Virus record (IMG/VR): IMGVR_UViG_3300044518_000037
Location: 1-64,000 of that record
Reading direction: 5' to 3' (one strand)
Source: a virus
Lineage: Duplodnaviria; Caudoviricetes
Length of the DNA: 64,000 bases
The translations under genes were made by a program, and so were the position numbers. The notes under the pieces were generated by a model. The model was not told the DNA's origin. It searched no databases and worked only from the letters and a program-made list of their open reading frames with translations. Positions 1-64,000 of the stretch are shown here, one piece after another; within the stretch, counting starts at the first letter, position 1; each line of letters starts with the position of its first letter.

Positions 1-96
1 GAAGTCCTGGCGCTCGGTGAAGCGCTGCGGCTGGTGAGGGGAGACGATGTGGCGGAGATGTGGGAGCAGGAGAACGCCGACTCCCAGATCGTGTGA
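1..96 (+). CDS. 3' end of hypothetical protein (partial)
   Basis: Open frame 1 EVLALGEALRLVRGDDVAEMWEQENADSQIV* ending just before the next ATG. Confidence 0.55.
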   Translation, partial: EVLALGEALRLVRGDDVAEMWEQENADSQIV

Positions 97-104
97 GCGG
101 CCTC

Positions 105-548
105 ATGCTGGAGCGGAAGTCCTTAGCCAGGCAACGGCACGAGTGCCCGTTCAAGGTCGGCATGCGAGTGCAGCGTAAATCCGGTGGTGACTACTCCGGG
201 AAGATCACAAGCATCGGCTTCCCTACTGGTGCTCAGTGGGCGTCGTTTCTGGTGGCGTCGGTGGCCTGGCATTACCCGGATCACCGGTCGACGGTGGAGA
301 GCACGGATCTCGAACTCGAATGGCTCATGCCGGAGGGTGGCGTCTGGGACTTCAAGCCCGGTGAGCTGGTCTCCTGCCCGGCTGGCGAGTGGGGCGGCAT
401 GGTGATGGCCGTCCGGCCGGACAAGGCGTGTCGGCAAGTTGTCACCGTCCAGATCGTTTATGACCCGCTGGACCGTGGGCTCGTGGGCCTGACAGGTGAG
501 GCCGAGTTCGCCGAGATCGAGCATCGGACCGAACCATTCCCGGTGTAG
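105..548 (+). CDS. Hypothetical protein with two SH3/KOW-like repeats
   Basis: ATG at 105; two similar segments FKVGMRVQRK.. and FKPGELVSCP.. Confidence 0.7.
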   Translation: MLERKSLARQRHECPFKVGMRVQRKSGGDYSGKITSIGFPTGAQWASFLVASVAWHYPDHRSTVESTDLELEWLMPEGGVWDFKPGELVSCPAGEWGGMVMAVRPDKACRQVVTVQIVYDPLDRGLVGLTGEAEFAEIEHRTEPFPV

Positions 549-625
549 GCGGCTTCGCTGATCGGCCGGCACGGGCCGGGCGGTCGGCGTGGCTGTGCAC
601 CAGGCATGGCTGGGAGGGGGTGGAA

Positions 626-940
626 ATGGGGTTCATGTCGGCAGAGCGGCGGGTGGGTCTGTTGCTGATCGAGAACCACGGCCCGCAGCGCGGGGAGTTC
701 CCGGTCGATGAGCACGAGATCTTGGAGCATCGGCCGGGGCGCGTCGGCGTGACGCGGTACGTTGAAGACCGGGACGGCCGGTGGTGGGCGGCCGGGTGGA
801 TCAGGACGGACGCACGCACGTCGCGCGCGGTCGCGTGGCCTCATGACCGATTCGCGCGTCTGGTGGGTCGAGGGCGCGTACTCGTGGACGAGGACTGCGC
901 CGCAACCGGCGCCTACGAATTCGAGGGAGCAAATCAGTGA
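626..940 (+). CDS. Hypothetical protein
   Basis: RBS GGGAGG then ATG; overlaps next gene (ATGA-type junction). Confidence 0.7.
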   Translation: MGFMSAERRVGLLLIENHGPQRGEFPVDEHEILEHRPGRVGVTRYVEDRDGRWWAAGWIRTDARTSRAVAWPHDRFARLVGRGRVLVDEDCAATGAYEFEGANQ

Positions 941-1236
941 TCATCGGCAAGGACGGCTGGTACCCGGATCTGGGCGAGCCCGTGGTCGTCGAGTACGAGG
1001 GCGTCTGGGCGTGCTGGCCCGGCGGCACGAGCAACATCGATGTGTTCCCCACCGAGGTCGGGGCCAAGCGCTCCGCAGCCGGGACCAATCCGCTGGAAGG
1101 CAACTACGCCATCGCCACGATCGGGACCGACGGCGACGAGTTCGATCCGGAGGACCCGAAGAGCTATGTGCTCGGCGAGCTGCGGACGTGGGTCCGCGAT
1201 GAGTACGGGGTCTACAGCGAGAATGGGTGGCTCTGA
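937..1236 (+). CDS. Hypothetical protein
   Basis: RBS, 4-nt overlap with upstream gene, high-GC codon bias. Confidence 0.75.
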   Translation: MIIGKDGWYPDLGEPVVVEYEGVWACWPGGTSNIDVFPTEVGAKRSAAGTNPLEGNYAIATIGTDGDEFDPEDPKSYVLGELRTWVRDEYGVYSENGWL

Positions 1237-1527
1237 TGCGCGAGCGACCCCGGCGCTCTGACTCGCTCCGAAGTGATCGTCTCGCGCCGAATGTGAACCG
1301 GCCGTCCGATCGCACGATGCAGATGGACCAGGGCGAGCCCGAGCCGACCGAACCGCTGGCGGACATTTTTGCGCCAGATTTCAAGTACGACCCGGCGCAG
1401 CAACCTACTCCGGATGACTACCTCAGCCCGACCGATCCGCTGGCGCAGCGCAACTGAATCAAACCGAACCAGGGGAGTCGCGCACCGCGTGGCTCCCCTT
1501 TCGCATGCCCGAAAAGGAGAGCAACAC

Positions 1528-1851
1528 ATGATGCTGAAGATCGAGTTCTCGCCGGCCGCCCACCCGTTCAACCCGCTCAAGGAGCCGGTGACGAACGTCC
1601 ACGAGATCGAGCTGAACGCCTCGATCGGGATGCTGATCAACGCCATCGCGTACAAGATCAACGACCCCGCCGAGAGGCAGGAGTGGGCGCAGACCTACGA
1701 GCAGGTCACCCACCTGTTCTCCGTGGGCGCGCGGAAGAAGCTGCTGACGCAGGACAGCGTGGACGCGAAGTTCTCGCTGTTGGGGGACACCGACCTGGTC
1801 ATGACCATCTCGCGCATGGAGCCGCTGGTCCGGAACGAGGACGGGCGCTAG
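1528..1851 (+). CDS. Hypothetical protein
   Basis: RBS AAGGAG at about 1514, ATG at 1528. Confidence 0.75.
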   Translation: MMLKIEFSPAAHPFNPLKEPVTNVHEIELNASIGMLINAIAYKINDPAERQEWAQTYEQVTHLFSVGARKKLLTQDSVDAKFSLLGDTDLVMTISRMEPLVRNEDGR

Positions 1852-1972
1852 CCCATCCGAGTGATCTAGCTCGGCCGTTCGAGTGAATGAGAGCGGCCCG
1901 ACACGCGTGTGGTCGGGCCGCTCTTCCGTTTGTGTGACATACCGACAGATATCCGCCGAATGGAGGAGGGGC

Positions 1973-2362
1973 ATGTACCTCATGGTGACCGAGGAGTTCC
2001 GAGGTCGGAAGGACGGCAAGCCTGGCACGGTGACGCTTAGGCGGAGCCGCACCCGCACCAACGACATCGAGCAGATCACAAAGGACCTGGTCCAGATCAT
2101 GCGCGATGCCGACGACCGGTTCTCCGGCATGGAGGACTTCGGGGAAGCGCACGGCTTCTGGCACCCGGATCACAAGTGTCGGCTCCAGATCGGTGAAGAG
2201 CGCTCGGATGAGTGCAAGGAGCTGGAGCTGGAGTCGTGCGCTGAGTGGATTCGAAAGAGGCTCGGCGAACTCCGGTGTGGGGAGACGGAGGACTTCCACC
2301 TCGGCCGCCCTGGAACCGAGACCTCGTATCACGTGACCGTCCAGGAGACCGGCGACCGCTGA
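1973..2362 (+). CDS. Hypothetical protein
   Basis: RBS GGAGG, ATG at 1973. Confidence 0.75.
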   Translation: MYLMVTEEFRGRKDGKPGTVTLRRSRTRTNDIEQITKDLVQIMRDADDRFSGMEDFGEAHGFWHPDHKCRLQIGEERSDECKELELESCAEWIRKRLGELRCGETEDFHLGRPGTETSYHVTVQETGDR

Positions 2363-2450
2363 CGCGTGACGAGAGCGCGCGGGGACTGCACCACAACCCG
2401 CGCGCTGTCACCACCTGCCAGCCACCAATTCAGCTAGGAGGGGATTTCGC

Positions 2451-2843
2451 ATGAAGCGACGCGTGGGGCCGGGCGACAAGGTCTGGATTCGGATGCCGTA
2501 CTCCGAGGTCAACATGCACATGGGTGTCGCGGGGCACCGGCTGGAGGTCGAGGTCAAGGAGGGCGGCGCGCAGCTGTTGAAGGACGGCCGTCAGTTCTCT
2601 TCCCCGATTCTTCACAGCGAGGCGGGGATCTTCCAGGACGAGCGGGGCCTGTACCTGCCCGACCGGAAGCTGACCTGCGACGAGATTTTCGAGCTGAGCG
2701 AGTCGTGCGACGGGCTGTTCGTGATCACCGACCCGGCGCGGCACATGGGCAATACGCCCTCGCTGTCGGAGGTGCAGGAGCACGTGCGCGAGTGCGAGTT
2801 CTGCACGGAGGTCAACAACGACGTTCTGGGCTGGGTGGCCTGA
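2451..2843 (+). CDS. Hypothetical protein, SH3-like N-terminus and C-terminal CxxC
   Basis: RBS AGGAGG; VGPGDKVWIR; CEFC. Confidence 0.75.
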   Translation: MKRRVGPGDKVWIRMPYSEVNMHMGVAGHRLEVEVKEGGAQLLKDGRQFSSPILHSEAGIFQDERGLYLPDRKLTCDEIFELSESCDGLFVITDPARHMGNTPSLSEVQEHVRECEFCTEVNNDVLGWVA

Positions 2844-2845
2844 TC

Positions 2846-3154
2846 ATGGCGAACGGGACGTTCGACAAGCGCGACCCGGCGACGGAAGGGCACTTCATCG
2901 TGACCCCGATCGGCTCGGACGGGAAGGAGTACTGGGAATCCAGGATGTGCCCGGATTGGGTGGTCGAGGGCCGCGAGTACTTCGCGAAGTGGTGCGCGCA
3001 GGAGCAGTTGAAGTGCCGCTATGGCGAGGTGGAGATCATCACCTGCGTGGTGACCGAGTACGCGGACGCCACGTTCGAAAAGATCGTGAATACCGCGCTC
3101 TATACCGCCGCGTACTTCGAACGGTTCCCGATGGCCCGACCGGAGAGGTACTGA
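2846..3154 (+). CDS. Hypothetical protein
   Basis: ATG 2 nt after the upstream stop; coding-like codon bias. Confidence 0.7.
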   Translation: MANGTFDKRDPATEGHFIVTPIGSDGKEYWESRMCPDWVVEGREYFAKWCAQEQLKCRYGEVEIITCVVTEYADATFEKIVNTALYTAAYFERFPMARPERY

Positions 3155-3155
3155 C

Positions 3156-3575
3156 GTGGGCTGGGTCATGCACGAGTCGGGCGTCATGGACGACGACGGC
3201 CAGCACGGGGATGAGCAGCACGGTCCGGCCTGTTCGGTGAGGTACGTCAACCCGGATCTCCCGGGCGCGGTGGTCACGGTCTACGCCTACGCCCACGCGC
3301 CGGAGCGGCAGAACACGGTGCGCGAGGACGGCATGGAGTACGCCGAGTATGGGCCCGACCTGGATTCCCTCGGCGTGGAGTCGCTGATCGAGTACGCGAC
3401 CGGGTGGGACCTGAGCGACCCGGACAGTCAGCCGGAGTGGACGAAGCCGGTCTACGACGGGCTCGACACCTGGCCGCTCAACGGGGACGTGGACAAGGCG
3501 ACGACGGTGGCCCGCGTCTGGATTAGCTCGCTGGACCCGGAGCGGGACCTTCACTGGAACGGAGAGCAGTTCTGA
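3156..3575 (+). CDS. Hypothetical acidic protein
   Basis: Coupled to both neighbours; codon bias. Confidence 0.7.
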   Translation: MGWVMHESGVMDDDGQHGDEQHGPACSVRYVNPDLPGAVVTVYAYAHAPERQNTVREDGMEYAEYGPDLDSLGVESLIEYATGWDLSDPDSQPEWTKPVYDGLDTWPLNGDVDKATTVARVWISSLDPERDLHWNGEQF

Positions 3576-3976
3576 TGAGCAACGAGAAATGTGAGCCGGC
3601 CGAGGCGGACTGGTACGTCGAGCTGATCTACGGCAAGACCTTCTGCCCGGAGACCGAGGCCGGCGGGGTGTGCACCGACCGGTACGACTCGCACGATCGG
3701 CAGTACGGCACCGAGACCAGCTATAACCACGGCTACTTCAAGGGTGACCGGCGGAACGAGGTCGAGGTGGCTGCACTGCTGCCCGAGGGCTGGTACGAGA
3801 TCGAGCGCTCGATCAAGCGGTGCCCGGAGATCGGCGACGAGACCGAGTGCGTGCACTGCGACATGGGGATGGTCTTCACGAACGAGCACCCGCGCTGGCA
3901 GAACGCGGCGAGCGGGGGCGACTGCCCGATCAACGGTCTTGACGGGCACGAGCCGGTGGACGAGTTCAACGCGTAA
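3575..3976 (+). CDS. Hypothetical Cys/His-rich protein
   Basis: TGATG overlap; CxHC and further Cys/His residues. Confidence 0.75.
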   Translation: MSNEKCEPAEADWYVELIYGKTFCPETEAGGVCTDRYDSHDRQYGTETSYNHGYFKGDRRNEVEVAALLPEGWYEIERSIKRCPEIGDETECVHCDMGMVFTNEHPRWQNAASGGDCPINGLDGHEPVDEFNA

Positions 3977-3982
3977 CAGGAA

Positions 3983-4056
3983 GCCCGGCAAATTCGGAAC
4001 GCGACATGGGGACACCCATGCCTGCGGGCGGGTTCGAATCCCGCGCCGGGTGCGCA
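3983..4056 (+). ncRNA. tRNA-like element A (acceptor stem + T arm, no canonical D or anticodon arm)
   Basis: GCCCGGC(3983-89)/GCCGGGT(4045-51) 7-bp stem; T arm GCGGG-TTCGAAT-CCCGC (4028-44); internal hairpin CATGGG-GACA-CCCATG; 3' GCGCA. Confidence 0.7.
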
Positions 4057-4078
4057 GTAGTCGACAGAAAGGGGAAGT

Positions 4079-4540
4079 ATGTTCCCGCTGATTCAGGTAC
4101 GCCGGGTCAACTGGCGTGACTCGCGATACGAGTTCGGGGACGGCACCGCAACAGCGCTCGAAGCTGGTGAACTGGACGCGTACGACGTCGTGCTGGTGGA
4201 CCAGGACGGCGAGGAGCTGGCCAAGTCCGACTGGCCACAGGCCGACCTTCCCGGTCTGGCCAAGACCTACCCCAGCCCGTTCTTGATCCCGCGCAAGGCG
4301 GGACAGCTGCGCGATCTGGCGGCCGACATGTGGACCGGCCAGGCCGCTGAGGTCGGCAGTCGGTTCGTGCCGATCAAGGGCTGCAAGTACGAGGGCCAGG
4401 TCGTCACCGTGCAGGAGATCGAGCACGACGATCGCGGCACCGATGGCTCGTGGATGACGGGCCACGTCCTGGTGTCCCCGGAGAGCGGGAAGGTAGTGCG
4501 ACTCCGGCTCGACCAGCTTCGACCGGCGGATGGCGAGTAG
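4079..4540 (+). CDS. Hypothetical protein
   Basis: RBS AAGGGG; codon bias. Confidence 0.75.
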   Translation: MFPLIQVRRVNWRDSRYEFGDGTATALEAGELDAYDVVLVDQDGEELAKSDWPQADLPGLAKTYPSPFLIPRKAGQLRDLAADMWTGQAAEVGSRFVPIKGCKYEGQVVTVQEIEHDDRGTDGSWMTGHVLVSPESGKVVRLRLDQLRPADGE

Positions 4541-4584
4541 CTAAAGCGGTGCGAAAGCTTGCGCCAGAATTCAAGGAGGGGAAA

Positions 4585-5118
4585 ATGACGGAGATCATTC
4601 CGCCGAGGTGCTCGACGCTCTCGGGCGATCCGTGGGACCCGTGCGAGCGGGCCGCCACGCACATGCTGGTCTACAGCCAGTTGGAGAACGAGAAACGGCA
4701 GGAGTATGCCGAGGCGGTGTGCAAGCCGTGCGGTGAGGGCTACCTGCGCCGGCCGGCGCTCAAGGCGCGGCTCGTTCCGCTCGGACCCGAGACGTACGCG
4801 CAGCGGGAGATCGTCGGAGGCGTTCCGCTGCCGGACGGATCGAAGGTGGTTCTCGGATTCCACGAGGGATTCACTGACCCCTACGTGGTGGCCAGGATCG
4901 GCGGAGCGTTCACTGGCAACGGCAAGTACCTCGGGACGCATGAGCGCGCCCTGGCGCTTCTGGTCGAGGAGCTGGCACAGGTGGTGGGCCTGGTCATCCA
5001 GGCGCCCAAGGTCGCGGAGCCGAAGGGCAAGCCCTTCACCCCGCCGACCTACGCGGAGGTCCAGGAATTCGTGGACCTCGCGACCGGCGGCGGCAACTTC
5101 GTGGGTGAGGAGAACTGA
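4585..5118 (+). CDS. Hypothetical protein with Cys/His zinc-finger-like N-terminus
   Basis: RBS AAGGAGG, ATG at 4585; C..C..H..CKPC. Confidence 0.75.
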   Translation: MTEIIPPRCSTLSGDPWDPCERAATHMLVYSQLENEKRQEYAEAVCKPCGEGYLRRPALKARLVPLGPETYAQREIVGGVPLPDGSKVVLGFHEGFTDPYVVARIGGAFTGNGKYLGTHERALALLVEELAQVVGLVIQAPKVAEPKGKPFTPPTYAEVQEFVDLATGGGNFVGEEN

Positions 5119-5585
5119 TGGCCAGGTACATCGGATACCCGGAGCCGTCGGAGTGGCAGGGCCATCTGCTCAAGCGACTCACCAAACTCGACGCCCGTGA
5201 GGCTGAGTTCAAGTGCCAGCGGTGCGGCATCACCGGGAGCCTGAGTTCACTGCGCGGCCGGATCGTAGTCGACGCCGACTGCGTGGCGAACCCCACCGCG
5301 ATCAAGCTGTGGATCAGCGTGGCCGACTTCCCGCCGCCGGCCAACGACGAGTTCTGCCACACCGGTCCGCAGCGCGAGGAGGCGCGAGCGCGGGTGCTGG
5401 AGGCAGCTGGCCGGATTTGGTACCGGACGCTGGAGAAGCAGCACGCCATGCCGATCGAGGGATGGGTGGCGGTGGACTCGGCGCGGTCGATGGAGGTCGC
5501 GCAGTTCATGAACTTCGAGCAGCGTTACAGGGTGCTGCTGAACGGGGCCAGCGGGAAGGTCGCGATCGAGAAGTTCGACAACTGA
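5118..5585 (+). CDS. Hypothetical protein
   Basis: TGATG overlap; CQRC. Confidence 0.75.
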   Translation: MARYIGYPEPSEWQGHLLKRLTKLDAREAEFKCQRCGITGSLSSLRGRIVVDADCVANPTAIKLWISVADFPPPANDEFCHTGPQREEARARVLEAAGRIWYRTLEKQHAMPIEGWVAVDSARSMEVAQFMNFEQRYRVLLNGASGKVAIEKFDN

Positions 5586-5655
5586 CCGAGGCCGAAAAGG
5601 GCGCCCTGAGTGGGCGCCTTTCGCGTACGTGGGTGCGCCTGACGATGGCCGTCAG
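5582..5655 (+). ncRNA. Type II hammerhead ribozyme (predicted cleavage after C5622)
   Basis: GAA(5594-96)-A; 10-bp stem III; UUC triplet; 6-bp stem I; CUGACGA core (5639-45); one extra U; stem II GGCC/GGCC plus GTCAG/CTGAC. Confidence 0.8.
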
Positions 5656-5675
5656 TGAGTAGGGAGGGACGCAAC

Positions 5676-6284
5676 TTGACCTTGATCAACCCGTTTACCG
5701 AGGAACAATCCAAGCTGTTCATGGCAGTGCTCCTTGTGCTCGACTCCAGCGCGGAGCCGACCCGGCACGACGAGATCGTCAGGCGCACCGGCACCGGGGG
5801 CAAGCAGCGCCGCCTGGCCGTCTACGACGCCATGTGGGGGTGGCAGAAGCGAGGCGTCATCCAGCTCGCCGAACCGATCCCCGGCGATGCGTACGTGAAC
5901 TCGAACCCGCTCTGGCGGATCAGCCCGGTGGGTGAGATGCGCGCCGACGCCTACCGGCGTGAGCTGGCCGAGCGGGTCCGGGAGAACGAGGTGTGGTGGG
6001 ACACCCGGAGCACGTGGTCCCCGACGGAGGAGGTGAACCCCGAGTTCCGGGACAACCCGAAGCAGATCGCCTTCCACTACCACAGCACGGGGTGGTTCTC
6101 GACCTGGACGCCGGTTGAGCGACTGCTCACGGTGTACAGCGCGGGCGGCCAAGTGCTCGACCTCTATGGGTGGTCGCGCAAGGACAACCCGCTCCTCTAC
6201 GACGCGACGCAGGCGGCTGCTCTGTTTGGACCGCTGTCCGCACTCATCTACCAGAACCGGATCTACCCCAGCCAGGAGAACTGA
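5676..6284 (+). CDS. Hypothetical protein with winged-helix-like N-terminus
   Basis: RBS GGGAGG with TTG start; helix pattern DEIVRRTG..AVYDAMWGWQKRGVI. Confidence 0.7.
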   Translation: MTLINPFTEEQSKLFMAVLLVLDSSAEPTRHDEIVRRTGTGGKQRRLAVYDAMWGWQKRGVIQLAEPIPGDAYVNSNPLWRISPVGEMRADAYRRELAERVRENEVWWDTRSTWSPTEEVNPEFRDNPKQIAFHYHSTGWFSTWTPVERLLTVYSAGGQVLDLYGWSRKDNPLLYDATQAAALFGPLSALIYQNRIYPSQEN

Positions 6285-6285
6285 C

Positions 6286-6549
6286 GTGAAGGCGATGAAG
6301 AGTAGCGAGGCGGTTCAGCTCGCCGGCGAGTCCGGATTGATCTGGCTGGGCGGCCGGGCGACGTCCGGCCGGAAGCCGAAGAAGGTTTCGCGGTTGGTCA
6401 AGGTGGAGCTGTTGCCGCGCGGTGCCATCTCGTGGCGCGACGAGAACGGCGTCCTGGTTGACCAGACGCGTACAAGCTCGCCGGTCTTCGTGGAGAAGTA
6501 CGAGCCGGAGATTCCGCAGTCCAACACCAGTGTGAAGGAAGGGAACTGA
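6286..6549 (+). CDS. Hypothetical protein
   Basis: GTG directly after the upstream stop; RBS AGGAG. Confidence 0.65.
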   Translation: MKAMKSSEAVQLAGESGLIWLGGRATSGRKPKKVSRLVKVELLPRGAISWRDENGVLVDQTRTSSPVFVEKYEPEIPQSNTSVKEGN

Positions 6550-6992
6550 TGGACGACATGATGCTCGCGGTCGTGTGCAAGGTGACGTGGCGCCCGAGGC
6601 TTGGCAACGTCGAACTCGGCGCCCCCCAGGTCGAGGAGATGCAGCTCATGGTCGACCGGCACGCTTACGAGAACAACGACGACCCGTACACGAATACGTT
6701 CTACGACCTGTGGGCCGAGGCGACGATGACCATCGCCGGGCGACACGACACGAACCGGAACTTCTTCCAGATCATCCGGATCGAGCCGGTCTGCTCGTGC
6801 CTCGGACCGTGCCGATTCCCGGAGCGGGAGCGGTTCTGGATGAAGGCCGACGGCGTTGCCTTCTGGGAAGCCGGCCTATTCGACCGCGAGGAGGACCCCC
6901 AGGGCTTGCAGCCTCAGGCGTTCGCCTGCGGCACGCCGGGTGACATGGCACTCGTGCTCGCGGCCAAGCGCCGCCGCCACCACCACCAGTAG
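6549..6992 (+). CDS. Hypothetical protein
   Basis: TGATG overlap; RBS AAGGAAGGG. Confidence 0.75.
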   Translation: MDDMMLAVVCKVTWRPRLGNVELGAPQVEEMQLMVDRHAYENNDDPYTNTFYDLWAEATMTIAGRHDTNRNFFQIIRIEPVCSCLGPCRFPERERFWMKADGVAFWEAGLFDREEDPQGLQPQAFACGTPGDMALVLAAKRRRHHHQ

Positions 6993-7004
6993 GGGGGAAG
7001 TGCT

Positions 7005-7700
7005 GTGCAGCGCCGGCAGATCGAGTGGGAGGACGCGTGGATGCACGCGGACCTCCACTACTGGGACGAGACGGACGTTCGCGAGGGCGGCAACACCGCC
7101 GAGGTACGCGACCTCGCGCTGAGGCTCCTCAACCTGTACGAGTCGGAGATCTACGACCAGGACGAGGAGAAGCTCTTCAAGGCGATCGAGTACGCGGGTG
7201 AACGTTGGCCGGAGGGCTTCACCCCCGGGCAACTCGACACCCTGCACAACGTGCCGGTGTCGGACGATCCCGAACTGTGGCTGGGCTCCGAGGCGTGGAC
7301 GGAAGCGTATGAGACCGCCGAAGCCCACGACTGGCGGCCGTTCGAAGCCCTCCTGGACGGGGGATGCCAGGCGGCCATGGTGGCCAACCTGTACACCCAC
7401 TCGAAGATCGACAGGGACGCCGCCAGGCTGGGAGCCGCGCTGTGGGCACTTGGTGAGGTCGAGAACAACTGGACGATCTCCAGGCTGACCAAGGTGGTTG
7501 AGTCCTACCAAGGTCAGACTGGCACCGACGTAGACGAGCTGGTGGACCAGCACATCGAGGAGAACTGGCCGGGCTTCCCCGTCGAATTCGTCAGCAACAA
7601 GGAGCACTTCTTCGACACGCACGTCCTCGGGGAGAACGAGGTGTGCATCGAAGGGCCCGTGCCCGGAGCCTTCTACTACTTCGACAAGAACCGCTGGTAG
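7005..7700 (+). CDS. Highly acidic protein, possible ArdA-like DNA-mimic antirestriction protein
   Basis: Very D/E-rich; C-terminal ESYQG..DELVD..E..P..F..FF..YYF pattern resembles the ArdA C-terminal domain. Confidence 0.45.
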   Translation: MQRRQIEWEDAWMHADLHYWDETDVREGGNTAEVRDLALRLLNLYESEIYDQDEEKLFKAIEYAGERWPEGFTPGQLDTLHNVPVSDDPELWLGSEAWTEAYETAEAHDWRPFEALLDGGCQAAMVANLYTHSKIDRDAARLGAALWALGEVENNWTISRLTKVVESYQGQTGTDVDELVDQHIEENWPGFPVEFVSNKEHFFDTHVLGENEVCIEGPVPGAFYYFDKNRW

Positions 7701-7708
7701 GAGGGGCA

Positions 7709-7756
7709 GCCCCGTCAGGCGGAGGCAGCCGGTTCGAATCCGGCGCGGGGCGCGCA
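7709..7756 (+). ncRNA. tRNA-like element B (minimal acceptor + T-arm minihelix)
   Basis: GCCCCGT(7709-15)/GCGGGGC(7745-51); 12-nt linker; GCCGG-TTCGAAT-CCGGC (7728-44); 3' GCGCA. Confidence 0.7.
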
Positions 7757-7774
7757 GGGACTGCACCACAACAC

Positions 7775-7806
7775 GGCTCGCCCAAATCCGGGCGGGCCTT
7801 TCGTAT
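7775..7806 (+). terminator. GC hairpin with TTTCGT tail
   Basis: GGCTCGCCC-AAATCC-GGGCGGGCC-TTTCGT. Confidence 0.55.
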
Positions 7807-7820
7807 TTCAGGAGGGGAAC

Positions 7821-8564
7821 GTGGATTCCACAACACCGCCGGAGCCCGGACTGATCGAGCCCGAAGCCGTCGACCAGCCGGTGTACCACGCCGAGTTCTT
7901 CGACCCCGAGGGGCTCTCCATCGGCAGCATCAGGACCGAGAACAAGTTGCTGCTGCGCCACCTCGAAGGTACCTGGGTTCCCGCCGACGAGAGCACGATC
8001 TCCAGGCAGATCACCTCGTCGAACACGGACCACAAGCACCAGCTAGGGTTCGAGCACTTCACCCTGGTCTCGAAGCCGGACCGGCGCTCCCGGCGTGTCG
8101 GCTTCGTAGAGCACAACACCTCTGGCGGCGACCGCACGATCGGCACCGTCTTCTACGACACCGTCGACCAGAAGTACTGGGGCACCGTGTTCGAGACGGA
8201 GGGAACGCCGCCGAGGGAAAACCCGCAGCAGGTGCTGGCGGACATCGTGCGCCTGTACCTGCTCGGCCCGCTGGGTGAGAGTCACCCGACGGTCACAGCT
8301 GCCTACGGAGTGGCCCGATCGCGGCTGCACGACCGGGACAGCGCCATCGACCGCGTACCCGAGGGCAAGAACCCGAACCAGCAGAAGCGAGTGATCAAGA
8401 CCGAGGCCGCGTACGAAACGGCGCTGAGCATGCTCGCCTCGGTACTCGCCGCTGCCGGGTACGACGTGCTCGGCTATGGCGACATGCCCAGCCCGGAGCG
8501 CGCGGAGGAGCACCTGAGGCGCTGGATCGAGGCCCTGGAGCAGAAGGCGCCCCGCCGGGGCTGA
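7821..8564 (+). CDS. Hypothetical protein
   Basis: RBS AGGAGG, GTG start. Confidence 0.75.
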   Translation: MDSTTPPEPGLIEPEAVDQPVYHAEFFDPEGLSIGSIRTENKLLLRHLEGTWVPADESTISRQITSSNTDHKHQLGFEHFTLVSKPDRRSRRVGFVEHNTSGGDRTIGTVFYDTVDQKYWGTVFETEGTPPRENPQQVLADIVRLYLLGPLGESHPTVTAAYGVARSRLHDRDSAIDRVPEGKNPNQQKRVIKTEAAYETALSMLASVLAAAGYDVLGYGDMPSPERAEEHLRRWIEALEQKAPRRG

Positions 8565-8686
8565 TCAAAAAATGTCCGGGCGGGGCACCCGGACGGTCGG
8601 CTGTGGGGCGAATTTCTGGGTGGTTCACTGAGCGGGCGCCCTCCACTTCGGGGCGCCCGCTCCTGTCCTATGGGAGGATCCGCGTC

Positions 8687-8971
8687 TTGGCAACGAGGAC
8701 AAGTAGCCCGCTGAAGCTCAACCAGCTGCGGGTGGGGAGTCGAGTTCAGTTCGTCGACTCCATGGAAGAGGGCGGAATGCGCCCGCTGCCGACGCCGACA
8801 ATCCGGCGGGGGATCGTGGATGCGATCACCGGCGGGATGGTCTATGTCCAGGTAAAAGCAAGCGGCCCTGCGCGGAGCAATTTGACTGGTGGATTCTTGC
8901 ACGGGTTCACCGACGTACAGGTCAACGAAGGAATTCTTCACCGCGTCCCGGGTCGCCGGAACCGAATTTGA
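8687..8971 (+). CDS. Hypothetical SH3-like protein
   Basis: RBS GGGAGG with TTG; LRVGSRVQF..GIVDAI..VYV. Confidence 0.6.
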   Translation: MATRTSSPLKLNQLRVGSRVQFVDSMEEGGMRPLPTPTIRRGIVDAITGGMVYVQVKASGPARSNLTGGFLHGFTDVQVNEGILHRVPGRRNRI

Positions 8972-8979
8972 GGAGAGAC

Positions 8980-9459
8980 ATGACTGAGAACGCACCCAAG
9001 ACCGTCCTGCAACAGGTGAAGGACGCCATCGCCGAGCGTGACGCCGGACATGCGCTGTGCGAGGACGAGGACGGCTACGTGATCCCCTCCGAGCAGGACG
9101 AGTTCGACAAGGTCACTGCGGAATTTGAGTCCGAGATCAGCCAACTCATCGACGGCCTGGTGGACGAGATCGAGAACCCGCGTGTCTTCACGGTGATCGT
9201 AAAAGCCGATGCGGACGACACCCCGAACCACCTGTTCTGCGTCACTGTGGCCGCCAACACCACCGACAAGGCGCAGGAGGCCGCGATTGACAGCGCCAGC
9301 AAGTCCTTCATGGAGCGCCAGGGGTGGGACGAGGAGAAGATCACGGCGATGGAGTGGGGCGCCAACCTGCGGTTCACCGCCGAGGGCATCTTCGTGGGTC
9401 ACCCGCTGCGCTCGCCTGAGACCACCACCGAAATCGATCTGACCGATGAGGAGAACTGA
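8980..9459 (+). CDS. Hypothetical acidic protein
   Basis: RBS AGGAG, ATG at 8980. Confidence 0.75.
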   Translation: MTENAPKTVLQQVKDAIAERDAGHALCEDEDGYVIPSEQDEFDKVTAEFESEISQLIDGLVDEIENPRVFTVIVKADADDTPNHLFCVTVAANTTDKAQEAAIDSASKSFMERQGWDEEKITAMEWGANLRFTAEGIFVGHPLRSPETTTEIDLTDEEN

Positions 9460-9461
9460 CC

Positions 9462-9725
9462 ATGACACAGCTGAAGTGCAAACAACCCGACTGTCCTGGT
9501 GGAATCGAGCTGACGACAACCTCACGCTGGAAGATCACCGACCAGCTGTTCCCGGAGATCTACTCCGTCGCCAACGCTGAGGACTCGGAGGACGTCGACA
9601 TCCGCTGTACCAAGTGCGGCAAGAGCGTCCCTGAGAGCACCCGCAAACAGATCGCCCAACTCCTTCACGTCCAGGCCCACTACTACATGGAACGACAGGT
9701 TGAGAACGAGGACGGAGACGCATGA
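9462..9725 (+). CDS. Small zinc-ribbon protein
   Basis: CKQPDC and CTKC pairs. Confidence 0.7.
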   Translation: MTQLKCKQPDCPGGIELTTTSRWKITDQLFPEIYSVANAEDSEDVDIRCTKCGKSVPESTRKQIAQLLHVQAHYYMERQVENEDGDA

Positions 9726-10318
9726 TGCGCAGCGACAAGGCGCTGGCGGCAAGGATCGAGGACTGGAAGACGATAGGCACGCGGCCGATCAAGACGCGGG
9801 GCGTTCACCCGACCAAGACCGGAAAGTGGATCGCGACCTATGACGAAGTGGGCGGGCGGGTGGTGGGGCTCGTTGTTGAGTCCCGTACTCCGCAGGCGCC
9901 CACCGGGGTCGCGATGCTGGTCATAGCGAAGGACGGGAAGGTCGCCAAGCGTCAGATCTCGCGCTACGAGGCGGACGACACCTTCTACACCGCGAAGGCC
10001 ACGGAGTTGGAGGCCGGCCACCGCAAGGCCATTCGGTCGCTGGCTGCCGGCCTCGAATCGCAGCCCACCGAACCGGGCAACGCGCCCATGCGTAAGGGGA
10101 ACTACGACTACTTCAAGTCGCCGACCCCGGACGACCTGAAGGCGTGGATCGGCACCGAAGTCACCGCCTGGTGCCTGACGGACGGGACACCGGGACTGCT
10201 GACCAAGGTCACCGCTACCCACGCCGTGATCTGGCAGCCATATTGGAAGGCCAACCGGGAGATCACACTCGAAGGCACGACCTACCAGCGCGCCGTCCAG
10301 GGGCAGGTCGAGCTCTGA
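9722..10318 (+). CDS. Hypothetical protein
   Basis: ATGA overlap; codon bias. Confidence 0.75.
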   Translation: MMRSDKALAARIEDWKTIGTRPIKTRGVHPTKTGKWIATYDEVGGRVVGLVVESRTPQAPTGVAMLVIAKDGKVAKRQISRYEADDTFYTAKATELEAGHRKAIRSLAAGLESQPTEPGNAPMRKGNYDYFKSPTPDDLKAWIGTEVTAWCLTDGTPGLLTKVTATHAVIWQPYWKANREITLEGTTYQRAVQGQVEL

Positions 10319-10593
10319 TGGCGTACCAGAAGGTGTACGTGGCCGTGCAGGGCGTTGTCGAGGTGGTGGTGGAGGTCGATGACGGTCTGAGCCGCCGCGA
10401 GCAGTACCTTCAGGCGTTCTCCCTCGGCGCGGAAGCCGCCGAGCGCGGTCAAGGAACCACCGACCCGCAGTCGTACCGGTACACGCCGACCAGGGTGTGT
10501 GACGCGACCGAGGAAGAGGCGCTGCGGTGGCGCGCCAGCCGCGACGGGCGTCGTAGGTCGGCCCGAGCGGGCAAGCTAAACCCGCCGCAGTAA
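10318..10593 (+). CDS. Hypothetical protein
   Basis: TGATG overlap at 10318. Confidence 0.65.
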   Translation: MAYQKVYVAVQGVVEVVVEVDDGLSRREQYLQAFSLGAEAAERGQGTTDPQSYRYTPTRVCDATEEEALRWRASRDGRRRSARAGKLNPPQ

Positions 10594-10610
10594 CAGCACA
10601 ACTCACAAGC

Positions 10611-10639
10611 AAGGGCAGCCACTTGGCTGCCCTTTTGTG
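10611..10639 (+). terminator. Intrinsic terminator-like hairpin
   Basis: AAGGGCAGCC-ACTT-GGCTGCCCTT-TTGTG. Confidence 0.65.
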
Positions 10640-10654
10640 CTCCTAGGAGGAATC

Positions 10655-11239
10655 GTGCGCAGTTACAGTTTCCTGCTCGACTACCCGACCGGCACGCGGG
10701 AGGGGTTGATCGACGAGACGTTCCCCGAGCGGCGCCCCAAGCAGGTCATCATCGTCGCCGACGGCGAAGGCCAGGAGGAGGCCGAGGCGCGTGCCCGGCA
10801 GGCGGCGTGGCTCGGCGAGCGCAAGGCTGTCCGCTTGCAGGGTGTTATCGGCGAGGGGGATGTCCCCGGCGGCTTCCGAGGCCCCTTCACCGACATCCGG
10901 GGCAAGGAGATGTTCCCCAGCGTCGCGGACGCCCGGCTTCAGTCGCTGCCGAGCCGCTTCCGGCTCCTGGAGCGGCTCAACTTCCACTCGAAGAACCCGT
11001 TCGGCGACATCTACACACCGGTCTCGGTCGGCCCCGCCGTGAAGCCGCTGTGGGAGATCTACTACGCCGGCCGCTTCGAGTGGCAGGTCTTCGCGTACGG
11101 CCAGGAGTCCCGCAGCCGCGAGGAGGCCATAGAGATCGTCAAGGGTCTCGACAAGCTCCGCGTCCTGCTCATGTGGATGGCCGGCTCGCTGACCTCGCAC
11201 GAGCGTGACGAGCTGCGCCGCATCCAGAAGCAGCTGTGA
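10655..11239 (+). CDS. Hypothetical protein
   Basis: RBS AGGAGG, GTG at 10655. Confidence 0.75.
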   Translation: MRSYSFLLDYPTGTREGLIDETFPERRPKQVIIVADGEGQEEAEARARQAAWLGERKAVRLQGVIGEGDVPGGFRGPFTDIRGKEMFPSVADARLQSLPSRFRLLERLNFHSKNPFGDIYTPVSVGPAVKPLWEIYYAGRFEWQVFAYGQESRSREEAIEIVKGLDKLRVLLMWMAGSLTSHERDELRRIQKQL

Positions 11240-11342
11240 CCTGACGTGATTCCACGGCGCTCGGAGCCCTACGAGGGGGCCGGGCGCCGGCGTGTCCGGA
11301 GGTCAAGGACAACACCAAAACTTCAGCCTTAGGAATAGCCCC

Positions 11343-11741
11343 ATGGCGTACCACAAGACCCCCAAGCCAGCTGGCGAGTTCTTCCAGTTCGGTGCCCTGT
11401 GTTTCGATGTCGACAAGGCCCGGCAGATTATCGTCCGCAAGCCGCGCGAGACGGTTGTGCAGCTCGTGGCGGAGTGGGCGGCGGCCTACCACACCAAGAG
11501 CCTGCTGCCCGACGCCGAGCCGGACTACCGAGTCCTCCCGCTTGGCCCGGACCAGCGCACGTTCAACCGCGCGTACGCCATCACGACCGATCTGGAAGAG
11601 CCCGTCATCATCGCCACCCACGAGAAGCAACTCCTCCTGATCGATGGCTGCCACCGGCTCTACAAGCACTACGTCGGCGGCAGCATCACCATGTCGGCCT
11701 TCGTCCTTACCGAGGCCGAGACCAAGAGCATCCGCGTCTAA
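11343..11741 (+). CDS. ParB/Sulfiredoxin-like domain protein
   Basis: EPVII...LLLIDGCHRL matches the ParB-N 'I.DG.HR' motif. Confidence 0.55.
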   Translation: MAYHKTPKPAGEFFQFGALCFDVDKARQIIVRKPRETVVQLVAEWAAAYHTKSLLPDAEPDYRVLPLGPDQRTFNRAYAITTDLEEPVIIATHEKQLLLIDGCHRLYKHYVGGSITMSAFVLTEAETKSIRV

Positions 11742-11850
11742 GAGCGAGAACCAAGGACGTGTTTAACGCCGCCAGGCCAAAAACGCAACCGGCCTCCCAG
11801 CGTCAGACCCGCCTGGCAAACTCGGACCATCCCGCTACGGAAGGACCAGC

Positions 11851-12198
11851 ATGACTCTCAACAACACACGCGCCACCATCGACATCACCCCTGAGGCCAA
11901 CACTGAGTACCCACTTACCGATGCGTGGTACGCCGGCCACGTCCGGATGTCCACGATCACGGACGAGAACTGGCGCGAGCTCCTGCGCCGCGTTCGGCAG
12001 ATTGAGGAGGTCATGGGCCGCATGCTCAAGGGCTCCAACGGCGAGGCGATCTCTCTCGCCACCGAGGAAGTCGCCCGGCGCCACATCGGCCAGCGGATGG
12101 GCTGGGGCGACTACTCGGCCGCCGAGTTCGACGCCCACATGGGCAACGTGCTCGCGCGCCGCTCCCACGACGGCACGTGGCCCGTGAAGGAGGGTTGA
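11851..12198 (+). CDS. Hypothetical protein
   Basis: RBS GAAGGA; codon bias. Confidence 0.75.
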   Translation: MTLNNTRATIDITPEANTEYPLTDAWYAGHVRMSTITDENWRELLRRVRQIEEVMGRMLKGSNGEAISLATEEVARRHIGQRMGWGDYSAAEFDAHMGNVLARRSHDGTWPVKEG

Positions 12199-12347
12199 TG
12201 GTACAGACCATGACCCCGAAGTTCGCCGAGGTCACCTACGAATGCCCCAAGGGCCGCAAGCACACCGAGGGCTACGACGGCAGCTCGATCGAGCCCGACC
12301 GCGTCTCCATCGACGAGTATGTGGAGTGCCCCGATTGCAAGGGCTAA
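12198..12347 (+). CDS. 49-aa zinc-ribbon-like protein (absent from the ORF track)
   Basis: MVQTMTPKFAEVTYECPKGRKH...ECPDCKG*; TGATG overlap; RBS AAGGAGG. Confidence 0.65.
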   Translation: MVQTMTPKFAEVTYECPKGRKHTEGYDGSSIEPDRVSIDEYVECPDCKG

Positions 12348-12426
12348 GCCGAGCCTGACGAGTCCGGCGGCGCACCGAGTACCAGGCGGCGCGCCGCTGC
12401 CGGCGCGGGCCGAGCAGAATGTGGCC

Positions 12427-12738
12427 ATGAGCCGATGGACAGAAACACCGAAGGTCTTCTACCGGGACAAGGATGGTGAAGAGCGCCAGCTGCGCGACAC
12501 GCAGGCGGCGAAACTCAACGCCATCGCCGACTCTCGCACCCCTGTCGGCCGGTTCCAGCAGCGTTCCTGGAAGGTCAACGATGTCCGCGCGTTGGAAGAC
12601 CGGGGGCTGATCATCGTGACCTGGCTGGAGGACGGTGACAACAACCGCGAGGGTGCATGGCGCATTGAGGGCCTAACCGAGCTCGGTGACGAGACCGTAG
12701 CCAAGTTCAACATCAAGTACGGGACCAGTGGACAGTGA
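12427..12738 (+). CDS. Hypothetical winged-helix-like protein
   Basis: VRALEDRGLI..GAWRIEGLTELG resembles a wHTH wing. Confidence 0.6.
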   Translation: MSRWTETPKVFYRDKDGEERQLRDTQAAKLNAIADSRTPVGRFQQRSWKVNDVRALEDRGLIIVTWLEDGDNNREGAWRIEGLTELGDETVAKFNIKYGTSGQ

Positions 12739-12805
12739 GCACGAAGGCCCCTCTTCTGGCGCGCGCTCCGCAACGCCACGACCCGCTTCATAGGAGAACA
12801 CGTAA

Positions 12806-13501
12806 GTGACTGCCGCCCCGAGTGTGGCCGACCACGTTGAGGAACTGCTGTTCCACTACCTGGCCTCCCAGGAAATCGATCTCAACCTGGCCGCGAGCTA
12901 CAGCATGGTCGCCGACCTTGGCGTCCTGCGCTACGACCCGGACGAGGAAGAGGATGAGGACAAGGCGATCGTCTTTGACTTCTTCGAGATCTTCGACTGC
13001 GTGGTCACCGACTCGCTCGCTCAGCCCGGAACGCCGCGAGCGGCCGTCGCGGCGCTTACCGAGATCTTGGCCCACGCCTGGACTCCCAAGGGGATCCGCA
13101 GCATCGTCCACAAGCTTGTGGTGCGCATCGCCCAGGACGACGACCTGTTCGCTCGTCTCCAGGTCGGCAACGCCGAGCAGAAGGAGCACCGGCGCCGAGG
13201 TCCCAAGGAGAACCGTCGGAAGCCCGAGATGATCGACCACGACCCGATCTTCCTGGAGCTGCTATCCAACTTGCAGCGCTGGGGAGCGATCTCCGGGTGG
13301 CGGTTCGAACACATCACCGGGCAGGGGGACGTTCTGATCTACACGATCGTCTACAGCGACACCGAGTTCACCATCCAGCCGGAGGACGTTGAGTCTACGA
13401 TCTGCGCTATCTACGAGGGCTGGCTAGCCGGTCGGGAGCGCTTCGGGGTGGAGCTGACGGACGAGGAGCGCGACGCCATCAAGCGGCGCCAGGCCGACTA
13501 G
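12806..13501 (+). CDS. Hypothetical protein
   Basis: RBS AGGAG, GTG start. Confidence 0.75.
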   Translation: MTAAPSVADHVEELLFHYLASQEIDLNLAASYSMVADLGVLRYDPDEEEDEDKAIVFDFFEIFDCVVTDSLAQPGTPRAAVAALTEILAHAWTPKGIRSIVHKLVVRIAQDDDLFARLQVGNAEQKEHRRRGPKENRRKPEMIDHDPIFLELLSNLQRWGAISGWRFEHITGQGDVLIYTIVYSDTEFTIQPEDVESTICAIYEGWLAGRERFGVELTDEERDAIKRRQAD

Positions 13502-13515
13502 TAGCACCCGACCCC

Positions 13516-13552
13516 GAAGCCCCTGCGTTCGAGCCGAGCGCAGGGGCTTTTC
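13516..13552 (+). terminator. Intrinsic terminator-like hairpin
   Basis: AAGCCCCTGCG...CGCAGGGGCTT-TT. Confidence 0.65.
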
Positions 13553-13588
13553 CCATAATCAGACACTCATTAAACGGGAGAAAATTCA

Positions 13589-14305
13589 ATGGCTCAGCGT
13601 GTGCAGGTCATTCTTGAGGACGACCTCGACGGCGGAACGGCAGACGAGACCGTAACATTCGCCCTCGACGGCGTGGCCTACGAGATCGACCTGAAATCAG
13701 GGAACGCGGAAAAGCTGCGCGCCCTGTTCACCCCCTACGTTGAGAAGGGGCGCAGGACCACAAAGCGGGGCGCATCGTCGCAGCGAACTCCTCGATCGTC
13801 GGCGCCGGCGCGGAACGGTCACGCCAAGGTCGTGCGCGCCTGGGCGAAGGCCGAGGGTCTCTCCGTTGAAGGCCGTGGCCGCGTTCCTGCTCCGATTGTG
13901 GAGGCGTTCGAGGCTGACCAGCTCGGCGATAGGTCACTCCTGGAGAATCTCAAGAAGATGCCCCTCTACTCGGACGCGGCGCTGGAGGCCGGCCAGGACG
14001 AGGAGGACCCTGGGGCGCCCACGGCCCAGCCCGAGGACGGCGCTGCGCGGCCTGCGACCGTGGAGATCACGGAGGACGACCGGATCAAGGCTGCACAGGT
14101 TTTCAGCAGCAACCCGGCTTCCGAGGCTGGGATCGGGCACCTGCGGGCCGCCCGCGACAACGGGGGTGTGTTCGTGCGGAAGGGCTCGGCGGCTCCCGGG
14201 ATTATCAAGGGGCTCTCGGCCCGGGAGCTCGGTAGCGAGGACCGGCAGCGCATCACGGGGGTCGGCTACGCCTACCTGGAACTGGTTGAGCAGGCTGCTG
14301 GCTGA
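13589..14305 (+). CDS. lsr2: Lsr2-family nucleoid-associated protein with C-terminal extension
   Basis: MAQRVQVILEDDLDGGTADETVTFALDGVAYEIDL (dimerisation domain); VRAWAKAEG..GRGRVP (DNA-binding RGR). Confidence 0.92.
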   Translation: MAQRVQVILEDDLDGGTADETVTFALDGVAYEIDLKSGNAEKLRALFTPYVEKGRRTTKRGASSQRTPRSSAPARNGHAKVVRAWAKAEGLSVEGRGRVPAPIVEAFEADQLGDRSLLENLKKMPLYSDAALEAGQDEEDPGAPTAQPEDGAARPATVEITEDDRIKAAQVFSSNPASEAGIGHLRAARDNGGVFVRKGSAAPGIIKGLSARELGSEDRQRITGVGYAYLELVEQAAG

Positions 14306-14326
14306 GTGGCCTGAGGGCCCCGCTGG

Positions 14327-14926
14327 TCAGATAGCTGGCGGGGCCGAAGGCTTGTACTTGTCGCGGAGCTCCAGGGCGGCCAAGCCAACTCCGGTGATCT
14401 CGCGCCCCTCGGCGAGGCCCTTGCGCCGCAGACTCCTGAGGCTCGCCTCTGTGCCGGGCGACGGGTCAGGGGGGAACTGTCCGCCGTTCTTCGTTGCCAG
14501 GACCAAGTTCTCGAAGGCAGTGTCCGAAAGGGTCTTGTAGTACAGCCGCGCGGTGTCGCGGTCCTGCTGAGTGATCTGTTGCTGATCACTCTGGTCGTCG
14601 GGTAGTTCACCGCTCAGGAACTCATCCTCGAACTGTCGGGATACCTCCGACGGAACTCTGCCGTACTTGGGTACCTGAATCCCTTTGTCCCGGGCCCACC
14701 TGCGAATAGTTTTCGCGTCCACCTGCGTGGTCTGGTGCGTAATTCCGGCGGCAGGTGTGATATCCCTGGCGGCTTGCAGGAAAGGCTCTAGCGCCTCCAG
14801 GAGCCGTTCCAGCCCTACCTTGTTCTCAGGATCCAGATCGATTTCGTAGAGCCTGCCGGCGAGTGGGAACTCAACTCGTTCGGCGCCGAGCTTGCCGTTC
14901 AGGTCGTCAATCAAGGCAATCGCCAT
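14327..14926 (-). CDS. lsr2: Second Lsr2-like protein with the same C-terminal extension
   Basis: LIDDLNG..VEFPLAGRLYEIDL; IRRWARDKGIQVPKYGRVP; RBS GGAG, ATG at 14926. Confidence 0.8.
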   Translation of the reverse strand: MAIALIDDLNGKLGAERVEFPLAGRLYEIDLDPENKVGLERLLEALEPFLQAARDITPAAGITHQTTQVDAKTIRRWARDKGIQVPKYGRVPSEVSRQFEDEFLSGELPDDQSDQQQITQQDRDTARLYYKTLSDTAFENLVLATKNGGQFPPDPSPGTEASLRSLRRKGLAEGREITGVGLAALELRDKYKPSAPPAI

Positions 14927-15282
14927 GAGCTTCTCCGATCCGGGTCCGTCGGTTCCAGGCATGGTAGCCGAGCGCGTGGCGCGCCTTCGGGCATCCCTAC
15001 TGCTCGGTACGTCGAACGGCCCTGCTCTGAAGCAGGGAGGCGAGCATGGCATGGACGCGCCTTATTGGCATGGACACACTGTGGCTTCAAGTAGTGAGCA
15101 GTCGTTACCGCAGGTGAAAGGGGGTGTGCAGCGTCCGAGGCTCGCAGTAGGCTCGTCATCTCTGAGCCAATCGGGTGAATCGAGACAGACCCTAAGTTGG
15201 TTATCGTTTTTTGACCTTTCAGACCAGTTTGGGATGTATGGTCCTCGCAGCAACGATCTTCCAGCTAGGGGGAACGAGACCT

Positions 15283-15672
15283 GTGTCATCCCTGTCTGCA
15301 TCCGAGAGGGCCGCTCGCGCCTTCGCACGCAACAACCCCGCCTTCGCCTCCTGCCGCCGAGAGAGGCGACACTGGTTCCCCGACGACAGCGCCACCGCCG
15401 TGAACCTGCCCAAAGAGGAAGGGCGCGGCTGGCTGGTCACCCAAGAGTGCGTGCGCTGCGGGACCTTCCGCGACCAGAAGTGGGACCTGTTCGGGCGGCG
15501 CATCAGCAACCTCATCTACCGCCACCCCGAGGGATACCGCGAGGAGTTCCACGTGCTGGCCGGCGACGAGGACGCCACGGCCGCACTGAACAAGATCTGG
15601 ATCAAGAGCCTGACCAAGGGCCGCTCGGTGGCAACGGTCCACCAGCTCCCCGTGACTAAGGTCGCCTCTTGA
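15283..15672 (+). CDS. Hypothetical zinc-binding phage protein
   Basis: CRRERRHW...CVRCG; RBS AGGGGG with GTG. Confidence 0.7.
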   Translation: MSSLSASERAARAFARNNPAFASCRRERRHWFPDDSATAVNLPKEEGRGWLVTQECVRCGTFRDQKWDLFGRRISNLIYRHPEGYREEFHVLAGDEDATAALNKIWIKSLTKGRSVATVHQLPVTKVAS

Positions 15673-16604
15673 GTCGGTACATGATCCCCACGTGCAAGTT
15701 CTGCCGCACCCAGGGCAACCCGAGGTACCCTGCCACGTCCCACCACACGTTCTCGCACAACGGCGGACCGCATAAGTCCGTTGATCTTTGTGAGCCGCAC
15801 GAGGGGTTCGTCATCGGGTTGATCATGGGCCTCCTCGAAGACGAAGAGGATGAGCCTGAGATCCTCAATCCTGCTGGCCCGGTGCCTCTGGTCATTCGGG
15901 AGGCGATGAAGTCGCCTACTGCCGCCGTGGCCGCTAGGCCGCCCGAGCCGCAGCCGACCCTCCCGCTCGAAGAGCTCGCGGCCCCGACTGAAGATGCGCC
16001 GGCGGACTCGGGCCGCCTCCACATCCTCTGCCGGGACTGTGATCCGGAAGCGAAGGTCGAATACGCGCGCCGAAACGATCACGCGCGCAGGCACAACAAG
16101 CCTGCCGCGCAGATCCTCTGGACGCTTCCGGACGGCAGACCGCTGCCGTTCCCGTGCACGGAGCACGCGGAGTGCGAGGAAGTCGGCTTCGGCTACTCGA
16201 CGGAGCGCGGACTGGACAACCACCTCAAGGGCTTCGCGCCACCAGCCGGCGGAAAGCCGAAGCTGGGCAAGAAGAGCCCTGTGGTGGGCCACAAGAAGAA
16301 GGACGTCCCCCAGGTCGTCTGCCCCGAGGAACATCGGAAGGGCGCGCCGGAGCCGTATTGGGTCGATGTGGCCAACAGGCAGGGGCACGCTCAGGGCACC
16401 CACGGAGTCGACGCACCGTACATCGCCTGGGGAAACCCGGACGCTGTCGACCTTCGGTTTCCCTGTACGGAGCACAAGTCCTGCGTGGACGCTGGCGGCT
16501 ACGCGTTTATCTCCGCGCAGTCTCTCCTGGTGCACGGCAATAAAAGTCGCCACTGGGAAAAGGTGGAACCGATCCAAGAGCCGGCAGCCGCAGAAGCTGC
16601 CTGA
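15669..16604 (+). CDS. Multi-zinc-finger protein with internal tandem duplication
   Basis: N-terminal CKFC..H..DLCEPH; two repeats C..R..H..H..I.W..L.FPCTEH..C..G..L..H. Confidence 0.75.
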   Translation: MSRYMIPTCKFCRTQGNPRYPATSHHTFSHNGGPHKSVDLCEPHEGFVIGLIMGLLEDEEDEPEILNPAGPVPLVIREAMKSPTAAVAARPPEPQPTLPLEELAAPTEDAPADSGRLHILCRDCDPEAKVEYARRNDHARRHNKPAAQILWTLPDGRPLPFPCTEHAECEEVGFGYSTERGLDNHLKGFAPPAGGKPKLGKKSPVVGHKKKDVPQVVCPEEHRKGAPEPYWVDVANRQGHAQGTHGVDAPYIAWGNPDAVDLRFPCTEHKSCVDAGGYAFISAQSLLVHGNKSRHWEKVEPIQEPAAAEAA

Positions 16605-16610
16605 AGCACG

Positions 16611-16650
16611 AGAGCCCCAGCTGGTAGCCGCTCACCAGCCGGGGCTCTTG
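16611..16650 (+). terminator. Terminator-like hairpin
   Basis: AGAGCCCC-AGCTGGT..ACCAGCC-GGGGCTCT. Confidence 0.55.
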
Positions 16651-16800
16651 CGCACACCTGCACTAGCTCGCTGATTGCGAGCTGTTGCAGCAAGGGACCC
16701 CAAAGTCACCGTCTGGGTGGGCGTGTTTAAGGTGTAGGAATTCCGCCGATGGACCGTTCGGGCGGTATGAATTATCTGATCTGTCATTGCTTGTGGCGGT

Positions 16801-17037
16801 ATGTCTAGTTTGGGCGCTATGGGAAACATAGCTGACCAGGCAGCAGCCGGTTCCTTCACGCAAGCATCGCGCCCACCTGACACACCCCGTGCCGATGGAG
16901 AGTCACCTCGGCCTGACCGACGTGACGTCGAGATGATCTGGACCGTCGTAGATGAACCGTCGACCCCCAGGCACCGGCGACTGCTAGAGATCCTCTTCGC
17001 GACCGGTGGAGAGGCGTACGATGAAGCGATCACCTGA
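16801..17037 (+). CDS. Small protein upstream of integrase (candidate RDF or regulator); start uncertain
   Basis: Position directly before the recombinase; no recognisable domain. Confidence 0.4.
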   Translation: MSSLGAMGNIADQAAAGSFTQASRPPDTPRADGESPRPDRRDVEMIWTVVDEPSTPRHRRLLEILFATGGEAYDEAIT

Positions 17038-17162
17038 GTAACACTCAAGTGCCCTTGCTGGGCGCGTGGTTGTGACCAGGCCGCAGAACGTACAGATGAC
17101 CCCCGGGGCGACGCTTGGCCGGCTCCCGTCCCGGGGGTCTCGCCAGTCGTTAGGGGACTGAC

Positions 17163-19154
17163 ATGCGCAATGGAACCTTGCCAAGGTCTCGGAAGGCAAG
17201 CGGACCGGTCCGTGTGGCCATATACGTCCGGGTTTCCACCCGTGAGCAGGTCAAGGGGTACGGCCTGAAGGTCCAAGAGGACGGCTGCATAGCCTGGCTC
17301 AACGCCATGCTCCGTGGGAACTTCGTGATCGTCGATGTCTACAAGGACGCCGGTGTCTCCGGAAAGAAGAGCTCCCGACCCCACTTCGACCGTCTCAACC
17401 GGGACGTGAAGGACCGGAAGATCGACATGGTCATCGCCCACAAGCTGGACCGCGTCGGGCGAACCATGCGAGACATCCAGCGCTGGGTCTGGAACCTCCT
17501 CGACGAGAAGATCCGTTTCGTCGCGGTGAGCCAGGGCCTCGACTCCGACACCGAGACCGGTCAGCTTCAGATCAGCCTCTTCGCCTGGCTGGCCGAGATC
17601 GAGCACGGGCTCATCCTCAGCCGGACTATGGACGGCCGGGAGAACAAACTGGCGGCCGGCGGCTGGCCAAGCGGGCTCGTCCCCTACGGGTACGCGATCG
17701 AGGGTAAGGGCAAAGAAGCTGTCGTCGTCCTGTGCGAGGACGAAGTCAGCGTAATCGAGTACGCCGTCCACGTTGCCGTCGACGAGAAGCACAACTGGGA
17801 AGACGTGGCCCGTCTACTCAACGAAAAGAAGATGCGCAGGCGCTTCGGCAAACCCTGGACCGGCAACATGGTCCGCCAGATTCTCGGCCACACGGCCATC
17901 CTGGAAGGCAAGGCGTACTTCCGAAAGACCGGCCCTGGAACCAGGACAAAGCTCGACGAGGACGGCCTCCCACTCTACGGGGACACCGTAGCCATCGAGC
18001 TCCCCCGAATCCTCAGCGAGGAGCGGGCAGCAGCGCTGGCGAAGATCATCAAAGACAGGGCCAGGTTCCACAGCCCCGACGCCAAATACCCGCTCAGCCG
18101 CCGGATCAACGGATCCTGCGGCGAGGTCTACGTCGGAAGCGGTGTCGAGGACCACCGAATGTACCGATGCAACGGAAACCACCGGGAAACACCGTGCGGC
18201 GACGCCTACCTGGACGCTGACGCCCTCGAAGCCGCAGTCTGGGACGAACTTGCCGACTTCCTAACCGACCCCTCCCGCCTCCAAGCTCTCGCGGAGCAAT
18301 ACATCGAGTCCCTCCCTGGCGCTCAAAGCGACCACGAGGAGCGACTGGCTTCGCTGAAGGACCAGGTGGACGAGAAAGAGTCCGCACTCGCCACCGCGAT
18401 CATTACGTGCGCCACCCTGAAGCTGGATGAGGAAGCAGCCAAGAAGGCGACAAGCCAGCTTGACACGGACCTGGCCGTACTCCGCGCGACTCTCGCCGAG
18501 GCAGAGGAGTGGCAGGAAGAGCACGCAGCCGCCCAAGCCCAGGCACGCGACTTGATCACGCTGATCGAGAAGGCCCGTGGCAAGCTGGCCTCACTTAGCC
18601 TGGGCACTCAGGGGGAGATCTTCGAGATGCTCGACATCCAAGTCCACCCCGAATCACACGGCTTCCAGAAGCGCTCCGGAATCAGGTGCTCAGTACGGGC
18701 CTGGCACGTGGAGAAGGAGGTCCTCGTGCCAGCTGCGCCCAATGATGAGGACTGGGCGGCGGTCATGGAGATTCTGAGCCGCCGTTTCCCGGAAATCGCG
18801 CGCTCCAGGTCGGACCCTCGCAAGCTCTTCTGCGGCATGCTGCACCGCCTGCGCACGGGTGAGACATGGGAGGCGATGGACAAGCACTGGGGGTCCACGG
18901 CAAATCTCAAGAGGTATCAGAGCCTCTGGTTCAAGTCTGGGGCCTGGAAGGAGATGCTCCTCGTGCTGCCCAAGGACGGGGCGAAGCCTGTCTTCCAGCC
19001 CCGAGTGATCCCCAAGCTGCGGGTTACCGGTGTGGTCAGGAGGTCGGTCTATGACCCCAGCGCTGCCGTAGCCGAACCTTCGGATGGTCCTACCGATTCC
19101 TCGGCAACCGTGAGGTCAGGAGAAGGTTTGGCTTTCGTTCTCGCAGCTGCCTGA
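17163..19154 (+). CDS. Large serine recombinase (integrase) with C-terminal DUF4096/IS5-N-like domain
   Basis: YVRVST catalytic Ser; KLDRVGR; PYGY recombinase domain; zinc ribbon and coiled coil; tail DEDW..PRKLFCGMLHRLRTG..W..W.KSG.W. Confidence 0.92.
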   Translation: MRNGTLPRSRKASGPVRVAIYVRVSTREQVKGYGLKVQEDGCIAWLNAMLRGNFVIVDVYKDAGVSGKKSSRPHFDRLNRDVKDRKIDMVIAHKLDRVGRTMRDIQRWVWNLLDEKIRFVAVSQGLDSDTETGQLQISLFAWLAEIEHGLILSRTMDGRENKLAAGGWPSGLVPYGYAIEGKGKEAVVVLCEDEVSVIEYAVHVAVDEKHNWEDVARLLNEKKMRRRFGKPWTGNMVRQILGHTAILEGKAYFRKTGPGTRTKLDEDGLPLYGDTVAIELPRILSEERAAALAKIIKDRARFHSPDAKYPLSRRINGSCGEVYVGSGVEDHRMYRCNGNHRETPCGDAYLDADALEAAVWDELADFLTDPSRLQALAEQYIESLPGAQSDHEERLASLKDQVDEKESALATAIITCATLKLDEEAAKKATSQLDTDLAVLRATLAEAEEWQEEHAAAQAQARDLITLIEKARGKLASLSLGTQGEIFEMLDIQVHPESHGFQKRSGIRCSVRAWHVEKEVLVPAAPNDEDWAAVMEILSRRFPEIARSRSDPRKLFCGMLHRLRTGETWEAMDKHWGSTANLKRYQSLWFKSGAWKEMLLVLPKDGAKPVFQPRVIPKLRVTGVVRRSVYDPSAAVAEPSDGPTDSSATVRSGEGLAFVLAAA

Positions 19155-19172
19155 CCAGCGCAGATGCCACCC

Positions 19173-19210
19173 CCGAACCCCCTGAGCCGAGACTGGGCCA
19201 GGGGGTTCGG
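19173..19210 (+). terminator. Hairpin after integrase
   Basis: CCGAACCCCCTG...CAGGGGGTTCGG. Confidence 0.55.
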
Positions 19211-19278
19211 CGTTCCCCACCCACCTGTCAGCCCGTAGCCATAAGCTGCTGGCGAAGACCCAGAGAGGACAACCGATA

Positions 19279-19827
19279 GTGGAACTGAAGCGAGCAGCGG
19301 TGTACGTACGGCAGCGCGGCGAGCAAGGCGAGCACGGGCTTGACGCCCAGCGAGCGGCCTGTGAGCGGTGGGCCGCCGAACGACGGATGCAGATCGTCGC
19401 GGAGTACGAGGGCGAAACAGCTAACAGGGTGAGCGCTGAGCTCCTCGCAGACCTCGGGGCCGGTAAGTTCGACGTCCTCATCGCGGATCTCGGGCCGGAG
19501 ACGTTCACGCGCGATGCCAGTAGGTATCAGGCGTTGCTCGCGGCGGCAGCCGAGGCGGGCGTCGAGGTGTGCACTCTCCCCGCTCCGAACCTGCTGATCA
19601 AGATTGCCCAGCGCATCATTGAAGGGCGTGACCGCAACGCCGGACAGGAGCAATCCGGGGACGCGGACCGTGAAGATGTGTACCTCTCGGCGCTCTGGGA
19701 TGTACTTGCCGTAGCCTTCGGGTCCAAGACGCCGCTGGGTCACCTCGAAGAGGAAGCGCTGGAAAAGCCTCTTGAAGCCCTGGTCGAGCAGTTCATCGAG
19801 TCCGCGCGGAACACCCAGAACATGTGA
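19279..19827 (+). CDS. Resolvase-like serine-recombinase catalytic-domain protein lacking the catalytic Ser
   Basis: AAVYVRQ..GLDAQRAACERWA..IVAEY..LLADL..GKFDVLI; the expected YxRVS and DRLxR motifs are degenerate. Confidence 0.7.
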   Translation: MELKRAAVYVRQRGEQGEHGLDAQRAACERWAAERRMQIVAEYEGETANRVSAELLADLGAGKFDVLIADLGPETFTRDASRYQALLAAAAEAGVEVCTLPAPNLLIKIAQRIIEGRDRNAGQEQSGDADREDVYLSALWDVLAVAFGSKTPLGHLEEEALEKPLEALVEQFIESARNTQNM

Positions 19828-20021
19828 TGGCCCTGCGGCGACTGCCCGAGCTGACATCGACTCCGGTGAGTGACATCGGTTCGGTCTCCCGCCGGTGAGC
19901 GTGTTTAAGATGCCCCACTTTGTCACTCACGCTCAGTGACAATCTCAACCGTCAGGCCTCCGACGCCCTGCGCCGCTACGGTGTGGGGCGTTGGCCGCTC
20001 CAACCAGTGAGGAAATGCTGT

Positions 20022-20300
20022 ATGACCAACGTCATCGCGAAGTTGAAGCAGGACCCGGACTCCGGGGCGCTGACCATCACCGAGGACATCAAGGTCTCCG
20101 CGAGCATCACCGACGGAGTGAACCGCATCGGGGTGTGGAAGGGCGACCTCTTCGCCGTCTGGGAGGTCGAGGGCCGACTGAACCCGGCGCAGGCCGAGAC
20201 CGAGGCGCACAGCCGGCAGCCCGACGCCATCTACGTGTTCGCGGAGGGCAACGTTCTCTACGAGCTGGATGACGAGTACCTGGCGACCGTGAAGAGCTGA
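20022..20300 (+). CDS. Hypothetical protein
   Basis: RBS GAGGA, ATG at 20022. Confidence 0.7.
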   Translation: MTNVIAKLKQDPDSGALTITEDIKVSASITDGVNRIGVWKGDLFAVWEVEGRLNPAQAETEAHSRQPDAIYVFAEGNVLYELDDEYLATVKS

Positions 20301-20326
20301 ACAGAGAAAGTGGTGCGAAGAAGTCC

Positions 20327-20512
20327 ATGAACAAACAGGAGCTCACACCGCCCGCATCCGGTTGGAGCAGCAACACCCATCGTTACTACGCCAGCATCGC
20401 GGCCAAGCGCATCGCCTGGTGGAACCGCAACCAGGCGCAGCCTGAATCGGTTCCCGCTACCGGCGGCATCTCCCAGGGCGGACCAGCGGGCCAAGTAACG
20501 CCTCCTTGCTGA
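20327..20512 (+). CDS. Small hypothetical protein
   Basis: 61-aa ORF between a gene and a terminator. Confidence 0.5.
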   Translation: MNKQELTPPASGWSSNTHRYYASIAAKRIAWWNRNQAQPESVPATGGISQGGPAGQVTPPC

Positions 20513-20528
20513 GATCCGCAATGCCGCT

Positions 20529-20561
20529 AGTCCCCGCTTCCTCCCGAGGCGGGGGCTTTCG
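20529..20561 (+). terminator. CCCCGC/GCGGGG family hairpin
   Basis: AGTCCCCGC-N11-GCGGGGGCT-TTCG. Confidence 0.65.
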
Positions 20562-20630
20562 CCTATCTCCACCACGACGGCCGGTCCCGGTCGCTAGGCT
20601 TGGGGCCGGTCATACCAGCTAGGAGCTCTT

Positions 20631-21095
20631 GTGCCTACTCCCACCGAAACCCTTTGCTGTGCCCTCTGCCAGCAGTCGGCGACCCACACCGTTACCTGGA
20701 CCGATCGCGGCTCCCTTACCCCCGCGCAGCGCTCCCTCCCTTACTGTGCTGGCCACGGCCAGCACGCCGCGAGAACACGCGGCGGCAGTCTCACCGCTGG
20801 CGTAGACCACTCTCGTACCCCCGTCTACGTCATGGTCCATCGCTACGAGCCGACCCCTAGTCCTCTCGGTCACCAGCACACACTGATCACTGAACGGCGC
20901 ATCGACGTCAAGACCGACACGATCCCCGTCGCCGCTTACCGACCGGGCCGCGCCGTCGACCCGGACGTTACCGCCTGGATCACCAAGTGCGCCGACGCCG
21001 CGCTCGCGCAGCGGGGCCGCACCCGGGACCTGCGTGACCGCTACACCGCTATCGTCAGCGTCAACAACCGCCCTCTCGCATGGGCTGACGTGTGA
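20631..21095 (+). CDS. Hypothetical protein with N-terminal Cys/His finger
   Basis: RBS AGGAG; CALC..YCAGH. Confidence 0.7.
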   Translation: MPTPTETLCCALCQQSATHTVTWTDRGSLTPAQRSLPYCAGHGQHAARTRGGSLTAGVDHSRTPVYVMVHRYEPTPSPLGHQHTLITERRIDVKTDTIPVAAYRPGRAVDPDVTAWITKCADAALAQRGRTRDLRDRYTAIVSVNNRPLAWADV

Positions 21096-21112
21096 CGTAG
21101 TCGGACCCTGCT

Positions 21113-21152
21113 CCGGGCCCCCGCCTCACGAGGAAGCGGGGGCCCGGCGTTT
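21113..21152 (+). terminator. CCCCGC/GCGGGG family hairpin
   Basis: CCGGGCCCCCGC-N11-GCGGGGGCCCGG. Confidence 0.65.
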
Positions 21153-21330
21153 CTCGGCGGGTATCCTGCCTAGCGGGCGGCGCCGTGGTGCGCTCGTTGG
21201 GACCCGGTCGCCGCCGGGACTTGTTCCCCGGTCTGCCGGGGTTGGCCCCGAATTCTCGGGGATGAGGTCCGCGATGCGGGCCACTGATCCGCGCACAGCG
21301 CGGCTACCTCATACCCTGAGTAAGGAGCAC

Positions 21331-21696
21331 ATGATGGAGATCAGCACCCCCCGGAAAGTCTCGGACCTGCTCGGCTTTCCGCAGCACCAGTACTACCCGG
21401 TACTGGAGATGGACCACCAGGACCGGATTGCGTCCATGGAGTGCGCGCTGCGAGGGGTCACCGTTGACGATGGCCCCATCGTCCGCTGGCCCGTGACAGG
21501 AGTGCGCAACCTAGAGCAGGCTGAGCAGCTTGCGGAGCTGCTGGAGCAGTCGGGCCAGCTTGATGTCTACGCGGCCGGCATGTACCGCGACTACGCCGGT
21601 GACGGCAACCTGCACTGGATGCCGGACGCGGACGCGATTGCTGCGGAGATGGAGATCCAGCGCATCATCGTGGAGTTCACGGACCGGCTCATCTGA
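21331..21696 (+). CDS. Hypothetical protein
   Basis: RBS TAAGGAG, ATG at 21331. Confidence 0.75.
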   Translation: MMEISTPRKVSDLLGFPQHQYYPVLEMDHQDRIASMECALRGVTVDDGPIVRWPVTGVRNLEQAEQLAELLEQSGQLDVYAAGMYRDYAGDGNLHWMPDADAIAAEMEIQRIIVEFTDRLI

Positions 21697-21705
21697 GCTG
21701 CCTCC

Positions 21706-21740
21706 AGGTCCCCGTTTCACCCGAAGCGGGGACCTTTGTC
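21706..21740 (+). terminator. CCCCGC/GCGGGG family hairpin
   Basis: AGGTCCCCGT-TTCACCCGAA-GCGGGGACCT-TTG. Confidence 0.65.
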
Positions 21741-21803
21741 GTACCCCTCTGCTAGACCAGCCAAGGCAATGTCAATCATCATGAAACGAAAGGAAGTTCG
21801 AGC

Positions 21804-22979
21804 ATGGGTAGGACCTACAGGCCGTCGCACCGCATGACCGTCGCGCTCCTCAGGCTGGAGGAGCAGGAGGTCTCCCGGGAGGTGGCGGAGGATGGTTCGG
21901 TCCATATCCGCACGTCCCGCCTCGCGGGGGTCAACCTCGGCGAGGCGGTGGACCAGAGCGAGGACGGCAGGATCAACATTCACGCTGCCACCCTGGCCGA
22001 TGGGCGGGCCGTGTTCGTGGCCCTCCTGGCCCACACGGAGTCCCCGTGGATGCAGAGCGGCTCCCGGGTTGGGGGAGGGCGGCCGAGTGAGTACAAGTAC
22101 GTGGCCACCCGGGAGTTCTTCCACGGCGGCGGCAGCGGCGAAGCGTACGCTAGCGTGCAGGATCTGAAGTCCGCCCTGGGTGATCAAGCCGTTCTGAACG
22201 ACTGCTATGAGCGCGCGCGACAGCTGACGGCCGCTGCGCTTAGTGCGGCGAAGGCAGTTCAGGACGCGGCGGGCGAGCCCGCTAGCCGCGATGGCCTGTC
22301 GCGGGCTGGTTACGAGGCCGCCTGCCAGGCCATCAGCCTCGACCCGTGCCCGGAGGAGGAGGTCGACTTTTTCGGCGGGAAGGGGAGCGGGGGTGTGTAC
22401 AACCACGGCTCCTACTCGGTCGAGCACATCGTGTGGATGGGACTGGTCTACAAGCGCAAGAGCGGCCAGGACTGGGAGCGTACGCAGCGTGAGACGGCAG
22501 CGATGGCGGCCGTGAAGGAGGCGGTCGGGGAGTCCGGGCCGTTGAGCCGCGCGGACTACGAAGCCGCTTGCACAGCGGCCGGCATGGCGCCTCTGTCCGA
22601 TGAGCAAGTCTGCTTCGTGGTGGACGCCTCGTTCGCGCAATATCAGCCGGTGGTCGACATTCTCGCCGTCGTCCAGGGGGAGGGGCTGCTTGGGGACGCG
22701 CTCCCTAAGGTGGCGCAGCACCTTTCGGACCGACGGTACGACGGGCTGGGTGTCGAGCTCGCTGAGAAGCGAAAGGCCGATCGGGCTGAGCGGGCGGCGG
22801 CAGGTACCGAGTTCGCTACCGAAAGGCAGGTCGACTACATCATGGAGCTCCTCGCGCAGCGAGAGCGCACCGGCGAGGGAGGAGGCTTCTTTCAGGGCCC
22901 CACCGACCGCGCGGGGGTCGCTAATCTCTCTAAGGCCGATGCGTCGCTGTACATCACCTCGTTGAAGGATGAGTACTGA
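21804..22979 (+). CDS. Hypothetical protein with internal LSRAxYEAAC repeats
   Basis: RBS AAGGA; LSRAGYEAACQA / LSRADYEAACTAA; C-terminal ATERQVDYI..LSKADAS..I. Confidence 0.8.
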   Translation: MGRTYRPSHRMTVALLRLEEQEVSREVAEDGSVHIRTSRLAGVNLGEAVDQSEDGRINIHAATLADGRAVFVALLAHTESPWMQSGSRVGGGRPSEYKYVATREFFHGGGSGEAYASVQDLKSALGDQAVLNDCYERARQLTAAALSAAKAVQDAAGEPASRDGLSRAGYEAACQAISLDPCPEEEVDFFGGKGSGGVYNHGSYSVEHIVWMGLVYKRKSGQDWERTQRETAAMAAVKEAVGESGPLSRADYEAACTAAGMAPLSDEQVCFVVDASFAQYQPVVDILAVVQGEGLLGDALPKVAQHLSDRRYDGLGVELAEKRKADRAERAAAGTEFATERQVDYIMELLAQRERTGEGGGFFQGPTDRAGVANLSKADASLYITSLKDEY

Positions 22980-23277
22980 CGGCCCGCGCTCGTTAGGCCC
23001 TCCCTCGGAGTGAAGCGGGGGTCCGCCATGCGGGGGACTGCGGATCCGCGATCTATCCCACCTCTGCTCTTCGCCCCAGCCGGGGTGCTGACCGGGAAGC
23101 GGTACCATGGCGGCCAGGTGCGGGCCATGGGCCTAGCTGCCGCACCGACACGAGGTTCCGTGAGAACGGTTCTCCGTCTGGACCTCCGTCATCAGCCCTG
23201 GAGGGGTCGCCAGCAACCTGCTGGCTCGTGTTCCGGCCGCGCTGCGCGGCGAGCTGCAAACCCCTCTGGAGGATTCC

Positions 23278-23493
23278 TTGTCCACTCGTCAGGTATACGA
23301 CCGCCTGTTCCGCCCCGATGGCACGGAGTACACCCACAGGCTCGGGTCCGTCACGTACAGTCCGGAGACGCACAGCTGGTTCTGGACCGACACCACCGGA
23401 AACGGGACGACACGCATGTTCGACTCGGAGGGCGACGCGGAGGACGACCTGCGGTACGCCATGTCCCTCCCCGAAGGCGAGCGGAAGTACTGA
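23278..23493 (+). CDS. Small hypothetical protein
   Basis: RBS GGAGG with TTG. Confidence 0.65.
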   Translation: MSTRQVYDRLFRPDGTEYTHRLGSVTYSPETHSWFWTDTTGNGTTRMFDSEGDAEDDLRYAMSLPEGERKY

Positions 23494-23501
23494 GTCGATC
23501 C

Positions 23502-23536
23502 GGCCCCCGCTTCATCTCGGAGCGGGGGCTTCGTCA
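23502..23536 (+). terminator. CCCCGC/GCGGGG family hairpin
   Basis: GGCCCCCGC-N11-GCGGGGGCT-TCGTCA. Confidence 0.65.
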
Positions 23537-23551
23537 TGTCTGGAGAGAATC

Positions 23552-23989
23552 ATGTGGAACCGCCGCGATTTGGACTACCGCCTCCGGCACGGCACGAGCC
23601 CGCCGGCGCCACCTCCACCGCCGAAGCACAAGCTCCGGGAGCACGGGGACTTCCTGCGATGCACAGCGTGCTGGGCGACGTGGCGGGACAAGGACGCCGC
23701 CAAAACTCGCAAGCAGCCGTGCTTCGAGCTTCCGGTGCCGCACGGGCACCCCTACGAGCGTCGGCACTACACGAAGTTGCGCTGGTTCCGGGGCGCGAAC
23801 TTCGGCGACGCCCTGTGCGACGAGCCCTTGTGCCGCGAGTGCGTCGGGCACGAGTGCGCCTGCGACGTGTGCACGGGAGACATTGACGTCAAGGAGATCC
23901 CCGGGATCAACGCCGTGATCGAGGACCCGGTTTCGCACGCTCGCTACGCCCTCAACGCCGAGCAGATCGAGCGCGGCCTGGCCCGGTAG
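23552..23989 (+). CDS. Cys-rich hypothetical protein
   Basis: RBS GGAG; CTAC, CREC, CACDVC. Confidence 0.7.
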   Translation: MWNRRDLDYRLRHGTSPPAPPPPPKHKLREHGDFLRCTACWATWRDKDAAKTRKQPCFELPVPHGHPYERRHYTKLRWFRGANFGDALCDEPLCRECVGHECACDVCTGDIDVKEIPGINAVIEDPVSHARYALNAEQIERGLAR

Positions 23990-24058
23990 TCCGACATGCT
24001 CTGGACTGTCGGACTCAAGCCCTAGGCTCAGCCCCAACTATCCCTGAGAGGATTCACC

Positions 24059-24874
24059 ATGCCCGACGAGCCGTACACCGGCTTCGAACCCCTCCCCTAC
24101 GAGACCACGCATTCGTTGAGTCCCGCCGAGGGTGAGGCGCTGGTACGCATCGCCCAACGCTTCATGGAGGAGCACGCGCCGCTCATGGCTGCGGCGGCCG
24201 GCCTGACCCCTAACCCTCACCGCCGGGTGGACCTGGAGACGGTCGAGGAAGGCATGGGTAACATGCCGCACCGCATCGGCATCAGCAAGCGGCCCTTCGT
24301 GTCCTCGTTCGTCGTATGTCCGACCGCTCTCGGTGCCGAGCAAGTGGACCTGTTCTTGCAGGCGGTCGGCCCGCGTGAGGGGGCCCAGTTGGTGATCGCC
24401 GCCCGGTCCTTCGCCCCCGACTTCCGCGCGGCGATCGAGGAAAAGTGGGCGCAGCCCGTCTACCTCCTGACCATGGCTGGCACGGAGCGAAAGCCGCAGT
24501 ACAACGTGCTGGAAGAGGGGCCGTCCGAAGAGTTTTCGAAGGCTGAACTGGGGCCCGCGATGAAGAAGTTCATGGTCGAGATGGACGCGCACGACTTCAT
24601 GCTCCTGCGAACCAATGAGGCCGAGTGGGCTGGCCAGTCGTGGCCCGACGACCGCTTCACGGTTGACGACGGTGCCCGGAAGACGAAGATCGCGCCGCAC
24701 TGGAAGAAGGTCTACTTCTTCGAGCACCGCGCGGACGTCATCCTTGCCCGTGCGTTCCTCCGTGCTATCGGCGAGGGGTTCGAGGCCGGCTACGACTGGT
24801 ACGAGGATGACGGGCACGGCGGCATCGTCCCGGACCTGTACTGCATCTTCACCAACTACGAGTACGACAAGTAG
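24059..24874 (+). CDS. Hypothetical protein
   Basis: RBS GAGAGG; strong codon bias. Confidence 0.8.
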   Translation: MPDEPYTGFEPLPYETTHSLSPAEGEALVRIAQRFMEEHAPLMAAAAGLTPNPHRRVDLETVEEGMGNMPHRIGISKRPFVSSFVVCPTALGAEQVDLFLQAVGPREGAQLVIAARSFAPDFRAAIEEKWAQPVYLLTMAGTERKPQYNVLEEGPSEEFSKAELGPAMKKFMVEMDAHDFMLLRTNEAEWAGQSWPDDRFTVDDGARKTKIAPHWKKVYFFEHRADVILARAFLRAIGEGFEAGYDWYEDDGHGGIVPDLYCIFTNYEYDK

Positions 24875-24882
24875 GAGCAGCC

Positions 24883-25386
24883 ATGCCTACCACGCCGCTG
24901 CCATTCCACGAGCTCCCGATCACCGGCATCGAGCCGCAGCCGTGGGTGTCCCAGCGAACTGTCGAGGAGCTCTCCGCGAAGCTCACGCCCCTGCTTCGGC
25001 ATGAGGAGGTCGCGGAGTTCGGCTGGACGCAGGTGGCGCTTCCGCTTGAGAGCGGCCACGGGATCTGGGATGTCCGCGACGTCTGGCTGCGGACCGTCCA
25101 CGACACCGGCCGTGAGCGCCACGAGCTGGCACTCTTCGCGACGGATCACCCGACGCTCGGCCGCCTCTTCCTCGATCCGGCGACGCCGCTCCGCACCCTG
25201 GCAGTTCAGCTTGATCGGACTGTTCGGGACAGCGCCTACATGTCGGCGCTCCTGGAGCTGTTCGGGACCGGTGCCTCGGTGGTCGTCAGCCGCGCCGGCA
25301 TCGTGCTGGAGGAGGCTGATGACTTCCAGAAAGCCGCCGCTGTTGAACAACTCAACGCGCTGTTCAAGGGGCGCAAGCCCCAGTAG
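24883..25386 (+). CDS. Hypothetical protein
   Basis: RBS AGGAG. Confidence 0.8.
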   Translation: MPTTPLPFHELPITGIEPQPWVSQRTVEELSAKLTPLLRHEEVAEFGWTQVALPLESGHGIWDVRDVWLRTVHDTGRERHELALFATDHPTLGRLFLDPATPLRTLAVQLDRTVRDSAYMSALLELFGTGASVVVSRAGIVLEEADDFQKAAAVEQLNALFKGRKPQ

Positions 25387-25397
25387 ACCCACAACCC

Positions 25398-25427
25398 GAG
25401 CCCCCGCTTCGGCGGGGGCTTTCGTCA
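25398..25427 (+). terminator. CCCCGC/GCGGGG family hairpin (UUCG loop)
   Basis: AGCCCCCGC-TTCG-GCGGGGGCT-TTCGTCA. Confidence 0.7.
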
Positions 25428-25484
25428 TTTCAGGGCTCGGCCTACGCCGGGCCCTTCGTCATGCTCGCATTCAAGGAGGTCGCC

Positions 25485-25583
25485 ATGTCGCTCAAAGTCG
25501 AGGTCGCCGTCACCATCGCCTTGTTAGCCGCCAACGCGGTCGGCCTCGCCCTGCTCGGGGCGGTTGTCCACCTGGCGAGGTAG
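25485..25583 (+). CDS. 32-aa single-transmembrane peptide (absent from the ORF track)
   Basis: Perfect RBS AAGGAGGT; MSLKVEVAVTIALLAANAVGLALLGAVVHLAR*. Confidence 0.65.
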   Translation: MSLKVEVAVTIALLAANAVGLALLGAVVHLAR

Positions 25584-25822
25584 CCGTTGACCAGGGCCTC
25601 TGCTTTAGGCAGGGGCTCTCGTCGTTTCATGGCGCGGCTTCGGCCCGCCGTAACCACAGGGCTGTCAACTTTTCAAGGCGATTGGCGATCTGTCACCCGC
25701 ACAGGGGGCAGGCGCTGCTTGGGGGTTGGCGGCGATTTACCGTCCGAAAGGACATCGCGAGTGTCTACGAGAGGACGACATGAACAACGCAGCGCCGGCC
25801 AGCAGCTCCTGAACTGAACTTC

Positions 25823-25858
25823 AAGGCCCCGCTTCTTTCTGGGGCGGGGGCTTCGTTT
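25823..25858 (+). terminator. CCCCGC/GCGGGG family hairpin
   Basis: AGGCCCCGC-N11-GCGGGGGCT-TCGTTT. Confidence 0.6.
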
Positions 25859-25878
25859 GACACGAGGAAGGAAACGCA

Positions 25879-26481
25879 ATGCGTCAGAAAGCCAGCACTT
25901 CCCTCCAAGGAGCGTCTCTCGATGGCGCGCCGCTGGAGGAGCGCGAGGAGGGTGAAGCCGTTAGCAGGCTCACGGACCTGCTGCGCGACGCCACGTGGGA
26001 GATCGAGGACGCGCCTGAGCCTGAGGATGCCCCCAACCCCATCTGGACGGGCCTCCAGAACCGGATCACGGGGTACGAGCGGGAGCGCCGAAGGTACGAG
26101 CAGATTCTCCTGGACCTCGGAACACTGAAAGCAGCGGCTGAGGAGGCTGAAGACAAGGACCGGTTCCGCAAGCTCGCCCTTCTCGGGATGGACTGGAGGA
26201 TTGACGGCCTGGAGAACCAGCTGGCCGTTCTCCAGCAGACGGAGTCCCAAAACCGTGCGCTGCTGGAACAGATCATTCGGATGATCAACTCCAACTCGAC
26301 CAACGAGTCGATGGTCGGGAAGGCTCTCCGGATTGTCCGAGCGGAGAACGCGCGTGTCCTTGCCTCAGCCGGAGAGGGGGTCGAACGGGGTGGCGGCCGT
26401 CAGGGGCGCTCGGCGAAGGGTGGTCGTTCGCATGGAGGTCAGAGGCCGGGGCGGCAGGCCGAAGCGGGAGATGAGCGCTGA
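25879..26481 (+). CDS. Hypothetical coiled-coil protein
   Basis: RBS GGAAGGA; heptad-rich sequence. Confidence 0.7.
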   Translation: MRQKASTSLQGASLDGAPLEEREEGEAVSRLTDLLRDATWEIEDAPEPEDAPNPIWTGLQNRITGYERERRRYEQILLDLGTLKAAAEEAEDKDRFRKLALLGMDWRIDGLENQLAVLQQTESQNRALLEQIIRMINSNSTNESMVGKALRIVRAENARVLASAGEGVERGGGRQGRSAKGGRSHGGQRPGRQAEAGDER

Positions 26482-26699
26482 TGAATCTCGCGGGCTACCG
26501 CGTCAGGCCCCGCCGCTTCTACGAGGGCAACCGTGTGGTCTGCGAAGTGGGGGACGGCCCGGACCTGTTCGGTGAGGTGGTCGACTTCGATGGCCCGAAC
26601 CCGCTGGTTCTCGTCGACGGAGCCGCCGAACCGGAGCCGTACGCGGCCGAGGATCTGCTCCTGACAGCTGGCAACTACCCGGCTAGCTGGAGCGAATAG
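26481..26699 (+). CDS. Small SH3-like hypothetical protein
   Basis: TGATG overlap; FYEGNRVVC..FGEVVDF. Confidence 0.65.
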   Translation: MNLAGYRVRPRRFYEGNRVVCEVGDGPDLFGEVVDFDGPNPLVLVDGAAEPEPYAAEDLLLTAGNYPASWSE

Positions 26700-26703
26700 C
26701 ACG

Positions 26704-26747
26704 CAAAGGCCGGGGCGGTAGGAAGTCTCTTTCCGCCTCGGCCTTTG
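26704..26747. terminator. Hairpin at the convergence of the two arms (possibly bidirectional)
   Basis: GCAAAGGCCGGGGCGG...CCGCCTCGGCCTTTGC. Confidence 0.65.
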
Positions 26748-26797
26748 CGCTGATCACAGGAGGTCCGGAGCTTGAGGCCGTCGAGCGAGTAGCTCCC

Positions 26798-28279
26798 TCA
26801 CTCCACCACCTCCGCGTCCACCACTCCGAGCTGGCCGAGGGCTTCCTCTGCTGACACTGTCCCCGCCGGGCTCAAGGCGGGGACCCCCCCGGCCTTCTCT
26901 CCGAAGAGTCGACTGAGGAGCCCGACCTGGGCCTCGCCCTTCTGTTGGACCCGCATCGTCAGGCTGAAACCGGCTTCTTCGATCTCAGATTTCAGCTTTA
27001 CGTATTTCGCCAGCCGGTCCATTTCCTGGCTCAAGTTCGGGTCGGCGTAGCCGCCCTCAACCTCCTCTGACATGCGCATACTGAAGACTCTTGCTGCCTG
27101 CATGGTGATGAGCGAGTCCAGGAGCGCGACATATTGTTCCTTGGTCCTGACCTTGATCGGGATCTCGTAGGCGCAGGATTCCCCGGGCCGGTACTCGGGG
27201 CATTTGCGTGCGAGGAAGCAGGCGTCACACGTCCGGATGTTGAGGTCGACCGCCGTGGCGCGGTACTCCGTCCGGCTCTTCCGTTCACCGTCATCGGGGT
27301 CTGTGTACCGATGCGTGAACGCTTCCATTTCGAGTCCGGGAAGCACTCGCTTGGCCCGGCCAACGGGGGGTGAAGTTACCCCCTCGTTCCCCGTTTCTGA
27401 GGTTGTCACCTCAACTCCCCTCCCAGTACTTTCCGCACTTCCCGATTTGCTCTCATCCGGGCTCGCAGCTACTCCCTCGCCATGGCGCTGCGAAATGAAC
27501 GCGATCTGCTGCTGCCACGACCACAGGCTGAGTCGAAGATTCTCGGTCGGGTCGTCCTGCTCGATCAGCGCCGGATCCAGGCCAATTCTCTCGAAAAGGG
27601 TCCTGTGCCGTTTTCGCGCCTGGCCCTTGTAGCGGTTCGGATAGCGCTTCAACTCTCGGCCGGCCCACACGAAGGTCTCGCCGTGCTGGGCCGCCGACAA
27701 CCACGTGGTGCTCGTGAGGGAATGCCAGTCGGCCGCGAGCATCAGTGGCGGGCTGCTGAATCCCATGCCGTGAAGTCGCCGGTTTCGGGAGAGTGATCGC
27801 AGGATCGGCACGATGTCCCGGTCCCCGCACGTTCCCTGCCCTACCGCGATGTAGGGGTACTTGTCCGCCATTCTGCGGAGTTCATCGACCCCCCATTCCT
27901 CGTGCCATACGACGATGGATTTCTCGGGGTCCAGCGCGGATCGACGCTCCTCGATCCATTCCCTTCCCATAGCAAGAGCGTCGAACTCGGTATACACCTC
28001 AATGGCGTCAAGGTTCTGAGCGATGAAGGAGTCGTAGCGTTCCGCGATCTCGCTGATCTCGCTCTGCGCAACTTCGACGCCCTCCCGGTTCAACGTGTGG
28101 CACCCAGAGTCGATCAGCACCGCCTGCCCGGCTGAGAAATTCTCGGAAACCAGCCATACATCCGTGCGCTTGGTGCGCCGGCGGAGTCCCATGTACGAGA
28201 GGGCGACGTGCGGTATTTCGAGCCGTCCAAGGAGTTGGCGGTGACTGGGGATTTCAGCGCCGCCGTAGAACATCTTCAT
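26798..28279 (-). CDS. TGT/DpdA-like TIM-barrel protein fused to a Cys-cluster/helical C-terminal domain
   Basis: VALSY, LIDSG, YTEFD, VVWH, YIAVG, LHGMG, SLTSTTW motif order; C-terminal CDAC..C..C. Confidence 0.55.
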   Translation of the reverse strand: MKMFYGGAEIPSHRQLLGRLEIPHVALSYMGLRRRTKRTDVWLVSENFSAGQAVLIDSGCHTLNREGVEVAQSEISEIAERYDSFIAQNLDAIEVYTEFDALAMGREWIEERRSALDPEKSIVVWHEEWGVDELRRMADKYPYIAVGQGTCGDRDIVPILRSLSRNRRLHGMGFSSPPLMLAADWHSLTSTTWLSAAQHGETFVWAGRELKRYPNRYKGQARKRHRTLFERIGLDPALIEQDDPTENLRLSLWSWQQQIAFISQRHGEGVAASPDESKSGSAESTGRGVEVTTSETGNEGVTSPPVGRAKRVLPGLEMEAFTHRYTDPDDGERKSRTEYRATAVDLNIRTCDACFLARKCPEYRPGESCAYEIPIKVRTKEQYVALLDSLITMQAARVFSMRMSEEVEGGYADPNLSQEMDRLAKYVKLKSEIEEAGFSLTMRVQQKGEAQVGLLSRLFGEKAGGVPALSPAGTVSAEEALGQLGVVDAEVVE

Positions 28280-28761
28280 GCCTGCTGCTCCTGGTCGTCG
28301 TCGGTGAGGCGGTGGTCAGAGATGCGCATGAGCTGTTGGCGCTCGATCTCCTCGGTGAGTTCGCTCCAGGGGCGCGGGGCGCCGGCGTGGTCGGGACGCC
28401 ACTCGGGCCGCGTGTAGAGGGCGTGGGTGTGCAGGAGGGTGTTCCAGCCGTCCGCGATTTCGGCTGCCGCGCAGGTGGGGTCGGGCTCGATCAGGAGGCT
28501 GACGCGCCAGCTGCGGATGCGTCGGAGGGCGTCGAGGCGGCCTTCTGGGCCGGGGATGGGTGCGTGGAGGTAGGCGAGGTGGCCGGTGAGGTTGCGCAGG
28601 CGCATCCAGGGGGCCATCTGCTCCTCGGTCCATTCGTGACTGAGGAGGTAGAGCCGGGAGTTGGGCGCGAGGGCCTGGTAGAGGGCGAATCCGGTCTCGT
28701 AGTGGGCCTCGCTGCCCGCCATGCGCAGGACGCCTTCGAGGACCATCACGACTGTCAGCAC
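28276..28761 (-). CDS. Degenerate HAD-fold protein
   Basis: VVMVLEGVL (DxDGVL-like) and RLYLLS. Confidence 0.5.
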   Translation of the reverse strand: MLTVVMVLEGVLRMAGSEAHYETGFALYQALAPNSRLYLLSHEWTEEQMAPWMRLRNLTGHLAYLHAPIPGPEGRLDALRRIRSWRVSLLIEPDPTCAAAEIADGWNTLLHTHALYTRPEWRPDHAGAPRPWSELTEEIERQQLMRISDHRLTDDDQEQQA

Positions 28762-28840
28762 GACGCCTCCAGCGGGTTTGGGGCGGTACGCGAAGGCCCC
28801 TCCCGGGCCGTTGAGTTGGCGGGAGGGGCCTGCGGGATGG

Positions 28841-29137
28841 TCACTTCGGCAGGTGGAGCTGGCTGCGGATGGCCTGGTCGGTGGCCTGGTTGCGGGCGGC
28901 CATGGCCATCTGCATCTGCTGCTGGACCACGAGCTGGGCGGCCATGGCGGCGACCTTGCTGGCCTCGATGTCGGATGCGACCTCAGCGGCCCCGTGCTTC
29001 ATCTCGCCGATGGTGGCGCGGTGTTCGACTTCGAGAGGAAGTTCGTGGAAGGGCGTGGCCTCCCATTCGAAATTCTCGTTCTGAAGGACCAGGAAGGCCG
29101 TGCGGACCTTGCGGGGTTCGGACGTCACGTCACTCAC
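28841..29137 (-). CDS. Hypothetical protein
   Basis: RBS AGGAGG, GTG at 29137; TAFLVLQN.. Confidence 0.7.
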   Translation of the reverse strand: MSDVTSEPRKVRTAFLVLQNENFEWEATPFHELPLEVEHRATIGEMKHGAAEVASDIEASKVAAMAAQLVVQQQMQMAMAARNQATDQAIRSQLHLPK

Positions 29138-29378
29138 TGGGCGCCTCCTGCTGGTGGTGGTCCGCGATCCGGGCGATGATGCTGCGCGCGGAGGAAGTCT
29201 CGGCGATGGCGTTCCGCAGGTTCCCGAGCATGTATCGGGGAAGGCCGCGACGCTCGGTGAGCTGTTCGAGAAGATCTTCCAGAGTGCTGTGGACGCGGCC
29301 GAGATAGGTAAGCGCGGCCTTCCGGACGTAAATGTCCTCAGGTAGCCGCAGGTCGGGTTCAGCCCCCTGTGTTGCCAT
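29130..29378 (-). CDS. Hypothetical protein
   Basis: ATG at 29378 with upstream GGAGG. Confidence 0.6.
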   Translation of the reverse strand: MATQGAEPDLRLPEDIYVRKAALTYLGRVHSTLEDLLEQLTERRGLPRYMLGNLRNAIAETSSARSIIARIADHHQQEAPSE

Positions 29379-29823
29379 GAATGGCCTCCGATTCTTGTTC
29401 CCGCCGAGCTCGCCGGCGCTCCCGATCGCGTTGGCGAATGCAGGCGATGCACTCGCGAGAGTTATGGTGCCAGCGGGTATTTTCCGGCGTGTATTCATGA
29501 CCGTGGGGACAGTGCGTCTTCGCTGCGTTCTTTGCCGTGAACCCCTCGCCGCGCATGGTGTTCTCGCTGTGCTCGACAGCTTCCAAATGGTCCGGATTGC
29601 AGCAGCGCCGGATACGGCATAGATGGTCGACGTGCCAACCTGGGGGCACAGAGCGTTGGTTGGCGGTCTCCCAGGAGACGATGTGGGCACCCTTGACTTG
29701 ACCGTTCGGCATGCGGAATTTCCCGTAGCCATCGGAATCAGTGGCGCCCCGCCACAGGTGGCAGTCATCGAACTCCGAACCGATGTCTACCTTCGCCTTG
29801 AACCGGAGATGCCACTCTCTCAC
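29359..29823 (-). CDS. HNH homing endonuclease
   Basis: CHLWRG..GYG..AH..VDHLCRIRRCCNPDHLEAVEHSEN; C-terminal CPHGH..CIAC. Confidence 0.92.
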   Translation of the reverse strand: MREWHLRFKAKVDIGSEFDDCHLWRGATDSDGYGKFRMPNGQVKGAHIVSWETANQRSVPPGWHVDHLCRIRRCCNPDHLEAVEHSENTMRGEGFTAKNAAKTHCPHGHEYTPENTRWHHNSRECIACIRQRDRERRRARREQESEAIHGNTGG

Positions 29824-30326
29824 TCGTAAAGGCCCAGCTTCGACCGGACCTGCTGCTCCGCCACGCTGCGAATGGGGCAGTAGTCACACAGATACCTTTG
29901 CGCGCCGGGGTTGGCCTTGTCCCATTTGGCGAGGCCCTCGGACTTTCGATCGCGGGCGGTGGGCGGGACGAGGAGCTTCTTGTCGCTGTGGAAATCGCTG
30001 CACGTTGCGGGGCGCTGGCGGGAGCGCCAGCACTGCATGGCGTCCTCCTTGAGCATGTCCACGGCGTGGTAGACCCAGGGCTCCATTCCTGTGTGCCCCT
30101 CGCGCTGCCAGATCTGCTTGAGGATTTCCTTCTGGGCATCCGGGTTGTTCCAGGCGCCGGCGTCGACAGGACCGTAAAGGCGACCCAGGTGCCGCTCACC
30201 GTTGGGATACTGGTGACGCGAGACGGCGTATTCCAGAACGGTGTCGTTGCGGGGGTCGCCCTCGTACGGCGGCAGGGTTTCGGTCGACTCGCAGTCGCGG
30301 CATATCAGGATGCGGACGGTGGCCAA
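29820..30326 (-). CDS. Cys-rich conserved-looking phage protein
   Basis: CRDC..C..C..CDYC. Confidence 0.75.
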   Translation of the reverse strand: MATVRILICRDCESTETLPPYEGDPRNDTVLEYAVSRHQYPNGERHLGRLYGPVDAGAWNNPDAQKEILKQIWQREGHTGMEPWVYHAVDMLKEDAMQCWRSRQRPATCSDFHSDKKLLVPPTARDRKSEGLAKWDKANPGAQRYLCDYCPIRSVAEQQVRSKLGLYE

Positions 30327-30342
30327 AGCTACCCCTTGTTTC

Positions 30343-30750
30343 TCAGTACCAGTGGTGCGCCTGCCAGAAGCTCCAAGCAGCGCATGGTGTGCCGTACCGA
30401 GAATGGGTGTAGGAAATTCCCCGCCGAATTTGCGTTACTGCATTCGAGTGCCAGTCTGCGCCGGCAGAGGACATCTTCGAGCCGGGCAGCGCCTGGGGGA
30501 TTCCATAGGCGCCGGAGGATGGGTTGGCGGCCGTCGGGTCCCAGCCGGATTCGTGCTCCCACAGGGCGTCGAGATAGGAGAACTGGGTGTCGCCGACCTG
30601 GCTGCGGGCGTAGGCGCGGAGGTCGCCTTGAGGTGCCGGGTGCACGGTCGGCGCCGGGGTCTGAACCGGCGGGGGTGCCTGGTTGCGGACGTCGGTAACT
30701 CTGAGGCGAGCGTGGCTGGTTGGTCGATTGGCGGGAATCGGGCCCAACAC
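30343..30750 (-). CDS. SLT lytic transglycosylase domain, apparently N-terminally truncated
   Basis: LWEHESGWDPTAANPSSGAYGIPQALPGSKM..RYGTPCAAWSFWQAHHWY; no signal peptide. Confidence 0.8.
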   Translation of the reverse strand: MLGPIPANRPTSHARLRVTDVRNQAPPPVQTPAPTVHPAPQGDLRAYARSQVGDTQFSYLDALWEHESGWDPTAANPSSGAYGIPQALPGSKMSSAGADWHSNAVTQIRRGISYTHSRYGTPCAAWSFWQAHHWY

Positions 30751-30777
30751 CTGACTGAACTACTACGCTCAGGTGTC

Positions 30778-31349
30778 ATGCCTAACACGCACCGTTACAA
30801 CGAGGGCACCTTGCCGGCCGGCGTGCTCGTCCATAACTCCGCAGAGCTGCCGGACGGTCTGCCATTCACTGCGCACGCCATGGCGGTTGAGATGCCGGGC
30901 TTGAGTTCGTTGCCCGCGCTGCTGCTCATCCCCCAGTTCACGGCGACAATGACGGACAGCGTCGGCGACACGTACAGCCCGCTGCCGTACATGCTGGACG
31001 CCGAGGGCTTCGACCACATCGAGAACGGCGCCCCCATCCCGATGAAGACTCGGGGGGAGTCAGCAGACAAGCAAGGTTGGGCACTGCGCCGGCGCGGGGA
31101 CCGTGTGGAGGTTTCGCGCCGCCACAAGAGCCTCTTCCGGGGGCCGCTCGCCACAAGAGCCTCTTCCGGGGGCCGCTCGCCACCGTCCCGGCGGAAGATG
31201 TGGACGGGGAGCTGTGGCGCCGCGCCGTCGCACAAGCGGATTGGACAGTAGTGCTCGTTCCGGAGACCGACCCGGGGCAGATGCTGCCGGAGCTGGTGGC
31301 GACGTCCGTCACCGGCTCATGGGCCCTGTTGCGGGCCAGGAACTTCTGA
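30778..31349 (+). pseudogene. Hypothetical gene frameshifted by a 29-bp tandem duplication
   Basis: Removing one copy (31121-31149) gives a continuous 543-nt ORF MPNTHRY..HKSLFRGPLATVPAEDV..RARNF*. Confidence 0.75.
31121..31183. repeat. 29-bp tandem direct repeat, 2 full copies plus a 5-nt partial
   Basis: GCCACAAGAGCCTCTTCCGGGGGCCGCTC at 31121 and 31150. Confidence 0.95.
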
Positions 31350-31429
31350 TCAGCGCCCCGAACAGCGCGGAATGAGCGCGCGGGCAACTGCCCGCACGCT
31401 TCTCCGATCGTCTCGCTGGCGCGATGGGC

Positions 31430-32656
31430 TTAGGTCGCGGGCGTGGTGCCGGCCAGGGCCGCGCTCGCGGGGCTGGCGCCCTGGGAGTTGCCGCAGATCA
31501 CGGTGAACGAGTAGGGCTGGTTCACCGTGTACTGGAGGGTGACCTGCGGCGCGGCCCCGAGCACCCCGGTGAGGTAGGCGACACGCCTGGTGCCGTCGTA
31601 GACCGCATACCACTCCGGTGCCCCGTTGCTGGCGGAGACTGTCGGCGCCGTGATGTTCAAGTGCACGAGGCCGGCGGCGACCGTGCCGTTGAGTGCGGGT
31701 GCGGGCGGCGCTGCTGGCGCGTTGAGGGCGGCCGGGATGGTTGCGTAGACGGGCGGCGAGAAGGCCGAGTACGCGGTGCCGTTGGCGTCCGTCTTGACGG
31801 CCCGCACGCGCAGCCGCACCGGCACGCGCGGAACCGTGTAGTTCGGGGTGGTAGCCGTCACGGGGGTGCCGGCGGGGGGCTGGGCGACGGAGGCGATGAC
31901 GCGGGTGTCGCCCAGGTAGAAGCCGGGGTTGTTCGGGTCGGGCTTGAGGGTGGTGCCGACAGTGTTGTTGTCCCAAACCTCGTAGCTGGTGGCGTCGGGG
32001 ACGCGGTTCCAGCCGAGCTGGATCGCCCCGCCGGCGTTCGAGGTGATCACAGGCAGCGGGGCGGCCAGGGCGACGTTGCCGGGCGTCTTCGGGTTGGTGG
32101 TGACCTGCTGGCTGGTGGTGCTTGTGGCCGGGGTGGTGACCGAGAGAGCGGTCGACCTGTTGCCGCTGGCGACCTGGTTGGTGTCGCACGGCTCGACCAC
32201 GATGGTGTAGGCGGTGTTCGGGACGATAGGGGTCCATACGGCCGGCGTGGCGCTTGACCAGTAGCCAGTGAGGACGTGGTTCAGCTTCGGGCCCCGAATG
32301 GTGAGGGAGGGGCTGGTGGCGCCGTTGATGTACAGGTTGTGCGCTCCGACGCCCATGCTGTCCAGCCCCTTGGAGCCCTTGTTGCCGGTGGTCGCCGGGA
32401 TCTGGCCGATGTTCGAGTGCCAGAACAGCTGGATGCTGGTGGGAGTCAGCGAACCGCCCGGGATGAGTGTTCCGGTGGCGTTGGTGTACCACTGCGGCGT
32501 CGGCGGCACGAACTTCTGGCCATAGCCGGCGGGGCGGTTGGCGATGCGCTGCGCGGGAGTGAGCGGCGGCGAGGTGGTCAGACCCGACGCCGAGCCGGGC
32601 TCACCCGTCAGATCGGTGTTGGTCTCAAGGTTCCACTCGTTAACGGGAGTTGACAT
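31430..32656 (-). CDS. Fibronectin type III/Ig-like repeat protein (possible virion decoration)
   Basis: TSIQLFW..YTIVVEP; IQLGW..SYEVW..LRVRAV; YSFTV..GAS; T/P-rich. Confidence 0.65.
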   Translation of the reverse strand: MSTPVNEWNLETNTDLTGEPGSASGLTTSPPLTPAQRIANRPAGYGQKFVPPTPQWYTNATGTLIPGGSLTPTSIQLFWHSNIGQIPATTGNKGSKGLDSMGVGAHNLYINGATSPSLTIRGPKLNHVLTGYWSSATPAVWTPIVPNTAYTIVVEPCDTNQVASGNRSTALSVTTPATSTTSQQVTTNPKTPGNVALAAPLPVITSNAGGAIQLGWNRVPDATSYEVWDNNTVGTTLKPDPNNPGFYLGDTRVIASVAQPPAGTPVTATTPNYTVPRVPVRLRVRAVKTDANGTAYSAFSPPVYATIPAALNAPAAPPAPALNGTVAAGLVHLNITAPTVSASNGAPEWYAVYDGTRRVAYLTGVLGAAPQVTLQYTVNQPYSFTVICGNSQGASPASAALAGTTPAT

Positions 32657-32839
32657 CTACTTCTCCTCGGTTGTCGGCGAGCTGTCAGTTGGACCAGGAG
32701 GTCGCTGAAGAAGCCAGCAGCGCCCCGGCAGACACGCGGGCTCGACCTTCCCCGGCAGGTAGGTGTCGAGCAGCCGGGTGATCACCACGCTGATCGCCGT
32801 AACGCCTAGGGAGATCAGAGCCGGGCCCAGGCCATTCAC
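32657..32839 (-). CDS. Small membrane protein
   Basis: GTGA overlap; hydrophobic ALISLGVTAISVVI. Confidence 0.6.
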   Translation of the reverse strand: MNGLGPALISLGVTAISVVITRLLDTYLPGKVEPACLPGRCWLLQRPPGPTDSSPTTEEK

Positions 32840-33216
32840 AGGCCCGCTCGCTCTCTGGAGACGAACCACGCACCGTAGCCGACGATCGCGAACCCGAAAT
32901 AGAGGACGAAGGTGCCGAAGTTGAGGAGCGAACTCCCGCCATGGAGAAGCGAGAGGGCAGCGTAGGTGATGAAATACGCACCGACGATTCGGTAACCCAT
33001 GCAGCTGTGGCGGGTCAGCACCGAGACGAGCGCGAGAACGGCAGCGCCGTAGCCCAGCAGGACCCAGGCCGAGAGGACGGCGTCGACACCACTGCCGGAG
33101 AACCCGAAACCCTGACGGGACTGCTGGTACAGCGAGTTGCCGAACGCGGTCACAGCCAGGCCCAGCCCGATGACGTTGGTCCGCGCCTCGTCCGAGGTAA
33201 AGGGGTGGTAGGTCAT
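32836..33216 (-). CDS. Four-TM membrane protein (holin-like candidate)
   Basis: Four hydrophobic stretches; RBS GGGGAG. Confidence 0.7.
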   Translation of the reverse strand: MTYHPFTSDEARTNVIGLGLAVTAFGNSLYQQSRQGFGFSGSGVDAVLSAWVLLGYGAAVLALVSVLTRHSCMGYRIVGAYFITYAALSLLHGGSSLLNFGTFVLYFGFAIVGYGAWFVSRERAGL

Positions 33217-33217
33217 G

Positions 33218-33628
33218 TCACTCCCCGTCCTCGACACCCAGCTTGGCGGCGATCTTCAGCAGCAGCTGGTGATCCGCCTGATCGACCGCCAGATCCTGGA
33301 TACCAACCTCATGGTCGTACTGCGCCAGCTCACTGTTGATCTGGTCAGCCCGCTTCGCCGCGATCAGCAGGATGAAACACTGGAGCCCCGCAATTCCGCT
33401 GAGGACCAGGTTCAGGCCGATGTACGGCGCGGGGTCGGTACCGAAACCGTCCGTGGCCATCCACACGATCATCAGGACGAAAAAGCCGAGCAGACACGAC
33501 CACGTGGCCAGAGCCCGCTTCATCAGGTCCGCCGCGCGCTCCCCAAGGCTCAGGGCCGACCCGCTTCGAACCGCCGGGTGCGCATCCCACGGCTGCGCCG
33601 AGCCGCTGCGCACGTCAGTCTCCTTCAC
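33218..33628 (-). CDS. DUF1003-family membrane protein
   Basis: ERAAD..TW..W..DPAPYIGLNLVLS.IAGLQ..ILLIA.KRAD. Confidence 0.8.
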   Translation of the reverse strand: MKETDVRSGSAQPWDAHPAVRSGSALSLGERAADLMKRALATWSCLLGFFVLMIVWMATDGFGTDPAPYIGLNLVLSGIAGLQCFILLIAAKRADQINSELAQYDHEVGIQDLAVDQADHQLLLKIAAKLGVEDGE

Positions 33629-33629
33629 G

Positions 33630-33875
33630 TCAGCTCCCGGGGTAGGCGACAGGGCCGCCGGTGTGTGTGTCGGGAGTGACGACCGGTCGGCCGAACGGGT
33701 CGACCTTGACGGCGGCTTCGTGCACCCCGAAATTGGTGTCGGACAGGTCGTCGCGCATGCGCGGGGTCGTGGACTCCACGATGCCGCCCCGGTCACGCAC
33801 CGCCCGCTTGTAGGTCTGTTCGGTCAAACCGGCGTCCAACTCGGCGCGCAGGTCGCGCTGCTGGGGGTAGCTCAC
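33630..33875 (-). CDS. Hypothetical protein
   Basis: Coupled ORF; codon bias. Confidence 0.7.
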   Translation of the reverse strand: MSYPQQRDLRAELDAGLTEQTYKRAVRDRGGIVESTTPRMRDDLSDTNFGVHEAAVKVDPFGRPVVTPDTHTGGPVAYPGS

Positions 33876-34129
33876 GACGCCCCCAGCTTGCGCGGGGCCG
33901 CCATGGTCCGAGACTTCGCCTGTCCGAGAGAGGCACCGGCCCCCTGGGGGCGGCCAGCTGCGACGCCGGTCGCGAACTCTGAGCTGGTGCTCGGCCCGCT
34001 GGCCGGCGGCCCGTACGCGCCCGCCTTCCGCTGGTCCTGGAGGTTCGCCTTTGCATCAATGGCAGTGCCGACGTTGTCGCCGACGCCGTGGCCCCGACGA
34101 TCGGTGGCCCGCGTCCTCTTGGGCATCAC
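33872..34129 (-). CDS. Hypothetical basic protein
   Basis: GTGA overlaps at both ends. Confidence 0.65.
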   Translation of the reverse strand: MMPKRTRATDRRGHGVGDNVGTAIDAKANLQDQRKAGAYGPPASGPSTSSEFATGVAAGRPQGAGASLGQAKSRTMAAPRKLGAS

Positions 34130-34428
34130 ATACCCCCCAGGGTTGGAGTGCTCGTGGCGGAATAGCCGCCCTGGCGCTGGCTGTAGTCCACGCGCGAGCC
34201 CGGATAGAGGTCTTCAAGCCGGGCGATGTCGCGAATCCCTAGGACGTGCTGCCGGTAGCCGAAGCGCGGCGCGCTGCGGCCGATGTTCGGGATGGGCGGG
34301 GCGATGCGCCGGATCGAGTCCGTCGGCATGTCCAGCCAGTCCTTCAGGTAATTCGAGACCTGCTGCTCCTGGCTAGTGGACCAAGGACGCGGCGCATACA
34401 CCGAGTTGGGCTGATCCAAGACGATCAC
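34126..34428 (-). CDS. Hypothetical protein
   Basis: GTGA overlaps. Confidence 0.7.
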   Translation of the reverse strand: MIVLDQPNSVYAPRPWSTSQEQQVSNYLKDWLDMPTDSIRRIAPPIPNIGRSAPRFGYRQHVLGIRDIARLEDLYPGSRVDYSQRQGGYSATSTPTLGGM

Positions 34429-34979
34429 CTCCAGGCCGGCCTGAACCGGGCCAGCTGAGCCCGGCGCTGCTCGTCAACGGACGTGAACGGCGGCGTGGTC
34501 TCCTGGGTATAGACCCTCTGGGCAGTCGCGAACCGGGCCTGGGTCGCCACCATCGTCGGGCTCTTACCGTCGTTCACCAGAGGGCTGCCAACCATCGAGC
34601 CGCGCTGCGTCCACTTGCGCCCCTCGGCCTGGGCCTCCAGCGCGGCGGCAGGGTGCACCTCTTCCGTCCAGTAATAATCGGCCGGGTCGATTCGCTCACC
34701 CTTGTGCACACCCCTCTGATACGCCTTCTGCGTAGCACGGTTGGCGATGGCGCCGAGAAGCCGGTCCTCGCGACGACTGCCGGCACCGATCGTGCCGAGA
34801 TAGCCGTCCGGGTACTCGGCACTCGGGACGCGACCGGAGTCCATCATCCGCCGGGCATCCAGAATGTCCCGGGCCCCGGACAGCAGGAGGCCCCCGCCGC
34901 CGCCCGAGCGCGTGACCGCGCCCCCGACAGGGATTTGATACGGCGCGTTGTAGACGAGGTTCGCGTTGTTTCCGGCCAT
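34425..34979 (-). CDS. Hypothetical phage protein
   Basis: ATG at 34979; YPDGYLGTI..RREDRLL..YQRGVHKGERIDP. Confidence 0.75.
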   Translation of the reverse strand: MAGNNANLVYNAPYQIPVGGAVTRSGGGGGLLLSGARDILDARRMMDSGRVPSAEYPDGYLGTIGAGSRREDRLLGAIANRATQKAYQRGVHKGERIDPADYYWTEEVHPAAALEAQAEGRKWTQRGSMVGSPLVNDGKSPTMVATQARFATAQRVYTQETTPPFTSVDEQRRAQLARFRPAWR

Positions 34980-35335
34980 CAGCTGCGCCCGTCGTCCTGG
35001 CCGCCCCGGAACATCTCCTGGGAGCCGAAGGCGCTCGGCATGCGCCGCAGATTCTTTCCGCCGCTCGTCGGGTCGGTGTAGGCGCGGTTCACCTGGACGC
35101 GGCCAGCCGGACCGTAACGGTCGTGGCCGAGCGGGATCTGGTGGCGGTGCGCCTGATCCTTGACGGTCGGGTCGGCGCCGCCCGAGCGCTTCCGTTCGGC
35201 GGTGTGACCCAGCTCGGGGCGCACAACCTTGGGATGGCAGGTGCACTGACCGCCCCCGTGGGCGCCCACGGAAGGGGTCGTGCGCAGCGGGTCGGACTTG
35301 CCTCGGTTGGGCGGCGTCCAGTGGGTCACGGGCAC
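34979..35335 (-). CDS. Hypothetical protein
   Basis: TGATG overlap; RBS AGGAG. Confidence 0.65.
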   Translation of the reverse strand: MPVTHWTPPNRGKSDPLRTTPSVGAHGGGQCTCHPKVVRPELGHTAERKRSGGADPTVKDQAHRHQIPLGHDRYGPAGRVQVNRAYTDPTSGGKNLRRMPSAFGSQEMFRGGQDDGRS

Positions 35336-35438
35336 TCCTAGGCCGGTCGCGGGGACTCGGGGTTGAGGAGTTGGGCCCGATTTGGTGTCCGAGGCAGAGC
35401 GCTGAGTCCATCGGGAGTGTAGGGGGAGGTTTTCCTCT

Positions 35439-35732
35439 TCAGATATTCACCTGCACGCGGATCGTGATTCCGACGAGTTCAGTGTTCTTGTCGCCGTCGC
35501 GTGGCTGTCCGTGGAAGAAGCTGATCCGCTGAATGAGGTCGATGCCGTACGAGGCGGTGAAGGATTGCGCGACGGGTATCGACTTGACCGCTTGGTTGAC
35601 CGCGCCGGCGCCCACGGCCCTCAGGACGACCTGCTTGCCGTCGTAGATGGCGTGGGCGATGGCGCTTCCGAGGTCCAGCGGGGCCGTTGTCGACTTTACC
35701 CTGAATACCTTTTCTGTTGCCTGGTCTGACAC
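35439..35732 (-). CDS. spoVS: SpoVS-family (Alba-like) protein
   Basis: RVKSTT.P..LGSAIA..LRAVGAGAVNQAVKSI..A..F..GIDL matches the SpoVS consensus. Confidence 0.8.
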   Translation of the reverse strand: MSDQATEKVFRVKSTTAPLDLGSAIAHAIYDGKQVVLRAVGAGAVNQAVKSIPVAQSFTASYGIDLIQRISFFHGQPRDGDKNTELVGITIRVQVNI

Positions 35733-35782
35733 GAGTACGCTCCCTGAGTGGTTTGCGGAAAGCGTACGACCAGGAATTATCG

Positions 35783-36346
35783 CTACATATTCTGAGAATT
35801 TCTCAAGGCGTCGATGACCTCTTGTTCGTACCTCAGTGAGACGCCGTTCTCCAGTCCGTGGCCGATCCGCATGAGCCCGTAAGCGTCCGCGAGATCGTTG
35901 CTGGAAAACTCCGCACCCCACTTCTTGTAGACACTCAGCAGCATCAGATCCTTCGGGGCCGTGCCGCTCCCGGTGACGAACTTCTTCAGCGCGGTCGGGG
36001 CGGCGATGCGAACGCGCCCGGTGAACCCGAAAACCTCGTCCAGCGCGAGCTTGGTGACCGCGCCGAGCTCACCGAGTGCCTCCCTGTTCCACTTGCTTCC
36101 CGGCGCATAGCCCTCCATGACGACCTGGCGGACGTCGTAGGCGTCCTCCATCTGCCGGAAGGCATCGAGCAGGGTCCGGTGGATGTGGCGCAGCCGGGCC
36201 GCGCCCTGGCTGGCGCGGGAGGGGGAGAAGTCGAAAAGCATCTCGCGGTGCGCAGGAGCGCCGGGCTTCTCGATGAACAGGATGATCGCGTAGGCGCTGT
36301 ACGACTGGTCGATACCGACATAGGCCCGGTGGCTCTTGGCTCCCAT
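35783..36346 (-). CDS. ruvC: RuvC-like Holliday junction resolvase
   Basis: VGIDQS, VVMEGY, PTALKKFVTG.G.A.K, DLADA. Confidence 0.85.
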   Translation of the reverse strand: MGAKSHRAYVGIDQSYSAYAIILFIEKPGAPAHREMLFDFSPSRASQGAARLRHIHRTLLDAFRQMEDAYDVRQVVMEGYAPGSKWNREALGELGAVTKLALDEVFGFTGRVRIAAPTALKKFVTGSGTAPKDLMLLSVYKKWGAEFSSNDLADAYGLMRIGHGLENGVSLRYEQEVIDALRNSQNM

Positions 36347-36804
36347 CACACCCCCCACTTCGCGACGCGGGTCTCATGGCCATGCTGGGCGATGCGGCGG
36401 GACAGCTCCCGGGACGCCAGCTGGATCTTGATCTTGGTGTTCTCCCAGACGATGTCTATCGCCTCGGCCAGGTCGACGGCGTCGGCGACCTCGGTCTCCG
36501 CCTGCTGCACTTCGGGGTCGGCCTGCGCCACGGCTTTGCGGCCAGCAACCGTTCGCTCGGCGGAGGCTCGGACCGAGGCCAGGGCGGTGACGTATCGAAG
36601 GTGCTGCTCAGCGCTGCGCAGGTTGCGCGCCGAGCCAGCCTTGCGATGCGCGGCGTAGGTCGTCCAGGCCGTGTATGCGCCCATGAGCTGCATAAGCTGC
36701 TGGTCAGTCAGCTCGGTAATGTCCTCCGGGATGTCGGGAACCGCGTCCTCGGGCCGCTCCTCGGGGATGAAGCCCCAGCCGCTCAGGGTCTTCCAGGTGC
36801 TCAC
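36346..36804 (-). CDS. Hypothetical helical protein
   Basis: GTGA/ATGA overlaps. Confidence 0.75.
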   Translation of the reverse strand: MSTWKTLSGWGFIPEERPEDAVPDIPEDITELTDQQLMQLMGAYTAWTTYAAHRKAGSARNLRSAEQHLRYVTALASVRASAERTVAGRKAVAQADPEVQQAETEVADAVDLAEAIDIVWENTKIKIQLASRELSRRIAQHGHETRVAKWGV

Positions 36805-37697
36805 GCAGCGACCTCCCAAGCGCGGCAGTTCTTGCAGCCGGAGGCACCGTTGACGTTGCAGGCCGGCGGCCGCCCGGCGGCAAGGGCGTCTGTGACGATC
36901 TGAGCGCCCTCGATGACCGGCTCCGATATCTCCTCGGAGTACAGGACGGTGAAAGCCTTCGCCTCCTGGGTCGGCTTGAACTCGTAGATGTAGGTGATCC
37001 GGTCCACCATCAGGTCTTCGAAATGTCTTGCAAGATAGAGGTAGAGCTGGCCCTGGCGCAGGGCCTGCGGAAGCGGGCGGCGAAAGTCGCGCCACAGCCG
37101 GGTCAGGTCGTAGACAGTGCCCCGACCGTCCATCTCCAGCTCAAAGCGGGAGAGGAACTTGGGGTCCTCGAACCTCAGCGACCCGATGCCGAGAGTCTTG
37201 ATCTCGACCAGGGAGTTGTCCTCGGGGCAGTAGCCATCCGTGCTGCCGCCGATCGTCAGCGCCGGCGCGTTGAGTTCAACCTCGGCGTAGTCGATAGCGC
37301 GGGCCGGGGCGGAGCACAGCTGACACTCCTCGGGCGTCTCATCATCCCAGAACTCCTGGCCGCAGGACCGGCAGTGCCAGTTGCCCGCCAGCCGGCCCAT
37401 CTCCTGCAACCACTTTTGCCACTTCGCATGGGTCTGGTGACCCTCGCGGAACACGTTCTCGCGCACGAACGTCGTGGGGCCCTTGGGTCGCGGGTCGGTG
37501 AGCTTGTAGTACGCGGCCCGATGGCACCAGTCAGCCTTGACCATCTCGGACGGGTGGAGCACGTCCTGGCGCCGGCCGTCAGGCTGGGCGGCCTTCAGCA
37601 GGACGTGCTTCTGCACGTCACCGAACAGCACCTCGGTCGACTTGCTGGCCTCCAGATACGCGGCGAGCCCCGGGCCCGGCCTCACGCTGCGTGCCAC
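36801..37697 (-). CDS. Cas4-like PD-(D/E)XK exonuclease
   Basis: HPSE..C; GSTDG; VEIKT; QGQLY; C-terminal C..C..C. Confidence 0.8.
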   Translation of the reverse strand: MARSVRPGPGLAAYLEASKSTEVLFGDVQKHVLLKAAQPDGRRQDVLHPSEMVKADWCHRAAYYKLTDPRPKGPTTFVRENVFREGHQTHAKWQKWLQEMGRLAGNWHCRSCGQEFWDDETPEECQLCSAPARAIDYAEVELNAPALTIGGSTDGYCPEDNSLVEIKTLGIGSLRFEDPKFLSRFELEMDGRGTVYDLTRLWRDFRRPLPQALRQGQLYLYLARHFEDLMVDRITYIYEFKPTQEAKAFTVLYSEEISEPVIEGAQIVTDALAAGRPPACNVNGASGCKNCRAWEVAA

Positions 37698-38032
37698 ATT
37701 TCCTCCGTTTTGATTCCGTCATCAGCCGGCTGCCAGGTCCACCGCTCAGGACTATTCGGGTACTTCAGACGCATACGAAGCCGGTCGGCCGGACGCATGC
37801 CACCCCAGACGCCGTACGCCTCCTTGTTGTGCATCGAGTTGCGCAGGCACTCCAGTCGGCGCGGGCAGACAATCCCGTCGTAGACGCCGTTGCAGATCTC
37901 CAGGGCCACACGCTCATTGCTGAAGAAGAGCTCCGGGCCGCCAAGGAGTTCAGGAATCCCCCGGCACTTTGCTGCGCCCCTGGGGTCCTTCTCTGACCAG
38001 TCAGGGGAGGGTACGCGCGGTCGAATCGCCAT
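37682..38032 (-). CDS. whiB: WhiB-family transcription regulator
   Basis: Four Cys (KCRG, EICN, VCPR, ECL) and YGVWGG. Confidence 0.88.
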   Translation of the reverse strand: MAIRPRVPSPDWSEKDPRGAAKCRGIPELLGGPELFFSNERVALEICNGVYDGIVCPRRLECLRNSMHNKEAYGVWGGMRPADRLRMRLKYPNSPERWTWQPADDGIKTEEMWHAA

Positions 38033-38339
38033 TGCTGCCCCCCGAGGTCAGCTCAGTGAAGGTCTCGTAGGGAAGGACGACCCAGGTGCGGCCGCACATC
38101 TCGATGGCGAACGCCATCTTCCGGAAGTCCAGGAGTGCGTGCCTCTCAGCGGCTGTCAGTGCATCGTTGGTGAGCGAGTAGGACTTCTTCGTCGTGGTCT
38201 TGCACTCGATCGACCAGTCAGCGGTTCTGACGTCGTTCTTGACGGCCCATCCGCTTCCTGATCCGGCCACGGTTCGGCCGCCGAGGGAGCGGGCGATGCT
38301 CTTCTCCTGTCGGCGTGAGGCACGCTGTCGTGCGTCCAT
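38001..38339 (-). CDS. Small PD-(D/E)XK nuclease (Hjc-like)
   Basis: QEK.IA..G..GSGS..KNDV..IECKTT. Confidence 0.75.
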   Translation of the reverse strand: MDARQRASRRQEKSIARSLGGRTVAGSGSGWAVKNDVRTADWSIECKTTTKKSYSLTNDALTAAERHALLDFRKMAFAIEMCGRTWVVLPYETFTELTSGGSNGDSTARTLP

Positions 38340-39382
38340 CAGTGCGCTCCGGGGATGGCCTGGTGCACGGCCACGTCGATCTGCTCGCGCAGCTCCTCGT
38401 CGCCGTTGAGGGCCTTGCACATGGCCGGCTCACCGTGCCACTGCTGGTCGCCGAAGCTGTACCAGCCGTTGCTCGTCTTGGAGATGACGCCGTAGAGGAC
38501 TCCCATGGCCACCGTCTCCGCCGTGAGGTCGTAGTCGCCCTTGCGGAAGCCGGAGGGGGAGTCGGCGAAGAAGAACCGAATGCTGGCAACCTGTTGGGGC
38601 GCGGCGGCCTTGTTCTTGATCGTCTTGAGCTTGATGACTTGGCCACATCGAGCCAGTCCCTTGCCTGGCCGCTTCTCATCGAGCCACTCGGTGCGCGAGA
38701 CCTCCAGGCGCACATAGTACGCGTAATTCTTCGCGTTGCCGCCGGGGCTCGTCTTCGGCGTCATTCCGTTCGGAGAAAAGCCACCGATCTTGTCTCGGAA
38801 CTGGTTGATGATCAGGCCGAGAAGAGGGCGCTCCTCCTGGACCAGGGAGCGCTTGGTGTGGCCACCGGCCTTCCTGAAGAACTTTCCGGTAACTCGGGCG
38901 CCCGCAGAAATCGTGAACTCATCCATTTCCTTCGCGTCCTCGTCGTTGGCGATCAGCGCAGGATAGGAGTCCAGGACGATCGCATCTACCGCCCGGGATT
39001 CGGCGGCGTCTAGCATCGCTGTGTACGCCTCCTCCATGCTGTTCGTCGAGTGGACGAGGACTCGGCTGGTGTCGACCCCGAGATCCTCGGCCCAGTCCTG
39101 GTCGTAGCCCTCGGCTGCGATCCAGAGTGTCGTGAAATCGGGGTCCCGATGCTGGTTGGCGGCGATGGTCTTGTGGGCGATCGTCGTCTTGCCCGAGGAT
39201 TCGCTCCCGATGATCTCCGACCACTGGTTGCCGGGCCATCCGCCGCCGAGCATCACGTCCAGGCTCAGCGATCCGGAGGTGAATCGGGGAAGCGGGGGTA
39301 TCTGGGAGGCGACGACGAGAGTCCCGTCGCCGCACTTCTTATTGATTCTCGCCATCAGTGCGCGGGCGTCGTCGCTCAGCAC
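38339..39382 (-). CDS. recA: RecA/UvsX-like recombinase
   Basis: TSGSLSLDVMLGGG; GSESSGKT; IVLDS; INQFRDKIG; PGGNA. Confidence 0.95.
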   Translation of the reverse strand: MLSDDARALMARINKKCGDGTLVVASQIPPLPRFTSGSLSLDVMLGGGWPGNQWSEIIGSESSGKTTIAHKTIAANQHRDPDFTTLWIAAEGYDQDWAEDLGVDTSRVLVHSTNSMEEAYTAMLDAAESRAVDAIVLDSYPALIANDEDAKEMDEFTISAGARVTGKFFRKAGGHTKRSLVQEERPLLGLIINQFRDKIGGFSPNGMTPKTSPGGNAKNYAYYVRLEVSRTEWLDEKRPGKGLARCGQVIKLKTIKNKAAAPQQVASIRFFFADSPSGFRKGDYDLTAETVAMGVLYGVISKTSNGWYSFGDQQWHGEPAMCKALNGDEELREQIDVAVHQAIPGAH

Positions 39383-39424
39383 AATCGGCTCCTCTCATAT
39401 CCGAGGAGCACAACTCTATGAATT

Positions 39425-39460
39425 CAAAAAACTCACCAGAATAGACTATTCGGGTGAGTG
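39425..39460 (-). terminator. Intrinsic terminator on the minus strand
   Basis: Minus strand ACTCACCCGAATA-GTC-TATTCTGGTGAGT followed by TTTTT. Confidence 0.7.
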
Positions 39461-39463
39461 AAT

Positions 39464-39841
39464 TTAAACGTGCCCGATGATTGTCATGACGTTTCCGGAG
39501 CCCTGGGCCTGGCGCAGAGACACCCTCGCCGGAATGCTGTCGCGATTCGGGACGATCGCGCCGGAGGTCGAGTGCATCACCGGATACCCGCAATCCATAC
39601 AGCGCGGCGCCGTGTTAGGCGTCGCCTTGTGGTAGGTCCCGCTGAAGCAGTTGGGGCACTGGCCACTCTCGCGCAGGCGCGGTGCCGGGGCCGCAGCGGG
39701 TGAGGTGGTCGGCGGTGCTGCCAGCGCGGGGGCGGCTGGCGCGTACGTCGGCTGCGCCCACCAGGGCGTCTGTGTGGCAGCCGCAGCCGGCGCGGCGGCC
39801 GTCGTTCCGGCTTGCCGGAGCTTCTCTTCCCAGAAGTTCAT
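39464..39841 (-). CDS. Zinc-ribbon hypothetical protein
   Basis: CPNC..CMDCGYP; ATG at 39841. Confidence 0.75.
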   Translation of the reverse strand: MNFWEEKLRQAGTTAAAPAAAATQTPWWAQPTYAPAAPALAAPPTTSPAAAPAPRLRESGQCPNCFSGTYHKATPNTAPRCMDCGYPVMHSTSGAIVPNRDSIPARVSLRQAQGSGNVMTIIGHV

Positions 39842-40200
39842 CGCTCCTCCACCACCCGCAGCTTGCCCATGTCGACCAGCCGGATGATGGCGCCGGCCAC
39901 GCAGGCGTGAGCGATGGCGGTGTACATCGCCAGGTCCCCCTCGTCCTCGGTTGAGCCCGTGCACAGGGCGTGGATCACGTCGGCGGCGATCGCGGAGGAC
40001 TCGGCGATCGCATCGATGACCGGCTTGATGGCCCCGTACCGGGCGTGGGCGTCGAGATGCTCCCTCGCGTCGACCTCGGGGCCGGAGGGGACGAGGCCGA
40101 GCCTTTCGCAGATCACGTAGTAGTCCTCGCACGATGCGACATTGCGCACCATGGCCCGGAACTCGGTGCCGTACGCCGACGGCGAGATTTCAGACCTCAT
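39838..40200 (-). CDS. Hypothetical protein
   Basis: ATGA overlap. Confidence 0.7.
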   Translation of the reverse strand: MRSEISPSAYGTEFRAMVRNVASCEDYYVICERLGLVPSGPEVDAREHLDAHARYGAIKPVIDAIAESSAIAADVIHALCTGSTEDEGDLAMYTAIAHACVAGAIIRLVDMGKLRVVEER

Positions 40201-40230
40201 GGGGCCAATATACGGATCGACACAAGCGAA

Positions 40231-42123
40231 CTATTTTGCTTCGGACCACCGGTCACACACCTTTACGTCGGTAATCACGGGGACGCCGAGGAGCTGCATG
40301 TCGGCGCCGGCCATTGCCTCGTGGAGGATGCGTGAGCCCTCCTCCACGATGCTCTCGGGGCACAGGACCGCGAGTTCGTCGTGGACGGTGAGCATCAGCT
40401 GCATGCCCTCCAGGCGCGTCTTGTTGAAGCGCACCATGGCGAGCTTGGTCAGATCCGCGTTGGTTCCCTGGATGTGCGAATTGACGACCTGTCGCTCGGC
40501 GCGCGAGCGCTGGGCAGGAATCGGGGACAGCAGGTCGGGCAGGCGCCGACGGCGGCCGAGGAGCGTGTGGAGGTAGGGCTGCGGGCGCCGGGCGCGGACG
40601 GTGTTCAGGATCTTGTCCTTGTAGCGGTAGACCTCGGGGAATTGCTTCTCGTGGGTCTTCATGAAAGCGCGTGCCTTGGTGACGGACACACCTGCCATGT
40701 CGGCGAGCTTGCCGGGGCCAGCGCCGTAGATAATCGCGAATGCGATGCCCTTGGCGACCTGCCGCATCTGCTTGGTGACTTCATCCGGCGAGACGCCGAA
40801 TACGGCTGCGGCGGTGGCGACATGCGCGTCCAGGCCGTCCCAGAAGCCAGCGTGGAGCTTTCCGGCGCCGGCGAAATGCGCGAGGATGCGCAGCTCAATT
40901 TGCGCGTAGTCCGCGACCAACAACTTGTGGCCGGGCGGTGGTTGGAACAAATCGCGGATGCGCTTGCCCCATGCGGAGTCCGGCCTCGGCCAGTTCTGGA
41001 CGTTGGGCTGCCTGCACGAGAATCGGCCGGTGACGGTGCCATATTGAGCGAAGGACGGGTAGATGCGTCCGTCGAAGATCTGAGTGGGTCGTTCGTCGTC
41101 GCCGAGGTAGCCCTCCACGTAGGTGTGGAGGATCGTGGCGAGCTCCTGATAGCTGAGGATCTCGTCCACCAGCGGGTTGCCCTTGTGAAAGGCGAGCGCG
41201 TCAGCGTCAGTGCTCGGGGCGCCGGTCTTGGTGAGCTTGCGGGGTGTGAGGCCCTGACCGTCCGGGCGCGGCCCGTACAGCAGCCGCTGCTTCTGCGGGA
41301 CTGACCCGAGGTTGAAATGAGTGCCGGCAGCCCGGTAGACGGCGGCTTCTCGGCCGACGAGCTCTGAGCGCAGGTCGTCCCTCAGCTGCTCCAGGGCGAC
41401 GATGTCGACGGGGGCGCCGGGGGCCTGCATGTGGAGCAGGCACTCAAGGACGTCCATCTCCAGGTCCCAGATCCTGGTGAGGCCCTGGGCGTCGATCTCG
41501 GGTCGTAGCCGAAGCCAGTGCAGCCAGGTCGCCTTGGCATCGAGCCACGCGTAGTCCGCGACCTTGCCGAATTCGTGCGCCTCGACGCATTTGCCGACGT
41601 TCTCGTGGTCGTAGTCGAGTCGGTAGGCGTCTTTGGTGAGCGGCTTGAGGCCGAGCAACCGGTTCTCGTTGCACAACCACGCCGCGACGATGGTGTCCCC
41701 GTAGGGTGGGGGCGGGTAGCCGCCGTAGTACTTGGCGATCGACAAGAAATCGAACGTCGCGTTGTGTGCGATCTTCGTACGGTTGCTGAAGAACAGGGGG
41801 TGCAACGCCTCGAAGACCTGACTTGGACGCAACTGCTTTGGGGGGTCGCTGAATTGGGCCGGTATGTTCTCGCGCAGGTTGGTTGCCTTGTTCTTCCGCC
41901 AGCTGGCCTTGCGCAGAAGCTCGTAGCCGTTCGGGTGGCCGAGTGGAATGACGGTCGCGGCGCCCTGGGTGGCCAGCGAGATCCAGGTGACCTTGTTGAC
42001 GGCAGCCACGCCCCGATTAGCGCCAGAGGTCTCAACGTCGAACGCAAACGCGTCACGGTCGCTGAAGTAGTTGACGACCTGGTGGAGGTCGTCCGTGGTG
42101 GTGACGAGCTGCGGGGGTTTCAT
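40231..42123 (-). CDS. polA: DNA polymerase I (family A) with 3'-5' exonuclease domain
   Basis: FDVET, HNATFD; TGRFSC..PNVQN; ADYAQIELR; K.IAFAIIYG; TVHDEL. Confidence 0.96.
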   Translation of the reverse strand: MKPPQLVTTTDDLHQVVNYFSDRDAFAFDVETSGANRGVAAVNKVTWISLATQGAATVIPLGHPNGYELLRKASWRKNKATNLRENIPAQFSDPPKQLRPSQVFEALHPLFFSNRTKIAHNATFDFLSIAKYYGGYPPPPYGDTIVAAWLCNENRLLGLKPLTKDAYRLDYDHENVGKCVEAHEFGKVADYAWLDAKATWLHWLRLRPEIDAQGLTRIWDLEMDVLECLLHMQAPGAPVDIVALEQLRDDLRSELVGREAAVYRAAGTHFNLGSVPQKQRLLYGPRPDGQGLTPRKLTKTGAPSTDADALAFHKGNPLVDEILSYQELATILHTYVEGYLGDDERPTQIFDGRIYPSFAQYGTVTGRFSCRQPNVQNWPRPDSAWGKRIRDLFQPPPGHKLLVADYAQIELRILAHFAGAGKLHAGFWDGLDAHVATAAAVFGVSPDEVTKQMRQVAKGIAFAIIYGAGPGKLADMAGVSVTKARAFMKTHEKQFPEVYRYKDKILNTVRARRPQPYLHTLLGRRRRLPDLLSPIPAQRSRAERQVVNSHIQGTNADLTKLAMVRFNKTRLEGMQLMLTVHDELAVLCPESIVEEGSRILHEAMAGADMQLLGVPVITDVKVCDRWSEAK

Positions 42124-42199
42124 CCGCCCTCCTCGTTGGCGCGGTTGGGCCACCGCCGGCCCGGTGCGGTCACGGGCCGGCGGTGGTGCGAGGGGGCGG

Positions 42200-42883
42200 T
42201 CAGTCGTCCAGCAGAGTCTTGACCAGGGCAGCCATCTCAGCGCTGTCCAGGAGGTCCTTGACCGGCTCGGTGCGGCGGTCGGCCAGAAACTGCTCGGCTT
42301 CGGCGGCACCGAGCGGCTCGACGCCGGTCTCCTCCTCCAGGTCCCGCGCCTTGATGCGCTCCAGGTGGTACTCCACCGCCTTCGCCTTCTGGGACTTGGC
42401 GATCGTGAAGTACAGGTCGTCCCGGTTGAGGGGGCCCCTGCGCTCGTCCAGCGCGATGTCCTTGAGCTGCCGGGCAAGCTTGACGCCGGCCTCCCAGACC
42501 CGAAGCTCGGGGTTGCTGGGGTCCTCGAAAGAAATCACGTTAAAGCACGCGGAGAACTTCTTTGGCTTGTCTCCGATTGAGCAGAGCTGGCATTCCGAGC
42601 CACCCCAGCAGCGGACGGACTTGCTGCCTTCCTTGATTTCCTCTATCCAGTGCGCCACGTAATTGTCGAACGGGTCGGCGTCGAGGATCTTGATGACGAT
42701 GGGGTCTTCGGTGACCTTCAGGTAGAGGTCGCCGCTGGCCTGGTTGGCGAGCTTGTCCATCCTGCCCCAGCCGCCGGTTCCGGAGGAATTCTCTTCGGCG
42801 GGTTCGGGGGCCTCGCGCTTCGTTGTCGGGGCGGGGGTGCTGGGGAGATTGCGGCGACGGCCGAAGGTGCGCTGCTCAGGCAT
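42200..42883 (-). CDS. ssDNA-binding protein (gp32-like)
   Basis: Located next to Pol; H.W..C..C.LC; acidic tail. Confidence 0.65.
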   Translation of the reverse strand: MPEQRTFGRRRNLPSTPAPTTKREAPEPAEENSSGTGGWGRMDKLANQASGDLYLKVTEDPIVIKILDADPFDNYVAHWIEEIKEGSKSVRCWGGSECQLCSIGDKPKKFSACFNVISFEDPSNPELRVWEAGVKLARQLKDIALDERRGPLNRDDLYFTIAKSQKAKAVEYHLERIKARDLEEETGVEPLGAAEAEQFLADRRTEPVKDLLDSAEMAALVKTLLDD

Positions 42884-43337
42884 TGGGATTCCAATCCGGG
42901 ACGGGGTCAGGGAGGGTGGTTCGGGTCGCCTTGAACAATTCGGCGCAGCGGCTCGGGAACAGGGTGTTGCCGATGTAGCGCTGGTTTCCGTTCAGGACGC
43001 CCTCGTCTTGGGCGATGCGGATGACGCCCTCGATTTGGAGGCGTGTGTAGAGGCGCCGCTGCCCGTGCTTGCTTCCGCCGTTGTAGATGAAGGTGGCGGC
43101 GGGAAAGAGGCTGGCGCGTTCCCACTTGTAGATGGTTTTCGGCGAGCGCTGGAGGGCGGTCGACAGGTGGCCGATTCCAAAGAATTCCCTGAGGAATCCG
43201 CCCTGGCGCTTGTAGATGGGGTCCTCGTCCCAGTAGGTGATGGGGTTCATCACGACGTGGGCGAGGGGGGCCTGGAGGGGGCGGGCGGTGCCGGGGTAGG
43301 TGTCGTATGGCTGCCGCTGGGGGCCGATCCCGGTCAT
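42876..43337 (-). CDS. MerR-like HTH DNA-binding protein
   Basis: FGIGHLSTALQRSPKTIYKWE..RRLYT. Confidence 0.7.
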   Translation of the reverse strand: MTGIGPQRQPYDTYPGTARPLQAPLAHVVMNPITYWDEDPIYKRQGGFLREFFGIGHLSTALQRSPKTIYKWERASLFPAATFIYNGGSKHGQRRLYTRLQIEGVIRIAQDEGVLNGNQRYIGNTLFPSRCAELFKATRTTLPDPVPDWNPNA

Positions 43338-43747
43338 GCCTGGTCCTCGTCGCCCCAGTCGGGCGTGATGCGGCGTACGACCGTGGGGAAGGTGGCGGCG
43401 ATGACGCGGTAGATTTCCTCGCCCAGCTCGGGGTCTTCGCGCTCGCAGTACGTGAAGAGCGAGAAGCCAGCGCTGGTGCCGCTGAGCGGCGGCTCGGGCA
43501 GGAAGGTGTAGAGGGCGCTAGCGCTCAGGCCGAGGCTGGCGGCGAGGCGTACGACGACGGTGTGCGGCAGGGAGCCGCCGCGCCTGGCGTTGCGGGCGAG
43601 CTGGGGCCCGGAAATGAACGGCGCGAGCGTCTGGGGGTCGACGCCGAGGCCGGCTGCCATCTGGGCCCAGGTGAGTTCGCTGGCTCTCTTGATGGCGTGG
43701 AGGCGTTCCCAGTAGAAGCGGGACTTCTCCAGGCTGGGCTTGGTCAT
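43334..43747 (-). CDS. XRE-like HTH protein
   Basis: LTWAQMAAGLGVDPQTL..RLAASLGLS. Confidence 0.7.
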   Translation of the reverse strand: MTKPSLEKSRFYWERLHAIKRASELTWAQMAAGLGVDPQTLAPFISGPQLARNARRGGSLPHTVVVRLAASLGLSASALYTFLPEPPLSGTSAGFSLFTYCEREDPELGEEIYRVIAATFPTVVRRITPDWGDEDQA

Positions 43748-44187
43748 GAGAGTCCCCGGAACGCGTAGGATTCCTTCTGGGTGAATATGGCGTCCATTTC
43801 GGATTCGGTGAGGACGCCCTCTTGAAGGAGGACGTACAGCTCTTCGGTGTCCAGCGTGGGAACCGGAGGGAATGCGCGTTGGTATACGTTCTCGCCCTTG
43901 CTGCGGGTGATTTCTTCGGCCGCTGAGAGGTCGGGTATAACGGATACGCGGCGCTCCCGCTTGATGCGGTTGAAGCCCTCGATCTCCATCGGAAGGTCGA
44001 GATACTGGCTTCCCTTGTGGTCGCGGTAGCCGCGCTGCATTACAGCCTTCGTGATGCTGTCGCGCAGCTTGTCGCGCTCGGCGCCGATCTTCTCCGCTTC
44101 GCGCTTCAGGAGAGCCCACCGGCGAACTGTTGGAAGAATCGGATCGAAAGGAAGTCTGCCGGCGCTTTCATCCTCTGTTTCAGGCAT
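43744..44187 (-). CDS. Hypothetical protein (Gam-like N-terminal coiled coil)
   Basis: LKREAEKIGAERDKLRDSI. Confidence 0.7.
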   Translation of the reverse strand: MPETEDESAGRLPFDPILPTVRRWALLKREAEKIGAERDKLRDSITKAVMQRGYRDHKGSQYLDLPMEIEGFNRIKRERRVSVIPDLSAAEEITRSKGENVYQRAFPPVPTLDTEELYVLLQEGVLTESEMDAIFTQKESYAFRGLS

Positions 44188-44295
44188 GGGGGTACCCCGT
44201 TCGGAGTAGGGAGTTGCTGCCGGAGATACTCGGCTTTCCAGGTGCTTTAAGCCTATGAAGTGGAAAAATAGCCTGGTAGGGCCGTCCGAGTGATC

Positions 44296-45891
44296 TCAGG
44301 AAATGCGGCCGAGGTGTTCGGCGAGGGTTTCCACATCGGCGGTGATGGTGGTCTCGCCGCGCCCGTCAACGATGGCTTCGGACAGTCGGCCGCGCAGGGC
44401 AAGGGTGGCCTGCTGGCGCTCTTCGACGCTGTCCTCCACTACGAGGTTGACCACGTAGACGCAGGCGTGCTGGGAACTGGCCCTCACATGGCGCGTGTTG
44501 CGCTGGTCGAGGACGCCCTTGCTGTCGGGGAGGTCTACGTTGATCAGGTACTGGGCCTCCGGCAGGTCCAACCCGTACCCGCCGGCGTTGGTGCTGAGGA
44601 AGAGGCGGCAGTCGGGGTCGGTGGCGAACTTGGCCTTGGCGGCGGCCTTGGCGCTGGCGTCCATCTCGCCGTGGAACTGGACGTGTGCGCCGAATCGATC
44701 GAGCCTTTCGGCGAGGTAGGGCAGCAGGCGCCGGTAGGAGGTGAACACCGCGACCTTCGTGCCGTCCTCGGCGAGCATCTGCGTGATCAGGCGCTCCAGC
44801 TCGTCCAACTTGGGCGTCGTCGTGATGTTGGGGTACTCCCAGCTCGCGGCCACGAGGTCGGCGATGTACTCCGAGCCCTCGCCCCGGCCCTCGTGGTACG
44901 CCTCGGCCGAGTCCATGAGTAGCCCGGGGTGACACAGGAGCAACCTGGCCGCCAGCAACCGGGCCATGACCTTGCCCTGGGCGCGCCTGTCCTCCTCGCC
45001 CATTTCGCCGGCGTAGTAGGCCGCGAGGTCCACCGGCGAGCCGGCCTCGGCCGCCTCCTCCAGGGCCTCGCCAAGGTCAGCGAGAATGATCTTGTAGAAC
45101 TTGCGCGTCGCAGCGTCCAGGACGACGGTGCGGGTGGTCTCGGCCACGGCCGGCAGGTACCGCGCCACCTCCGGGTCGAGGCGGGACTTGCGGATCATCG
45201 CGGGCTTGAGCCGGGAGTTGAGCAGCCGCAGGTTCTTGTACCCCGTGACGGAGCCCCATGGATTTCTGGTGATGTAGCTCTTGTCGAACAAGTCCCAGCG
45301 GCCGAGGATCTCGCGGTCAACCCACTGCATGATGCTGAAGAGTTCCTCGGGCTTGTTCTCAACTGGCGTGCCAGTGAGGGCTATTCGGATCTCCGGCTGG
45401 AGGCGCTTAGCCTTCTTCGAGACCTGCGCTGAGAAGGACTTGATAGCGGTGGCTTCGTCCAGGATGACCGCGTCGAACCGGTGCGTCAGCAACTGCTCCC
45501 AGTCGTTGCGCAGGCCCCCGTACGACATGATCACGTAGTCCGGGTTGGTCAGGCCGACGTACTCCCACTGGCGGGCGCGAGCGTTCGCGGTGCCGTCGAG
45601 GACCATACACGTCTCCTCGATCGGCACGATGAGTTCGGCCCCGCGCAGCGCCAGGGTGCGGCGGTCAACGTCGGTGAACTTGGAAATGGCCTGGGCCCAC
45701 TGCCATTTGAGGGAGGCTGGCACGATCAGCAAGGCGTTGTTGATGGTGCCGTTGCCGAGCAGCTCTTCCAGGGCGGCGATGGTGAGGACGGTTTTTCCGG
45801 TGCCCATGCTGTAGGCGACAAGGATGCGCTGGCGCCGGAGGATGTCTCTTACTGCGCGCTCTTGGTAGGGGTAGAGGCTTCCGGTGAACAC
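44296..45891 (-). CDS. SNF2-family helicase
   Basis: MGTGKT, ILDEAT, ALTGTPVEN, LSTNAGGYGLDL. Confidence 0.92.
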   Translation of the reverse strand: MFTGSLYPYQERAVRDILRRQRILVAYSMGTGKTVLTIAALEELLGNGTINNALLIVPASLKWQWAQAISKFTDVDRRTLALRGAELIVPIEETCMVLDGTANARARQWEYVGLTNPDYVIMSYGGLRNDWEQLLTHRFDAVILDEATAIKSFSAQVSKKAKRLQPEIRIALTGTPVENKPEELFSIMQWVDREILGRWDLFDKSYITRNPWGSVTGYKNLRLLNSRLKPAMIRKSRLDPEVARYLPAVAETTRTVVLDAATRKFYKIILADLGEALEEAAEAGSPVDLAAYYAGEMGEEDRRAQGKVMARLLAARLLLCHPGLLMDSAEAYHEGRGEGSEYIADLVAASWEYPNITTTPKLDELERLITQMLAEDGTKVAVFTSYRRLLPYLAERLDRFGAHVQFHGEMDASAKAAAKAKFATDPDCRLFLSTNAGGYGLDLPEAQYLINVDLPDSKGVLDQRNTRHVRASSQHACVYVVNLVVEDSVEERQQATLALRGRLSEAIVDGRGETTITADVETLAEHLGRIS

Positions 45892-46130
45892 TCGTCCTCC
45901 TCTCCGGCGGTGGGGAGGATGAATGGTCTGATCTGCTCGTCCATCCCGAGCCAGACGAGGATGGACACCAGGGCGTCGCTACTACAGTTGAAGCCTCGGC
46001 CGAGGCGGGTCATGAGACTAGGAGTGACGCCGATCTCGTCGGCGATCTCGTACCAGTTCAGGCTTCGCCGGAACCGTGCGCGCAGTAGAGCTGCGTGCAC
46101 TGCTCGAACGTTGAGCTGGTGGGTGGTCAT
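45849..46130 (-). CDS. Small HTH protein
   Basis: RBS AAGGAG; NWYEIADEIGVTPSLMTRL. Confidence 0.75.
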   Translation of the reverse strand: MTTHQLNVRAVHAALLRARFRRSLNWYEIADEIGVTPSLMTRLGRGFNCSSDALVSILVWLGMDEQIRPFILPTAGEEDECSPEASTPTKSAQ

Positions 46131-47109
46131 GGGGCTCCTTTCTATGCCGGAAGGGGGGGTAGGCGCTGGTGACCGCGCGGTGGATCTCCTCGTCGGAGGC
46201 CATGTCGCCGGGGTCCTTGGCGGTCGAGTCGGCGTAGTTGAGGAACCGCATCCGGATGCCGCGTGGTCGCCAGGTCCGGTAGAGCTGGTCCCGGGCGGCG
46301 CGGCCGGCGATGTCGTTGTCGAGGGCGAGGACGAGGACGCCGGGGCGCTGGCGCACCAGGCGCATCTGCGCGTTCGAGACGTGGGCGCCGTAGGAGGCGA
46401 CGCCGCCGGTGATGCCGGCCGAGGCGAGGCGTACTGCGTCCAGAGGGGATTCGAGGAGGACGGTGACGTCGTCGTACGGGGTGTGGTAGCCGAAGAGAGT
46501 GAGGCTCTTCTTGACCCCGTCGGGGTGGTTACGGAAGTGGCGCTTGTTCTTCTCCTGCCAGCCAAGGAGTTGGCCGGTGGTCGGGTCGCGGATCGGGATG
46601 ATCCAGCGGCTGTTGCGTGGGTCCCACAGGACGCCGTAGAGGGCACACGCCTCGGCGGTGAGGTGGCGCTCGGCCAGGGCCTCGGGCGGGGGCGCGACAA
46701 ACAGGGCCAGGGACGCCTCGTTCACTGTGACCGGCTCGATCGGCGGCTTCTGCTCGTCGTCGGCCGGCTGGAGCCGATAGATGCCCTGGCGGGCGATCCA
46801 GCGCAGCGCGTCGTCGCGGCCGATGCCGAGGACGTCAGCAGCGAGTTGGACGAACGGGCCGGCGTACTGGCAGCTGAAGCAGATGAAGGCGCCGCTCGTG
46901 GTGCTCACCCAGAAGCTCGGGTGGCGGTCCTCGCTGCCGGTCCTGGCCTTGTGCATCGGGCAGCGGGCCTGGACCTCGGAGCCGCCGGAGGGGCGGTCAA
47001 CGGTGCGCAATGCCGTCATGCCGAGGCGCTGGAGCGCTGCTGGCACGTCGGACGGAACAGGGTTGGAGTAGGCCGTGAGGAGGTCCCAGCCGCTAGTACG
47101 GGAGTGCAT
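46018..47109 (-). CDS. dnaG: DNA primase (zinc finger + TOPRIM); 3' end possibly frameshifted
   Basis: CPMH..CFSC; LLESPLDA; LALDNDIAG; KDPGDM. Confidence 0.9.
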   Translation of the reverse strand: MHSRTSGWDLLTAYSNPVPSDVPAALQRLGMTALRTVDRPSGGSEVQARCPMHKARTGSEDRHPSFWVSTTSGAFICFSCQYAGPFVQLAADVLGIGRDDALRWIARQGIYRLQPADDEQKPPIEPVTVNEASLALFVAPPPEALAERHLTAEACALYGVLWDPRNSRWIIPIRDPTTGQLLGWQEKNKRHFRNHPDGVKKSLTLFGYHTPYDDVTVLLESPLDAVRLASAGITGGVASYGAHVSNAQMRLVRQRPGVLVLALDNDIAGRAARDQLYRTWRPRGIRMRFLNYADSTAKDPGDMASDEEIHRAVTSAYPPFRHRKEPHDHPPAQRSSSARSSTARTVPAKPELVRDRRRDRRHS

Positions 47110-48337
47110 CCAGCACCCCCTCAGGAGCCTCCTCGAACGACGGTGGATCGTAGGAGATCGAGAGCAGCGTTTCCTGCGGGAAGGCGGCGTGTCGGGCGAT
47201 AAGGAGCTTCATGCGCGAGGTGGACTCGTCTTCCTCGGTCGGCTCCAGGCCGATGAGGAAGTCCGCATCCATGGCCCATGCAGAGGTGTAGCCGAGGGAG
47301 TACGGGCCGAGGCCGTCCTTGCCCAGCTTGTGGGGGAGACTCTGTGTTGTGTACACGACTGGGATGTCGTTGTTGAGCGCCAGCATCTTCAGGCCGTGGC
47401 TGATGTTCGTGAGCGCCATCGGCGTGTTCGACTCTTTGGTGATTTCGTCGAACAGGAAGTAGGCGCCGTCGATGTAGACGATGTCGGGCGATATCTTGTC
47501 GATCTTCGACTGGATGCCGGAGATGGTCATGGTTCCGGCCCGGTCCTCGGTGAGGATGAGCGACTTGTCGTCGTGCTCCGCGAGCAGCTCCTTCTCCAGT
47601 CGACGCCAGTCGCGTTGGGGGACCTGGCCGGTTAGCAGGTCGTTCGGATTGATCTGCACGTGAAACCCATCGAGGCGGCGGGCGATCTCCAGGTACGGCA
47701 TTTCGAAGGAGAGAGCCAAGGGCTTGGCGCCGGATTCGAAGGCGGCGCGGAGCATGATCAGCATCAGGCTTGTCTTCTTGGACTTGGCCAGCCCTGTCAA
47801 CCCGATCACGTGCTGGCGCTGTTGCCCACGTGTGATCCTGTCCAGGAAGCGGACCCCAGTTGGGATGCCGAGCATCTGCGAGGGGTTTTCGCGGGCCTGC
47901 CGGTAGACCTCAAGGCGCTGCGAACCTGTCCTCGCGAAGTCGATCTCCTGGGAGGTACTGGTGGCGAGGGTCGCCTGGGTGTGCATGGCGCGCAGGATGC
48001 TGAGTGCCGCCTCGGGCCCGCTGTTCTCCAGGGCGTCGCCAGCGGCGCCAAGGCCGAGCTCGACAAGCATGCGCAGCCGCTCGGCGTGTAGCTCCCGGAT
48101 GAGGTAGTCCAGGGGGCCGGAGCTGTCGGTGACGAACTGGTGGGTGGGGTGGTCACGCAGGATGACGTCAGCAGTCGGTGCCTCGCCGAAGTCGGCCCGG
48201 AAGTCGAGGATCTCCCTGAAGATCGTCTTGTTGTCCGGGTCGAGGAAATGATCGGCGGTGATCCCGGCGTCGGTGACGGTGGCGAGGTCGCCTGTCGCGG
48301 CGATATAGGAGATTACCTCCTCCTCGATGGTGCTCAC
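47093..48337 (-). CDS. dnaB: DnaB-like replicative helicase
   Basis: PTG..LDRIT.G; SFEM; IVYIDG; LK.LA..DIPVV..Q; DADF. Confidence 0.88.
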   Translation of the reverse strand: MSTIEEEVISYIAATGDLATVTDAGITADHFLDPDNKTIFREILDFRADFGEAPTADVILRDHPTHQFVTDSSGPLDYLIRELHAERLRMLVELGLGAAGDALENSGPEAALSILRAMHTQATLATSTSQEIDFARTGSQRLEVYRQARENPSQMLGIPTGVRFLDRITRGQQRQHVIGLTGLAKSKKTSLMLIMLRAAFESGAKPLALSFEMPYLEIARRLDGFHVQINPNDLLTGQVPQRDWRRLEKELLAEHDDKSLILTEDRAGTMTISGIQSKIDKISPDIVYIDGAYFLFDEITKESNTPMALTNISHGLKMLALNNDIPVVYTTQSLPHKLGKDGLGPYSLGYTSAWAMDADFLIGLEPTEEDESTSRMKLLIARHAAFPQETLLSISYDPPSFEEAPEGVLDALPY

Positions 48338-48582
48338 TGGATCTCCACTAGGCCGATCGCGTCGCCCTCTTCGATCAAGTCGCCAAGGGCTATGGGGCCG
48401 TGGCACTCGTCCTCCACCACAGGTTCCACGGTGATCTGGGGTACCGGGGTGTCGCCGATCGTCAGCACGACGGCCCAGCCGACGACGGGTACTGCGACGT
48501 GCTCGTCTCCGTAGTCAATGACGGCCCGGTGGTCGACGGTGTCGGGGTGGAGCTGGATGGTCGTGCGGGTGTGCTCGGGCAT
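48334..48582 (-). CDS. Hypothetical protein
   Basis: RBS GGAG; GTGA overlap. Confidence 0.65.
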   Translation of the reverse strand: MPEHTRTTIQLHPDTVDHRAVIDYGDEHVAVPVVGWAVVLTIGDTPVPQITVEPVVEDECHGPIALGDLIEEGDAIGLVEIQ

Positions 48583-48601
48583 GCGTTTCTCCGTTCAGCG
48601 T

Positions 48602-48775
48602 TCAGTGGCGGTTCTTTCGAGCCGCTCTTTTCTGTGCTCGCCGGGTGGCGCGGTTGGGCCGTGCGGTGCCGCTGTCGGCATCGAACTCGTCGTCTGGGGT
48701 GAGGAGTTCGGCGGTGACGACGTGGGCCTGCCAGGTGACGCCGGCCTTCGGGCCGTGCTCAGGCTTGACGCTCAC
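48602..48775 (-). CDS. Small protein with NRATRR tail
   Basis: GTGA overlap; PNRATRRAQKR. Confidence 0.55.
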   Translation of the reverse strand: MSVKPEHGPKAGVTWQAHVVTAELLTPDDEFDADSGTARPNRATRRAQKRAARKNRH

Positions 48776-49224
48776 AGGAGCCTGCCGATCAGGGCCGCGT
48801 CGTGCGGGGCGACGGTGCGGCCCTTGGAGCCGTAAGTGAATCGGCGCTGCGGATCCGGGTCCGCGATGTACCGGATCCCCGGATCGAGGGCTATGTGGGA
48901 GGCGAGCTGGCTGACCGTGGTGGTGATCAGGCCCCCGCACGGCACGGCGTCCGCCTCCAGCCGCTCGGCGAGTGCGGGAGCGATGCGCTCGCCGAGGTAG
49001 GTCACCACCACGACGCGCTGGTCCTGGTGCCAAAGCTCCCAGAGCCGGAGCACCGCGAGGTCATGCGTCTCGTACAGGTCCAGGGCGTGGCCGGGGCCTC
49101 TGAAACGCAGGCGGCGGCGGAATCGGGTCGCGGAGTACTGGGCGGTGGGGAGCGCGAGGAGTCCCTCCCAGATGACGTAGATCACTTCGCCATCGGGGGA
49201 GTTGGCAATGTCACCGTGCTGCAT
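48772..49224 (-). CDS. Degenerate HAD-fold protein
   Basis: MQHGDI..YVIWEGLL..VVVVT. Confidence 0.55.
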   Translation of the reverse strand: MQHGDIANSPDGEVIYVIWEGLLALPTAQYSATRFRRRLRFRGPGHALDLYETHDLAVLRLWELWHQDQRVVVVTYLGERIAPALAERLEADAVPCGGLITTTVSQLASHIALDPGIRYIADPDPQRRFTYGSKGRTVAPHDAALIGRLL

Positions 49225-49882
49225 GGCTGCCGCCTCTGAGGTCGGGGCCGAGGAAGGCGAGCAGGCGCGTGGCTTCGGAGACGAAGCTCCGCAGCGCGGG
49301 GCTGTACCGGTTACGCCAGTGGTCGCCGGTCAAGTTGGTAGTGATGATGGTCGGCTGGCCGTTGGTGAAACGATTCCGCAAGATCGCGGCTAGGGTGTCC
49401 TCGGCGAACCGGCTTGCGGTGAGGTGCTCGTGGCCGACGTCGTCCAGGACCACCAGGTGCGCGGCGGCGACCCGCGAGACGCTGGCGTGGCAGCGGGCGA
49501 GGTGCGCCGCATCGTCATCGCGGCCGGAGGCGATGTACCGCTCGCGGTCGACGTACTCGGGGTAGCGCACGAAATACACGCTCTTGCGCCACCGGCGGAC
49601 ATCGCAGGCGAGCGAGGCGGCCATCGTGGTCTTTCCGGTGCCGGGGGCGCCGGCCATGAGCAGGCCCTGACCGTACTCAAGGGGGCGCACCGGGTGGCCG
49701 GCGGGAGTGGTCTTCTGCTGCTCGGGCAAGTGCTGGAGCCACTCGGCTGCTGCACGGAATTCGTCGGACGGGTTGTCCGCGAGGACCGGGTGGCCGAGCC
49801 CGAGGTGGCGGTACCGGCGCGGGATGCCCGTGTCGATCCACAACGCGCGCTCGGGGTCCATGTCGGTGGTGACGCGGAGCAT
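49211..49882 (-). CDS. DnaC/IstB-like AAA+ helicase loader
   Basis: GIPRRY; GAPGTGKT; LVVLDDVG.E; TIITTNL. Confidence 0.88.
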   Translation of the reverse strand: MLRVTTDMDPERALWIDTGIPRRYRHLGLGHPVLADNPSDEFRAAAEWLQHLPEQQKTTPAGHPVRPLEYGQGLLMAGAPGTGKTTMAASLACDVRRWRKSVYFVRYPEYVDRERYIASGRDDDAAHLARCHASVSRVAAAHLVVLDDVGHEHLTASRFAEDTLAAILRNRFTNGQPTIITTNLTGDHWRNRYSPALRSFVSEATRLLAFLGPDLRGGSHAAR

Positions 49883-50493
49883 CAGGACCCCGCCCCGGGC
49901 AGGCCCCAGGAGGCGGCGAACGCGGCACGCTCGTCCTCGGAGGTCTGGGGCTGGTCCTGCCAGTCCTGGTAGTCCTGCGCCTGGACGGCGGCGCCGCTCT
50001 CGCGCAGCTGCTGAAGCAGGCCCTGGCGCTGCCACTTGAAATCCCAGACGTACGCCTTGTTCGGGGCCCGGCCTCCGAGGCGTTGGAAGTACAGCTCGAT
50101 CATGGACCGGCAGGTGTCGGGCGACACGTCGCTGCGCAGCAACTCGCTGAAGACCCCCACCAGGGCCTTGAAGTTGGACAGTTCGAGGCCGCCGGTCCAG
50201 CTGAAGCTTGGGCACTGGTCGAGGAACGCCTTGGCGAGGCCAGTGGCGGAATCCGCCCGAGGAGTGCGGCCGTTGGTGAGGCGCTTGCGGACCTGGTAGC
50301 GGGTGAGCCGACGCGGGGACTGCTCTTCGTCTGCCGGGCCGTCAGAGCCGTCGCTGCGCCCGTTCTCGGGGTGCCCCATGAGGGCGTGAGCCTGGGTGGT
50401 TTGGTCGAGTTCTGCGTCCGGGTCGTGGTACTTGCGCTTCACGGTTGCGTCCTCGCGGTATTCGGGCCATGTTTTTTGATCTGCAACCGTCAA
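49882..50493 (-). CDS. Hypothetical replication-associated protein (start uncertain)
   Basis: Lies between the HTH initiator and the loader; TGATG coupling to the loader. Confidence 0.65.
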   Translation of the reverse strand: MTVADQKTWPEYREDATVKRKYHDPDAELDQTTQAHALMGHPENGRSDGSDGPADEEQSPRRLTRYQVRKRLTNGRTPRADSATGLAKAFLDQCPSFSWTGGLELSNFKALVGVFSELLRSDVSPDTCRSMIELYFQRLGGRAPNKAYVWDFKWQRQGLLQQLRESGAAVQAQDYQDWQDQPQTSEDERAAFAASWGLPGAGS

Positions 50494-50613
50494 GGTTGCA
50501 GAATAGAGAGACGTAGTCTCTCTATTCCTCTAGCTATTGCTTGAGCTAGAGCTTTAAGCATGAGCATGTGCGCTCGGCATGACAGTTGAGGTGCCAGTTG
50601 CGGTGTCAGTTGC
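50480..50613. promoter_or_regulatory. Candidate replication origin
   Basis: AT-richer; abutting 9-bp and 12-bp perfect inverted repeats; three 12-bp CAGTTG-containing iterons. Confidence 0.5.
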
Positions 50614-51030
50614 TCATTCGCTCTGACTCGCCTGGGACAACTCCTCGTCAAAGGCCGCCCAATGGCGCAGAAGCAGGTGGATTGCGTGGTCCACGATTTC
50701 TCCGGGCGGCATCGCGGCGATGAGTATCTGGATGGGCCCGAAGGCCGAGGTGACCTGGATGTCCGTCACGCGGACGGCCACCTCGGTCGTAGCACCAGCC
50801 CAGGCCATAACCTTTGCGAGACCAACCTCTTGGAGGTCCGAGACGGCGCGCGCGGTGGTGCGCAGCGAGCAGCCCATCTCATCAGCCAGCTGCATCTGCG
50901 TGATGTACGCATAGGAGCAGCCGGTCATCTCGTCCAGTCGCGAGTCCGGGTGCGTGATCAGTGCCGTGTAGGCGAGGCGGGCGCGTTCGGGCAGGCGGTT
51001 GAGGATCTGGTCAACGGCGACGGTGCGCAT
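50614..51030 (-). CDS. Winged-HTH protein, candidate replication initiator
   Basis: ITQMQLADEMGCSLRTTARAVSDLQEVGL. Confidence 0.75.
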   Translation of the reverse strand: MRTVAVDQILNRLPERARLAYTALITHPDSRLDEMTGCSYAYITQMQLADEMGCSLRTTARAVSDLQEVGLAKVMAWAGATTEVAVRVTDIQVTSAFGPIQILIAAMPPGEIVDHAIHLLLRHWAAFDEELSQASQSE

Positions 51031-51046
51031 GGCGATCCTCCGGCGC

Positions 51047-51916
51047 TCAGTGGGGAACCCACTGGGTCCGCACGTCCTTCTTTGGGCGCCCTCGGCCTGC
51101 CGGGCGCCAGGTGTTCGTCTCCGGGTCGAAGACCTCCAGGTGGCCCTTGCCACTCTTGTTCGGCGTCGCCTCGGGCCGGGGCGCCAAGGCCGCGCGCGCT
51201 GCCAGGATCTGCGCGCCGACCTGGCGCACATACCGGTCGAGGTCGGTCGTGATGAGGGCGAGCAGCGACTCCGCCCCGGTCAGAGCTTCCCGTAGGAGCT
51301 GCGCACCCTGGGGGGACAGCGTCACGTCGGGGGTCTCGTCGTCCACGACCAGGGCCATCTGCCCGTCTGGCTGTTCGGTCACCTCGGCGTCGCCGGCCGG
51401 CTCCTCCTGGTCGGGCAGGTCGCGCCAGGTGATCTCCAGCATGGCGCGGGAGAGGTCGTAGACCGGTATGTCCGCACGAAGTGCGGCGGCGGCGACCTCC
51501 TGGGCCTCCTCGTCCACGGCGCCTTCGTCGGAGAGCACCAGCAGCAGCGGGTTCGGCCCGCTGCGCAGCTCCATGATCAGGGCCTCGGCGACTGTCCGGA
51601 CGGGCTGCACGTCGTCGAAGCCCTCGACACTGTCGAGGATGTCCTGGGTCTGCGCGCCGTGCGTGCCGTCGTGCAGTGCGGTGAACCCGAGGTCGGCTCG
51701 CATGGCCCAGTCCCAGACGTCTATGAAGGCCGGGGTGTTGTAGCGCTCCCCGACCGGGATGACCGGGCGCGGGTGGAACGTCTCGGAGGGGGTGAAGCAA
51801 CCGTTCTCGTCGGCCGGACCGTACTCGAATTGATCGTTGAGCGTGTCCATGATCAGTTCGGTGCTGGCGGCCCCGGTTCCGATGACCCCGACGGTGACAG
51901 GTCGAAGTCCAGTCAT
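51047..51916 (-). CDS. Hypothetical protein with Rossmann-like N-terminus
   Basis: VTVGVIGTG; RBS GGAGG; C-terminal GRGRP AT-hook-like motif. Confidence 0.7.
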   Translation of the reverse strand: MTGLRPVTVGVIGTGAASTELIMDTLNDQFEYGPADENGCFTPSETFHPRPVIPVGERYNTPAFIDVWDWAMRADLGFTALHDGTHGAQTQDILDSVEGFDDVQPVRTVAEALIMELRSGPNPLLLVLSDEGAVDEEAQEVAAAALRADIPVYDLSRAMLEITWRDLPDQEEPAGDAEVTEQPDGQMALVVDDETPDVTLSPQGAQLLREALTGAESLLALITTDLDRYVRQVGAQILAARAALAPRPEATPNKSGKGHLEVFDPETNTWRPAGRGRPKKDVRTQWVPH

Positions 51917-52057
51917 CTGATCCTCCAATGTGATCGGCGGGTAACGAAACTGATCGTGACCCAGGAGGAACCGGGACGAATCCTCAGACACGGCAATCGA
52001 AAATCAGTTCACTCGAATGGCCCAATGCTGCCCCGAACGGGTGAGAGCCCTTGTGCC

Positions 52058-52387
52058 CTACGGCCAGGGGAAGCGCGAGGGGCCCCCGCCGTGCCGCCGA
52101 CGCAGCTGTACCGCCTGGATTTGGCGTTCACTCGAATGGCGGAACGTGGTCACCAGCTGCTCGATGAGTCCCACCAGCGCACCGAGGGCAGCCGGCCAGA
52201 TCACATAGTTCGGGGCGTAGCGGTAGCCGGCGTAGGCGAGGGCCAGCACGGCCGCGTACTGCACGGGGGTCCTGACGGCTCCTGGCAGAAGAGCGGTGGC
52301 CATGGCGACGAGTACGCGTCCGAGGGCGTCCCAGGCGAAGTAAACGGCCAGCGCGAGGACAAGGAACTGAGGCACGGTCATTTCCAC
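52058..52387 (-). CDS. Membrane protein (holin-like candidate)
   Basis: Three or four hydrophobic segments and a basic C-terminus. Confidence 0.65.
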   Translation of the reverse strand: MEMTVPQFLVLALAVYFAWDALGRVLVAMATALLPGAVRTPVQYAAVLALAYAGYRYAPNYVIWPAALGALVGLIEQLVTTFRHSSERQIQAVQLRRRHGGGPSRFPWP

Positions 52388-54442
52388 CTATGGAGCTGGG
52401 CTGTACACGATTTTGTACTGCGCGCCGACGGGTAGGGAGCGCTGGATAGCCTGGTCGAGACGGTATTGGTTGACTGTCCTGCCCCGGTAATAGTGGCTTC
52501 GGGAGTCGCCCGGCAACACGCCTGGAATCGGTTCCCACATGTAGTCGAGGCTCGGATTGTTACCGTCGAAGTACGTGCCCAGTTCCTTGCTTGTCTCGGC
52601 CAGGATGCCGGTGAAGTAGAACTCCAGCGGTCCGATGTTCGGCCAGTTCCCGTTTTGTACGGCGGCCCGGTAGTTCTTGCCGTCGGTGAAGGTGATGATG
52701 TCTCCGGCGCTGTAGGCGCCGGTCGCGCTCCAGGCGCCTCGTGTGGCCGGCAGCGAGGTGACGGACCATATGTTGGGGTTGGGGGTCGGGGGCACGCCTC
52801 CGGCGGGTGGGAAGAGTCTGGCCATGTCGTTTGCGGCATAGCCGATATTCAGGATGGTGGTGCCACCGTACGTGGCGCTGGTGAGCATCGTGACGGTCAG
52901 TCGGGTGTAGGGCTGGGATGAGACGAGCATGGGCGTGGAGGTGCCGCGTATCATGCTGTCTCCATTGTGCGCCCAGATGGTGATCGGGACGGGGCCTTGG
53001 ACGGGACGCACGTAGGCGCTGATGGTTACCCATGTATTCGGGTTGATGCCGGTGATGACGACGCTTTGGTGGGCGTCGGTGCCGATGCCGCACCAGGCGG
53101 GGGCGCCCTGGCCGGTGAGTGCTGCGGTGGGCAGCGACGGGATGAGGAGGTCGCCACAGGCGCCGCCGCTGAGACCGGCTGCGGGGTTGCGGGTGAATGT
53201 CGCGTTGACGCCCGGGGGCATTCGGGTGTTGTAGCCCCAGGTCGAATTGTAGAAAGCGGGGTTCTGGCAGAAGTTGATGCGCGTGGCCCGGAGCTTGATG
53301 AGGAGCTGTCGCGGCGGCTGCCAGGGGCGGGCCGGACTGGTGCCGGACGCGGACTGGGTGAGCGTTGTGGGTACGAAAATTCTGTGCTCGTCAACGTAGA
53401 AAGTGATGGAGTTGACCGGGGTGCTGGTGGTGACGACCGGTGCGACCGCTGCCCACACGGTTGTGGGACTGAGTACGGCTTGGTATTGGAGCCTGGTCCA
53501 CGCGGTGCCGCCGGACAGCGGCGTGGCGAGTCCGGTGGAGGTGTTCACCAGGTTGTAGCTGGAGTCGTATTCGTAGAGGCGTACGGCGCCTTGGGCGTTC
53601 GCCGGTCCGGCGACTGAGACGCTGGTGACGACGGTCGTTGCGGGGCTGACGCGGGCGTACGCCTGGGGGACGGGGACGACCGCGAAGGTGGAGATGCCGG
53701 TGCCGGTTCCCGCTGGCGCGCCGGGCGGCGCGTTGTAGGCAAGGTCGGAATAGGTGGAGCGCTGGGCGCCGGCGCTCTGGTAGGTCTGCCAGTACTGCAC
53801 GGTGCTGTACGTGTTGGATGCGGGGGTGGCGTACGTGTATTTGCCGCTGTACTGGCCGCAGGACGCCGCTGCACTGGTCCGTGCGTAGGTGGCGCCGTTG
53901 GGTATGGCGGTCAGATCGGGCAGATAGAAGCACCGGCCCTCATAGGAGGACTGTTCGATATCGAGCAAGTTGATGCCCGGTCGGTCCACGGTGATGTCGT
54001 AACTGCCGCCGGAGGGGGTCATCTCGAACTGCGCGTAGGCTACCTGCTGAGCCGTGCCGGCGGGCATGGCGTCCGAGTAGATGGTGACCCCGGCGTACGC
54101 GGCGCGGTTGTACAACTGCGGGCCTTGGGCTGGGTAGGGGGTCGGCGCGCTCGCGGTGACTGAGAGGCGCACCCACTGGTTCACGGGGTCGCTGCCGCCG
54201 ACGCGGGCCACCGTGCCGACGACATGGCTGAGGGCGGGGTCGGTGTAGTCGCCGCCGCTGGTCATCCACGGGGTGACGCCGAAGTCGTCGAAGGCCCCGG
54301 CCAGGAGGCTGCTGGTGAGTGTGAGCGCGCCGGTGGATGTGGAGTTTCCGCCGGTTGCCGCGAGGGCGATCTGGAGGAGGGTCGGCGTCGCGGTTCCGGT
54401 GGAGGTTGAATTCCCGGAGAACGCAAGAGGGGTGTAGCTCAT
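52388..54442 (-). CDS. Tail/baseplate-associated fibre protein with carbohydrate-binding-like domains
   Basis: S/T/G-rich beta pattern; WSATGAYSAGDII (ChtBD3-like); in the tail module. Confidence 0.7.
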   Translation of the reverse strand: MSYTPLAFSGNSTSTGTATPTLLQIALAATGGNSTSTGALTLTSSLLAGAFDDFGVTPWMTSGGDYTDPALSHVVGTVARVGGSDPVNQWVRLSVTASAPTPYPAQGPQLYNRAAYAGVTIYSDAMPAGTAQQVAYAQFEMTPSGGSYDITVDRPGINLLDIEQSSYEGRCFYLPDLTAIPNGATYARTSAAASCGQYSGKYTYATPASNTYSTVQYWQTYQSAGAQRSTYSDLAYNAPPGAPAGTGTGISTFAVVPVPQAYARVSPATTVVTSVSVAGPANAQGAVRLYEYDSSYNLVNTSTGLATPLSGGTAWTRLQYQAVLSPTTVWAAVAPVVTTSTPVNSITFYVDEHRIFVPTTLTQSASGTSPARPWQPPRQLLIKLRATRINFCQNPAFYNSTWGYNTRMPPGVNATFTRNPAAGLSGGACGDLLIPSLPTAALTGQGAPAWCGIGTDAHQSVVITGINPNTWVTISAYVRPVQGPVPITIWAHNGDSMIRGTSTPMLVSSQPYTRLTVTMLTSATYGGTTILNIGYAANDMARLFPPAGGVPPTPNPNIWSVTSLPATRGAWSATGAYSAGDIITFTDGKNYRAAVQNGNWPNIGPLEFYFTGILAETSKELGTYFDGNNPSLDYMWEPIPGVLPGDSRSHYYRGRTVNQYRLDQAIQRSLPVGAQYKIVYSPAP

Positions 54443-56211
54443 GGTCGAATCCTCTCCAGGAAGCCCATTCCATTGGCGGAGTTGTTCGTCGTGTTGCCGC
54501 TGATTGTGGCGAGCTGTACCCACCCCGGGATGAGGGGCGTCAGGGTTTCCACGGTGATCTGGGAGGAGTTGACTCTGACGCGCATTCGGGTGCCGTCAGT
54601 GATTGGTTGCCACGTTGCGAGCACAATGAGGTTGGCCCCGCTCAGCGCTCCGGTCGGTTGGCCGTTGGCGTCGTAGGTGAGTTGGGCGTAGGTGAGGCGG
54701 TCTCGGGATGCGAGGAAGTACTGCCCGTTGCCGTATCGGAACGCTATTCCGTGTTCCATGGTGAATGGGCCGCCGGATACGCCGCTGGTATCGACAGGTC
54801 GGCTCCTGAAAGTGGTGTAGATGATGTCGGCATTCACGCCGGAGTACACCCAGTCTCGCTTGAAGAAAAGCGCTCGGCCGGCTTGCATAATTGACTGGTT
54901 GGTAGCGGTGGAGGTGCCGGATGCCTTTGTCCACGACAGCGGGGCGCCCATGCCGTTGTTCGAGTTCCACAGCCCCCAGTCGCATTCCCATGGAATGCCG
55001 GTGCCCTGCTGCCAGGGCTGCGGTGTGGTCCAGCCGGTTGGTGCGGCGCCGGAGCTCGCGGGGTAGGCGAGATTATCGACCTCGAACCGGTCAAGCAGCA
55101 GCTGGCGGCTGTCGCGCACCACGGCGTTGCTGATGTAGGCGCCGTTCTGGTCGAACCAGTCGATCTCGGCTCGCACGTTCTGCCCGGCGCCGGTGGCGGT
55201 GCGGTAGTGGTAGACGGAGAAGGTGTAGAGCTCGATGTCCGGGCCGAGCCACCTCCACCATGGATTGTCGGTGTCGTAGCCGGTGGGGGCGTTGACTCGT
55301 GTCGCCTGGGCCGCCTGGTAGAGATGTCCGTTCCAGGACACGACGTCGCGGAAGTTGTAGCTCGTGTACGGGTACCAGACCGGGATTGTGCCGAGTGGAA
55401 TGGTCTGGTTCTGGACGACCGACGGCTCGTACGTCAAGTTGTTGGCTAGGGACGTGATCTTCCACTTGGTCGGTGACGTCGCCGGGTAGTCGCCCTGGGT
55501 GTAGTTCAGGGCGGTGTAGATCGCCTTCTGCTCGCCGGTGTAGTAGCCGAGAGCGGCCGGTTGGCCTGCCCGGTACGTCTGGGCGATCGCGGCGCCGGGG
55601 CCCTGGTTCCAGTAGCCCGCCTGGACGCCGCCGCCGGTGTACAGCGCGACGGAGTTGGATCCGGTTGCGCTGGAGGGGAGGGCGTAGGTGGAGGAGTTCC
55701 CGGCGCCGGGGCTGGACGAGCCGCCGACGGTGGCGCCGAAGGGGATGGTGCCCCACTGCATTGCGGTTGCCGAGGCTCGGCTGTTGTCGGGTCGGGCGTT
55801 GATGACGCCAGCGGGGTCCTTCAGGTTCCAGTACGCCTGGCCGTCGGTCAGCCAGTTTCGGATCGTGTCCACGTCGCTGATCGTGCCGGGGGAGAGCGCC
55901 GTCCAGAATTTCGTGGACGTGCCCGGGGTGACGCCGAGGTTGAGGCCGTCGTTCGGAACTACCGAGACGTGCGCCCACTTGACGTCGTATCCGGTCGATA
56001 CGGCGTTCTTGCCGACTACGGTCAGGGTGAGCTGGTTGCTGCCGGCGACCACCCCGGGCGGCAACGCGATGACCGGACTGAGTTGCTGGATGGGTGAGTA
56101 GAGGTCGATCGTGAAGTTCGGTACGGCCGAGCCATTGAGGCCCATCGACACGATGCCGCAGTTCGGGCCGGTGTAGAACTGGCAATACAGCTGTGCGGAC
56201 CATGCACTCAT
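54439..56211 (-). CDS. Tail fibre/receptor-binding protein with ChtBD3/CBM5-12-like repeats
   Basis: WYPYTSYNFRDVVSWNGHLYQA..WWRW; RBS GGAG. Confidence 0.7.
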   Translation of the reverse strand: MSAWSAQLYCQFYTGPNCGIVSMGLNGSAVPNFTIDLYSPIQQLSPVIALPPGVVAGSNQLTLTVVGKNAVSTGYDVKWAHVSVVPNDGLNLGVTPGTSTKFWTALSPGTISDVDTIRNWLTDGQAYWNLKDPAGVINARPDNSRASATAMQWGTIPFGATVGGSSSPGAGNSSTYALPSSATGSNSVALYTGGGVQAGYWNQGPGAAIAQTYRAGQPAALGYYTGEQKAIYTALNYTQGDYPATSPTKWKITSLANNLTYEPSVVQNQTIPLGTIPVWYPYTSYNFRDVVSWNGHLYQAAQATRVNAPTGYDTDNPWWRWLGPDIELYTFSVYHYRTATGAGQNVRAEIDWFDQNGAYISNAVVRDSRQLLLDRFEVDNLAYPASSGAAPTGWTTPQPWQQGTGIPWECDWGLWNSNNGMGAPLSWTKASGTSTATNQSIMQAGRALFFKRDWVYSGVNADIIYTTFRSRPVDTSGVSGGPFTMEHGIAFRYGNGQYFLASRDRLTYAQLTYDANGQPTGALSGANLIVLATWQPITDGTRMRVRVNSSQITVETLTPLIPGWVQLATISGNTTNNSANGMGFLERIRP

Positions 56212-56225
56212 CTGATGTCTCCGCG

Positions 56226-57485
56226 TCAGCTCGTGGGCGGCTGAGTGATACTGAACGTGACGGTCATCGCGTCTCCGGGTGTCGGGTTTGACCACCAGGC
56301 GTACCCGGTGTCCATACGTCCGACGGCGGGGTCCACAACGAAGTACATGGCGCCGCTTCCGGTGTTCGAGACAGCTCCCTGCATGTTGTAGAGGGAGTAC
56401 TGGACCGTGCCGTTGGTTGCCTGGTAGAGGGCCCCGTTGTAGGTGACGAGGTCGGAGTTCGACGGCGGGTTGGCCGCCGATACGTACATCGTGTTGGGAT
56501 CCCAGGGCAGGGCGCGCGTGCTTGAAAAAGCCGCCGTGTCCATGTTCTGGAACTCGTTGTACCCGATACTCACGGTCGCCTCCCAGCCCGTGATGTCGGT
56601 GACGAGCTGCGCGAGAGTGGCCGCGCTGCCGGCTCCGCGCTGGATCGACATCGCATCCCGCACGAACGCACGCCTGAGCTCGGGCAGCGCTGGAAGTCTC
56701 TCGACGATGCCGAGCTGCTGTGCGATCAGCGACAGTTGGCGGTCCGTGCAGTCGGCGATGTTGTTCAGGTTGAGCAGGGCGTCGTTCTCCGTCTTCATCG
56801 CATCGAAGTGGAAACCGAAGATAGAGAGGAAGGCGAACAGGTCGCTGTTGAGCGGGACTTCGGTCGCCGTCGTCTCCACGGTGGCGACCTTGTAGGGCCT
56901 TGGGATGAGGTCGTACAGGAGGTGCGTGTGGCCGGCGTCGCGCACGACCAGGCCGACGCAGCCGCTACCGCAGCGGTACCACGGGGTGGTGACCGTCGTC
57001 GCGGACCACTGCGGAGTGGTCGTGCTGGGCGGCACGTTGTACGTGTTGGCCGCCACGCACTGCCAGTTCTGGCCGTTGAACGAGCAAAGGTCCCCGGGCT
57101 GGTATGTCGTGGTCCCGACGTACTGGGGCACGGTAGCCGCGACGAAGATCGCGTAGTAGTAGTGTCTGCCTTCGACAACCGTGCTGTCCACGAATGAATT
57201 GACCAGCTGGGAGGGGTTGCCGGCGGTTCCGTCGCCAGCCGAGAGGTCCAGGCAGACCCACCCGTCATCCTCCGTGTCCGGCACCCCGTAAGAGTTCCGC
57301 ACCAGGCGCAGCCGCGACCAGGTGTACGGCGTAGAGAACAGAAACACCTGCTGCGGGGTCGCCCAGGTGACCTGGAGGACACCGTGGTCGCTCTGCGCGG
57401 CGACCATGGGGTCCGCGCTGAAGAGGAAGTCGACGACCGTGCCGTAGGTCGCCTTGCCGTAGAGATCGAGTCCGTAGATGGCCAT
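56226..57485 (-). CDS. Phage tail protein (P2 gpI-like region) with CBM5/12-like repeat
   Basis: YQPGDLCSFNGQNWQC; LSLIAQQLG..RRAFVRDA..GAGS..LVTDITGW. Confidence 0.75.
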   Translation of the reverse strand: MAIYGLDLYGKATYGTVVDFLFSADPMVAAQSDHGVLQVTWATPQQVFLFSTPYTWSRLRLVRNSYGVPDTEDDGWVCLDLSAGDGTAGNPSQLVNSFVDSTVVEGRHYYYAIFVAATVPQYVGTTTYQPGDLCSFNGQNWQCVAANTYNVPPSTTTPQWSATTVTTPWYRCGSGCVGLVVRDAGHTHLLYDLIPRPYKVATVETTATEVPLNSDLFAFLSIFGFHFDAMKTENDALLNLNNIADCTDRQLSLIAQQLGIVERLPALPELRRAFVRDAMSIQRGAGSAATLAQLVTDITGWEATVSIGYNEFQNMDTAAFSSTRALPWDPNTMYVSAANPPSNSDLVTYNGALYQATNGTVQYSLYNMQGAVSNTGSGAMYFVVDPAVGRMDTGYAWWSNPTPGDAMTVTFSITQPPTS

Positions 57486-57495
57486 GGGCGTCGCC

Positions 57496-58251
57496 TCAGT
57501 TCGCTGGCCGCTGGTAGGTCAGCGAGATCGCGGCCGTGACAAGGATCTGGGAGTTGTTCGCATCACCGGGGGAGTGGGAGAACTGAATCTGGATGTTCTG
57601 CCCTGCCGACCAGGGCCCAGCCCAGGCGCAGTTCAGCCTGTGGGCATCCACAACGCCCGGCTGGGCGTGGGACGCGCCGGTGGCCGCCTCGATGCCGTTG
57701 ACCAGGACCCGGACGTTCGCGTGGTGAACGCTACCGGGGGCGACCTGGGCGACGGGAGCCCACACCGACAGTGCCATCTGGTACCAACCCGACTGCGGGC
57801 ACAGCAGGTTGCTGCCACCCTGGTACATCCCGGACGGGTCGTAGGCGGCACCGCCCCACAGGACGGCCTGCCACGCCCCGAAGCCGGGCGACATCATCTG
57901 CCCTGGGCACTGGATTGAGGAGACGGGCTGCTGCGGGCCGAGGGAGGGGAAGGCCAACTGGTTGGCCATCTGGGTCAGGTTGGCGACCTGGGTCTGGATG
58001 GCGTTGAGCCGGTCGGCGACCGAGGCGTAGGTCGCAGCCAGCATCGGCGTGGTGGTGGCGTACACGGACAGCGGGCGCGCGCCGACCGGCGGCGCCGACA
58101 CGCCGGCCCACACGTGGGGGTTGACCCCGAGGGTCTGCTCGACGGCGGTGACTTCTAGCTGGATGTCGTTGACGTTGGCCGCGAAGATCGTGTCGACGGT
58201 GTCCGTTCTGATGGGGAACGGCTTCACCGCTATGGGGTAGACGGCTGGCAT
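57496..58251 (-). CDS. Tail fibre protein with C1q/TNF-like C-terminal domain
   Basis: AANVNDIQ.EV.AVEQTLG.NP; YDPSGM..CPQSGWYQMALSV. Confidence 0.65.
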   Translation of the reverse strand: MPAVYPIAVKPFPIRTDTVDTIFAANVNDIQLEVTAVEQTLGVNPHVWAGVSAPPVGARPLSVYATTTPMLAATYASVADRLNAIQTQVANLTQMANQLAFPSLGPQQPVSSIQCPGQMMSPGFGAWQAVLWGGAAYDPSGMYQGGSNLLCPQSGWYQMALSVWAPVAQVAPGSVHHANVRVLVNGIEAATGASHAQPGVVDAHRLNCAWAGPWSAGQNIQIQFSHSPGDANNSQILVTAAISLTYQRPAN

Positions 58252-58262
58252 CGCATGTACTC

Positions 58263-59801
58263 CTAGACTCCGCCGATGGCGGAGAGGTTGATGCTGCCGC
58301 ACACGGGAATCTCCCAGTCCCGGCAGAGGACATCAGTGGTGCCCGCCTGAGGCAGGTCGTTGCGCGCCATCAAGGTCACGTTCGCCCAGTCAACGCCCGG
58401 AGTCGACTGGATGGTCTCGTACACGTGCGATAGCGAGACACGCGAGCCGAACCCGACGATCCCGGGCGCGAAGAGCCCCTGAAGCGCCTGGGTCACTGCC
58501 AACACGACGTTCTGCCGCCGGTAGCGCGGCAGCACACCGATCTGGACCGGCAACGTGCTCCCGCCGAGATTGATCGGGACGAGCGTTCCGTTGAACACCG
58601 TCACCGTGACACCAGCCAGCGAAAGCGGCTGGACGTACGCGGCGATGGAATCCCGCTGATACTGCGACAGCGCCGTATTGTTGGGGCCGATCACGTAAAT
58701 CGTGACCGCAGTATTCGAGGTCCCGACCGCCTTGGCGCCCGCGACGCCCTGAACATTCAAAGCGAGATCAGCGTAGTCGGACAAGGCCACCGCCCGGCCC
58801 TGCACCCGAAAAGCCTTCGGGGCGTTTACGCGGATCTGATCGAGACTCTCCGGATCGGCCCCGCCGGTCATCGCAGAGGACCCGCCGTTGGCAGCGATCT
58901 GCACACCCGGAATGGAAACCGCCAGGTCCACGACGGAATTCGCCGGAAGGTTCCCGTAAGTCCCCCCGCCCACCCGGTAGTTGGCCGTCACCTTCATGCC
59001 GTTCGGCGGGATGGCCCCGTTAGTGCCGTCCCCGAAGCTGACCCAGGTGACCCCGGAGTCGTCGGTGGAGACGGTGAAAATCCGGTCCCCCGGGAGCGCC
59101 AGCAGGAAGTCCGTGACCACCGTCCACTCTGTCCCGCCCGTACCATCGTCCAAGATCACCCGAACCGTCGACAACAGCGCCGACGCCTTCGCCAACGGGA
59201 ACCGCTGCGCAGGCATCCCGTTCGACGTACCCAGATCCTCCACCTTCACCGTGACAGCCGGTGCCAGCTGAGACGACGGATAGAGGGTCACAGGCCGCGA
59301 GCCCTGAGTGCGCCCCTCGACCACCGAGACGGCCACGGCGGGCACCGGCGTGGTGTACGACGGAACCGTCACATCCGCCTGCGTCTCAAAAAACACGGGG
59401 GCGTCCAACGCTGGCTGGAAACCACTGATCACCTGCGTACCCGCCGGCACGACCACCGGACTGGTCAGAGCAGGCGTCGGGCTGAGCGCGACCGCCCCGC
59501 TGGCCGGCTGCGCGGTGTACGGCACATAGCCGAGCTGCTGCGCGATCGCCATCACGCTGGAGCGCAGCGTGGCCGTCGCCAGATACGCCTCGTCCTGAAT
59601 CCGGTCCTGATAGAAACTGACGATGTCGCCCACGTACGAGAACAGCTCGACCATCACGACACCGAAGTCCGCCGGAGACCGGGACGTCCACGTCGGCATC
59701 ACCTGGGTCGCGTAATTGAGCAGCGACGTGCGATACCCGACATAGTCGCGGCTCGTGTAGTCGATCTGCGCGACAATTCCCTGGTCAGCCAACGGGCGCA
59801 C
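58263..59801 (-). CDS. Baseplate J-like wedge protein
   Basis: IDYTSRDY..DFGVVMVELFSYVGDIVSFYQDR; YRVGGG..GN; GGADPES..RAV..DY. Confidence 0.92.
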   Translation of the reverse strand: MRPLADQGIVAQIDYTSRDYVGYRTSLLNYATQVMPTWTSRSPADFGVVMVELFSYVGDIVSFYQDRIQDEAYLATATLRSSVMAIAQQLGYVPYTAQPASGAVALSPTPALTSPVVVPAGTQVISGFQPALDAPVFFETQADVTVPSYTTPVPAVAVSVVEGRTQGSRPVTLYPSSQLAPAVTVKVEDLGTSNGMPAQRFPLAKASALLSTVRVILDDGTGGTEWTVVTDFLLALPGDRIFTVSTDDSGVTWVSFGDGTNGAIPPNGMKVTANYRVGGGTYGNLPANSVVDLAVSIPGVQIAANGGSSAMTGGADPESLDQIRVNAPKAFRVQGRAVALSDYADLALNVQGVAGAKAVGTSNTAVTIYVIGPNNTALSQYQRDSIAAYVQPLSLAGVTVTVFNGTLVPINLGGSTLPVQIGVLPRYRRQNVVLAVTQALQGLFAPGIVGFGSRVSLSHVYETIQSTPGVDWANVTLMARNDLPQAGTTDVLCRDWEIPVCGSINLSAIGGV

Positions 59802-59891
59802 TCCTCCGATACCGCCAGCGATACCGGATAAGAAATGAGTGCTGACTAACTGCGGAATATCCTACGGTCGGCGCTCGCGCCCCGGTAATCG

Positions 59892-60293
59892 TCAGACGCC
59901 GAGCGAGCTGACCGTCCCGCCCACGTCGATACTCACTATGCGGCTGTTGGCGCTCTCCGCCCCAGGCGCGTCGACCCGCGCGACCTCGACCCTGAGATTG
60001 ACCAGGCCCAGCTCATCGTTCACGCTTGCGGAGATCGAGGTGACGCGGGCGCTCGGCTCCCACTGCGCCACAGCGTCGCGAACCGCGAGCTGTACCTGGG
60101 CGCTGGCGAGCTGGTCCGAAGCGAACAGCAGGCGGGCCGAGTCGACCCCATACGTCGCGCGGTTCACCCGCTCCCCGGGCTGCGTGCCGATCAGACCCTG
60201 AATGCGGTCCAGCAGCTGACGCTGAAGATCGTCGGTCTGCGCCACCGCCCCAGTTGGGTCGATGCTGAACGGGATGGTCATCGTGACACTCAT
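59892..60293 (-). CDS. gp25/GPW-like baseplate wedge protein
   Basis: IGTQPGERVNRATYG..AVAQWEPSA. Confidence 0.9.
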   Translation of the reverse strand: MSVTMTIPFSIDPTGAVAQTDDLQRQLLDRIQGLIGTQPGERVNRATYGVDSARLLFASDQLASAQVQLAVRDAVAQWEPSARVTSISASVNDELGLVNLRVEVARVDAPGAESANSRIVSIDVGGTVSSLGV

Positions 60294-60298
60294 GTCGC

Positions 60299-60883
60299 CT
60301 ACCCGGGGAAGAAGCTGATCGAGGCCAACGCGATCCAGTTCGGTGCGGTGGTGGTCATGCGGGACAGGTTGAACCCGACCGGGTTGCCCGGTGTCATGTA
60401 GACCGCGCAGTCGCCGTTGTCGTACGCCATGTGCGGCCACACGTCCCCGAGCGTCACGTTGAACGGCAATGTGAAGAGCAACTGATTGACGACGAACGAG
60501 GTCGACGAACCGATCAGTCCGCGAAGGTGGACAACGCCCTCGACATCGACGTGATACCCGGGGACCTGCCAGCCTGCCAGCGGGGCCACGTTCGGCCCGA
60601 AGGCGGTGATCGGCGTCCAGGTCGCCCGCTGGATCGGCGGCTGGAAAGACGGCAGCGGAATCGGAGTCACCGGCCAGAAAACCGGATAGTTGATATCCCC
60701 ACCATCGAAGCTGACGTAGACGTGGTCCCCAACCGTGACCGTGCCAACCGAGGCCGGCTGCGCCCACCCGGTTACGGCGGTCCCATGTACCTGTGGCACA
60801 ACCAACCGCACCCAGCCCCGCCCGGTCGGATCGTGCACCTCGACCACCATCCCGGCGTATGTGCCGTTCACCTGGCGCGCCAT
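60299..60883 (-). CDS. gp5/VgrG OB-fold baseplate spike protein with C-terminal beta domain
   Basis: YAGMVVEVHDPTGRGWVRLVVPQV..WA.P..V.V.FDGGD..YPV. Confidence 0.85.
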   Translation of the reverse strand: MARQVNGTYAGMVVEVHDPTGRGWVRLVVPQVHGTAVTGWAQPASVGTVTVGDHVYVSFDGGDINYPVFWPVTPIPLPSFQPPIQRATWTPITAFGPNVAPLAGWQVPGYHVDVEGVVHLRGLIGSSTSFVVNQLLFTLPFNVTLGDVWPHMAYDNGDCAVYMTPGNPVGFNLSRMTTTAPNWIALASISFFPG

Positions 60884-62079
60884 CACAGTCGCCCCGTGGT
60901 CAGGGCCCGCCACCGCCCGCCGACGAGCACGGTCGCCGCCGGTTTCCCGAACGTGCCCTGGACCGGGAGCTCCAGGGCCTGGGCGTTGTTGCGGCCCACG
61001 ACCAGCGTGGTGGTGTAGTCGGTGCGCGTCGGGTCCGCGTGACTGACCACTATCTGGTGCACCGCTGAACGCACCATCCACAGGCCGGTGTTCTGCGCGC
61101 CGAGCCCGTCACCACGCAGATCCACCAGACACCCGGGCCTGAGCCTCGGGTCGCCGTTGACCACCAGCCGGGCCTCCACCCACAGGTACACCGTGTCTGC
61201 CGAGAGCAGCGTTGACGCCTCCGCGTAGGAATGGGTCGGGCGTGCGTCGTACTGCCGGCGTACCAGGGGTTCCACCGGCTCGCCGCGTACGTCGGTTCTC
61301 GGCATCGTGAAGTCGGCGAGCGTGGTGACGGACGTCGACCTATTGAACCCAACGGTCTGGTAGGACGAGCGCACGCCGCCGGCGGGGTCGGTATCACCGA
61401 CCACAGCGGTGAAGCTGCGGATCGAGTTGATGACGCCCGGCGTCTTGTACTGGTAGAGCGTCGGGATCGAGCCGTCTGCGGTCGGCATTGCGGTCGACCT
61501 GCTCACGTACCAGAGCGTGGTGCCGTCCAGGAAGAGCCGGTACCCGATGCGTTTGGTGAGCTCCGTCAGGAAAGCCCAGTCGGAGGACTGCTGCATGAGG
61601 CTCGGGAAGCGGATGCTGCTGGTCTCGACGGCTGTCTGGACGTTGTGTTCCTGCCCGATCTCCCGGGCGATCCAGGACGCCGTCACGTCGGACCACAGCC
61701 GGTTGGAGTGCGACTGCATCGGCATGCTCGGACCGACGATGGTGTAGACCACGGGTAGGACGACGGCGTGGCCATAGGCCGGGTCCGTCTCGGAGGCCAG
61801 GACGCGGCTCGACGCGACGTATCCGTACACGTCCCCGTCGTCATCAGCCCACCAGCCGTACCGAAGATGCACGGGAGTGCTCTCCGGCCAGACCACCCCT
61901 GCCGGACTGAGCAGCGCCTGCGAGGGCAGGTTCGAGCTGAGGACGTGGTGGACGGTGATCTCGGCGACCTGGTGCGCGCCCTCGGCCATCCAGGTCTTCA
62001 TGTCCGCGATCCACGCCGAGCTCTCCAGCACCGGCAGGACCACCTGGACGTGCGGGCGGTAGACGTTACGCCAGGCCAC
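60883..62079 (-). CDS. Baseplate hub (late control D/gp27-like)
   Basis: QQSSDWAFLTELTKRIGY; GDPRLRPG..G.W.VRS..H. Confidence 0.85.
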   Translation of the reverse strand: MAWRNVYRPHVQVVLPVLESSAWIADMKTWMAEGAHQVAEITVHHVLSSNLPSQALLSPAGVVWPESTPVHLRYGWWADDDGDVYGYVASSRVLASETDPAYGHAVVLPVVYTIVGPSMPMQSHSNRLWSDVTASWIAREIGQEHNVQTAVETSSIRFPSLMQQSSDWAFLTELTKRIGYRLFLDGTTLWYVSRSTAMPTADGSIPTLYQYKTPGVINSIRSFTAVVGDTDPAGGVRSSYQTVGFNRSTSVTTLADFTMPRTDVRGEPVEPLVRRQYDARPTHSYAEASTLLSADTVYLWVEARLVVNGDPRLRPGCLVDLRGDGLGAQNTGLWMVRSAVHQIVVSHADPTRTDYTTTLVVGRNNAQALELPVQGTFGKPAATVLVGGRWRALTTGRL

Positions 62080-62347
62080 TGGGGATCATCACGGCCGCGC
62101 CGGCCACCACCCGCGTCCAGTCCAACGTCCCAGGGTTGGCGCGTGCGTAGACCCACCACGCGTCCTCGACCTGGTAGTAGCGCGCGGCGACCAGGTCGAC
62201 GCGATCGCTGTCCCTCCACAGATAGTCGCGCACCGTCAGCCGCTGCGCCTGCGGAGCCTGGTGCACGATGGCGATCTGCGGCCGGCCCTGGCGGTCGGTG
62301 AAGGTCGCCAGAGCGTTGGTCTGGTAGCGCGACGTGCGGGAAATCAC
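62066..62347 (-). CDS. LysM/tail-X-like baseplate protein
   Basis: DRVDLVAARYY..WWVYARANP..G..IP. Confidence 0.85.
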   Translation of the reverse strand: MISRTSRYQTNALATFTDRQGRPQIAIVHQAPQAQRLTVRDYLWRDSDRVDLVAARYYQVEDAWWVYARANPGTLDWTRVVAGAAVMIPSGLA

Positions 62348-62354
62348 GGCGACC

Positions 62355-63194
62355 TCACTGGTACCCGGCCGAGGCCATGAGCTGAATGGACAGTCCGACA
62401 GCGCAGCGGAAGGGGATGAGGCGCTGGCTGAAGTGCGTGAACTCGATGTTGATGCTGCTGATGTAGCCGAAGTAGCGCATCAGGGACACGTCGGGGAGCT
62501 GCTGCCAGCTCGCACCGCCGCCTTGGTACGCGCTTGAGGTGTTCGCGAGCACAGCCCGGACCGGGTAGAGCTGCATGGTCCCGGTGACCGCGTTAGGGGT
62601 GACGCTCAGCGCGCTGCCCAGGTCCGTGCTGTCCGAGCCGCCTGCGGTTGCGCCGGTGCCGTAGGGCGAGCCGGGCACGCCCGACGGCGGGCCGGGCAGC
62701 GGAGCCAGTTGGGTGGCCTGGTTGGTGGACAGCGGCGTCGTGATACCTGTCAGCCCGTAGAGGACGTGAACGTCCAGGAGGACGCCGAGGTCGTGCGCCA
62801 GGTCCCCGACCCGACCGTCCCAGACTTCGTATGTCCTGTCGAATAGGAGGCTGAAGTTTACGGTGCCGCCGGAGGTACGCAGCGGGATCCCGGTGTCGGC
62901 CGCCTGCCGAAGGTAGGGGGGGATCATCTGGTCGCTGGCGTTCAGCGAGTGCGACACCGAGACCGTGGACGGGTTGTAGAGAAAGTTGAGCGAGTACGAG
63001 CCCTGCGGGTTGGTCGGGGACTTCTGCCCCCCGGAAACAAGGGATGCTGACTCGATATATCCGCGAAACAGGCCCGAATACGTCGGGTCGCTCATGACAG
63101 CGGTCGGTGCGTAGCGCCAGATCCGTGGGTCAAAGTTGTTGTTGCTGTGTGCGACAGAATTCGGGGTGGCGGTTGTGATCGTTACGTCAGTCAT
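62355..63194 (-). CDS. Tail tube initiator/CIS-tube-like protein
   Basis: NFLYNPSTV; FSLLFDRT; GYISSINIEFTHF. Confidence 0.75.
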   Translation of the reverse strand: MTDVTITTATPNSVAHSNNNFDPRIWRYAPTAVMSDPTYSGLFRGYIESASLVSGGQKSPTNPQGSYSLNFLYNPSTVSVSHSLNASDQMIPPYLRQAADTGIPLRTSGGTVNFSLLFDRTYEVWDGRVGDLAHDLGVLLDVHVLYGLTGITTPLSTNQATQLAPLPGPPSGVPGSPYGTGATAGGSDSTDLGSALSVTPNAVTGTMQLYPVRAVLANTSSAYQGGGASWQQLPDVSLMRYFGYISSINIEFTHFSQRLIPFRCAVGLSIQLMASAGYQ

Positions 63195-64000
63195 TACCAG
63201 CCCCCCATCAGTGTCTTGATACGGTCGTCCGCCGCGATGAAGTCAACGAAGCTCTTCGCTGCCGACTGGGCTCCCTCCGCAGAAGCAGTCGGCATTTGCA
63301 CAGTAATACTCCCGGTGCTGAAGTTGATATTCACTCCGCCGCCAGTGGTCCGGACGCCGAGCGTCTGGTTCATCAGAGCCTGGCGCACGGCGGTGGCCGC
63401 CTGCTGAGGCAGGACCATCTCGCCAGGGTGCAACTGCGCGCTCTGGGTAGTCGGCACGTTCCACGCCCCGGCGGAGTAGCCCTGGGACGGCAGGTCGGGG
63501 TTGGCCTGTTGCACATTCTGGATGCCGTGGTACCGGCCCTTGATGTAGTTGATCGTGGCAGCGGCGTTCGCCTCAGGATTGAAAATGTCATCCGGAAGTG
63601 ACTTCACCCGGTTGGCCTCGAATGTTGCACCTATTACCTGCCACGGCCCGCGTGACGGGTCCCCGGCCTTAGCATTCGAGTCCCAATCATTTTCCGCGTG
63701 TATGTCGTAGTCGGATTCCCGGTAGGCGATCGTCGTCAGCCCGCGTGCCCAGGCCGCGCCTGAGACGTCCGTGACCGCCATCGCCCCGGAAATCGCATCC
63801 CGGATCTCCTTCGGCGGGGCGGGGATGACGCCCTGCTTGCCCTTGATCTCACCCCAGTTGTAATCACCCACATCCGCCCCGGCCGGGCTAGCGGAGTTCT
63901 TAGCCGAGGAATTCTGCGACGGCGGGGAATCCCCCGCGCTCCCGGCCCATGCCCCGCCGCCTCCGCCAGCCAGGGCGGAGGCCAGGGCCTCGACCTCGGC
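63194..64000 (-). CDS. Tape measure protein C-terminus with SLT transglycosylase domain (partial)
   Basis: Frame stays open to the window end; IAYRES..NDWDSNA..GDPSRGPWQ..NPEANAAATINYI..Y; LHPGEMVLP. Confidence 0.85.
   Translation of the reverse strand, partial: AEVEALASALAGGGGGAWAGSAGDSPPSQNSSAKNSASPAGADVGDYNWGEIKGKQGVIPAPPKEIRDAISGAMAVTDVSGAAWARGLTTIAYRESDYDIHAENDWDSNAKAGDPSRGPWQVIGATFEANRVKSLPDDIFNPEANAAATINYIKGRYHGIQNVQQANPDLPSQGYSAGAWNVPTTQSAQLHPGEMVLPQQAATAVRQALMNQTLGVRTTGGGVNINFSTGSITVQMPTASAEGAQSAAKSFVDFIAADDRIKTLMGGW

Follow-up and report, generated by a model that had tools for sequence, protein, structure and literature searches.

The window analysed here (64,000 nucleotides from the 75.8-kb record of an uncultured, Streptomyces-type phage) carries on its plus strand a co-directional run of 14 small orphan genes (1973–7700), delimited from ORFs and GC3. 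The run is flanked by terminator-like hairpins near 1903–1935 and 7775–7798, and its genes probably constitute one transcription unit, which may be termed early from the layout of the genome. No Pfam or PHROGs match was obtained for 10 proteins of the run. Three gene starts were corrected (to 2846, 4585 and 5676), and the first gene probably starts at 1973 rather than at 1883. The original prediction placed three structured RNAs in gaps of this region, and all three are present on the coding strand: a tRNA-like element (A, 3983–4056), a hammerhead (5582–5655) and a tRNA top-half minihelix (B, 7709–7756), which makes only two minihelices and a single ribozyme for 14 genes. Their placement is also as described, since they extend from 0–8 nt past a stop codon to a point before the next RBS. 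ARAGORN reported no tRNA (0 genes) and Rfam returned nothing at gathering scores for A, B or the hammerhead; routine annotation therefore misses all three. Two other assemblies of the same phage are identical, so that they provide no local variation among the elements.

The segment 5582–5655 (plus strand) folds into a three-way junction (−39.2 kcal/mol, z = −4.35) and none of 200 shuffled sequences was as stable. Both parts of the hammerhead core lie at the junction of the three helices: CUGACGA at 5639–5645 (C3-U4-G5-A6-N7-G8-A9) and GAA at 5594–5596 (G12-A13-A14). The A15.1–U16.1 pair is formed by A5597 and U5621, position 17 is a non-G (C5622), and the predicted cleavage site is the 5622/5623 linkage. 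The helices are of 6 bp (I), 10 bp (III) and 4 bp (II), the last lengthened by a further 5 bp; in the minimum-energy fold of 5582–5655, I and III are loop-capped and II is open. On cleavage, helix III (5597–5621) would become the 3′ end of the upstream RNA and helix I (5623–5638) the 5′ end of the downstream RNA. The stop codon of the upstream gene (UGA, 5583–5585) is inside the outer helix, in the 5′ strand of extended stem II. The 3′ tail (5651–5655) can pair either with 5582–5586 or with the core, and in a longer context the active fold (−40.3 kcal/mol) compares with −36.7 kcal/mol for the masked one.

Core, fold, descriptor and homologues all indicate a type II hammerhead. With the Rfam family of that type (RF02276) it shares the catalytic core, the permuted topology and the setting between genes of a phage operon. 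It differs in having one extra U between A9 and stem II, a second helix that extends stem II and includes the upstream stop codon, a tail with the alternative of pairing with the core, and no pseudoknot between loop I and the tail. Most type II members have such a pseudoknot, as described by Perreault et al. (2011, PMC3088659); inspection of the 3′ tail and the 5′ flank revealed no complement of the 4-nt loop I, and the extended stem II with its 3-nt bulge may act as a substitute. Searched in 121 nt, the hammerhead scores 14.5 bits against RF02276 (E = 1), which does not reach the gathering cut-off of 37; bits are lost through the additional U, a short helix I, a long helix III and the absence of the tail consensus. 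Chance matches in related genomes attain the same level.

A strict type II descriptor found the 5582–5655 site as its sole match in the record, had no match in 300 composition-matched random genomes, and yielded one more high-scoring match, extra U included, in 1.8 Mb of other phage DNA. In total, 13 additional phage hammerheads were identified that share this unusual architecture. They also possess an upstream CUGAC and a GUCAG in the tail, features that lay outside the search requirements. Across these homologues helices I and III show 3–4 Watson–Crick pair types per position while the core is kept, and in one of them (L356) a change at core position N7 is accompanied by changes in both the upstream strand and the tail. 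In 6 of 8 members, a long ORF terminates in frame at the UGA of the outer helix. On this comparative basis the predicted hammerhead is a genuine member of a phage subfamily with covarying helices, and self-cleavage is predicted for it.

Both tRNA-like elements, also on the plus strand, were delineated from their folds and from matches to covariance model R1. Element A (core 3983–4051, trailer to 4056) begins 6 nt past the TAA at 3974–3976 and consists of a 7-bp acceptor-like stem, a 38-nt linker with a 6-bp hairpin (4-nt loop, no anticodon loop), a T arm (5-bp stem, loop UUCGAAU) and the trailer GCGCA. Element B (core 7709–7751, trailer to 7756) begins 8 nt past the TAG at 7698–7700; it has a 7-bp acceptor stem, a 12-nt linker and a T arm, its T loop and GCGCA trailer being identical to those of A. 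The R1 score is 27.4 bits over the 3′ part of A and 55.3 bits for B, the latter being itself a seed of the model. The T-arm motif of type GGTTCRANYCC is exact in A (4031–4041) and in B (7731–7741), and the minihelix descriptor matched only these two elements on the coding strand of the record. Canonical tRNAs were considered and rejected, as neither element has a D arm or a 7-nt anticodon loop (A has a 4-nt loop and B its 12-nt linker). The Rfam tRNA model had no match across the entire record, and A scored only 17.8 bits against Rfam tRNA-Sec. Given the terminator-like hairpin just downstream of it, element B may lie at the end of the operon rather than between two co-transcribed genes.

The claim that A and B are tRNA top halves is borne out by comparison with other phages: judged by sequence and covariation, they are members of an unannotated, conserved family of minihelices. 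Compensatory changes are found in 10 of the 12 pairs, 0 of 500 shuffles match the family pairing, and 92–93% of cells are paired, a percentage that is inflated because seeds and model hits were chosen for pairing. Acceptor-stem pair 7:66 is unpaired in most members. The trailer that follows the discriminator (A or G, then C-G) is also the one found behind genuine CCA-less tRNAs of L050 and BRock. As to location, 37 of 39 model matches are on the coding strand of small-gene arms. In the cultured Gordonia phage VanLee, an arm of 30 annotated genes has 16 gaps of 70 nt or longer; these are consecutive, each contains exactly one minihelix, and no minihelix overlaps a CDS. Element A has a syntenic counterpart in G007 (55,899–55,949), and a minihelix at 106,192 in G001 has linker motif and trailer in common with it. 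A near-twin of B occurs between unrelated genes on the minus strand of contig L037 (1775–1819). Recurrence between non-homologous genes in related phages, which had been proposed as a check, was thus observed for B and for the family at large; it was not for the hammerhead, which has no counterpart in 35 related phages. Minihelices are missing from G005 and G009, the closest full-length relatives, which indicates that the marks are dispensable.

Could the minihelices be eroded tRNA genes, or mobile DNA modules at cassette boundaries, with no RNA function in the source phage? The equivalent arm of BRock-type cultured relatives has about 29 intact tRNAs scattered among its small genes, as against none in the source lineage, and a nearly unchanged B is found, flanked by unrelated genes, in a phage with a helicase of only 50% identity; its recurrence in so distant a phage fits horizontal movement. 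Decay, however, would not cleanly drop the D and anticodon arms while compensating 10 of 12 pairs, would not hold all copies on the coding strand and would not fill every gap of a 30-gene arm with one copy each. We therefore regard this explanation as very unlikely, although an origin of the minihelices from tRNA genes would be compatible with their serving as cutting marks.

It is also conceivable that the small RNA itself is the purpose, an excised and CCA-completed minihelix acting as a decoy or sponge (for example, for tRNA-targeting defence nucleases, toxins that modify the acceptor end, or modification or charging enzymes), the hammerhead being unrelated. The T loop, acceptor positions 1–4 and C74 are conserved far beyond the possible need of a cleavage signal, some phages carry many copies (16 in VanLee, about 16 in G001), and the GG frequent in linkers could imitate the way in which a D loop contacts the T loop. 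Yet a decoy gene would not need to be placed strictly one per gap, after the stop codon and before the RBS; the same slot is held elsewhere by ribozymes with no tRNA-like product, and some close relatives have no minihelix at all. We consider it improbable that decoy activity is the main function, and note that decoy and cutting functions are not mutually exclusive.

The ribozymes in question are found in G001, which is colinear with the source phage at 35–50% amino-acid identity. Its arm contains three Pistol ribozymes (RF02679; 62–70 bits, above the Rfam cut-off), directly followed by the minihelices, in successive gaps of the same arm. The originally predicted mixture of ribozyme and tRNA mimics in one co-directional run therefore has an equivalent in G001 with a different class of ribozyme in the same kind of gap and on the same strand. 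No Pistol ribozyme was found in the window or in 34 other relatives. That ribozymes and minihelices occupy the same slot favours RNA cutting as their common function.

The structures might instead remain uncut and act passively, by blocking 3′ exonucleases or by pausing or terminating transcription, so that stability would differ along the message with no endonucleolytic cut; the acceptor stem and T arm would then stack into a stable 12-bp hairpin working alongside helix III. The latter is indeed terminator-like (a 10-bp G+C stem flanked by an A tract on one side and a U tract on the other), another such hairpin follows B, and plain hairpins stand in other gaps of the run. A mere barrier, on the other hand, would require neither an invariant T loop nor a full hammerhead core at exact junction positions. 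The hammerhead descriptor had no match in the random genomes, the 13 homologues retain the core despite varying helices, and the slot is filled in G001 by Pistol ribozymes, which are more than simple hairpins. A purely passive role consequently appears unlikely to us.

Several known systems separate coding units in comparable ways. In T7, RNase III cuts the early polycistronic mRNA between cistrons at structured sites and leaves hairpins at the new ends; its signals are long imperfect duplexes, whereas those of the source phage are a ribozyme and tRNA mimics. In animal mitochondria and in BRock-type Streptomyces phages, tRNA-shaped units separate coding units on one strand, and tRNA processing in such tRNA-punctuated transcripts necessarily cuts the message. 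Without an anticodon arm the minihelices cannot decode, and only the processing signal would remain. The t-elements of plant mitochondria are tRNA-like folds in mRNA precursors that are recognised by their T-arm motif (Forner et al. 2007, PMC1920247); mRNA ends map to their borders, RNase P and RNase Z accept them as substrates, and after excision they gain a non-encoded C or CA (PMC1920247). The likeness lies in the tRNA-like fold and the conserved T-arm motif, t-elements being known from mapped ends and the phage elements from sequence. The phage elements further differ in their bacteriophage setting, in being much smaller (43–69 nt) and usually devoid of a D or anticodon arm, and in being repeated in every gap in some phages.

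Taking these observations together, we think it fairly probable that RNA from about 1973 to 7700 is a multi-gene message with two kinds of built-in cutting marks, and we infer the cleavage events, the enzymes and the effects on stability as follows. The hammerhead would cut itself after C5622, giving an upstream product whose 3′ end carries a cyclic phosphate and is formed by helix III (10 bp, closed), and a downstream product with a 5′-OH start and a closed helix I; because both helices are closed in the type II topology, each product would gain a protective terminal hairpin. With the stop codon in the 5′ strand of stem II and a tail able to mask the core, a terminating ribosome would favour the inactive fold. 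A and B retain only the parts read by RNase P and RNase Z, namely acceptor stem, T arm and C-G trailer. Host RNase P would most likely cut at their 5′ ends (3983 and 7709), and RNase Z or trimming enzymes most likely after the discriminator (about 4052 and 7752). These cuts would part the cistrons on either side of each element and set free a small tRNA-like RNA. The original idea of segmentation thus draws support from the hammerhead, the minihelix family and the mixture in G001, and draws none from the repeated motif by which it had linked B to a fourth gap (see below). More tentatively, hammerhead and pistol ribozymes and tRNA top-half mimics may be interchangeable message-cutting modules that yield separately stable units, this hammerhead subfamily being gated by translation (stop codon in the outer helix, core masked by the tail, cut awaiting exit of the ribosome).

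Punctuation of phage operons by hammerheads is known since 2011, when hammerheads flanking genes in prophage polycistronic RNAs were described and cleavage of tandem copies was demonstrated both in vitro and in E. coli (PMC3088659). A literature search found no paper on minihelix punctuation in phages and none on the pairing of a hammerhead with tRNA mimics. Minihelices and the hammerhead subfamily are unannotated in public phage genomes. To our knowledge, the job of the thousands of bacterial and phage hammerhead, pistol and related ribozymes has long been a puzzle. A ribozyme with cutting as its only known chemistry, sharing its slot at gene boundaries with tRNA mimics and, in cultured relatives, with real tRNAs, would point to one function, the segmentation of polycistronic RNA; if this is true, these ribozymes gain a defined job. 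The idea is directly testable in VanLee, which is cultured and has its minihelices in 16 consecutive gaps. The compact cassettes of stop codon, cutter and RBS could also serve as insulators for synthetic operons in actinobacteria.

Other gaps of the run contain simpler structures, likewise on the plus strand. A small 7-bp hairpin (4548–4565), whose fold is indistinguishable from chance (z = −0.74), occupies the 44-nt gap between genes 4079–4540 and 4585–5118. Downstream of B, a terminator scan delineated a module (7754–7808) composed of a hairpin (7754–7764), a 16-nt motif (7757–7772), the 9-bp terminator-like hairpin (7775–7798) and a U-rich tail. Segment 7754–7802 was considered as an ftsZ-DE RNA (RF02985) and rejected, as it scored 16.6 bits against a gathering cut-off of 72.2 and the agreement is confined to a short C/A-rich string and the terminator-like hairpin. 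An identical copy of the 16-mer (2382–2397) lies in the first gap, in the 13-nt loop region of a hairpin with a 10-bp G+C stem (2374–2406, z = −2.26), which is followed by a C/A-rich leader and then an RBS. The 24-nt motif said to link B to this gap (2377–2400) does match at 22 of 24 positions; it does not, however, mark a fourth element of the same kind. The short motif also occurs upstream of a terminator-like hairpin at 25389. In G007, at 58,5xx, a G+C hairpin with a C/A-rich loop resembles the hairpin of the first gap.

The window covers the initial 64 kb of an uncultured viral contig of 75.8 kb (66% G+C, ~77% complete according to CheckV). Two other contigs, one of 102.9 kb from JGI and one of 1.9 kb from Logan, match it at 99.99-100% identity and therefore derive from the same phage. 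The former (L136; JGI 3300045086, 102,919 bp) is a longer assembly which starts at window position 4971, so the IMG/VR record does not cover the whole genome, which does not end at window position 1; since L136 and another assembly of the phage, L137, are identical to the window phage, no covariation is obtainable from them. In the regions at window 13.6-15, 16.7-19.9 and 26.8-28.7 kb, the genes called in L136 include two convergent Lsr2-family proteins. On the basis of helicase similarity, the phage belongs to a group of ~105-115 kb Streptomyces-type phages: helicase identity is 41% to the cultured BRock, GiJojo, LuckySocke and pSt2308, and 38-78% to 80 uncultured relatives. The complete genome of one relative, G001 (109,317 bp), is colinear with the window phage, with 35-50% amino-acid identity in replication and structural genes; its small-gene arm has diverged from that of the window almost past recognition.

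The small-gene run consists of 14 co-directional genes on the plus strand (~1973-7700), bounded by terminator-like hairpins near 1903-1935 and 7775-7798. A gene probably starts at 1973, because the hairpin at 1903-1935 is followed on its 3' side by an A+T-richer stretch and then an RBS, and a new transcription unit may begin there; another strong terminator-like hairpin like that at 1903-1935 lies at 1466-1500. From the layout only, we infer that the run is expressed early. No family was assigned to any of the 10 genes (out of 14) scanned with Pfam and PHROGs, a search of viral contigs with the flanking proteins gave no relative for three of them, and the protein encoded upstream of the hammerhead matched only itself among 5.8 billion proteins. 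Look-up of the protein encoded at 1369-1851 gave no record.

The small genes mostly abut or overlap, leaving five gaps of more than 40 nt. Three of these hold, on the coding strand, a tRNA-like fold (A, 3983-4056), a hammerhead (5582-5655) and a tRNA top-half minihelix (B, 7709-7756), each starting 0-8 nt past a stop codon and ending ahead of the next Shine-Dalgarno sequence. The structured RNAs claimed for three intergenic gaps are therefore present in the sequence, at stop-to-RBS positions. All three were missed in the window by ARAGORN and by Rfam, which gave no match at gathering scores and weak matches only at permissive E-values. One RAGATH-31-like hairpin (7028-7056) lies inside a coding sequence and was taken as a chance match.

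On the record's coding strand, A and B were the sole matches to a descriptor that asked for a T loop on a 5-bp T stem with the acceptor stem stacked on it; the same descriptor gave 13 matches in a 14-kb arm of G001 and 16 in a 9.5-kb arm of VanLee, a cultured Gordonia phage with no detectable protein in common with the window phage. Fifteen unambiguous copies served to build a covariance model, and its search over 730 kb gave 39 matches, 37 of them on the coding strand of small-gene arms; it gave none in BRock or in three other compared genomes (G004, G005 and G009). Among the 39 matches, 92% of cells are paired, a value inflated by the fact that copies had been chosen for pairing, and 10 of the 12 pairs show two-sided changes. 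None of 500 shuffles reached the observed values, and shifting the partner by one column halved the pairing. That selection does not bias the strand preference, the placement of the minihelices or the range of pair types. In the deposited annotation of VanLee, 30 genes leave 16 gaps of 70 nt or more; each gap has exactly one minihelix, and none of the minihelices touches a coding sequence; these unannotated elements (L134/L135; NC_073474.1, 72.1-81.5 kb, minus strand) occupy 16 consecutive gaps, in which the order is minihelix, small hairpin, conserved C/A-rich string and RBS. ARAGORN reports one of the VanLee minihelices as a tRNA-Val of 91 nt.

The individual elements of the window have counterparts as well. 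A near base-for-base copy of B is found in another phage (L037, minus strand, 1775-1819), where the flanking genes are dissimilar to those flanking B and the helicase is only 50% identical. A syntenic counterpart of A lies in the relative G007, between homologues of window genes 3156-3575 and 4585-5118, and A has a linker motif and the trailer GCGCA in common with G001 106,192. In the minihelices the discriminator is always followed by C and then usually by G. Real tRNAs lacking an encoded CCA in the phages BRock and L050 have the same trailer, so the 3' boundary of the minihelix looks like that of a tRNA gene. By these sequence comparisons A and B are members of a family of tRNA top-half minihelices; a scan of related phages with a covariance model, proposed in the original prediction, has thus recovered the family, with B recurring between non-homologous genes. 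An attP-like integration site was rejected in view of the covarying pairing, the several copies and the presence of both strands of the acceptor stem. A tmRNA or Y-RNA-like domain found no ARAGORN or Rfam match.

The sequence 5582-5655 folds as a three-way junction, and none of 200 shuffles was equally stable. The hammerhead core is complete, with all positions placed correctly (CUGACGA, GAA, the A15.1-U16.1 pair and C17), apart from one additional U after A9, and the topology is type II (stems I and III capped, stem II open). The Rfam type II model aligns end to end with a score of 14.5 bits versus a cut-off of 37; chance matches in related genomes score as high, so this score by itself decides nothing. 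Such weak matches in relatives (12-16 bits) were rejected, the core or helices being absent on inspection. With a strict descriptor (core plus three perfect helices), 5582-5655 is the sole match in the record, none was found in 300 random genomes matched to it in size and dinucleotide make-up, and 1.8 Mb of other phage DNA gave one other high-scoring match, also with the extra U. Judged by sequence analysis, the hammerhead is genuine. No counterpart was found among 35 relatives, and our descriptor search of BRock-type cultured relatives found neither hammerhead nor Pistol.

A pattern scan of viral contigs followed by descriptor filtering defined a subfamily of 14 members, including 5582-5655. 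Beyond what the search asked for, its members share the sequence of stem II, a CUGAC upstream, a short bulge and a 3' tail reading GUCAG. Pairing is kept in helices I and III although their sequences vary freely, with 3-4 pair types at most positions. The tail can pair in two ways: with the upstream CUGAC, which lengthens stem II, or with the core's first five bases, which masks the core; over 5570-5680 the masked fold is 3.6 kcal/mol less stable than the active one. One member, L356, has joint changes in the tail, the upstream strand and N7, the free position of the core, which suggests that both pairings matter. In 6 of 8 members, as in the window phage, a long ORF ends in frame at the UGA of the upstream strand. 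Tandem copies flank single small genes at two loci (two copies 314 nt apart in L284, three in L272), the arrangement described for prophage hammerheads in 2011 (PMC3088659). The class and this kind of setting are already known, and 5582-5655 is a new member.

The original prediction had also linked B to a fourth gap through a 24-nt motif. The repeat is real (an exact 16-mer at 2382-2397 and 7757-7772, with 22/24 matches over the longer span), but we do not regard it as a fourth element of the same kind. In the fourth gap the motif is the loop of a G+C hairpin. Downstream of B the order is small hairpin, motif, then a good terminator-like hairpin and its U tract, and for this reason B may mark an operon end. 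The module after B weakly resembles Rfam ftsZ-DE (16.6 bits versus 72). At 25389-25430, just past a stop codon, a short version of the motif is followed immediately by a G+C hairpin of terminator-like form and its U tract, an arrangement shared with 7766-7808 and again loosely like ftsZ-DE. In G007 and VanLee, C/A-rich strings resembling the motif stand ahead of the RBS that follows a minihelix. The single exact match to the 16-mer in viral contigs, in an unrelated AT-rich contig, was treated as chance.

A ribozyme has one known activity, a tRNA within a longer transcript is necessarily excised, and the minihelix keeps the parts recognised by RNase P and RNase Z. The proposal that these elements are cutting marks, which would split the message between genes, is partly supported. 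Its strongest argument is that Pistol ribozymes, minihelices and real tRNAs fill the same slot elsewhere. Three Pistol ribozymes (G001 91,845-92,476, L129:11845-12476, plus strand; Rfam 62-70 bits, cut-off 34.5) occupy successive gaps between small ORFs, the next gaps holding ~16 minihelices. About 29 real tRNAs are scattered among small genes of the equivalent arm in BRock-type relatives (BRock, GiJojo and pSt2308, L142-L159; cultured, 52-53% G+C), and they are absent from the uncultured relatives of 62-68% G+C (window phage, G001, G005, G007 and G009). The pattern fits a loss of decoding tRNAs, with top halves retained or not. The shared slot favours segmentation; against it, only 3 of the 13 gene boundaries of the window phage are marked, Pistols occur in 1 of 35 relatives and the hammerhead in none of them, B may lie at an operon end, and the marks are not essential, since G005 and G009 lack them. 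A cutting role agrees with the type II topology, because after cleavage the upstream RNA would end in the closed helix III and the downstream RNA would begin with the closed helix I. No CCA-adding enzyme, RtcB or RNase Z-type domain was found in the 75.8-kb record, itself incomplete.

Cleavage by hammerheads that flank prophage genes occurs both in vitro and in E. coli (PMC3088659), and in plant mitochondria tRNA-like t-elements set the ends of mRNAs and gain C/CA that is not encoded (PMC1920247). Minihelix punctuation would be a variant of this known principle (tRNA punctuation, t-elements); our literature searches gave no paper describing tRNA-like minihelices in the gaps of phage genomes, and as far as they show such punctuation is unpublished in phages. 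An 88-nt tRNA-like gene also lies between gp13 and gp14 of phiC31 (NC_001978.3, ~31,424-31,511; L119:551-638); it is unannotated in the record, is called tRNA-Gly(ccc) by ARAGORN and is followed by a C/A-rich string and an RBS.

Follow-up and report, generated by a model that had tools for sequence, protein, structure and literature searches.

A spacer between two small genes of an uncultured virus holds a sequence with the length, acceptor stem and T arm of a tRNA, in which a different hairpin takes the place of the anticodon arm. What could such an element do in the message that contains it? We addressed this question in the window, a stretch of 64,000 nucleotides that makes up the first 64 kb of a 75.8-kb virus record with a GC content of 66%. 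The reading that we favor, and to which we assign a probability of roughly 0.6, is that this sequence (element A) serves in cis as a signal for host RNase P and host tRNA 3' processing and would thereby segment a polycistronic early mRNA of an actinobacterial phage.

Fold and genomic setting of element A

The features on which the argument depends all lie on the plus strand of the window:

3974–3976 (+): TAA stop of the upstream 133-aa orphan gene (3575–3976), 6 nt 5' of element A
3983–3989 (+): 5' strand of the acceptor stem, GCCCGGC, pairing with GCCGGGT
3990–3999 (+): single-stranded linker AAATTCGGAA, 10 nt, unpaired in the RNAfold fold
4000–4026 (+): central hairpin, consisting of a 6-bp CATGGG/CCCATG stem, a GACA tetraloop and four outer pairs
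4028–4044 (+): T arm, GCGGG-TTCGAAT-CCCGC, with a loop identical to that of element B
4045–4051 (+): 3' strand of the acceptor stem, GCCGGGT, forming seven pairs with GCCCGGC
4052–4056 (+): discriminator G73, C74 and GCA trailer, with the predicted 3' processing site after G4052
4064–4081 (+): purine-rich ribosome-binding site (GAAAGGGGAAG) and ATG of the 153-aa gene (4079–4540)
5582–5657 (+): hammerhead-type ribozyme candidate, between elements A and B in the next-but-one spacer of the same gene run
7709–7752 (+): element B, with the architecture of element A, a 12-nt linker and a start 8 nt after a TAG stop
7775–7798 (+): intrinsic-terminator-like hairpin and T run 3' of element B, the only one on the plus strand in 2000–9000

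In the minimum free energy (MFE) structure predicted by RNAfold, positions 3983–4051 (+) form a 7-bp acceptor stem stacked on a perfect T arm, and 38 nt separate the 5' strand of the acceptor from the T arm. A first-pass annotation of the locus had described this stack together with a hairpin closed by a 4-nt loop, CATGGG-GACA-CCCATG, and both are borne out by the sequence and the MFE structure. The hairpin lies at 4005–4020 and is extended by a CGCG/TGCG helix that pairs 4000–4003 with 4023–4026; it occupies the place of the anticodon arm, and the 7-nt loop of that arm is absent. The MFE is -37.5 kcal/mol (z = -2.0), with the three-part fold accounting for 42% of the ensemble. No relative carrying this central hairpin was found in pattern scans. 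The outermost acceptor pair of element A, G1·U72, is a wobble, at a position occupied by G-C in 44 of 45 distinct members of the family described below.

A D stem is absent, as had been stated in the annotation, but the linker nonetheless holds a D-loop word with G18-G19. Judged by its sequence, AAATTCGGAA is a relic of a D loop that keeps these two guanines, the bases by which a D loop is locked onto the T loop. The word ATTCGG within it forms the D loop of real phage tRNAs (as AATTCGGCA in a tRNA-Asn) and also appears in three elements of the related phage G002.

The combination of stems and loop is rare by chance. A strict scan of the whole 75.8-kb genome, requiring all five T-stem pairs, a TTYRANN loop, all seven acceptor pairs and a linker of at most 45 nt, gave two matches, elements A and B. 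The mean over 200 dinucleotide shuffles was 0.095 matches, and two matches were reached in only one of them.

Element A is not a decoding tRNA, in agreement with the annotation. ARAGORN, which had been expected to reject it, found no tRNA in the window, and no Rfam family matched element A at its gathering score; the best sub-threshold match was to tRNA-Sec (17.8 bits, E = 0.71, against a gathering score of 47). The cloverleaf with a D stem and a 7-nt anticodon loop is lacking, and the canonical top half of a tRNA (7-bp acceptor, 5-bp T stem, TTCRANY loop, R73 and C74) is present in full. The phage has no true tRNA gene, so element A is not part of a decoding set.

The trailer had also been singled out, as GCGCA in place of NCCA. 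The letters are right, but the apparent oddity does not survive comparison with genuine tRNA genes. Among 473 such genes, taken from the high-GC viral loci among L001–L262 and unselected on their trailers, C74 is encoded in 468 and CCA in only 110. Because C74 without CCA is the norm in these genes, the G-CGCA of element A corresponds to discriminator G73 followed by C74, and GCGCA was rejected as a special motif; it is the usual signature of a tRNA gene. The near-universal C74 points to a role for this base in precursor processing in actinobacterial phages. The full trailer of element A is GCGCAGTAGTCGAC, and CGCAGTA recurs 3' of several elements. At the other end of the element, the predicted RNase P cut falls at A3982/G3983, which places an A at position -1.

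The helicase of the phage is nearest to those of BRock-type Streptomyces phages (~41% identity), and a run of small genes extends along the plus strand from 620 to about 27,000. Element A occupies a 102-nt spacer between genes for 133 and 153 aa, and it begins 6 nt after the TAA stop, the distance that the annotation had given. None of the eight proteins neighboring element A has a PHROGs family. Its flanking proteins had no relative in 50,697 phage records by tblastn, and a megablast search of the same records with positions 3000–5000 gave no match. Since no relatives of the locus were found, there is no orthologous spacer with which to compare element A.

Between the genes in 2000–9000, no promoter-like site was detected. 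Taken with the lone terminator after element B, this would place element A inside a multi-gene transcript, and the region is probably transcribed as one unit. Element A was itself rejected as an intrinsic terminator, no plus-strand terminator being present at its position. A conserved word, also noted at 2377, lies directly 3' of element B and is followed by the terminator-like hairpin (7752–7798, plus strand); element B may mark the 3' end of a transcription unit. The phage encodes no CCA-adding enzyme, RtcB or Ro protein, and a Pfam scan of 52 of its ORFs found no RNA-processing domain, so host enzymes are implied in the processing proposed below.

A family of minihelices in actinobacterial phages

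Element B provided the entry to a wider family. It scored 60.9 bits with R1, a covariance model built on an alignment of six B-type copies, and its loop and trailer are the same as those of element A. Near-identical copies of element B occur in five other viral contigs; pattern scans of IMG/VR gave B-type copies in six contigs, which have the same acceptor and covarying T stems. With model R1 and pattern scans, at least 15 minihelix copies were found in G002, a complete 109-kb phage, and five in a second relative, G001, all of them on the gene strand. Linker lengths among the matches listed in a generic scan were bimodal, at 6–21 nt in minihelices and 40–44 nt in true tRNAs. R1 matches in BRock, GiJojo and pSt2308 were rejected as minihelices; they are partial matches to annotated true tRNAs.

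Members are present in cultured phages of several hosts. Gordonia phage VanLee has at least seven copies in 4 kb, each 5–31 nt past an annotated CDS end, and Mycobacterium phage Phlei and Streptomyces phage Dagobah have one copy each; in all three phages the copies follow coding sequences, in gaps that carry no annotation. The family also extends, again unannotated, to Mycobacterium phages SWU2, Journey13 and Konstantine and to Streptomyces phages Endor1 and phiScoe3/45.

The dominant sub-type, GCCCNGA-NGGTCGYAG-T arm, was found in more than 120 actinobacterial species, from genera that include Streptomyces, Nonomuraea, Nocardia, Corynebacterium and Microbacterium. Its exact pattern matched 16 of 401 sampled Streptomyces species, and a reversed control pattern gave zero matches in the Streptomyces sample. 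This patchy distribution in Streptomyces fits a spread by mobile elements. In some genomes, near-identical copies form arrays that flank NUDIX and WhiB genes. On the chromosome of Nonomuraea aurantiaca (L320:4109–5751, plus strand), five near-identical 41-nt minihelices, one of which differs by a single base, are interleaved within 1.6 kb with a NUDIX gene, and WhiB and DUF4097 genes come after them; L328 and L295 are similar. The L320 locus may belong to a prophage or an integrative conjugative element and not to a phage operon.

Rfam holds no family for these minihelix elements, and our search of the literature found no description of such elements in phages. A bulk catalogue of viral structured RNAs mentions tRNA-like candidates and does not describe this class (PMC10690425).

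Element A shares with the family the 12-bp stack, the TTCGAnT loop, the GG-bearing linker, R73-C74 and a start a few nucleotides after a stop codon. It lies outside the core criteria, having a linker of 38 nt (6–21 nt in the core) and no significant model score; R1 gave only 16.7 bits, a partial match that results from the 38-nt linker. Element A is best read as an extended variant, with a hairpin inserted at the place of the anticodon arm, and not as a core member. No orthologue was found in the phage records or the IMG/VR pattern scans, so its membership rests on architecture and not on a demonstrable conservation of its own. Scans with A-type patterns returned only ordinary tRNAs from unrelated contigs that share the acceptor or the D-loop word, and the tRNA-length sequences with the acceptor of element A are not orthologues. 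The annotation had raised the prospect that homologues might fold as canonical tRNAs; the family members are all anticodon-less.

Three further sequences, L079:2025–2091 (-), L216:3362–3433 (+) and L258:8747–8821 (+), are tRNA-sized and anticodon-less, with perfect acceptor and T arms and structured linkers of 36–44 nt, and A-like extended forms therefore recur. ARAGORN made no tRNA call on L079, which adjoins three true tRNA genes.

Pairing, flanking bases and placement after stop codons

We examined selection on the RNA in an alignment of 46 elements. In this alignment, which was fitted to the model and drawn partly from searches whose patterns fix GCCC...GGGC, 94% of cells pair and compensatory (double) changes occur at 9 of the 12 pairs. 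Most of these changes are held by the three inner T-stem pairs, which the patterns leave unconstrained. The covariation score was 0.425, compared with 0.089 in shuffles, and was reached by none of 500; the signal was lost when partner columns were slid against each other.

The length of the stack is constrained as well. Acceptor and T stems together span 12 bp in 41 of the 46 elements, divided as 7+5 (21 elements) or 6+6 (20 elements), and the junction base covaries. Among 32 elements that had not been selected on their flanks, A stands at -1 in 24, R73 in 31 and C74 in 29. Linkers carry GG, typically within a TGGT-like word, and stem sequences differ freely among copies in one phage. A 12-bp stack has been proposed as the measuring device for RNase P, and R73 and C74 contribute two of the three pairs in the contact between RCCA and RNase P RNA (PMC11143913). 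Stacking of the T loop at the elbow, the 12-bp ruler and R73-C74 constitute the known recognition set of bacterial RNase P.

Placement relative to genes is similarly regular. In reading frames supported by GC3, the gap from stop codon to element is 6–8 nt in 20 of 33 cases (6 nt for element A, 8 nt for element B), and from the end of an element to the start codon that follows, across a ribosome-binding site, the median is 36 nt. Nearly every small gene of G002 has an element 3' of it, and all family copies are co-oriented with the flanking genes. The identity of the stops (15 TAG, 12 TGA and 6 TAA) is not clearly unlike the background at the same loci. With a ribosome on the stop codon, a gap of 6–8 nt would set the first pair of the element immediately beyond the mRNA tunnel, and cleavage at +1 would leave a 3' tail sufficient for ordinary termination.

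A few members have the stop codon within the acceptor strand. At L144:8038–8083 and 6639–6680 (+), the upstream TGA coincides with acceptor positions 5–7 (GCCCTGA and GCGCTGA). A cut at +1 in such members would generate an upstream message without a stop codon, an outcome that is hard to square with processing as a solely constructive function.

Some spacers of the same kind hold self-cleaving ribozymes. The element array of G002 opens with three pistol ribozymes in successive spacers (L144:2346–2414, 2618–2684 and 2909–2977, plus strand; ~91.8–92.5 kb), and a fourth lies at L198:4240–4305 (-); the pistols match Rfam RF02679 with 62–70 bits. A Hammerhead_II ribozyme adjoins two elements in L168. 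In the window, the candidate at 5582–5657 is a weak match to Rfam Hammerhead_II (14.5 bits) in which the CUGAnGA and GAAA cores are present.

A predicted role in mRNA processing and its alternatives

From these features we infer the following cuts, enzymes and benefit to the phage. The D-loop relic of element A could close the tRNA elbow, and host RNase P would read this elbow and the 12-bp stack and cut just 5' of G3983, so that the upstream cistron would end 6 nt past its stop. At the other border, the host enzymes that mature tRNA 3' ends (RNase Z or exonucleases, followed by the CCA-adding enzyme) would act after G4052/C4053 and free the downstream cistron with a leader of roughly 25 nt. 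The outcome would be a separation of cistrons, as by the self-cleaving ribozymes in sibling spacers, with a small CCA-tailed RNA of about 70 nt as a by-product. A signal for RNase P and RNase Z was among the options offered by the first-pass annotation, and it fits all of the comparative evidence: the stack, the T loop, G18-G19, R73-C74, the sense orientation, the post-stop placement and the ribozymes.

The released RNA could in addition serve as a decoy, an option also proposed in the annotation. As the main function, we consider it unlikely that the CCA-tailed minihelix acts in trans as a tRNA mimic, soaking up a host factor that reads the acceptor/T half, such as a defense toxin that modifies acceptor ends, the CCA-adding enzyme or EF-Tu; such an activity would be compatible with processing. 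The elbow, the 12-bp stack and R73-C74 are what these factors read, and the many copies per genome would give a high dosage. M. smegmatis is able to add CA to a tRNA-like module (PMC4201824), and an acceptor start of GCCC/GGGC is preferred, although our searches selected for it. However, stems that vary freely between copies in one phage imply that no specific identity is kept, neither G3·U70 nor another known minihelix identity set is present, and no partner gene was found in the phage. Moreover, the placement after stops and before ribosome-binding sites, together with the substitution by ribozymes, is explained by cutting and not by a decoy.

Could the element instead work without being cut, as mRNA structure at the ribosome entry channel that blocks 3' exonucleases or tunes termination and re-initiation? 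The folds are GC-rich and stable, and the 6–8 nt gap (20 of 33) would put the first pair just outside the tunnel. A plain hairpin would suffice for this purpose, however, and a roadblock has no need of the T-loop sequence, the G18-G19 relic, R73-C74 or a 12-bp ruler that persists through the shift from 7+5 to 6+6. RNase P is also unlikely to spare a perfect tRNA top half, and we regard this explanation as rather improbable.

For element A alone, decay from a former set of phage tRNAs has to be weighed. Element A is tRNA-sized and keeps the D-loop word, its T arm and 3' acceptor strand agree at all but one base with those of a real phage tRNA in L266, and purifying selection on it is not demonstrable given that no orthologue was detected. 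A functionless pseudogene is nevertheless a poor account of its structure, and we think it improbable: decay should strike all arms, yet the 12 pairs of the top half and the T loop are perfect, and the anticodon arm has been cleanly exchanged for a perfect 6-bp hairpin. The phage has zero tRNA genes and carries, in element B, a shorter sequence with an identical loop and trailer; in its spacing, position -1, R73 and C74, element A conforms to the family.

Least probable is a role at the DNA level, as boundary sequences for cassette recombination or shuffling or as remnants of tRNA-gene attachment sites. In its favor, integrating elements often carry tRNA 3' ends, and in bacterial clusters small genes are bordered by near-identical copies, such as the five in a 1.6-kb stretch of Nonomuraea aurantiaca. 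Against it, the compensatory changes maintain pairing in the RNA, all copies point the same way as their flanking genes, and both acceptor strands are present, needlessly for an attachment core. An attachment-site tRNA fragment was rejected for element A on the presence of both acceptor strands, with two copies in the phage and many in its relatives.

If element A is indeed a cis-acting processing signal, host tRNA-maturation enzymes would cut phage operon mRNAs into single-gene messages, a bacterial-virus counterpart of mitochondrial tRNA punctuation and of the t-elements of plants. The biological role of self-cleaving ribozymes in phage operons is a long-standing open question, and they would acquire a concrete job, the separation of cistrons. 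More tentatively, and as a possibility that we hold to be doubtful, this could be a general form of mRNA punctuation in actinobacterial phages and mobile elements, in which minimal tRNA mimics 6–8 nt after stop codons leave each gene boundary to be processed by host RNase P and the enzymes that mature tRNA 3' ends. The mimics might then be interchangeable with pistol and hammerhead ribozymes, the gap might leave a tail that permits normal termination and not ribosome rescue, and the released CCA-tailed minihelices, at dozens per genome, would perhaps serve as acceptor-end decoys. The occurrence of the family in cultured Gordonia, Mycobacterium and Streptomyces phages makes these predictions directly testable. 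Annotation pipelines miss the family, which has neither an ARAGORN call nor an Rfam family. In synthetic operons built for actinomycetes, the elements could also be of use as compact insulators that the host itself powers.

Relation to known tRNA-like RNAs

The closest natural parallel is found in plant mitochondria, where t-elements are non-decoding tRNA-like folds in mRNA precursors whose borders coincide with mRNA ends; RNase P and RNase Z are proposed to recognize them in cis, and C/A residues that the gene does not encode are added to the RNA once it is released (Forner et al., 2007, PMC1920247). Element A has the same GGTTCRANYCC T-arm motif in a non-decoding fold, which lies in sense orientation between coding regions of a predicted longer transcript. 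In contrast to our elements, t-elements are organellar, few per genome and without a fixed distance to stop codons. They are also not reduced to a 12-bp minihelix with a 9–12 nt linker, and they have no association with self-cleaving ribozymes.

The architecture matches that of synthetic RNase P substrates. Bacterial RNase P accurately cleaves hairpins reduced to an acceptor stem, a T stem and a T loop (McClain, Guerrier-Takada and Altman, 1987, reviewed in PMC11143913). These substrates have the same minimal design, with cutting at the canonical site, a 12-bp ruler and R73-C74 directed to the P15 loop. They are laboratory constructs, whereas the elements described here are natural, embedded in mRNA and equipped with an extra GG-bearing linker.

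Host RNase P also matures regulatory RNAs of phages: the C4 antisense RNA of P1/P7 and the M3 RNA of phi80 are listed as its substrates in PMC11143913. In both cases a phage transcript is matured via a tRNA-like acceptor end, a cleavage that is predicted for element A. C4 and M3 differ in being single regulatory RNAs with a trans-acting sequence, not repeated, sequence-free punctuation between cistrons. No match to Rfam C4 was obtained in the search with element A.

The tRNA-like domain of tmRNA carries the alanine identity pair G3·U70, and tmRNA has a tag reading frame and pseudoknots between its acceptor strands. Like element A, the domain joins an acceptor stem to a T arm, lacks an anticodon and has only a reduced D region. 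tmRNA was rejected as an identity for element A, in which pair 3-70 is C-G instead of G3·U70 and the acceptor 5' strand is only 38 nt away from the T arm; ARAGORN found no tmRNA.

To our knowledge, the new observations here are the C74 signature that the elements share with true tRNA genes, the 7+5/6+6 ruler, the 6–8 nt stop gap, the D-loop relic of element A and the list of cultured phages.

Bacterial Y RNAs resemble element A in part. The YrlA RNA of M. smegmatis has a tRNA-like module, formed by a T arm and a 7-bp acceptor-like stem, that is cut by RNase P and gains CA to give CCA in vivo (Chen et al., 2014, PMC4201824), and it is likewise an actinobacterial RNA other than a tRNA. A D arm, a Ro-binding helix and a position beside rsr set it apart from element A, and the phage is without a Ro gene. 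The Y-RNA-like identity that the annotation had entertained has no support: no TROVE gene was found in the phage or its two relatives (G000–G002), the element gave no Rfam YrlA match, and neither a D arm nor a Ro-binding helix is present.

The nearest named relatives of the phage by helicase, GiJojo (L150, 4500–10500) and BRock (L151, 98000–105000), carry long arrays of real tRNAs without minihelices. These arrays adjoin an annotated Ro-like gene in GiJojo and a gene for an RNA-binding protein in BRock, and a Y-RNA partner may be present among them. Finally, viral contigs of lower GC content (L028, L067, L073, L088, L018, L040 and L080) contain recurrent sequences with a perfect GGTTCGAATCC T arm. 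ARAGORN made no call on these sequences, which are not minihelices and may represent further non-canonical tRNA-like RNAs.

Follow-up and report, generated by a model that had tools for sequence, protein, structure and literature searches.

A probable type II hammerhead ribozyme between two genes of an uncultured actinobacterial phage, and the short-stem-I sub-group to which it belongs

A sequence-only reading of a short intergenic gap in a phage genome had proposed a type II hammerhead ribozyme at 5582-5655, hidden in what looks like a terminator. The question raised by this locus is whether a self-cleaving RNA stands there and, if so, what it may do for the genes on either side. The analysed window covers the first 64 kb of an IMG/VR record of 75.8 kb that is ~77% complete and has a G+C content of 65%; a JGI metagenome contig (102.9 kb) carries the same sequence and is identical across the region of interest. 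Proteins encoded by the record include a family A DNA polymerase, helicases, a DpdA-like transglycosylase, and baseplate proteins. The host of the element is an uncultured actinobacterial phage, in which the element lies within a co-directional early gene run. The closest cultured relatives are Streptomyces phages of 113-116 kb, with a DNA polymerase identity of ~47%; no similarity of the record to cultured phages was found at the DNA level, and no relatives of the DNA polymerase were found among viral contigs. The Streptomyces phages Alone3, GiJojo, BRock, and pSt2308 had no hammerhead detectable by the Rfam type II model (RF02276) or by pattern, with pattern matches in these four genomes equal in number to those of reversed-pattern controls. 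Elsewhere in the window, a 493-aa protein encoded at 26798-28279 (-) was found to match PHROG 887 (queuine tRNA-ribosyltransferase, DpdA-like; E = 6e-63), a sequence match which suggests that the phage DNA may carry 7-deazaguanine modifications.

The genes neighboring 5582-5655 are small and all on the plus strand. Upstream is an ORF of 155 aa (5118-5585, +), whose TGA stop codon at 5583-5585 is located inside the 5′ strand of the outer helix of the ribozyme. Downstream is an ORF at 5676-6284 (+) with a TTG start at 5676 (the JGI call uses the in-frame TTG at 5682), preceded by a ribosome-binding site, GGGAGGG, read from the sequence at 5663-5669 (+). Neither of the two encoded proteins had a Pfam family above cutoff or a PHROG match, viral contigs searched with both proteins yielded no relatives, and a word-based search of 5.8 billion proteins returned self-hits only. 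When tblastn was instead run against loci retrieved by the RNA pattern described below, homologues of the 5676-6284 product (31% identical) were found 3′ of the hammerhead in two of these loci, L157 and L159; thus, the apparent orphan status of the flanking proteins reflects a sensitivity limit.

The hammerhead-like layout at 5582-5655 (+) was borne out by direct reading of the sequence, and all core nucleotides claimed for it were located both in the sequence and in a full-length Rfam alignment, including: (i) C3 U4 G5 A6 C7 G8 A9 at 5639-5645; (ii) G12 A13 A14 at 5594-5596; (iii) the A15.1-U16.1 pair at 5597/5621; and (iv) C17 at 5622. Read 5′ to 3′ on the plus strand, the element opens with CUGAC (5582-5586), the 5′ strand of an outer extension of stem II that pairs with the tail at 5651-5655 in the minimum free energy (MFE) fold. 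This strand is followed by an asymmetric CGA bulge (5587-5589), of which the A immediately before GGCC is conserved, and by the 5′ strand of stem II itself (GGCC, 5590-5593; positions 11.4-11.1), as seen in both the sequence and the MFE fold. Beyond G12-A14, the stem III hairpin (5597-5621) has 10 bp including one G-U, a closing pair of A15.1-U16.1 and a UGAGU loop; it leads to C17 (5622), the hammerhead consensus position 17, after which the cut is predicted to fall (5622/5623). The stem I hairpin (5623-5638) has 6 bp, a G1.1-C2.1 closing pair and a GUGG loop, and is joined to the core heptanucleotide, an extra U at 5646 that is placed between A9 and G10.1, the 3′ strand of stem II (GGCC, 5647-5650; positions 10.1-10.4, again by sequence and MFE fold), and the GUCAG tail (5651-5655), which is the complement of both 5582-5586 and core C3-C7.

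The proposed three helices, type II topology, and single U after A9 were recovered by folding as well as by descriptor. The MFE fold of 5582-5655 (+) was the exact type II three-way junction, at -39.2 kcal/mol, and a descriptor match returned stems I, III, and II of 6, 10, and 4 bp, respectively. The pairs adjacent to the core, which form the acceptance rule of Perreault et al. 2011, were all intact (G5623-C5638, G5647-C5593, and A5597-U5621). The fold had a z-score of -4.35, with none of 200 shuffles equally good, and in fold prediction the opposite strand of 5582-5655 did not form the junction. We regard 5590-5650 (+), with the outer helix at 5582-5655, as very probably a genuine type II hammerhead that is predicted to be self-cleaving.

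A search with the Rfam Hammerhead_II model had been suggested as a check on the element, and was found to be misleading when taken alone. RF02276 could be aligned to 5582-5655 from end to end with all core bases placed, at a score of 14.5 bits compared with a gathering score of 37, and this alignment was visible only with a 121-nt query. Such a score is at noise level, as the same 14.5 bits were given to a site with a broken core inside a coding region (63359-63425, -), which has GAGA for GAAA and poor helices and serves as a marker of noise. The element was not reported by cmscan of 4500-6800 at E ≤ 10, the RF02276 search of the phage's own record returned the coding-region false positive with 5582-5655 absent, and the whole window had no match to Rfam at the gathering score of any family. 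The low score is explained by the model, which is tuned to the class that has a pseudoknot joining loop I to the 3′ tail and an extended stem I; a canonical phage match (L056), in which stem I is long and the pseudoknot has 6 bp, scored 66.9 bits.

Most type II hammerheads are stabilized by a loop I/3′-tail pseudoknot of at least 4 bp. In the element examined here, no complement of at least 4 bp to the GUGG loop was found downstream of stem II, and a loop I-tail pseudoknot was rejected on the further ground that the loops across the family are not consistently complementary. Fast cleavage would therefore need another tertiary contact. Given the helix lengths (a stem I of 6 bp and a stem II of 4 bp before the bulge), loop I could touch the bulge at 5587-5589, which may then be its receptor.

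To estimate chance expectation, a descriptor composed of GAA, an A..U-closed hairpin, H, a second hairpin, CUGANGA, 0-1 nt, and stem II was used. On both strands of the 75.8 kb record, the only match was 5590-5650. In 200 Mb of null sequence, generated as an order-2 Markov chain with the composition of this record, the lenient form of the descriptor had 10 matches, two of them with a stem II of at least 4 bp, and no match was found when stems I, III, and II were set to at least 5, 4, and 4 bp, respectively. These counts bear on a simpler account of the locus, namely an ordinary intrinsic terminator followed by a second hairpin, with the core bases present by chance. Stem III is indeed a GC-rich hairpin of 10 bp that comes soon after a stop codon and has UUU next to it, and the noise-level Rfam score would be expected of such a site. 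However, the likeness to a terminator that had been noted did not survive a consensus scan, which made no terminator-like call on the stem III hairpin; only UUU follows the stem, these three bases are paired with AAA in the fold, and the hairpin does not qualify as a Rho-independent terminator. Furthermore, a chance expectation of less than one per 200 Mb argues against this account, and it is contradicted by the comparative data presented below, in which homologous loci and a large covarying family alike retain the core. We give the terminator next to no weight.

The extra U after A9 was examined next to known hammerheads and in a wider family. Insertions after A9 had been said to occur in active natural hammerheads, and this agrees with the plus-strand hammerhead of CChMVd, which has an extra A between A9 and G10.1; replacement of this A by U raises the rate 3-4-fold (de la Pena and Flores 2001, cited in PMC3705267). 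The CChMVd hammerhead shares the position of the insertion and differs in being a type III viroid ribozyme of rolling-circle replication, with A as the natural insertion and unrelated stems. A family pattern taken from 5582-5655 (GCC-GAAA, gap, UC, gap, CUGANGA-U-GGC) was used to scan viral contigs and matched at least 111 loci. Among the matches listed, 97 of 116 unique ones had contiguous stems (stem I of at least 5 bp, stem III of at least 4 bp), and the remainder were mostly bulged hammerheads, with about seven that seem random. Overall, ~94% of the family-pattern matches listed were perfect type II hammerheads with the same extra U, a base that was fixed in the search pattern. The extra U was also present in neighbors found by descriptor alone, with an extra A in its place in one case, and in the canonical Rfam match of 66.9 bits. 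Because ~94% of the matches fold, the extra U after A9 is considered a common trait of phage type II hammerheads and not a defect. Position 17 was C in 143 of the 148 family matches listed. In reading these figures, it should be kept in mind that ~19-25 fixed bases came from 5582-5655, such that agreement of the family at these bases is by construction; the independent evidence consists of the stems, the A before GGCC, the outer helix, the covariation of the tail, and the gene context.

Many contigs of the family carry arrays of hammerheads, arranged as described by Perreault et al. 2011 (PMC3088659). The 112 kb contig L067 (IMGVR_UViG_3300033112_000310) has 12 type II hammerheads between 587 and 8207, within 8.5 kb, spaced 500-1000 nt apart and each carrying the extra U after A9; L047, L085, and L102 have seven each. 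In contrast to these arrays, the 75.8 kb record (~77% complete) yielded one copy only.

Within this family, a short-stem-I GGCC sub-group was defined in this analysis, using patterns derived from 5582-5655. Its traits are the A before GGCC, a 4-bp GGCC stem II, the extra U, often a RUCAG tail, and a stem I hairpin of 16-18 nt with 6 bp and a loop that is mostly U-N-N-N-G; 5582-5655 displays all features of the sub-group. Dedicated scans identified 63 viral loci and 11 loci in bacterial genomes, with the latter in Streptomyces, Kitasatospora, Saccharothrix, Burkholderia, Bifidobacterium, Actinomyces, and several MAG lineages. In an alignment of 35 sequences (A2), 98.2% of the cells were paired and 13 pairs were changed on both sides; the observed pairing and covariation were reached by none of 500 shuffles, and slid controls were only 25-47% paired. 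Because the search pattern dictated stem II and most of the tail, these parts say nothing about covariation, and the signal comes from stems I and III, in which all 12 variable pairs change on both sides (6/6 in stem I and 6/7 in stem III). A model (R1) built from the sub-group without 5582-5655 and its near-copies was then applied to the window, and identified 5578-5655 at 49.6 bits (E = 1.8e-11), with the runner-up site at 13.7 bits. Eight sub-group loci were searched with Rfam; none was detected at the gathering score, and at relaxed cutoff the RF02276 scores of members were 14-33 bits. An A directly 5′ of GGCC was present in 59 of 60 tail-bearing members, in part supplied by stop codons. 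About half of the GGCC sub-group has no RUCAG tail, and the tail is therefore viewed as an add-on and not a requirement.

Loss of core nucleotides from homologous loci had been named as an outcome that would speak against the hammerhead, and the reverse was found. Syntenic prophage-like loci were identified in Kitasatospora (L162), Saccharothrix (L157), and Streptomyces (L159), with 95%, 97%, and 83% identity to 5582-5655, respectively, and all three retain every core base. In L159, stems I and III show compensatory changes; L162 and L157 are nearly identical to 5582-5655 and contribute almost no independent substitutions. The sequences 5′ of CUGAC and 3′ of the tail could not be aligned among these loci. 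Homologues of the neighboring genes were identified by tblastn for 4079-4540 (48-52%), 4450-5118 (69%), 5676-6284 (31%), 6549-6992 (40-61%), 7005-7700 (33-70%), and 7821-8564 (44-48%). The exception was the ORF at 5118-5585, which has no homologue in L157, L159, or L162 and is replaced there by unrelated genes; this swapped gene upstream of the ribozyme fits module exchange at conserved RNA elements. The tail GUCAG is immediately followed by UGA (5656-5658), and the same triplet was observed across the actinobacterial clade and in several further members (L157, L159, L162, L193, L069, L153, L168, L184, and L194); it may represent an out-of-frame stop codon or a part of the structure.

Two tRNA-like minihelices were also noted elsewhere in this gene run, occupying further intergenic gaps at 3983-4056 and 7709-7756 (+), each with an acceptor-like stem of 7 bp and a T arm with the loop UUCGAAU. 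Neither was called by ARAGORN or matched an Rfam tRNA at E ≤ 5. At syntenic positions, the minihelices have 92-96% identity in L162 and 89-95% identity in L157, and a copy like element B is present in L159; thus, at 89-96% identity these elements are, like the hammerhead, conserved far better than the surrounding proteins. Between element B and the gene at 7821 is a terminator-like hairpin (7775-7798, +) of 9 bp followed by TTTCGTATTT, the sole terminator-like call on the plus strand within 2000-10000.

Such conservation could also be explained if the element were hammerhead-shaped yet catalytically irrelevant, serving as a boundary at which phage gene modules recombine or as a binding site for a protein or RNase, with the core as a relic. 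This explanation draws on the 95-97% identity of the element to L162 and L157, where the adjoining genes are unrelated or 31% identical, and on the similar behavior of the two tRNA-like elements of the same operon, a combination that fits recent exchange at conserved junctions. Counter to it, 60-116 diverse members keep all catalytic bases although their stems I and III diverge freely by compensatory changes, and the strand and the position of the element relative to genes are fixed. The kept core and compensated stems point to selection on the hammerhead fold and not on a DNA site, and we consider the relic explanation highly improbable.

With a catalytic hammerhead as the preferred reading, its placement between genes was examined. 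The family was found to have a fixed order of stop codon, ribozyme, ~20 nt with a ribosome-binding site, and start codon. An ORF of at least 40 codons terminates shortly before GGCC in 59 of 60 tail-bearing members, at a distance of 2-40 nt that is mostly 2-13 nt, and its stop codon often overlaps the first G of GGCC or provides the conserved A. The start codon in tail-bearing members is located 13-30 nt past the tail (mode 19-23) and is usually accompanied by a Shine-Dalgarno sequence.

This arrangement suggests a course of events for the transcript. After transcription, the RNA would fold locally around the core, with stem III formed first, then stem I and then stem II, and is predicted to cut itself between C5622 and G5623. 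The upstream message would retain its stop codon and end in the 10-bp stem III hairpin with a 2′,3′-cyclic phosphate, while the downstream message would begin with a 5′-OH immediately at the stem I hairpin. Since the stop codon precedes the ribozyme and the start codon follows it, the upstream cistron would be complete after the cut. In the 3′ product, CUGACG and CGUCAG would refold as a second hairpin, which would block re-ligation, free the 5′ fragment, and keep the ribosome-binding site, located ~8 nt past the hairpin, open. In effect, a polycistronic transcript would be converted into single-gene messages that are separately stable and separately translated. The new ends may protect both RNAs and cleavage may uncouple their fate, an idea based on established hammerhead chemistry and on the processing proposed by Perreault et al. 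What we infer is catalysis, the effects on the stability and translation of the RNAs, and the function of the alternative hairpin.

The product hairpin has a counterpart in the covariation of the tail. When N7 was compared with the first base of the tail in the 60 tail-bearing members, 49 were C/G, 11 were U/A, and none were discordant (CG:28 and UA:7 in A2). The members L189 and L195 have their stems in common, yet differ at both N7 and the tail base together (U/A vs C/G). This perfect covariation implies a second hairpin in competition with the active fold. In 5582-5655, the alternative hairpin is formed by 5639-5644 with 5650-5655; its 6 bp include G8 and the last C of GGCC, making it incompatible with the catalytic fold. 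An exact complement of the 5-nt tail was found 3-6 nt before GGCC in 31 of the 60 tail-bearing members, including 5582-5655, and this 5′ strand of the outer helix usually contains a stop codon. Based on predicted energies, which ignore tertiary contacts, the active fold with the outer helix (-39.8 kcal/mol) is followed by the alternative hairpin (-36.7 kcal/mol), and the hammerhead without the outer helix (-35.0 kcal/mol) is less stable than the alternative hairpin. With longer flanks, the MFE structure switched to the alternative hairpin while the centroid retained the hammerhead; the isolated 3′ product was predicted to fold as two adjacent hairpins, stem I and the alternative hairpin; and the fold predicted with 5582-5598 blocked, as by a terminating ribosome, contained the alternative hairpin.

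We favor a role of this hairpin as a product lock and 5′ cap. The main rival is a translation-coupled switch, in which the element is regulated instead of being a constitutive cutter, and the tail pairs with either the stop-codon strand (active) or C3-G8 (inactive). According to this reading, termination at the UGA (5583-5585) would place a ribosome over 5582 to ~5598 and force the inactive hairpin, such that cleavage would depend on translation of the upstream gene. The perfect N7-tail covariation, with L189 and L195 differing at both positions together, is as expected of a switch, as are the stop codon in or beside the 5′ strand in most members, the order of the three energies and the alternative hairpin obtained when 5582-5598 is blocked. 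However, these energies leave out tertiary contacts, refolding after cleavage explains the N7-tail covariation equally well, and a switch could not be general, as about half of the GGCC sub-group is tail-less and, of the members with a tail, half lack the 5′ complement. We consider the regulated switch unlikely. A broader proposal may be advanced tentatively, namely that the element is a two-state device, whose tail toggles between the stop-codon strand (active) and C3-G8 (inactive, and later a 5′ cap), coupling termination to the release and protection of the next message, and which together with the minihelices at 3983-4056 and 7709-7756 may constitute a mixed RNA punctuation that marks the borders of module exchange.

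Bacteria and prophages commonly carry type II hammerheads, which flank single genes there (Perreault et al. 2011, PMC3088659). Compared with these (RF02276, clan CL00010), the element has the same core and permutation, with stems I and III capped and stem II open, the same intergenic and co-directional setting between small phage genes, and the same proposed job of cutting long phage transcripts to gene-length mRNAs. The kind of element and its setting have thus been known since 2011, and this copy is otherwise ordinary. The differences from RF02276 type II hammerheads are: (i) the absence of a loop I/3′-tail pseudoknot from 5582-5655, in a sub-group with a stem I of 16-18 nt and a loop of 4-5 nt; (ii) a fixed 4-bp GGCC stem II with a 5′ bulge, and an outer helix in half of the tail-bearing members; and (iii) a RUCAG tail complementary to core C3-N7 in about half of the sub-group. 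Three points are mildly new: a sub-group that falls below the Rfam threshold, the rigid cassette between cistrons, and the covarying hairpin in competition with the active fold. A functional resemblance may also be drawn to RiboJ, a synthetic ribozyme insulator with a hammerhead and a hairpin before the ribosome-binding site, derived from a type III satellite-RNA hammerhead. On paper, the two are alike in that upstream context would be removed and a 5′ hairpin would steady the context of the ribosome-binding site, with the resemblance limited to function. In Desulfovibrio vulgaris, in vivo cleavage of three type II hammerheads with phage-like genes nearby was detected by cyPhyRNA-seq (PMC8782182), which shows that predicted elements of this kind are active in cells; these are likewise near hypothetical or phage-like genes, in a different phylum.

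Proposals for the job of phage intergenic hammerheads, known since 2011, are conjectural. The large and well-conserved sub-group described here spans phages and prophages of Actinobacteria, Burkholderia, and other bacteria, and it is invisible to Rfam at the gathering score; therefore, annotation of phages and prophages under-counts such ribozymes. With its rigid cassette, its covarying hairpin, and cultivable carriers of a nearly identical element among Kitasatospora, Streptomyces, and Saccharothrix (such as Kitasatospora sp. NPDC052896, Streptomyces sp. CBMA156, and Saccharothrix sp. ST-888), the sub-group provides a good system for the function of bacterial hammerheads in gene expression.
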